Source: Camelus ferus
Taxonomy: Eukaryota
Direction: 5' to 3'
DNA: 64,000 nucleotides
Assembly: GCF_009834535.1 (NCBI RefSeq)
Contig: NC_045704.1
Coordinates: 17,174,001-17,238,000, forward strand
Positions within the stretch are counted from its first letter, which is position 1; each line of letters starts with the position of its first letter. A program made the position numbers and the translations under genes. The notes under the pieces were generated by a model. The model made no database searches. It was given only the letters and a program-made list of their open reading frames with translations, and was not told the DNA's origin. This document shows positions 1 to 64,000 of this stretch, piece by piece.

Positions 1-148
1 GCTGCCTTGCGTTTCGCGAGCTTCATCTCTGGGGTATAGAGACAAGGGCAGGGACCATGAGGCCTCCAGAGACCAACGTAAACTTGGAGATGAGGGTACC
101 CACAGAGGCAGTAGGGCCTGGACTCCAGCAGCCTGCCTGCCTGCCTAC

Positions 149-3100
149 CTTGACGTAGATGATAGGGATGGTCAGCTTGGCCTTGGTAAAATGACGGGCC
201 ACCCGGTACACTGTCTCAGGCACATATTCCAGCACCAGATTTAGATAAAGCTCATCTTTCTGCAAAGGAGGGGTGTGAGGTATTGTGAGAAAAGAGCAAG
301 CAAGGAGGGAGAGGTTTGTGGGGAAAAATAGGGGAAGGGACTGAGTCATGAGAAAGGCAGGCAGGCAAACAAATGGAGTCAAGGTGGAGGACTTCCCTAC
401 ACACCGAGCTCTCACCTTCTCCCCACTGGAGTAGAAAAAGTATCTCAGCCTCACGATATTGCAGTGGTCCAGCTTACGCATAATCTGCAGCTCTCGGTTC
501 TTGGGGGCAAAGGGAAAGAGCTTCAGAAAACAACCAACTCTCCCTGCCTCCCCCCCCAGCACCCCTCACCACAGCCCTGCTCACTGTTCCTGCCAACAGA
601 GCCAAGCAGCCACTCCCTGTGTCCCAGATCCAAGGCCCCCTGGGGCAGCCCCCAATTCCTCACCCCCAACCCACTCCCCTCACACAGAAGCTGGAGGCCT
701 CTGGGCTAACCTAGACCACTTGTATGTGCTTTCTTCAGCCTACTTTTAAAAAGTGTTTGATTTTTTGCTGACATTTGGAAATCAAATGACTTCACGTGTA
801 AATCTAAGCTTTCCAGCTTCTCTTGAAAAATTAGATGATGTGGCCACATGAGGCCCATCTCCCTGCATGGCACATGCAACAGCAGACAGATAGTGGCCAT
901 CCAGTTTACACTGGTCCCCACACCTCCCTATTGCTTTCACTGGAGGCATCTGGACCCTTGGACTCTGGCTTGAATCCTGAGTCCCAGTCTCCAGGCTTCT
1001 AATCCTCATCTTCCCAAAGGGGATCAGCCTCAACCTCTTCCAGAAGACCTAGCCTCAGCATTCTACCCTATGCTCTGTTCCCCTCAGGGGCCTCAGAATT
1101 CCCTATAGTTAGATCCCACTCACTTCTGGGACTTAACTATATTCAAATTCTGACCAGCATCCTGGAGCTTCTCCTGCCCCTGAGAGTTCTCACTGCTGAG
1201 CCCCAGGCTCTGACCTAGATCCCTTCAGCCCAGTTCTCCTACATCCAGACTAGCCTAGGATGCAGACTTCCAGTCCTTCAAACACCGATTATCCATCAGC
1301 TTCCACCTCTGCTATCTTCTTCCATTTCCCTGGGCCTCTGCTAGTTCACAGGGCACCTCTATATGAATGAGGAAAGGGGGACAGAGCCCCATACCAAAGC
1401 ACATGCAGCATAGTCAGGATTTCACCCTGCCCTTGCCAAACCCCTGGGGCAGAGCTTGACCTTCGAAAATACTCATCAGGCCCATCAGCCTCCTTTCTCC
1501 TCTGGGCAGGGTGTAACTTAGTGATTAAGATGAAGGGCCTGGGAATCAGATTCTCGTCTTGACCTTGGGCAATTCTTTTATCTGAGTCTCAGTTTCCAGT
1601 TTCTGCTTACTTAGAATGGGAATGACTACAGTACCTATCCTCAGAGAATCTTTGTGTAAGTTAAACTTGCCTATAAAGCAGTTACAAAGAACAAAAGTGC
1701 AATAAAAGTCAGCTTTGGGCTCTCCTGGAATACACATTCCCATCTTTCACACAACTCACTCCCTTCTTCTCTGGCCCATGTTCAGATCCCCTGTAGAAGC
1801 CCAAGTCCAGCACTCCTGCTGGAGTTCTCTCACCAGTTATGTGCAGTCAAACCTCCTTGTACCTGTTCCCCACAAGCTACCTTGAACCTCTTGTCCTGGA
1901 GAACCTTCTTGATGGCCACCAATTCCCTGGTGTCTGCCAGTCGTGCCTGGTACACGACCCCAAATGAGCCATTGCCAATCACTTTGATGTCTGTGTAAGC
2001 CACCTCCTGGGAGCGTTCCGGGCCTTGGCCTAGAGTGGCTACCACTGTGGTCACCTTCCCGCTGTCACCTGGGGAACAAAGGGAACACAGGATCTACTGA
2101 CCTTTCCCCCTCTGGCCACCACCCCAGCCTAGGGCTGTGAGAGGGAGGGAAATCTCTGCAGAAAGCTCATTGAGGGGGTTCTTTGTCCTTTCCCCATCTT
2201 TAAAGATGAATGCCTCCTAGTGCCCTTTCCCTCCTTTCCTTCATGGAACCCTAAATCCTGCCATCTCCTCCCATATGGGAGGATACTGACACATGAAACC
2301 TCTTGATGTTCAAGGCTTGATAACCCCCAATTTCCACTTCCAGTAAGCAGCATTCACTGGTCCCTCTTGATCTGAGGAGGCACGGACACTCCCAGATGTT
2401 GAATCCATCCACTGTGCACTAACAGCCCTCTGGCCCTTCCTCTGTGGATAGCCTAACCTAACCTCTTCCACCTGATAGCAGTAACCCTGAGGTACTTCTA
2501 CTTTAAGAAATCACTAACCTTTCTCACGGCTCGGGGGATAGTGATGTCAAAGTCCTCCCTAAGTGGAACTGGTAACTTCACCACTGGTTTCTGGTGACAG
2601 AAATGAATGACTCCTCCCATAATGAGTGCTAGTGCTCTGACTCTCACTTTTTGGGGGCAATTAGCTCTTAACCAAGTACTTTGGGGCTAGAAGGAGGCAT
2701 TGATGTGACCTCATCTGTTACCTGTAGTACAGAGCCCCAGAACCCTTCCTGCATATGAGTGGTCTCTAAAGGATGAGCACTATAGTGAGACTGGTGAACC
2801 TGACATCTATCATCAGGGGGCTATCCCAGCCTCAGTCCTTTGAAGGAAAGCTGTAATTCCCAAGTCCATTCTCTGAATGGCAGCAAAATTTGGTGACATT
2901 CTTGGGGGATAGTGACCCCTTTTCTTTGGGGAACTGATGAAAGGTTCCTCCCCTCAACAAGGTCACCGATGAATCAAATCCATTTTGAGGAGCCAGTGAC
3001 ACCTTCTTCTGGAGGAAGGTGATCCTGCATGTCACCGATGAATCAAATCCATTTTGAGGAGCCAGTGACACCTTCTTCTGGAGGAAGGTGATCCTGCATA

Positions 3101-4182
3101 GCTATTTTTCCAGATCACATCATATCTCAGAATAATGAAATGGGTATAATCTCACATCCCTATTCTATAGAGAAGAACTGTGACCCTCTCCCCCTATTCC
3201 ATTTCTTGTGAAAGAAGACCCACTAATCTTTTTTGATTAAGAGTGACTATGGACTTGCTCTGAAAGGTATGCTGACTTCCAATGTGTCCGTATTTCTAAG
3301 AAGTAGCAAGCATTAATTTCCACCATTGAGGGTACAATTCTACATATTATGAACAGGTAATGATACTAGGCCTAGCGTTTTAAAACAGAAGATGACTGGG
3401 TACCAGGTATAGAAAGGCCTGCCCCTGTTCTCTGGGACACAGCAAATCCTAACCTTTGCTTCTAAGTGATATTCACTCCAAATCCCCATGCTCTAAAGAG
3501 GAGCAAATTCAGATTCCCCTTCTGTGGCGATCTTATTCTTGTTGTCTTGGGGAACAATAACCCTTGAGTCCCATTTGCGAGCGATAATGACCCCCTAATT
3601 CTGTTCTCTAATGGATGGCAACATCAGATCCCTGTTTTGAAGGCTCAAGGACCCAAGACTTTAGTACTCGAAAAACAGGAAACTGTGACCCCTGTCTCTT
3701 AGAGGGTTACTAATTCTAATCCCAAACTCCAAGTGATGGTAACCCCCATTCCTTTCTCTGGGAGGGGTAAAGCTCAGATCCCAGTTTAAGTAGGCACAGT
3801 GACCTCGAGCCTCTCTCCGAGAGTAAAGAAGAACTTGATTGACGTCTGAAAGGCTTCAGGGACCCCCGATCTCCACCCGCCACGGGCGCCGTTAATACTC
3901 ACGGCCCAGCTTCACTCCCGGCGGCGGGAAGCTGGTGCCCGCACCGGGGCCGCTACTGCCTCCTCCGCCGCTGCCGCTGGGGCCACCCCCGGAGCTCGGG
4001 GCCACCACGCCCCCGCCCATGGCTCCGACTGACGCCTTCCCGCCGCCGCTGCCGCCTGGGCCGGAGGCCGAGCCCCCGGGGCCGCCGCCGCCGCCGCCTC
4101 CGCCGCCTGGCTCCGCGAACGAGCTGGTCCGCGCCCGGCCCGAGCCCCCGGGGCCGCCCCCTGAAGGCGCGCCACCGCTCAT
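149..4182 (-). CDS. GSK3A: Glycogen synthase kinase-3 alpha, exons 1-4 (3' part lies beyond the window start)
   Basis: Coding exons 4182-3903, 2068-1881, 499-416 and 259-149 (280, 188, 84, 111 nt), all GT-AG and in frame. The Gly-rich N-terminus [20 protein letters not shown] (Ser21 inhibitory motif) is alpha-specific. Kinase motifs [15 protein letters not shown] and [13 protein letters not shown] are present. Confidence 0.98.
730..920. mobile_element. Probable non-autonomous DNA transposon (hAT-like MER) relic
   Basis: ttccagcttctcttgaaaaa..gatgtggc motif typical of old MER elements. A related degenerate motif lies near 60860-61000. Family not assigned. Confidence 0.4.
1511..1670 (+). mobile_element. 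MIR relic
   Basis: gaccttgggcaattc..ctcagtttcc core. Confidence 0.65.
2962..3099. repeat. Perfect 69-bp tandem duplication
   Basis: 2962-3030 is identical to 3031-3099. Confidence 0.95.
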
Positions 4183-5975
4183 GGCGCCGAGCGCAGGCCC
4201 AGGCCGCGGGGCTCGGGCTGCCCGGGCTGCCCCCGCCTCTGCCGCCGCCGCCGCCTCCCCCGGGCTCCGGCCTCTTCCAGGCCGCGCCGCTCGGGCTCCG
4301 GCTCCGGCCCAGCGCCCGCCGCGAGGCACGCTGGGAGATGCAGTCCGCCTTCCCTTCTTGCCGCCGTAGCCGCTCTCCGCCCTCTCAGAGAGCTGCTTGG
4401 CACGCCGGGAAATGGAGTCCGCAAATACCTCAGAGTAGACAGGATGCTAGGTCGCGCTGCACGTCGGGAAATAGAATACTGGGCAGTAAGTTGGCCGACT
4501 GTGCAGACCACGGACTCTGAAGCACTTTCGGAAGCAGAGTTACAGTCTCACACTCACTCTGTTGCGGCAACCGGTCGTTCCTCGGTGTACCTCAGAAATA
4601 AACTCGCAGCCACTCCATCAGTGAGCAGTGTAGGCCTGATGCATTCTGGGACACGGAGTCCAGTCCCTCACTTAGGCTACTGGTTGTTTGCCGACCGGCG
4701 CCAGATGCACTCTGGGAAATTGAGTCCACACTGACGGACCCACAGATATCGGGCCGTGAGGCAAGCCGGGAAATGGAGTCGCCGCCACGCCCTCACCGCA
4801 TTGCAGGTGTAAAGCGACTCCCAAAGCACGCCGGGAAATGGAGTCCTATGTGATTTCCTAAGCCCCAAGTGGATACTGCAGTTCAGGAGATAGGCTAGGA
4901 AATGGAGTAGGTATAGCAGTCCCCCTCCGTTGTACGCTAGGCTGTAGTTCTTACTGGGAAATGTAGTCAGCACCAAGGCCTCAGAGAAGGTATTACATCA
5001 AGCCCTTTTGTCTTCTGGGAAATGGAGTTCAAGGCAGCCTTCCCACTGACTGAGGGAGAAGGGTCTACTAAGGATCCTGAAGCATGCTGGGGACTAGTCC
5101 AGACCGGATCCTGACCCTTTGTGAGAGGAGGCTGCAGAGGCTTGCCGGGAAGTGTAGTCTAATGGGTACCTTCGGGAGAGTGTGAGCGAAAGGTGAAAGA
5201 CGGTAGTCGCCTAGGGGAAACTGAAGAATGTTTCAGTGCTTCTTGTCCCGCCCCCAGGTCCCAAGAAAAGAGCCGAAGTCGATCAGGGGCTGCTGGAAAA
5301 TGGAGTCCAAACACTCTAAGCTCCAAGTGTCCACAAATCCAGGAGAAAAAACCCTTCCCGCAAACAATTTGGGAAACAAAGTTTCCGGCGGTTTCTCAGG
5401 ACTGTCTTGAACCCCTATTCAGGTTTTTACGTTCTTACGCTTTCTAAACTACAGGATCCCGGAAGGCCAAAAAGAAAAGCCGGCTGCTAGAAGTAGCCTC
5501 AGGTTTTTGTGCACGCATTATGTCTCCCCATTTACCGATTAATACCCGGAAGGACGGGAGCCTCAAAGCGCGCTGGGAAACAGAGTTCGTGCGCGCGCGT
5601 GCGTGCGTGCGTGCGTGTCCGTCCGTCCGTCCCGGAAATACTTGGAACCGGAATGAAATCACTCGCAGCTCCCCCTACCTCGTGGAATGATGGGAAATGG
5701 AGTCTCTAGACTTCACTTTAATCAGACCCTGTGATCACACTCACTGTTCTGCCCTTTCTGAAGCCTGAAAAAAGTCTGGGCCACTCGGTCTGTAGCTGAC
5801 CGCAATTCCCAGCCGACACAGACTCCATGGAGCCGGGCTGACAGTAGCGCTAAAGCCTTCTCGAACTACATTAACCAGAAGGCACAGCGCAGGCACACTT
5901 CCGCTCCATTCTCAATGAATGAGGCTATATCGCGCACAGCCTAGAGCGGGTGCTTCTGGGAGTTGTAGTAATTTC
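3880..5975. promoter_or_regulatory. GSK3A CpG island and upstream array of SBS-like (ZNF143/THAP11-type) motifs
   Basis: CpG-dense exon 1, then about 18 copies of a GCAnnCYGGGAAATGKAGTY-like motif between 4400 and 5970. Confidence 0.75.
5588..5632. repeat. (GC)n(GCGT)n(CCGT)n compound microsatellite
   Basis: Read directly from the sequence. Confidence 0.9.
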
Positions 5976-8130
5976 TCAGCCAAACAGTGCCGGCTGCCCC
6001 CTGACGGCGGCTCGGAGTCCAAAGGCAAAAATCTGAATCAAGCCCCAAAGCCTGGGGAATCCTAAACTGGACCAAGACGACCTACAAGGGCTGGCGAGCA
6101 GGGTCGAACTGCGGCAGTTATTTAACGGCCAGAACCCGTGGGACATGCGCAGGGGGCTGCGCGTGGGCAACCGCCAGAGGGGACTGGGGTCCGTGGGAGT
6201 CTGAGGCGTCAGTCTGAGGGAAACTTACCTGAATGCCTATACGAGCCGAGAACGTCGTTGAGGGGTGTTAGAGCGGGTTGTAAGTGGGTGCTCAGGGGAG
6301 TCCATGACTAGGTGAAGTGGTCTTACTGGGAACCAGTGAAGTCAGAGAAGACTTGGGGTGCCTATAAAAGGTCTGTAGAAGACCGAAAAACTACTGGTGA
6401 CTGAGGGGATCTCTGAGGGACCTGAAGAGGTGAGGGATGCTTGAAATGCGTCCGGAAGGAGCTTTGGGAGTCTGTAGGGATGCTAGGGGTTATAGGTATG
6501 AAGAGGGTCTCCGATGGGATGCATTAACTGAAGTGTCATGAGATTTGGACTTTCTACTTGGAATCAGAGATCCCAGAGGATGTGGGAAAGAGCAAGGGTA
6601 TGGTCTTGCAAATACTGAATAGATTTGGATGGGTCATTAAAGATTAGAGAAGCCGCTGGAGTTTTCAAGACCAAATGCCACCTGTGACATCTACTTAGCC
6701 AGAATTTGCCGCAGTAAGTCTGGCTGGGCTGTGGTCTGACCTGAAAGCAGTTCTGGAGCTGAGCACTTTTGAATCCATATTTGACCTGGCTTAGAGGTGC
6801 TTTGAAGGCTCTAGAATCAGGGGCTGAGACTACTAATCAGGGGCTTCCCTCCTCCACAAAGTGATGACATCCCCCTTTCTCCATCACACCACCACCACCA
6901 ACTCAGCTGCATCTGTGTTGCCAGGAGACATGCCTCATCCCAACTTCCAGAAATAGCCCAGTGGCCCCCACCCCAGGGAGTGACTTACATCACCCAGGAG
7001 AGGGAGCAGTTGCCCGCAGGCTGCCACAGGAGCCTGTTTTCTGCCAGTACCCCAGCCCTGGCTCTTCTCTTCACCGCCAACAGACATCATTTGGGACCAC
7101 CCACCCTGGGCAGCATGAAATGAGGATGAAGTGGAGTTGCCAGTTCCTTCCCCCTCAGGGTGAGTTTCAGTGAGGCCAGTCCAACAGGCCCTGAGCCCTC
7201 AGTTCCCACTCCATCTCTTAGCACCTGTGTGGCCTTGGGGAAACCCCTTCCCCTCTCTGGGCCTCAGGCACCTCACCTGCACCAAAGGGATCATGCTGTC
7301 TCTAAGGGCACCTCCAGCTTGGATTCCTCCTCCTGATTCTTTCATCTCTGATTCAAGTTCTCTAACTTGGGCTTCTAGATCTATGGCCTCACTTTTTGGA
7401 TCCTATGACCTTGAGGTCCTGGTCTTGATCCAATCATCCTGGCTTTAGGAAAACTTAGTTGTTGGAAGAACATAGGCTTCAGAGACTGACCTCATTTATA
7501 GTCCTGGCTGGACCTAAGGCCTTGGGCAAGTCATTTAAGTCAGCCACTTGCCCCCACCTTGCTGGTGGAGTGTGTTCCAATGGTTTGATAGAAGATCACT
7601 AAGGTACTTTGCAAGGTTCTACATTCAAGACATACTGCAGGCCTGTTGCCAAAAGGCTCCCAGATTAACTCAGAAGGGCCCTTAAGGAGAGTGATGTGTG
7701 GGAGGACGCTAGAGGTAATGCAAAGGAACTCCAGTCCTCCACCAGAGCCTGGAGGCATGGATAGGAATTCGGAGAGGAAAGGCATTTTAAGGCCGAAGAG
7801 CAAGGGCAATGCTGTGGTGTTTTAGTCCTAAGTGCACCCAAGGATGAGCTGATCCCCCATTTAAGATGGGTGCAGTCAAGAGGGCCAGAGTATGCCTAGG
7901 ACCTTCATCACCAGGTATGGGGAGTTAAGTGCCCCCCCAAAGTCAGGAATTCATTTCCCAGGCCTAGATTTAACCCATTTAGATGGGGTTAGGCCCTCTG
8001 GCAATAAACCCACAGTTGGGGGGTGGGGTCCAGTCCAGGCCCCTGTCCTTAAGAACCAAGCAAAGGCTGTGGCCCTGTGGTGGCTGCACCCAGCACCCAG
8101 GACAGGTCACTGCATCCAAAGGTCCAAAGT

Positions 8131-8136
8131 TTTATT
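8131..8136 (-). terminator. ERF: ERF polyadenylation signal AATAAA
   Basis: tttatt on the + strand, about 850 nt past the stop codon. Confidence 0.75.
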
Positions 8137-8985
8137 GTTTTGAATACATTCTCCAGCAGCCCCCAGATTCCCTCCCCACCACCCTCCATCCCCAATACAG
8201 AATAAGGCTTGACCATAGACCCCCACCCCAGGGGCCCCAGCTGAGAGGCAGAGGGGGCTTCCAGTTTGGTTTCAGGGCACCCCCTCCCCACCCGCCTGCC
8301 TAAGGGCTAGTCCTAGGAGCAGCTGGGGGTGAAGGGTTTGGACCGGTGCTGGGGTGGGGAGGAGAGGGATAGCAGGCACTTGTAGAGATTTGTGGCCTAT
8401 GGGCGGCACCCCTCACCCTCCTCTGCCCCCCACCCTCCCCAACACGGAATTTTTGGTTCATCATTAAAATGTCCCTCCCTCCCCTGCTGCAACCCTGTAG
8501 GGTATGAGAAATCCAGGCACTCATGGCCCCTGGAGGGGCAGGGAAGGCAGGACTGGGGCTGAGGATGGCCGGGGGGTGGAGAGAGGTACAGGAGGCAGAG
8601 AACAGGGAGGGAGACAAGGCTTTACTTCCTAAACGATTGTAATAAAAAAGTTCCTGGGCTTTGAGGCCAGAACCTCAGTTCAAATATAAATTCCCCAGAA
8701 TGGAGGTGGCCCCCTTAAGTTCCCCCTCCCTCCCCCCACCACCACTTTGCCCGGAGCTTAGTAACCCATGGAGACAGGGGACAGCCCCCAGCCCTGGGCA
8801 CCCACCCACCCACACCATTAAAAAAAAAAAAAGAAATTAAAAGTTTTATACAAAACATGGGGGAGGGAAAAGGGAGGAGGCAGGGAAGAGACTAGAAAGC
8901 TGCCCTCACCTCCAGGGCATGGGGGGGTTAAGGCAGCAAAAGAAGCATGGGGGGTGGGGGGAACGGGGTCCCCTGTCCACAGCCC

Positions 8986-15529
<6,544 letters not shown>

Positions 15530-17149
15530 GCTGTGGGGCCCCGGGCGAGGCGCCCCGACTCCGGGCCGCAGCNNNNNNNNNNNNNNNNNNNNNNNNNNNN
15601 NNNNNNNNNNNNNNNNNNNNNNNNNNNNNNNNNNNNNNNNNNNNNNNNNNNNNNNNNNNNNNNNNNNNNNNNNNNNNNNNNNNNNNNNNNNNNNNNNNNN
15701 NNNNNNNNNNNNNNNNNNNNNNNNNNNNNNNNNNNNNNNNNNNNNNNNNNNNNNNNNNNNNNNNNNNNNNNNNNNNNNNNNNNNNNNNNNNNACTCGCCG
15801 GCTCTCAGCCACTGAGGACCGGCCGGCTCTGGGCTTAAAGGGGCCGCGCGACGGGGGTGGGGAGTAGGGGGCGGAGGAAGGAGGGGGCAGAGGTGGGATG
15901 GGGTCCTAGGGGTCATGACCCTTCTCTGAGGCTCCAAATCTGCGGATAACTTATGTCCTCAGGACCCGCGACGTGCCGCCCCTCCTCCTCTCCCGCCCAT
16001 TGCGGGAGTCCAGACTTTCTTTGGAAGCCTGTAAAAGGATTTGGGGGGGTACCTTCTGATGGGTGTCAGAAACATTTCTAAGGAGGACGTATGAACCTTT
16101 TGGGAGGAGGCGGAATCTTTTCTGCTGAGGGGCCAGGTCAAGACCTTGGAGGATGATCAAGACCACATTTCCCAGCCTGGCCTTACCTGGCACCCCCAAC
16201 CCTGAGCCTGAATGGGAGCAGCTGTCCAGGGGTGCGGTGGAATGAGTGGGAAGCATTTCCCAGTATCGGAAATGGGGAGGCGGCTGTGTTCTCCGCTCCT
16301 CCGGGGATGGGGTCTTGTCCTTCCATATAGCCCCAATCCCAGCTGGGGAGGAAGTGACCAGAGAGAATGCACTCGGGAGCACCCCCATCCCCAGACTGCA
16401 GCTGTCCTAGGGACACGGTGGCCCCTCCGGAGGTACCCCCACCTCCACCTCCAGGGCAGGGGGTTCCGGAGGTGGAGTCAGGATGCGTGGGGGTGACCAA
16501 AGTCTGAACAAATGTGCTCCCAAGGGGCACTGGGGGGTTGCCAGGAGAGAGGAAGGCAGGGCTTAAGGATGAAGGCCAGCGCGTAGGGCAGTGTTAAGAC
16601 TGTTCTCTACAGCTGGGAGGAATGGATGGAGCCTGAGAATTCGGGGAACAGGAAATCAGCAATGATCAGATGGCCAGTAGGAGCCAGCAGCAGCGGGGTA
16701 GAGGGCAAATAGAAGCTATATTCACAGGCTAAGCCAGGAAACAGTCTCAAATAAGACTGAGGTACCAAAGAAGAGAAATGGGGCGGGGCCGGGGCGGGGA
16801 GGTGGAGGGAGAGTGCTGCAGGTGATGCTCCGAGAGCCTAAGACAGAGTAGATAGGGTGAGAGGAACTGGTCACTGAGAGGGAAGGCCTAAAGGGTCAGG
16901 CTCTGAGTTCTTATGGCTTCAAGGCTAGCTCCCGTTGCTGGGTTCCTAGCTGTGTTAGAGCTGTCCCTCACCCAGTGCCTCAGAAGTCTCAGGCCTCTTC
17001 CACAGGGAAACCAAGGCCTCTGGGGAAACATCAACCCCTGGGGAATTATGTAACCTTGCCTACGGACAGTGAAGCTCCCCCACGGATATTGTAACCCTCT
17101 GGGAGCAGTGTGGTCCAGCAATAATAATCATCATCATTGTTATTATAAC

Positions 17150-17340
17150 AGCTCCCGAATTACAAACGCTCATGATGTGCCAGGCACTGGGCCAAGCATT
17201 GTCAGGGCATCTTATTCAACCCTCACAAAACCCCAAAGAAGGGAATTACTATTGTTAGCCCCATTTACAGATTAAGAAAGTGAGGCTCTGAAAGTGTTGG
17301 AGTCAGGATTCCAACCCAATATATCTAGCTGACTCAAAAT
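17150..17340 (-). mobile_element. MIR relic
   Basis: gtgccaggcactg..ccccatttacagattaagaaagtgaggctc. Confidence 0.75.
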
Positions 17341-17437
17341 CACCACCCTTAACCTCTGTATTTTACTACCTCCTTTTCTGCCCCAACTCAGAAAAAAATG
17401 ATGCAAAGTTTAAAAGATAATAGGTCTGTAACAGCTT

Positions 17438-17928
17438 TGTAATAGAGAAAAACAAATCTGAACAAATCTGAATCTACAGTAGATCTGTTTCTTTTACTTT
17501 AAACTTTGTATTCTATTACTTGTTAATCGCTAAAGGAATGTTGCCTATATTATACATGCAGCTTAGATTATACGTAATGGCCCATCTCTGGGAACCTTGC
17601 CTGCCAGGTAATGAGCATTAAGCTAAAGTACCTTTGTTCAGCTCACAGGAAGCATCCAGACCAGGTCCACCAGTAAATGCCTGCAAAAGGAAGAAATTAA
17701 CACATCCCCCTCGGGGTCTGGCTGGAAACAGGACTTTACCCTCTTCCCTTTTAGTATAAAAGAAGCCTGAATTCAAACTCAGGGAAGATGGTTCTCTAGG
17801 ACATTAGTCCACCATCTTCTCTGTCTGCTGGCTTTCTGAATAAAGTTCTTCTTCCTTGCCCCAATACCTTGTCTCCCAATTTACTGGCCCATTGTTTGGT
17901 GAGCAGAATGAGTTTGGACTCAGTAACA
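17438..17928 (+). mobile_element. Solo ERV1 LTR, MER41-like
   Basis: TG..CA ends (tgtaatagagaaaaacaaatctg ... tttggactcagtaaca), near-identical 4-bp TSD gctt/gcct, TATAAAA at 17755, AATAAA at 17839. The 3' part resembles artiodactyl MER41-like LTRs as I recall them. Confidence 0.8.
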
Positions 17929-17974
17929 GCCTCAGTGACCCCTACAGGGGTTGCAACCCTAACTCTGCTATTTC

Positions 17975-18125
17975 CTGTATGTGACAAAGAGCAAGTGAAT
18001 TTACCTCTTTGAGCTTCAGTTTCCTCATCTGTAAAATAGGGATTACCAATAGGCCCTACATGATTAGGCTATTGTGAGAAATCAGAGATTTGATGTAAGT
18101 ACACAATAAATACTGGTAATAATTA
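17975..18125 (+). mobile_element. MIR relic
   Basis: gagcttcagtttcctcatctgtaaaatagggatt. Confidence 0.75.
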
Positions 18126-18452
18126 TTAGCAGAGTGAACGATATACCCGGTGGATGATGTAAGCACCCTCACCCTACAGACTCCAACAGTAGAACATAGA
18201 ATTGACAGTGAAATTGCCTGTTAATGGCATAATCCTACCTTGACCCAGTTGGATAAATCAGTCCCACAGTTGGATAAGTCAATCCCATTGATTCTATGAA
18301 ACAGAAGCATGGATGGTGGGCATGCCTCATGGGAGAGTCTTAACCATCCACAGAGAATGGGAGTCCCTGGTAAAAATGACCTGTTCATGGATATTATAAA
18401 CCCTCAGGGTGTGACTCCACCATAGAAATGTGGACCATCTTGGATAGTTCAA

Positions 18453-18545
18453 CTTTTTTTTCCCCTTAACAGAGGCACTGGGTATTGAGCCCAGGACCTC
18501 ATGCATGCCAAGCACATGTTCTACCACTGAGCTATACCCTACCCC
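18453..18545 (-). mobile_element. tRNA-derived SINE (camelid type)
   Basis: A box tatagctcagtggtag, B box gggctcaatacc, A-tail. 15-bp TSD tcttggatagttcaa at 18438 and 18555. Confidence 0.85.
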
Positions 18546-19159
18546 ATGCCAGTGTCTTGGATAGTTCAATCGCCTTGTGAACACCAAAAGCCACCCCCAA
18601 GGATGGTGAACCCCACCATTGCTGTGTGAAACACCAAGGTGTTATGAACTTGTGATGGAAACTATTTATCACCACTGGTCATTCCTTGAAGACATACCAT
18701 CCCACCAAGGCCATGTCAACTGCAATGAACAAGGACCCCCCCACACACCTTTCCCCAGTTCACTATGGAAAGTCCCCACAAATGCCCCTGGGTCGGGTGA
18801 AAATCACAGCCTCTCACAGACCTAGGATTTGCCTGGGATGAATAGTGTAGAACTGCATGGAGAGAACAACTCTGTCTGGACAGTGAGGACACCCCCATTC
18901 CCAGGGACGCAGAAGTTCTTGTTCCAGTTTACTGTCCTGACACAGATAACATTTCTCCTATTATTGTCAGGCAAAGGCATGGACAGAACCTGTCCCCACA
19001 GAAGTCACAACTCTTCACAGAGTTCACTCCTGGGAAGGAAACTGTGTGGATGATAAAAATCATAATCACAACCCCCCATCACCCATCTGAGCAATAATGA
19101 AACACTATTACTCTATGAACATTGTAGTTCCCTTAGTATGATCCACTTTATATGGATAG

Positions 19160-20285
19160 CATAGCCATCTAAGCAGTGTGGCCATTGCCAAATGGAAAAT
19201 GTCACCACCTTATAGTATCATCCTCTGTCATCTCCCTGACTTGAAATGTAGAGCAGCCCCAGGGCTCAGTCCCAGGTCCTCTTCTCCACCCACACCCCTT
19301 CCCTTGATGACCTCCGCCAGGCCCACGGTTTCACATACCATCTCTATGCTGATTGCACCCAAATTTCTATCTGCAACTCAGAACTCTCCCCTGAACTCCA
19401 ATCTTGCACATCGAATTGCTTCCACCAGCGTCTCCACTTAGATTTCTTAAGTTTGCCAAGTCCAAATGGTCTTCCTGAGCTCCTCCAGACTGTCCCCCAC
19501 CCTCATCTTCCCCATCTCAAGAAACTGCAACTCCATTTTGCTGGTTGCTCAGGCTGAACAGTTTGGAGTCATCCTTGACTCCTTTCTCTCTTCCAACATC
19601 CAATCTGAGAGAAACTCCCATCAGCTCTACCTTCAGCTATTTCAGAATCAGCTACTCTTCGTCATGCCCACCCTGGTCTGGGGTCTGTTCACTGGTCTCC
19701 CTGCTGCCACTGGCCTCTACAGTCTGCTCTACCTGCAACCAGAAGGATTCTAGTAAATCAGAGGGGCATCCCTTTGCTGCCTTAAACCCTCCAGCAGCCC
19801 CTCTGCTCACTGGGAGTAGAAGCCAACTCCTGGCTTTTACCACTCCTTGCTTGCAAGGCCCTTCCTTCCCGACCTCACTTCCCACCTTTCTCCTTCGTGT
19901 CTTCTCCAACTTCACTCCAGTCTCTCCGCTATTTCTTGACTATGCCAGGCATATTCCTCCCTCGGGGATTTTGCCCATGTTATTCCATCTGCCTGGAAGG
20001 CTTTTCCCTCAGAGGTCTGCATAGTTCGTCCCTCACGCCCTTCAGGTTTTTACTCAAAAACCACCTTCCCAGGAAGACCCTGCCTGACGACTATATTTTA
20101 AATTTCAGCCGCATTCCGAGCTCCCTTTGTCCCTTTTATGCACTATTTTTCTCTATAGCACTGATCATGTGACATGTGTTTCCATAATGTATTTGCTTGT
20201 CATCTGAATCCCTCCTCCATAATGTCACCTCTAAGAAGGTAGGGGGTTTTGCCTGTTTTGTTGCCTATAGTATCCCCAGAGTATG
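19160..20285 (+). mobile_element. LINE-2 relic
   Basis: Typical L2 3' motifs, e.g. ttgcccatgttattccatctgcctggaa and tgttttgttgcctatagtatccccagag. Confidence 0.75.
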
Positions 20286-20489
20286 ACAATCAATAATGAA
20301 GGAATAAGCTCAATCTTTGGACAGCAAACCCCCTTATGCCCAATGTAATACCAATAAATGAAGCCCCAAACACACAGAGAAACCCTCCTGGATTGATGCC
20401 AGTGTAACCCCCTAAAGTATGAATCCTGATGTGAATCCCATAAAGAGGGAAACTTCCATAAAAAGTGCACTTGTCCTACTGAATGCCAT

Positions 20490-20745
20490 CTCCACAAAGA
20501 CAGGGATTTACTTGATCTGCATTCTTTTATTGTTTTTTGAGGGGGGTAGGTAATTAGGTTTATTTACTTATTTTTAGAGGAGGTGCTGGGGATTGAACCC
20601 AGGACCTCCTGCATGCTAAGCACATATTCTACTACTTGAGCTATACCCTTCCCCCTAATCTGCATTCTTCACTGCTCTATCACCAGTGCCTAGAACAGAG
20701 TCTGTCATAGAGTAGGCTGGTAATACGTATCTGCTGAAGTGAACT
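20490..20745 (+). mobile_element. LINE-2 3' terminus (interrupted by SINE)
   Basis: cagggattt..ttcactgctctatcaccagtgcctagaacagagtctgtcatagagtagg. Confidence 0.7.
20527..20657 (-). mobile_element. tRNA-derived SINE (camelid type)
   Basis: tRNA head plus aaataaacctaattacc tail. 12-bp TSD atctgcattctt at 20515 and 20658. Inserted in an L2 3' end. Confidence 0.9.
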
Positions 20746-21510
20746 GAGTCCACATACGGCTGGCATAACCCCACAGTCAGACAGTGCAATATCCATAATT
20801 GTTGTAAACCCTATACCCAGTGTAACTCTTGTATGGACAGTATAAACCTCAAACAGTGTGATGCTCAAAACCAGTGTGGGCCCCAATATAGGCAGCATGA
20901 CCCTCAAAAACCTCATACAGATAAGGTAACCCTCATAAATGATCTGAACCCCATACAGACCATACAACCTCCATAAACCGTGTGGGCTGTATACAGCAGG
21001 TCAACCCACGTAAATGGTGTAACCCCGTATAGGCACTGTAATTCTAATAACAGTGTGAGCCCCATATAGATGGTGAGAAGACAAATAAACAATTTGTACC
21101 CCCATCACATGGCTTGTCCCCTCATTAGTGTGCTCTACCATAGAGGTGACATAACTTGTTTAAATTGTGTGAACTCCTCCAGCAGCAGGGTCAATTCCCA
21201 CAACCAGGGTAAACCTCACATGCATGGTGTAGAGAAGCAAATAAACAGGGTCACCTCACTAAGCAGTGTGACTCCATGTGAAGTAGAGCTGCATAGTCAG
21301 CATGGCATCATGCAGTATAGCCTATGGGCATTGTGCCCCCACATGGACAGTGCCACCTACTTGGGTGGACCACTCTATGAATAGTGTAGACTCAACCAGT
21401 GGGTGCAATAAACCCCAAAATCACCATCAGCTTTATTAAGTCATGGATAATGTAGCCCTTTCCCATAGACAGAGAAAAAACTCCCTGTTCCATTTAAACC
21501 CTCTGGACTC

Positions 21511-22432
21511 AGGTGTGGAGAAAAGGGAAACCTCTTATATTGTTTCTGGGAATGTAAATTGGTACCGCCACTATGGAAAATAGTACAGAGGTTTACTTAA
21601 ATAAAAAAACTAAAAGTAGAGTTGCCATATGATCCAGCAATCCCACTCCTGGGCATATATCTGGAGAAAAGTCTAATTCAAAAACATACATGCACCCCAA
21701 TGTTCATAGCAGCACTGTTTACAATAGCCAAGACATGGAAGCAACCTAAATGCCCATCAACAGACAAATGGATAAAGAAAATGTGGGGTATATATAAACA
21801 CACACCCACACATAATGGACTATTACTCAGCCATAAAAGAGAATGAAATAATGCCATTTGCAGCAACATGGTTGGACCTAGACATTATCATTCTAAGTGA
21901 AGTAAGTCAGACAGAGAAATACAAACATTATATGGTATTACTTATACATGGAATCTAAAAAAATGACACGAGGGGTGGGTATAGCTCAGTGACAGAGCAC
22001 ATACTTAGCATGCATGAGGTCCTGGGTTCAATCCCCAATACCTCCTTTAAAAATAATAATTAAAATTTTTTTCATAAATAAAAAAATTTTAAAATGACTT
22101 ATTTACAAAACAGAAACAGACTCACAGACATAGAAAACAAACACGGTTACCGGTGGGGAGAGGCAGGTGGAGGGATAAATTGGGAGTTTGGGATTGGCAG
22201 ATACAAACTACTACGTACAGAACAGATAAACAACAGGGTGCTACTGTAAAGCACAGGGAACTATACTCAATATCTTGTAACAAACTATAATGGAAAAGAA
22301 TATAAAAATGAATTTTATGTATACAAATACTTTGCTGTACACCAGAAACTAACACAACATTGTAAATCAACTATACTTCAATTAAGAATTAAAAATTAAA
22401 AAACAAAAAATAAAAAATAAAAATATAATAAT
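21511..22432 (+). mobile_element. 5'-truncated LINE-1 (ORF2 C-terminus, 3' UTR, poly(A))
   Basis: Translates to L1 ORF2-like YDPAIPLLGIY..CTPMFIAALFTIAKTWKQPKCPSTDKWIKKMW. A-rich tail and 15-bp TSD. Confidence 0.95.
21970..22090 (+). mobile_element. tRNA-derived SINE (camelid type) nested in L1
   Basis: ggggtgggtatagctcagtgacagagc..gggttcaatcccc. TSD aaaatgac on both sides. Confidence 0.9.
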
Positions 22433-22589
22433 AAACCCTCTCGGCTCAAATAGAGGTGGCCAAAGAACACACCTGGCCAAAAAGATATAAATCATGGATT
22501 GAGTGAGGCTTGCACAAAAGCTTCTGAAAGGAAAAAGATTCAAAATATCAACCCCTTATATCCCATATCCTTGCTTGGAACTTGGAACC

Positions 22590-23370
22590 AATGTCAAGAG
22601 CTCCAGCAGCCACTGAGATAGAGGAACTAAGTATGACTGAAAAGACGAGGTGACTCACTCTCTTCAGATGTAAGAGGAAAATACATCTCTATTTTGTTTA
22701 AGCCACTGTTGTTTGGATTTCTCTTTTTTTCTTTTCCTTTTTTTTTTTAGTGATCATTAATTTTATTTATTTATTTATTTGTCTACCTATCTATCCATCT
22801 AACTATTGAAGTACAATCACTTACAATGTGTCAATTTCTGGTATACAGCACATTGTCCCAGTCTTACATATATTTGTTTTCATATTCTTTTTCATTAAAG
22901 GTTATTGTAACATATTGAATATATGTGCTATATAGAAGAATTTTTCCCTGTACTATACAGAAGAAATTTTTTAATCTATTTTTATATATAGTGGCTAACA
23001 TTTGCCAATCTCAAATTCCCAAATTTATCCCTTACTATCCCCTTTTTCCTGGTAACCATAAGATTGTGTACTACGTCTGCGAGTCTGTTTCTGTTTTGTA
23101 GATGAGTTCATTAGTGTCCTCTTCTTTTCTTTTTTTAGATTCCACATATGAGTGGTATCATATGGTATTTTTCTTTCTCTTTCTGGCTTATTTCACTTAG
23201 AATGATAATCTCTAGGTCCATCCATGTGGCTGCAAATGGTGTTATTTTATCTTTTTTATGTCTGGGTAGTATTCCATCGTATAAATATACCACAGCTTCT
23301 TTATCCAGTCATTTGTCGATGGTGTTGTTTAGATTTCTATTACATGTGTCTGAACTTTAACTGGTAGCAG
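22590..23370 (+). mobile_element. MaLR (MLT1-like) LTR 3' fragment split by the L1
   Basis: ..ttgtttaagccactgttgtttggatttct|attacatgtgtctgaactttaactggta.. resembles an MLT1 terminus. Confidence 0.5.
22723..23322 (-). mobile_element. 5'-truncated LINE-1 3' end
   Basis: T-rich tail, then tagattccacatatgagtggtatcatatggtattttt..ctaggtccatccatgtggctgcaaatgg. 16-bp TSD tgttgttt(g/a)gatttct at 22707 and 23323. Confidence 0.9.
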
Positions 23371-23501
23371 AGTTACAAAAAAGATTCAATAAAGTTGAAA
23401 GACTATTAACATTAAAAAAAAATAACCCTCTGGGCTTCTATAACTTTCATACAATTATATTAACCCCCCTTCACCAAAATGAAAAGTATTCAACCCCATT
23501 C

Positions 23502-23502
<1 letters not shown>

Positions 23503-23534
<32 letters not shown>
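23503..23534. repeat. (AC)16 microsatellite
   Basis: Read directly from the sequence. Confidence 0.95.
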
Positions 23535-23536
<2 letters not shown>

Positions 23537-23669
23537 CTCTCTGAAGGGCAGTGTAACCCATCACTGACAATAGGCCCCAAATAAAGGCCAAGAAATGGTG
23601 AATTCTTAAATGATAGAGGTTTCCTAGAGTCCAATGCAGGATGGGTCACATAAAAACCAACACTCCTAT

Positions 23670-23820
23670 TTACTGAGCACTTATGATATGCAAGGCATCT
23701 CATTTCATCCTCACCTTAACTTTATGAGGTACATATTCTAATGATCCCCATTTTTCAGGTGAGGAGAGTGAGACTGAGAGAGGTTACAGGTCCAAAGTTA
23801 CACAGCTAAAAATCATGACA
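23670..23820 (-). mobile_element. MIR relic
   Basis: tttactgagcacttatgat..ccccatttttcaggtgaggagagtgag. Confidence 0.7.
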
Positions 23821-23823
23821 GCT

Positions 23824-23961
23824 GGGGAGGTCAAGGTATAGCTTAGTGGTAGAGTGCTTGCCTAGCACGAACGAGGTCCTGGGTTCATTACCTCTATTAA
23901 ATAAATAAATAAATAAATAAATAAACCTAATTACCTCCCCCCAAAACAAAAACAAACAAAA
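23824..23961 (+). mobile_element. tRNA-derived SINE (camelid type) nested in MIR
   Basis: tRNA head, (TAAA)n, aaacctaattacctcccccc and A-rich tail. acagctg flanks both sides. Confidence 0.85.
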
Positions 23962-24189
23962 GAATAGTCACAGCTGAGACATCAAGCACTGGACCATAAT
24001 GCCTCCTGACAGATTGATAAGTGCCCCACAGATATGCTGAACCCTAGAATCCTTCTAAAAATCATCACCACTAGCACCACCACAACACATACAAACTATG
24101 GACAAGGTTACCAGTAAGATTGTGACAGCATAAACTCTTCAGGTAGTGATAAACTTCTGAATAATAATAATCACAACAAGAGTTAACAT

Positions 24190-24400
24190 TTTTGAGGATC
24201 TATTCGGCTAGAGACACTGACCTATATGCTTTGCACATCTTAACTAATTATATCTTCATAACAAGCCTATGCCATAGGGTTAAAAAATATTATCCTCTTA
24301 CCGATGTAGAAATTGAGGCACAGGGGGTTTAAGTGACTTGCCCAAGGTCACACAATTGGGAAGAAGCCCAGCTGGGTTTGACCCTGAGCAGCCTGGCTAA
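24190..24400 (-). mobile_element. MIR relic
   Basis: gatgtagaaattgaggcacagggggtttaagtgacttgcccaaggtcacac. Confidence 0.75.
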
Positions 24401-26220
24401 GCTTGTGTTATTCTGCTTCCTGCAACCTCACTGCACCACCCCTGCCCCCCCCCCCCCCAACTCCACATGACAGTGTAATTTCAATGAACTGTGTAACTAA
24501 GTTAACTACATTTTATGTAATTCTTCCAGGGGCAGGGTACAGCTCCCTGTGCACACCTTTCCTCAATGACAGGTGATATAGGCCTTGGACAGTGTGAGCT
24601 CCCACAGACTGGTCTCCTTGATGCACAGTGTAACTTGAATAAGCAGTGGGAATCCCTCTGTGGACATTAAAAACACATCACAGCCAGAGACAATTCTGAA
24701 CAGACAGTAGAGACCCCCTTTTACTACAGCAGAGTGTTCCCTAGGCAGGATGAATTCATTCGTGAAGAGTACAGGTCTGCCCACTGAGTCTAATTCTCCC
24801 TCACACCTGTTGTAAACTGTGGAACATGAAACATTATCCCAATCAATGGAAATCTTCCCTCAACGCATCGTAAGCTCCCATGGGCAACGCAAACTTTCAC
24901 CCAGCATGTGCCTTCCCATGGACAGTATAATCTCTTTCATATCCATGACAAAGTTAACATGGACATGAATATCTCCATGCTTGGGGAACTTTCTGTAGCT
25001 GCTGTGAACCCCTTATGGGACAGCAGGAACCTTTCTCCAAGGCCATACCTAAGTGGGCAGCTGGAACTCTCTGATGAGTATAAACTTTCCTCAGACCCAG
25101 CAGCCACCCAACGTGCACAGTATAAACTGCCCTGTAAAATTTCCCTCATCTTAGGGCCCACTCATGCAAGTGCAAACTCTCTTTTAAAATATTAAAATAG
25201 TAGTAATAATATGATAGTATTAGATAGTATGTCAATATAATAGCATAAGTAATAGTGTAAGATTCCTTTCCAGTGTGAACTCCTTGTAGACAGTGAAATT
25301 TCCCTCACTATCAAGGCAAATCTTCTATGGACAGCAGACAATGTGACTCTTATGGATAATGTGAATCTTTTATATTCAGTGAATCCCGTTGGACAACTGA
25401 CATTTATTTCTTGCTGGGAGGCTCACCGGAAGTGTGAGTATTACAGGCAGTAACGCCCTGCTGGGTGCATTTTCTTTACACCTGGTATGAATCCCGTGTG
25501 GATACTGGGAATCCATCAGACGCAGGAGGTGACTCCCCTAAAGTCCATTACTCCCAGGGCAAATGCAATGCAGAGAGCATGGATGCACTGCCAGGTGTGA
25601 ACCCCGTATCTGTTCAGCAGGAATCTACTACTGACAGGGCATATGGCTCTCCTCCCCATTCCCAGTATGATCCCCCACCTAAAAAAAAAAATCTTGCTCC
25701 TGCCAGGTGTGAACACCCCTAAAGTGTAGCTCTTCACGGAATGTAGTGTTAAGCTAAAAAAGCGCCGCATTTCCCCATTTCCTACCTTCCCCTCATAACT
25801 AGGGGGGATTGTCAATAAACTGCGTTGTCCCAAATGCCAAAGTCTTGGAGGAAGTGACTGTCCCCAGAGCCACCAAACCCCAGGCCGAGCGCCTTCACTA
25901 CTCTGCAGCGCGCGCCACCCAACAAGCGCACGTTCCTTTCCCTCCCGGTGGCAACAAGGCTTTCCGCGAGGCCGCGCCAGACTTTCTGAGACTATTGATT
26001 GGTTGTAGTCCCGGCCACCCGGCAGCCAATCAAGCGGGGGAAAGGTGACATCACTTGTTCTCCCCTCCCCCTCCTACCCCAAACTTCCCTACTCCCGGCT
26101 ACCAGCAGCAACAACCACGTGGGGGAGGGGTAAGAGAGTAGAACCCGGTGAGGTCATTGCGCCTCCCCGACCGCTGCTGATTGGCTGCGGGGCTCGCGGG
26201 TGGCGGTTGGTTGCTCCTCG

Positions 26221-26290
26221 CACCTCCCCCTCGTGCCGCTGCCGCCGCCACTGAGAGAAGCCAGCGGCGACGCCAGAGCCGGGAATCCGG
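26221..26290 (+). other. CIC: Probable distal non-coding first exon of CIC-L (start approximate)
   Basis: GC-rich run ending ..gggaatccgg|gtgagt at 26290, just downstream of CCAAT boxes. Confidence 0.55.
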
Positions 26291-26897
26291 GTGAGTCGGG
26301 GCCCTGGGTCTAAAATGCTCCTAGGGTCCAGAGAGACTTACGAGGAACTGCTCTTTCGACTTTTTCTCCTCGCACGGGTTCTTTGGAGCTCCAGGCACTC
26401 TGTCACATGGGAGTTGTAGTCTGCCACGTACTGTTTACTATGGGCCGGAGACGTAAGAAGACTACCACTCCCAGCAGGAATTGCGACTAGCCGGTCAACA
26501 AACGCTCAGGCCACGCCTTCTAAGCCTGTTGATTGGAGAGCCCTACCCTTAGCCCCTCCTCCTTGCATTTCACTGGCTACTGTCCCTCACAGAGGCTGGT
26601 TCCGGCCTAGAGTGCAAGGTTACTGGGTACTGTATTCGTCATTCGGCACTAAGAAGGCTCGCGATTGGTCAATACTGGTGTCCATCGCTTGTTGTAGGGC
26701 AGGACCCTAGGCTGATCAGGCGGTCGTAGGCTCAGGTTGGTGTCGGTCCCAGAGGGAGGCTGATCTTGGACTTTGGCTCCTCCCCCTAGCGCTGCCGGGT
26801 GGGCGCGATTGGTTGTGGCAAACGTCGCTCGTCGTTGAGAGGCGGAGCCGACGAGGCTCCGAATATCTATTGGCCTAGGACGGCGCCGGTCAGCGGG

Positions 26898-27074
26898 NNN
26901 NNNNNNNNNNNNNNNNNNNNNNNNNNNNNNNNNNNNNNNNNNNNNNNNNNNNNNNNNNNNNNNNNNNNNNNNNNNNNNNNNNNNNNNNNNNNNNNNNNNN
27001 NNNNNNNNNNNNNNNNNNNNNNNNNNNNNNNNNNNNNNNNNNNNNNNNNNNNCCGAAACCCCGCTGAGCCCGAG
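26898..27074 (+). other. CIC: Non-coding first exon of CIC-L (5' part hidden in N-run)
   Basis: Donor cccgag|gtgagg at 27074, 2.4 kb upstream of the acceptor at 29473, within the CpG island. Confidence 0.7.
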
Positions 27075-28904
27075 GTGAGGGGCGGGGCCAGGGCTGACAC
27101 GGGCAGGGGGGATTTGGGGTGCTGGGGGCCGAGAGGGGACAGGTGGCAGAGACGGGGAGGGGTACAGGGGAAAAGGGGTGAGTGGGATGGTGGGAAGGGG
27201 CGCAGAGTGGAGGAAGTGGTGGGGAGAAGGAGTGGCTGAAAAAAGGTGACAAGGANNNNNNNNNNNNNNNNNNNNNNNNNNNNNNNNNNNNNNNNNNNNN
27301 NNNNNNNNNNNNNNNNNNNNNNNNNNNNNNNNNNNNNNNNNNNNNNNNNNNNNNNNNNNNNNNNNNNNNNNNNNNNNNNNNNNNNNNGACATGAGAGTGA
27401 CTGGGAGAAAGAGGTGACAGAGATAGTTGAGGGTGACAAGGAGAGGGTTATTGAGGAGGGGGCCTAGGGCCTGTGAAGAGAGAGGTAAAGATAGAGATGT
27501 TAACAGGATGGAGAGAGAGTGGCAGAGAAGCTGGTGCCAGGAGGCTTGATGGGAGGGGAGGACATGAGACCCTGAAGAGCCTGGGTCAGCCTGGGCTTCA
27601 CAGGAGTTACTGCTCAGATTCTGAGGGAGGTGAGGGCCCACAGGGTGGGAATTATCTAGTGAGGAGTGGGAGTTATCCAGAGAGGAGTGGACAGGAAGAG
27701 ACTAGGCCCCAGTGGAAAGAAAGAGGCTTGGCTTCTGGTGTGAAGAGGCTGGGCCAGGCAGCAGGGTCCAGGGGTGCCAGGCAGTGTGGTTGTAGGCCCT
27801 GGGTGGGGTATGCAAAGGTTTGTGTTGGGGCCGGATGTCAGCCCCCAGGATGGTGGCCCAGCGGGTCAGTGGGGAGAAGGTGGTGGGGCTGGCTGCCCAA
27901 CTCCCAGGCACTTGGGTGCCTGCCCCAGTGTGAGAAGCTCCAGGCCCTCCAGCCTCTGCCTGTGAAGACCCCAGGATTGGCTCAGAGAAAGGGCAGCCTG
28001 GGATTGTAGGAACCAAAGGAGCAGCAGGCCCCAAATGGGAGAACATGAGGTCACGGGTACCGTGGGAGCCTGAAGACTGAGTCAGGGGTGCCTCAGATTG
28101 TGTTTGGCTTATGGTCCTGGGTCTCCCAACCCTCCCAGAGGCCCCCTTTTTGGCCTCTCAGGTTCTCTTAGTCACTTCAGAGTAAAGTTTTTTCCCTTCT
28201 CTTTTCTCAGGGCAGCTTGAAAGGGGGCGGGCAGTAATGACTGTTCAGGAAGTGGGTGAGGTTGGCCTGCTGGGCTTGTCCTGCTTTCTTTGACCTTCTC
28301 CCACTTACCCCCACCTGGAGTCTGAGGGCATATTTGGGGGCAAGGGGGGTCCAGTCAGCTCAGCCACCCTGCCAGAGCCAGCCTAGCCAGGGCGGGGATG
28401 CACGCAGGCCAGAAGCGGGGGCTGGGCTTTTGGGTATCACGCTGGGTGCTGTGGGGGGAGGGGCAGGCTCCCATCCAGTGGGACAGGGAAACCCTGGGGT
28501 GCCGGTCTGTGTCCCACTGTGTGATGACGTGTGTGTCTGTGTGTGTGTGTTTGTGCGCGTGCGTGTGCTTATGCACGGCCCCGTGGCAGCATTGGGTATG
28601 AGCTCTTGCCCCAGACGTGCCCCTGCCTGTTCCCTGCCAGGATCTGGGGAGATGGCTATACCTGGCAGGCCTGGGGTGCAGAGCAGAGTGGGCAGCTGTC
28701 CCTTGGGACTCTCAGCCGCCCACTCCTTCCCACATTGCCTGTCCATGCCAGGCTGCCCAGAGGGGTTGGGGGTGGTGGTAGAGAGAGGCTCACATCACAG
28801 CCCAGTCACCTCCCTTTCTGTGACTGTGCCTGTGCATGTGTGTGTGTGTGCGTGTGCTCTCTGGACAGTGACAGTGCTGCAAGGAAGCATACCCTCTGGA
28901 TCAT

Positions 28905-29165
28905 GTGACAGGCGGCACACTGAAATGTTTAGGAGCTCAGACTCTGGAGCCAGATTGCCTGGGTTCAGATCTTAGCTCTGCCATTTCCTAGCTGGATGAA
29001 TTTGGACAAGTTGCTTGATCTCTTTGTACTCCGGTTTCCTCAAGTGTAAAATGGGGCTGATAGTAGCACCTGCCTCTTCGGGCTGTTGTGAGGATGAAAT
29101 GGGCTAATAAAGGCAGGTTTAGCCCAGGGCTTGGCACAAAGTGAGTGTTTCATAGGCATGAACTG
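28905..29165 (+). mobile_element. Near full-length MIR
   Basis: gactctggagccagattgcctgggttcag..ctccggtttcctcaagtgtaaaatgggg..ttgtgaggatgaaatg. Confidence 0.85.
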
Positions 29166-29483
29166 TTACTGCTGCTCGCGCTCCTTGGGGCAGTCAGAGT
29201 GTGTGCAGGTACCTACTGTGTCCTTTGCAGAGGAAGCAGATTATGTGAGCATCTCCAAGGAGCCAGAGTGTATAGCTCAGGGGACATGAGTGCCAGTCTG
29301 TGTCTGGGTGCTGGTCAGGGGCCCTCAGAGTTGAGGACAGCCAAGAAGGAAGCCTCAGGGATCATGGAGTTGAGGCAGTGGCCTCAGCAAGTGGGAAGTC
29401 TTTAGAGGACACTGGGTCTGGGGTGCTCCTGAGTTGCTCCCGATGATCCTTGTCTGCCCTCCTACTCTGCAGGCAGACAAAGG

Positions 29484-52409
<22,926 letters not shown>

Positions 52410-53017
52410 GGGGCCCCTGAGAAGATCCCAGACCCACAGTATCCCCCTCAGGACATGGACAGTATGTAGGTGGCAGGAATTGGGGGGCAGGATGGTTACC
52501 TCCTCCCCAATAAAGCCATTTCGTCCTTTCCAGTTTGGGGCGGAATGAGGCCTGCTCCTCTTGTCTACCCCCTCTCCCCACAGCTCCCTCCCTGTGATGG
52601 GGGGCAGCTGAGGGGAAGCAGGGGCACAGTCTCCCTCCATTGAGCCCCTGTACATAACCTGGAGTGTGTTACCTTCAGACCTTTTCACTTGTACTTTATG
52701 CAAAATGGCTCGCGTGAGGGCCGCAAGCTGGAGGGTTGTGCAGGCCTCAGGCCACAGGGAGGCACCTGTGGAGTAGGGGGAGTTCATGTACCCCTTTTTT
52801 CCCCAGAGGGGCTGGACTCAGGTTAGTTTGGGGGTGGGGGCTCCTGCACTTTGCCACAGGCATGGAGAGGGTTCTCGCCTCACCCCCTCTGCCCTCCCAA
52901 CTTGGGTTGTACTTTCTAAGAAGGTGATTTTCCCCTCCCCTCATCCCCATCCCCAGAACAAAACATGTTGATCATGTGCAATATTTCTTACTGTGCCGAG
53001 AAGCCGCAATGACCGAG

Positions 53018-53023
53018 ATTAAA
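53018..53023 (+). terminator. CIC: CIC distal polyadenylation signal ATTAAA
   Basis: ATTAAA followed by CA dinucleotides and a GT-rich downstream stretch. Confidence 0.75.
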
Positions 53024-53883
53024 GCTGTTTAACACACCTGTGTAGCTGTCTGTTCTAAAGGGAGAAGGGATGTTGGTTATACCAGTTGGTTCCCCGGATG
53101 GCCATGGAGTTACATACTGCTCCCCCAACCCAAGATGAGGGAAGGAATTCCAGGACCATCCTCTCCCTACCTCAGAAGGATCTGGTCAGCAGTCATGATC
53201 CTTTCTCAGCCATCCAACCTGCGTGAGCTGGGGGAGGGCCTGAGATGTGGTGCTGCAAGAAGGGCAGTTCATCTTTGACAGTCCAGTTGGACCTGATAGG
53301 TCTGAGCCAGAGGTGGCACTGGGTGGGAGAGGCCAGTTGGCCAAGAGAACTGCGCTGTCCTCGGTGACTCTTGGTGCCCCCACGTGGCCTGAGCTAGCAC
53401 TGCAGCCAGGCCAGAGGAAGCTCTCCTGCTTTCTGCCTGTCTATCACAGCCTGTGGACATGCTCTTGGGAGAAAGATAACCATATCCTGTGTAGAGGGAT
53501 GACTGCTGGGGGTGGGAAGGTCAGGAAGCTTCCACAAGAAGTCACATCTAAGCCAGGACCAGAATACCGTTAAGTTCCAGCCAGGGGAAAGAGCATGTGC
53601 AGACTGGAGGGCAGATTTGGGTGGGCTTTGACTATTGAATCACCCAGAATTCTTGCTTGACCTTGATCCTGTAGGGTTGTGTTGGCAAACTAGTTTCACC
53701 TAGTGTGCTACTCATTAGTACTGCCTGCCTGCAGCACTCCTGTGATAGTAGAAATCTGACTGTTGATGGATTGGTGAGGCCTGCCTTGGACAGAGCTGCA
53801 GGGTCACAGGTATCAGCGTTGAGGTTGAGGTACCCAGACAGGCTTGACCATAGAGCAGAAAATTGGAGACTGAAGAATGAAAA

Positions 53884-53889
53884 TTTAAT
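53884..53889 (-). terminator. PAFAH1B3: PAFAH1B3 polyadenylation signal ATTAAA (very short 3' UTR)
   Basis: tttaat on the + strand, 20 nt past the stop codon. Confidence 0.75.
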
Positions 53890-53908
53890 GTTGCAGGAAG
53901 GCAGATGC

Positions 53909-56034
53909 TTAGGGTGTGGGCTCTGGCAAGGGGACACCGCCCTGGCCCTGGTCTTGGGCCAGCAGACGCTGAAGCAGGGAGTGCAGGGCCCGGCAAACAG
54001 GTGTGTAGCCCAGGCGGCTCAGATGCAGGTAATCATACATGTCATGGTGGCTTATGGTGCCATCTGAGTGCACAAAGCCAGGGTCTGCATCCAGGAAGTG
54101 GGCCCGTGGGTTGCCAGCCAATGCTGCCCGTACCAGCTCATTCACCCGTCGGTTTTTCTCACGAAGTGGGTTGGGGTGCTGGCCCCGAGGAAGCAGGCCC
54201 TGGAGAAGGTACCAAGCATTATAAGGAGGCAGCCTACCAGCATCTGGGTATCCTGTTCTCTGTGCCAAACTGTTTTCCACCCCCCAGCTGTAGAATACAC
54301 CAGGGATGAAAAACCGGGGTTTAGAAACGTAGTTCCTGAAACCAGGTCTGAGATCTCATTCAGCAAGAACCTTCTAGAAGTGATGAAGTCTAGATTTGCC
54401 CTGAGAACGCCTGACAACTTTTGGCTATTTAAGTATTTTGAGTTTTTCAACACCCGTAGAATCTCTAACAGTCCCTTGGGCAAAATGGGCTAATTAGTCC
54501 CTAAATGTGTCTGATGGGTGTAGCAAGTGCCAACGCGAGATTCTGCCTGAAGGCCACTGCTCGGTGCCAAGATGCTCAGAATTGTGCAGCTGTGGCTACA
54601 CCTCAAAGGGTCCCAGACCACTGCCTTTCTTCCTCCCCCACCATCCCATTCTCTCACCAGCACGACGACCCGGGCCTGGGGCTGCCGCTCGTTCACCAGT
54701 TGCACAATGGCCTTGATGCCTCCAGTCACCTGCTCTGCAGTGTGCCCGTGGTTGTTGGTACCCACCCAGACCACCACAATCTGCGGAAAGTGACGCATGA
54801 AGCAGTGGTGAGGCAGCAGGCTAATGATGCTCTAGCTGCCCACCCAAGCCCTGCTCACCTTGGGACGGATGTGTTCCAGCTCCCCATTCTCCAGACGCCA
54901 CAGCACGTGCTGCGTGTTGTCACCGCCAATGCCAAAGTTAAGTGCGTGCAGAGGCGAAAAGAGCTCCCGCCAGATCTGTGGGCAAGAAGTGCCGTGGGCA
55001 CAGGGGCATCGTCAGCATTGACCACCACCTCTGTCCAAGTGTTGACCAAATGTCATCATGGAAAGACCCTTGCTTTATGGAAGCAGTCTGGTTAAATCTC
55101 ACCTTGAGCAAACCCCAATATGGTCAAACCTAACTTTATGCAAACCCATTATAATCTCACTTTCACGAAAACCCATAGAAGCAAGACTCCCTTTATGGAA
55201 ACCCATTCTGCTTGAGCCATGCATTGAACCAATAATATTCCAGTTGAACCTCACTTCGAGGGAATCCATGGTTTAACCTCACTTTGTGGAAAGATACCAT
55301 AATTGAGCCTCCTTAGTGGAGAGCTATTACAGTAACCTCCACTTTGTGGAAACAGCTATAGCCTTGCGGAAATCCATTAAGGCTGTGCACTACTAGTTTA
55401 AGCAAACAAAAGAGTCTCATCTTAGGCAATCTTACAAAAAAGCTTCATTTAAAGCCTCACAATACACAAACCCAATGTGACAAAGCCAGGACACACACTT
55501 CCTTCTCAGCAGAATGTGGCACTTACACTGAGACTCTGAGTGCCCTACGGCTACCTGAGGCTATTTCGCGTACCCCATACACCGCCTGGCCTGAGATCCG
55601 GTCCAGGTGTGTCAGTGAGGGCACAGGCCTGGGTGGGGCAGAAGGAGGGGGACTGGTCTCACCTCGCACTGGTGCATTAGCTGGACCAAGGAGTCCCCGA
55701 TGAAGACGACTTCGGGTTCCTTATCTTTGCTGTCGGCTACGAACCGATGGTGCTTTGGGGACGTAAAGGGGGAGTCAATGGCACGCGCGCTGCTGGGCCT
55801 GACCTGCCCCGCTTCCTTAGGCAGCACCACCCCAGCTGTCCTGTTTCCTAATCACGGAGTGAGAGTGGCGTGAACCAGCAGCTCTCCAGAGCCTCACCCA
55901 CTCCGCCCCCGCGCCCCCGCCCCGGACTCCAGAGTTTTGCGGGAGGGGTTGCTCACCAGGGACATCCAGCGCCCGTCTCCCTGAACGTCCTGCACCGGCG
56001 TGGGTTTGCTGGCTGGGTTCTCTTCTCTGCTCAT
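53909..56034 (-). CDS. PAFAH1B3: Platelet-activating factor acetylhydrolase IB subunit alpha1 (SGNH hydrolase), 232 aa
   Basis: Coding exons 56034-55957, 55752-55663, 54975-54859, 54780-54658 and 54199-53909 (699 nt). SGNH blocks FIGDSL, FGIGGD, WVGTNN and DYLHL are intact. Confidence 0.98.
55055..55385. repeat. Decayed tandem repeat, about 30-bp unit x about 11
   Basis: Units like ggaaacccat..(t)gaacctcactttgt recur in a PAFAH1B3 intron. Confidence 0.7.
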
Positions 56035-56570
56035 CTTGGCGCCGCAGCTCCTGCAGGATGAGCAAGCACAGTGGGCCCAAGAGTGTTCCCGGAGGAGGTG
56101 GCGCCGCCACGCCCACCCTCAGGCAACAATGGACGGTCCCGAAGCCTGCAATCCAGCCGAGGGTGACGGCCGATACCGGGCGCCGCCTCCTCTCCTGGGG
56201 CGGAAACCTTCACTTAGGAGGAGGGGAGGTGGAATTGGGAAGCCGTGCTTCCCCTACGGCGGCCGCGCAGTGGGCTCGCTCGGCGCTTCCTGTCCGGGCC
56301 GCTCACTCTCCGGCCGCGGCTGCAGCTAGCGCACCCGGGCACCGGGGGTATGGGGGAGGCGAGACCGTCCAGTACCCGTGGAGGGGAGGAGGAAGAAACC
56401 ACCCTACCAGCGTCACGGGGAGGAGCGAACTACCTGAAAGGCCAAGAGAGGACGGGGAAAATTAAGCGGGGGAAGAAACCATTTGCTATAGAGCGAGTAA
56501 AGTGCGGAAGGGGACCACCTGCGCGCGCTCGCCTGTGTGTGTGCGCGCGCGCCATTCACGTGGTGGGGGG
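55700..56570 (-). promoter_or_regulatory. PAFAH1B3 promoter CpG island with probable non-coding exon
   Basis: CpG-dense. Candidate minus-strand donor gaga|gtgagc at 56307 and acceptor ctgcag|gag at 56050, leaving 16 nt of UTR before the ATG. Confidence 0.7.
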
Positions 56571-57129
56571 AGGGGAATGAGTGGACGGGTCCATTTTTGG
56601 ATCCCTTGAGGGGGTGGCTCATACGTACCTGGCTAGGAGGGGACGCTCCCATTTTCTTTTGACGTGGGGGAGAGAAAAGGAAGATGGCAAAATGTGAAAA
56701 TTAGAGGCTCAACTGTAAGGAGACACCATAAGACAGTGCCAGGACTTTAGTGAGCCTATCTGCTCATGGGCCTCCCCTCCTCAAAACCACCAGTTTTTAT
56801 GGCATAAAATCTAAACTACATGTCTGCATTACAGATATATCACTGACCCTGCAAAGAGGGTAGTAGAAGATACAGAAAGACAAAGGAAATTAGAGATGCT
56901 GCAAGGTCCAGGTCCAGCCTGGCGCCCCTCCCGCACAGCTCATCTTACAGATCTGTGGCCTCTGCTTCCGTCTCTAAACCTATGGCTGTCCAACAACGTC
57001 AGTTGGTTGTTTCTGCGCTCTGAAGCATGCACAACCAAGGTCACCTAAGGTCGCTGACCCAAATTAATCTCAGACTTCAAATCTTCCCAGAACTCCCTGT
57101 TCTGGGGGACCAGGTGGGGGTCCCACACC

Positions 57130-57355
57130 CCCCTAAACGTCCTGATTATATTCCTGTAGCTCCTCTCCCAAGTGGGACCTTCCTACCTATTTATTCCTTC
57201 TAGGTAGGTTGATACTAAGATTTAGAGATCAATCTTATTTACTGTGTTTATATTTTGCTACAATTCACTTGCCTGGAACGGGACCTGAGTCATGGTACCA
57301 AGTGCTATGGCTGTTCACAAGTTCACAAGTACTTCCTGAATGAATTTTAAATGAA
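57130..57355 (+). mobile_element. LINE-2 3' end relic
   Basis: cttgcctggaac..aagtgct..tgaatgaat terminus. Confidence 0.5.
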
Positions 57356-57699
57356 TCGGTCAGATCCTGGTCTTGTCCTACCATGTTGGGGGAGGCAGAT
57401 CCAGACACAGAGCTGCAGGAAGAATCAAAGTTGTGATTAAGGAAGGTACAGGGGACTTCTGCGGGAGGAGGAAGAGAAGGACTCTGAGGGTGAAAGATTT
57501 CCTAGTAGTATCTGAGGAGTTAGGCTTTGAAAGTTTACACAGGTAATGTAGCTTACTAGGGTATGGGGAATACCCTGGCATAGCTTGATTTGAAAGTCTG
57601 AGGGGATAAGTGAGAAACAAAGCTTTGAGGCATCCATTCACCAAGCGCTGTTTCAAATTAGATGTTGGTTCATTTCATACTTACAGCAATTGTAAGAAG

Positions 57700-57850
57700 G
57701 AGCTAATAACTTCATTTTACAGATTAGGAAAACTGAAGCTCTGAGCAGTTACATACTTATCCTGGGTCACAGAGCTCAAATGTGCTAATCTGGGCATTTG
57801 AACCTGGGTAGTCTAGTTCTGGATCCTAGCTTTGAATGACAACACTGTAC
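57700..57850 (-). mobile_element. MIR relic
   Basis: cattttacagattaggaaaactgaagctctgag..cctgggtcacagagct. Confidence 0.75.
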
Positions 57851-57954
57851 TGATTCTCTAGGGATAAGGTCTGTGACTGTGTGGAGACTGGCTGCTTATA
57901 GAGGCTACCGTGGCCCTTCTCTCCCTTCGCTTCGTCTCATCTCACGCTGCTGAG

Positions 57955-58321
57955 AGAAAGTCCGCCAATAGATGTCTAAACCAATCAGCATTGAGGAAGG
58001 GGGCGGGCCTAATGGACCTCACAGCCAATTGGTGAAGGGGAGGTACTTAAGGACAAATGAAAGAAGTTTCCAAAAGTGAGGCTGGGGAGGGGAGGAGGGA
58101 CTATAACCGGCACTCTGGGCCGCTGGCACGTGCCCCTGGGCCTGCTCTTCTCCAGAGCAGGAAAGACAAAGGGTGTGGGAGGGGCACGCGCATGCGCGGG
58201 CGCATGAGACCCGGAAGAGCATCGGGCGCGACAAAACCTGGGGTCACCACGGAAAAGAAGCCATTGTACCCCACAGCCACGTGGAGTAGGCAGAGGGCGG
58301 GATTCGTTGGGGCAGCAGAAG
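57955..58321 (+). promoter_or_regulatory. PRR19 promoter and probable non-coding exon 1
   Basis: Three CCAAT boxes (about 57965, 57981, 58025), NRF1 site 58188-58197, CCGGAAG, donor cagaag|gtgagg at 58321, acceptor ttccag|gttgcc at 58932. Confidence 0.65.
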
Positions 58322-58937
58322 GTGAGGTGCCCCTCCCCCAACCTGCCCCCACCAATCGTACCCTCATCCTTACCTCACCTGGCCCAACCTGCCTTGTTTC
58401 CTGGACCGTCCTTGACGAGGCCTCAATCCCTGATAGCTCCTCTGTTGCCCTTTCTGTTCTCCCGAGGTTTTCTCTGTCTCCCCAGCTTACATCCTCTTTC
58501 CTGCCTTTCTCGCTCTACCATCTCTCCACCTTCTGCATTCTCCAGTATCTCCTCTACCCCTGGATTTCTCCTCTGTTCAAAATCTCTTCTGGTTCACCAG
58601 ACCCCTCCAATATCAAGATCCCTTTCGCATCCCCCATCTTCTAGCTATTTCCTCACATCCCTGTTCCCTCTAACTCTTTCTCTATCCCTTGACAAATCTT
58701 CTCATTCAGTGTGACTCCCTTGACCCTATCCTACCCCTATGACTCTGCCTTTTCCCTGACCTTACCCCTGACCAAGCCTTTTCCAGTTGGCTCTCTGCTG
58801 ATCCCTTTTTTTCACCTTGTCTCTCTAAATCATACTTCCATCTCACCCCAAACCATCTCCTCTTTTCACTACTCACTTTTAGGTCCTTGACTTATCTACA
58901 TGCTGATGACCACCCTATCTTTATCTTCCAGGTTGCC

Positions 58938-60114
58938 ATGGACCCCAGGGGGCCAGCCCCCAAGACTTTCCAGCGGCCTGAGAAACCTGGTCGTGTCCGC
59001 CGTCGGAAGACCAGGCGGGAGCGTAATGAGGCTCTGGTGGGCAGTCGGCAGTCATTGGCCCATCAAGATCCTCCTGTGGCCAGTCGGGATCCACATATGG
59101 TCCTCCGGAATTCTGTGGCCCCTGCTGCCCCCAAGCTTGTGGTCATAACCCAGGGCCGGCTGAGCCGAGAGCACCGGGGTCTCTTCAGCCATGAGGTGAA
59201 ATCTCTGGACGTTGCTCGACTGCTTAGCAGTGGGTCCCTGGAGCCAAGGACCCCTAAACTCCCCACTAAGTTCTCCCCAAGCCCAGGCAGGGCCCAAGAA
59301 CCAGCCCCACAGTCAAGGGGCAAGGAGAACAAGGTCCCTGGAGGCTCGGGCCCAGGCCCACCTAGTCCCCTACAGTTCCCTGACTTGGAGCAGCTGCTGG
59401 AAGAGCTGCAATGCCAGCTAATTCTGCCACAGGCCTTCCCCAGGAGAAATCTAGTACAAGAGGCCAGGGATGTCATCGTGAGCACCTTACAGGCCTGCCA
59501 TGGCTGTGTGCCTGACCTTACCCTGGTGCTCCGGAGTTGCCAGCCACCCTTGCCAGGTGAGTCCACCTCCTGTCCCCTGTACTCCCTTCCCTTTGTCTGT
59601 GCTAGTTCATCTGTCCCCTGTGCTTCTTTCCTCTTTGCCAGGGACCAAGCCTGGGGGCCCTGAGGAACGAAGGATGACACCCTCCTGGATCAACAGCCCT
59701 GAGCAGGCCCCAAGGGAGGGGAGGCAGAGGAGGCAAAAGAAGACAAAGGAGCTCAACTTCACCATGCCTCACACCTGCAGCACTCCTACTGTGCACAGGG
59801 TGAGCCTGGCACCACCGAAAGGTCCCTGGCTACCCCCATTGTCCTCATTGCCTTCACCATCGGAGATGGCCTGGGGCCCCCCAACAGCTTTTGATCTGCT
59901 GAAAAGTATTTGGCTGATAGCCACACCACCCCCTCCCCGGCCCTGGGGGGTTGGCCCACCACAACTCCTGCCTCAGCCACCATCACCCTTGTTGCCCCGA
60001 ACCTCTGCCCTGGACTGGAGCCCCAGCCCCCCTGCCCCACTGCCCAGCCTCTCCTGGGTGGTGGCCCAGAGCAGCCCGGAGGCTTGGTCCTTTCCACCCA
60101 TGAGACTGTACTGA
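58938..60114 (+). CDS. PRR19: Proline-rich protein 19 (363 aa)
   Basis: Coding exons 58938-59556 and 59642-60114, GT-AG and in frame. [40 protein letters not shown] and C-terminal [10 protein letters not shown] match my recollection of PRR19. The position between PAFAH1B3 and TMEM145 fits the synteny. Confidence 0.93.
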
Positions 60115-60164
60115 GGGGGGCTGAGGCTAGGTTGGGGCCAGGAATCCCACATTCTAATCACTTC

Positions 60165-60170
60165 AATAAA
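60165..60170 (+). terminator. PRR19: PRR19 polyadenylation signal AATAAA
   Basis: AATAAA 50 nt after the stop, followed by T/GT-rich sequence. Confidence 0.8.
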
Positions 60171-60339
60171 ATACCTACTTTGTGGTCCTCTTGATTTTTG
60201 GTGAATAGCCCAGGAGAGCAGCTTTCCTTAGCTCTGAGTTCTAGGTCCAAAGTGGAGGGGAAGGTACTGTCACTTGTCACCTTCCTAGGGCCCCAGAGGC
60301 CAGCAGGTTGGGGAAACCTGGGGCTTCAGTCAGTCTAAC

Positions 60340-60720
60340 ACATCCACCCACTGAGGCCAACTATGTGCCCAACTCTGAGCTCTGGTGATGCTGAGGCCCC
60401 AGATTGAGTGAGACTGAGTCTGTGTTCCCAGAGGATGCCCAGTCTAGTGGTGAGCACAGACAGTTCCAGCCCCAGTGGTTGCATCTGAGAGAGACCTGGC
60501 ATAGACCAAGAAGGGAGTGATGACTGTCCTGCTGATGAGAGAGGTCTTCATAGAGGAGTTGACACAAGACCCTTGTATTTTTTGTTTGGTAGCAACTGCT
60601 AGTAGAGGAGGAAAAGAACATTTCAGGCAATGCTAGAAATGTTCTATGGAACAGCATGTACAAGGCTTGGAGGAGGGCAAATAGGGGATGTGGGGCCGTT
60701 TTCATTCAGCTTGTTTCCCA
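60340..60720 (-). mobile_element. LINE-2 relic
   Basis: ctgaggccaactatgtgccc..ctctggtgatgctgag..cccagtctagtggtgag. Confidence 0.55.
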
Positions 60721-61134
60721 AGGCCATGCTGGGACCTAGGGTGAGTCACATCTGGGCCCTGCTTTTGGGAGGCTTGTGGTCTGGTGGGCACAGAAACTGT
60801 GTGTACAGGATCAGGGCAGGAATGGCTGAAGAGGCTTGGATATGGCCCAGAGAATTTTTTCTTTGGCCTACAATATATTTTAAATTTTTGAATCAATTGC
60901 CTATTGTTACAAATCAGATGGTTTGCTTGAAAAAAAAAAACCCCAACACATTTCGAGTTTCTCTCAAAAAAAAAAAAAAGAAGAAAGAAAAAGGATCTGG
61001 CAGGAGACCTACTATTCCTCCTCAACAACTGCCTTAAGACAAGTGGCAGAGGCCCCTTTTTCATGGGGCTTACAGTGTCTATTAAAAGTATTTCATGCAC
61101 TTGTGTTTCCTGCTTGGCCTCTGAACTTAAAAAG

Positions 61135-61526
61135 TTTTTAAAAATGATATATTTAAATTTTTAAAATTTGTATACAATTTTTAAAGGTTACTTTCCACTT
61201 ACAATTATTACAAAATATTGGCTATATTCCCCATGTTGTGTGATACATCCCTGAGCCTGTCTTACACCCAATAGTTTGTACCGCCCACTCCCTCACCTCT
61301 TTACTGCCCTCCCCCCACTGGTAACCACTCGTTTGTTCTCTATATCTGTGAGTCTGCTTCTCTTTTTGTTACATTCACTAGTTTGTTGTATTTTTCAGAT
61401 TCCACATATAAGTGATATCATACAGTATTTATCGTTCTCTGTCTGATTTATTTCGCTTAGCATAATACCCTCCAAGTCTATCCATGTTGCCCCAAGTAAC
61501 AAAATTTCGGTTTTTTTAATAGTTGA
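61135..61526 (-). mobile_element. LINE-1 3' end fragment running into an N-run
   Basis: cagattccacatataagtgatatcatacagtattt..agcataataccctccaagtctatccatgttg. Confidence 0.9.
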
Positions 61527-62364
61527 NNNNNNNNNNNNNNNNNNNNNNNNNNNNNNNNNNNNNNNNNNNNNNNNNNNNNNNNNNNNNNNNNNNNNNNNNN
61601 NNNNNNNNNNNNNNNNNNNNNNNNNNNNNNNNNNNNNNNNNNNNNNNNNNNNNNNNNNNNNNNNNNNNNNNNNNNNNNNNNNNNNNNNNNNNNNNNNNNN
61701 NTGAAGAGCAGCAAATTTTTCTGCAGTAGAGGGAGAGAGATGAAGCTAAAAATGTGTTGGAATCTGATGAGGAAAATGAAGGTGAGAGGATTGGACTGTA
61801 CTCTTTAAAGGTTTTTCAGGGCTCCCATTGCCCACTGGGAAACCATAAGGTCAGTACCAGGGTATAGGGGGCTGGACTGAGAGGTCACACCTCTGTGACT
61901 TGGCTGAGGTCTTATGGGGAGGAAGTGGCAATGCTGGGATTTGAACCCAAGCAATTGACTTCAGAGTCTGCTTGTGGGTTTCTCATAATACTACCTCCTC
62001 TGCCTCACAGCAACTGATTTCACACTCTGGTAAGCAGTGACAGGACAGGGTCAGGCAGCAGGGTGTAGTGGTTGTGGCTGAGGGCTGTCTGCAATCTCGG
62101 AGTTGTGTGACCCAGAATAAATGGTTTGCCCACTCTGTGCCTCTGTGTCTCTGTAGGCAATTCAGAGTGCATGGGATCTGGGGTGGACACAGCTGGTGAT
62201 GGCTGTCATTGGGGGTGGGGATGATCAATCAAAGAGCAGCTTGGGGACTAAGTTGGGGGACAGTCAGGGCAGAACTGGGGTCTGAGGGTTATGGGCCATC
62301 CTGATATGGCAGTCTGGAGGAGGAAGCTCCTCTTGGGGAAATGTGAGTTCATTTTAGGGCATGA

Positions 62365-63975
<1,611 letters not shown>

Positions 63976-64000
63976 TGAGCCCAGCCTGGGGGAGTGGGCA

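Follow-up and report, generated by a model that had tools for sequence, protein, structure and literature searches.

The GSK3A promoter and its repeated site

The window is a stretch of 64,000 nucleotides from the genome of Camelus ferus (GCF_009834535.1, contig NC_045704.1, positions 17,174,001 to 17,238,000 of the forward strand), and all positions given here are counted from its first nucleotide. A preliminary description of this DNA had placed an array of transcription factor-binding sites directly upstream of GSK3A, and this location is confirmed by the first coding exon of that gene, which lies on the minus strand with its ATG at 4182 and matches GSK3A of Manis; seven species have their annotated GSK3A start at the aligned position. 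The transcription start site of GSK3A is probably near 4300–4330, and the upstream neighbour is ERF. Open reading frames that extend over the array (4179–4976) were considered as coding sequence and rejected as reading-frame noise, the DNA being non-coding, and a search of 3000–9000 against Rfam (E up to 0.1) returned no RNA family, so that an array of snRNA-type genes is not indicated. Between 96% and 100% of the 31-mers sampled from 4300–5800 were found in contigs of four RNA-seq runs (X15–X18), which represents either upstream transcription or carry-over of DNA.

Table 1. Features of the GSK3A promoter region in the window. Scores are those of the position weight matrix (PWM) described in the text; conservation is identity to the window among placentals.
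Feature	Position	Strand	Evidence
GSK3A coding exon 1, ATG 4182	3895–4182	-	ORF; BLASTP to Manis GSK3A (P0175)
Unit 1, proximal SBS2-like site beside the 5'UTR	4325–4346	-	gene-sense sequence ACTGCATCTCCCAGCGTGC; PWM 27.7–28.4 bits
Unit 2, consensus copy ACTCCATTTCCCGGCGTGC	4399–4420	-	4400–4420 identical to 4826–4846
Unit 3	4458–4479	-	21.4 bits
Unit 4, decayed in the Camelus ferus window	4521–4542	-	7.7–10 bits
Unit 5, dead copy still in phase	4585–4606	-	sub-threshold in all species
Unit 6, nearest to the canonical ZNF143 half, TCCCAGAATGCAT	4640–4661	-	PWM, sequence
Unit 7	4706–4727	-	PWM
Unit 8, exact 13-mer core	4760–4781	-	core match
Conserved spacer block with CCACGCCC, adjoining a CAGGTG E-box	4783–4804	.	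conservation 0.88 (spacer mean 0.67)
Unit 9, consensus copy	4825–4846	-	conservation 0.95
Unit 10, CCTAG variant without the 3' TGC half	4889–4910	-	conservation 0.94
Unit 11, true ACTACA copy, strict M4 fit	4948–4969	-	T (ACTACA) in 7/7 placentals
Unit 12	5009–5030	-	conservation 0.95
Unit 13, variant with ACTACA part 2 nt shorter and intact CCCAGCATGC (SBS1-like) half	5082–5103	-	low PWM, conservation 0.89
Unit 14, ACTACA copy, strict M4 fit, last unit of the regular array	5139–5160	-	PWM
Outlying same-orientation copy, 148 bp past unit 14	5287–5308	-	26–27.7 bits
Outlying copy near small CpG-rich patch and (GCGT)n/(GTCC)n microsatellite	5567–5588	-	PWM
Outlying copy, exact 13-mer core	5684–5705	-	core match, PWM
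Opposite-orientation pair of weaker sites, distal edge of the cluster	5798–5877	+	15.5 and 10.6 bits
Most distal same-orientation copy, strict M4 fit	5950–5971	-	PWM
ERF last coding exon, upstream neighbour	8986–10287	-	ORF; anchor for orthologous intervals

The GSK3A promoter contains approximately 14 copies of a THAP11/ZNF143-type motif, each 20–22 bp long, evenly spaced and in the same direction (Table 1); 12 strong copies and two or three decayed ones share a single orientation at 4325–5160. The core of the motif on the plus strand is GGGAAATGGAGTC, which in the sense of GSK3A is of the SBS2 or Ronin-binding-motif (RBM) type. This core has four exact matches on the plus strand, and matches with one to three mismatches at 4333, 4466, 4648, 4714, 4897, 4956, 5017, 5147, 5295 and 5575, the orientation being constant throughout. 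At all 13 anchor positions listed in the preliminary description the motif is present, intact or decayed, and the identity of 21 out of 21 nucleotides claimed for 4400–4420 and 4826–4846 is exact, but the list lacked the copies at 4333, 5295, 5575, 5692 and 5958 and the opposite-orientation pair at about 5798–5877. This pair has a similar counterpart in the corresponding position of Ovis, Equus, cat, Dasypus and Chrysochloris, and may be the start region of a divergent transcript. A second small CpG-rich patch (5400–5650, CpG observed/expected 1.15–1.35), some 1.3 kb upstream of the ATG of GSK3A, encloses (GCGT)n and (GTCC)n microsatellites at 5588–5632.

The concentration of these sites upstream of GSK3A far exceeds expectation. 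With up to two mismatches allowed, YGGGAAATGKAGTY has 19 matches in the 64 kb window compared to 2.6 expected, a number that none of 100 shuffled sequences reached, and 13 of the 19 are on the plus strand at 4332–5704. A PWM trained on the window's own copies of the motif has 14 matches that reach 12 bits on the plus strand of 4300–6000, compared to 0.02 expected from shuffles, and no match above 16 bits in the remainder of the window. Elsewhere in the window, two SBS-like sites of opposite orientation (26408–26421 on the plus strand and approximately 26451–26472 on the minus strand) are separated by about 60 bp; one is a strict M4 site (ACTACAACTCCCA), and this pair may be the bidirectional promoter of another gene. 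Metagenome contigs were also scanned for two copies of the motif 35–62 bp apart, and none of the 70 loci obtained is homologous to 4250–6100 by blastn.

The periodicity of about 62 bp given in the preliminary description is upheld: when only the 11 strong sites of 4333–5147 are the input, the best period is 61.75–62 bp with a Rayleigh R of 0.93, which was reached by none of 5000 random placements. The 13 spacings that result when three decayed units are included range from 54 to 74 bp, with a mean of 62.6 bp and a coefficient of variation of 0.10. The sites had been proposed to lie on one face of the DNA, and such a helically phased array is ruled out by a Rayleigh R of 0.05–0.08 at 10.5 bp; the spacings divided by 10.5 range from 5.1 to 7.05, so that spacings of 54–74 bp cover every rotational setting.

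Homology along the whole unit, as expected of a tandem repeat, is not found, whereas a regular period and a constant orientation are. Tandem Repeats Finder with a minimum score of 30 called no 62-bp array, only short GC-rich microsatellites, because the homology of the units outside the 22-bp site is almost erased. The earlier view that the spacers have no detectable similarity holds insofar as what remains is too weak for that program, but needs correction insofar as the spacers have a faint in-register identity of 0.28–0.31 compared to 0.25–0.26 in shuffled sequences (z of about 3–4), which is maximal at zero shift; the spacers start pyrimidine-rich and end G-rich. The only strongly conserved spacer block of the array, at 4783–4804, contains CCACGCCC, which we take to be a putative SP/KLF-type GC/CACCC box.

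Composition of the individual sites

The consensus of the copies in the sense of GSK3A is GGACTCCATTTCCCGGCGTGC, and its architecture is that of the 25-bp SBS2 element, in which ACTACA is followed by TTCCCA and then by a TGC-containing ZNF143 half; the assignment of the motif to the extended Staf-binding type in the preliminary description is supported. The SBS2 and TBS reference sequences used for comparison, including the THAP11 site ACTACANNTCCCA, are from PMC3627581. The copies depart from the canonical element in a characteristic way. Most of them read ACTCCA instead of ACTACA, as had been noted previously, and the strict M4/TBS sequence ACTAYRNNNCCCR fits only three of 18 copies (units 11 and 14 and the copy at 5958), the others reading ACTCCA, ACTGCA or ACTCAA. 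The central TTCCC[AG]G is retained in constant register by about 14 of the 18 copies, many of the proximal ones having CCCGG in place of CCCAG, and in half of the proximal copies the ZNF143 core TGGGA is replaced by CGGGA. The TGC half (as xGTGC, AATGC or CATGC) is present in nine or ten copies, namely units 1–4, 6–9 and 13, and is absent or altered in units 10–12 and in most of the distal copies. Judged by sequence, the array is a mixture of full SBS2-like sites with sites predicted to comprise the THAP11 half only.

Single SBS2/M4/Ronin sites in housekeeping promoters have the same 25-bp architecture (Ngondo-Mbongo et al. 2013, PMC3627581; PMC5006282), but occur as one or a few copies, in contrast to the 14–18 copies of the GSK3A promoter, most of which have ACTCCA and many of which have CCCGG for CCCAG.

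Conservation across mammals and growth of the array

The interval between ERF and GSK3A was located through ERF proteins in Peromyscus, Ovis, Dasypus, Equus, Prionailurus (cat), Chrysochloris and Vombatus (wombat), and through GSK3A proteins in the platypus and the lizard Sceloporus, because the ERF-anchored loci of a turtle and of Xenopus are not syntenic with GSK3A. In all seven of the ERF-anchored species, 12–17 sites of the same orientation are found in the 1.5–2.3 kb upstream of the GSK3A start codon. Among placentals the units correspond one to one and the spacings are nearly equal (about 74, 63, 63, ..., 66–68, 54, 65, 63, 59 and 60 bp), the run of 66–68, 54, 65, 63, 59 and 60 bp being found in Ovis, Equus, cat and Peromyscus, while Dasypus and Chrysochloris deviate from it or lack one unit. 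In Chrysochloris, one unit of the pair at 4714 and 4768 is missing, the distance between the surrounding sites being approximately 61 bp shorter than in the window (124 bp compared to 185 bp); Dasypus apparently also lacks one unit. In Chrysochloris, Dasypus, wombat and platypus the periodicity test did not reach significance, and many of the wombat spacings are within 51–74 bp.

An alignment of several mammals, which had been suggested as a check in the preliminary description, found conserved motifs, diverged spacers, nearly constant spacings and fewer insertions and deletions than in the flank. When 2 kb of seven placentals are aligned with MAFFT, with local shifts for Peromyscus and Dasypus, identity to the window is 0.84 in the motifs, 0.67 in the spacers (Mann-Whitney p = 4e-21) and 0.60 in distal non-motif sequence, in agreement with the proposal that only the factor-binding part of an ancient tandem repeat was kept. 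Conservation of the more distal units 9–12 is 0.82–0.95. Compared to the distal flank, the array has two to four times fewer indel events per kb in Equus and Ovis and about 1.5 times fewer in the cat, with a smaller difference in the other species; in Ovis and Equus, array and distal flank do not differ in overall identity. Orthologous units across placentals share the same base, G or T depending on the unit, at the variable position of ACT[C/A]CA. Unit 1 scores at least 24 bits in all six of the other placentals, and the orthologue of unit 3 scores 19–33 bits in Peromyscus, Ovis, Dasypus and Equus, where the value for Dasypus may be due to an alignment shift from unit 2. Unit 4, which is decayed in the window, scores 19.6 bits in Dasypus, 16.9 bits in the cat and 15.2 bits in the placental majority consensus, and at the position of unit 5 the placental consensus still reads AGAAATGTAGT.

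Sites of the same orientation number one in Sceloporus, five in the platypus, 9–13 in the wombat and 10–12 (within 1.1 kb) in placentals. The single proximal site of Sceloporus, about 156 bp upstream of the ATG, has the position and orientation of unit 1. As far as can be told from the genomes compared, the array is common to all mammals examined and is kept site by site, being established in marsupials and placentals and having its start in monotremes. Its most likely origin is tandem amplification of a unit of approximately 62 bp bearing the proximal site that was already present in the amniote ancestor. Tandem amplification is suggested by the combination of faint in-register spacer similarity, constant orientation and period, and is put forward conditionally because positional composition, not homology, could account for the spacer signal. 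Amplification would have been stepwise, beginning before the monotremes split off and largely complete before the placental radiation, after which purifying selection would have held the sites of 20–22 bp, and unit length less strictly, as the spacers drifted.

There is an outside chance that the spacing of approximately 62 bp is itself selected, either as a ruler for higher-order assembly of THAP11, HCFC1 and ZNF143 or by a fit of three units per nucleosome repeat. If true, this would explain how the length of the spacers has been kept for more than 100 million years without their sequence, and why losses apparently occur in unit-sized steps.

The array resembles a minisatellite or tandem repeat in its head-to-tail units of constant length and in the apparent unit-sized losses of Dasypus and Chrysochloris, but its copies are orthologous across placentals instead of turning over, and little homology is left beyond the 22-bp site. 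Homotypic clusters in vertebrate promoters bring together many sites for one transcription factor within about 1 kb; the GSK3A array has the same packing, but differs from a typical cluster in its strict co-orientation, regular spacing and traceable origin by tandem duplication. In the turtle Lepidochelys kempii (L078:19380–19575), SBS-type sites near a promoter have been multiplied independently by tandem duplication: a young tandem repeat of approximately 52 bp lies downstream of ERF and upstream of a cation-ATPase gene; its unit bears the SBS-like site GGACTCGGTTTCCCGGCGGCC (one copy reads AACTACATTTCCCGG), and at least four copies are present, running into an assembly gap.

A probable multivalent platform and its alternatives

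The array is real and conserved, and is largely already known as a promoter "hub" of the mouse, contrary to the belief of the preliminary description that it was undescribed. The core promoter of mouse Gsk3a has 11 RBM sequences and was reported as a "hierarchical" Ronin hub (Dejosez et al. 2023, PMC10329844). Ronin ChIA-PET in mouse ES cells connects the Gsk3a promoter to 15 neighbouring promoters; the number of RBM sequences correlates with the number of loops and with the loss of expression upon Ronin knockout; and Ronin forms puncta at the Gsk3a locus and circularises DNA in vitro, which Zfp143 and YY1 do not (PMC10329844). The published cluster is equated with the array described here because the 11 sites of the same orientation in the murine Apodemus, and likewise 11 in Peromyscus, match the 11 RBM sequences; the gene, the position and the type of motif are also alike. 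The number of RBM-type sites in the Camelus ferus promoter, 14 PWM matches of at least 12 bits, would be in keeping with such a hub. The words "tandem" and "spacing" are absent from the main text of PMC10329844 (Figure S4A aside), and a literature search that paired GSK3A with ZNF143 or THAP11 found no description beyond the published mouse cluster. Relative to that cluster, the present comparison concerns other species, and the features that appear to be additions are the register of 62 bp, the shared orientation, the unit-by-unit correspondence across placentals, the division between full proximal and half distal sites, and the series from one to five to approximately 13 sites.

The array is probably the orthologue of the multi-site Ronin/THAP11-ZNF143 (SBS2/RBM) cluster of GSK3A, amplified in tandem and serving as a multivalent platform for a hub. 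The array itself, its period, orientation and orthology, the greater conservation of motifs than of spacers, and its growth are results of the present analysis, and factor occupancy and hub behaviour are from the literature; by analogy, the hub function established in the mouse would apply to Camelus ferus. The array would be a landing platform of many sites in the same orientation. Its proximal copies (nine or ten) would keep both halves, with ACTMCA-TTCCC for THAP11/HCFC1 and CCCRG plus TGC for ZNF143, and most of the distal copies would keep the THAP11-type half only. Many dimerising THAP11/HCFC1 complexes side by side could then turn the promoter into a hub, holding neighbouring housekeeping promoters together and raising the local concentration of the transcription machinery.

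Human GSK3A rises upon loss of ZNF143, so the net effect of the array may be of either sign, and an explanation as a roadblock or buffer is kept for this reason. According to this explanation, which is judged unlikely, the tightly bound sites, especially unit 1 in the region of the transcription start site, damp or buffer initiation at GSK3A, compete with stronger activators (ETS, SP1) that have motifs overlapping the units, and cap expression. ZNF143 is bound at the human GSK3A promoter by ChIP, and its acute loss from human cells increases GSK3A transcription instead of reducing it, GSK3A being among 28 promoter-bound genes that rise, for which replacement by ETS/SP factors at overlapping sites was proposed (ZNF143 degron preprint). 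Sequence features of the array that agree with such competition are the GGAA cores in the units, the sequence of unit 14 (GGGAAGTG) and the SP/KLF-like character of the sole conserved spacer block, and THAP11 is mainly repressive on SBS2 sites (PMC3627581). Against this, 14 conserved copies exceed the need of a single roadblock.

That another factor (YY1 through CCAT, RBPJ through TGGGAA, ZNF76, an ETS factor or another) is the main reader of the conserved ACTCCATTTCC variant, with the likeness to ZNF143/THAP11 sites being a matter of ancestry, is improbable. The consensus of YY1 prefers GCCAT, and the units read TCCAT. The retention of C for A unit by unit for approximately 100 million years and the strict M4 fit of only three copies would be accounted for by such a factor, and RBPJ binds SBS sites that contain TTCCCA in vitro (PMC3627581), but the orthologous array of the mouse is a top Ronin ChIP and ChIA-PET anchor, and YY1 was no substitute for Ronin in the looping assay (PMC10329844). 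Very improbable is a mere relic, that is, a minisatellite in decay, with function left only in one or two proximal sites and the rest seemingly conserved through slow promoter evolution: the decay of units 4, 5 and 13 and the equal identity of array and distal flank in Ovis and Equus would fit it, but within the same 840 bp the motifs are far better kept than the spacers, even in units 9–12 (0.82–0.95), the alignment contradicts equal substitution rates of motifs and spacers, and the array persists in both the marsupial and the placental lineages.

With the multivalent platform as the preferred reading, the contribution made here is to the anatomy and history of the array; its existence and hub behaviour had been published for the mouse, and it does not represent a novel type of element. 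The GSK3A promoter is a textbook-size case of a housekeeping promoter made from many copies of one site, and the array is a natural system for the study of how the number and spacing of sites set the strength of a promoter hub.
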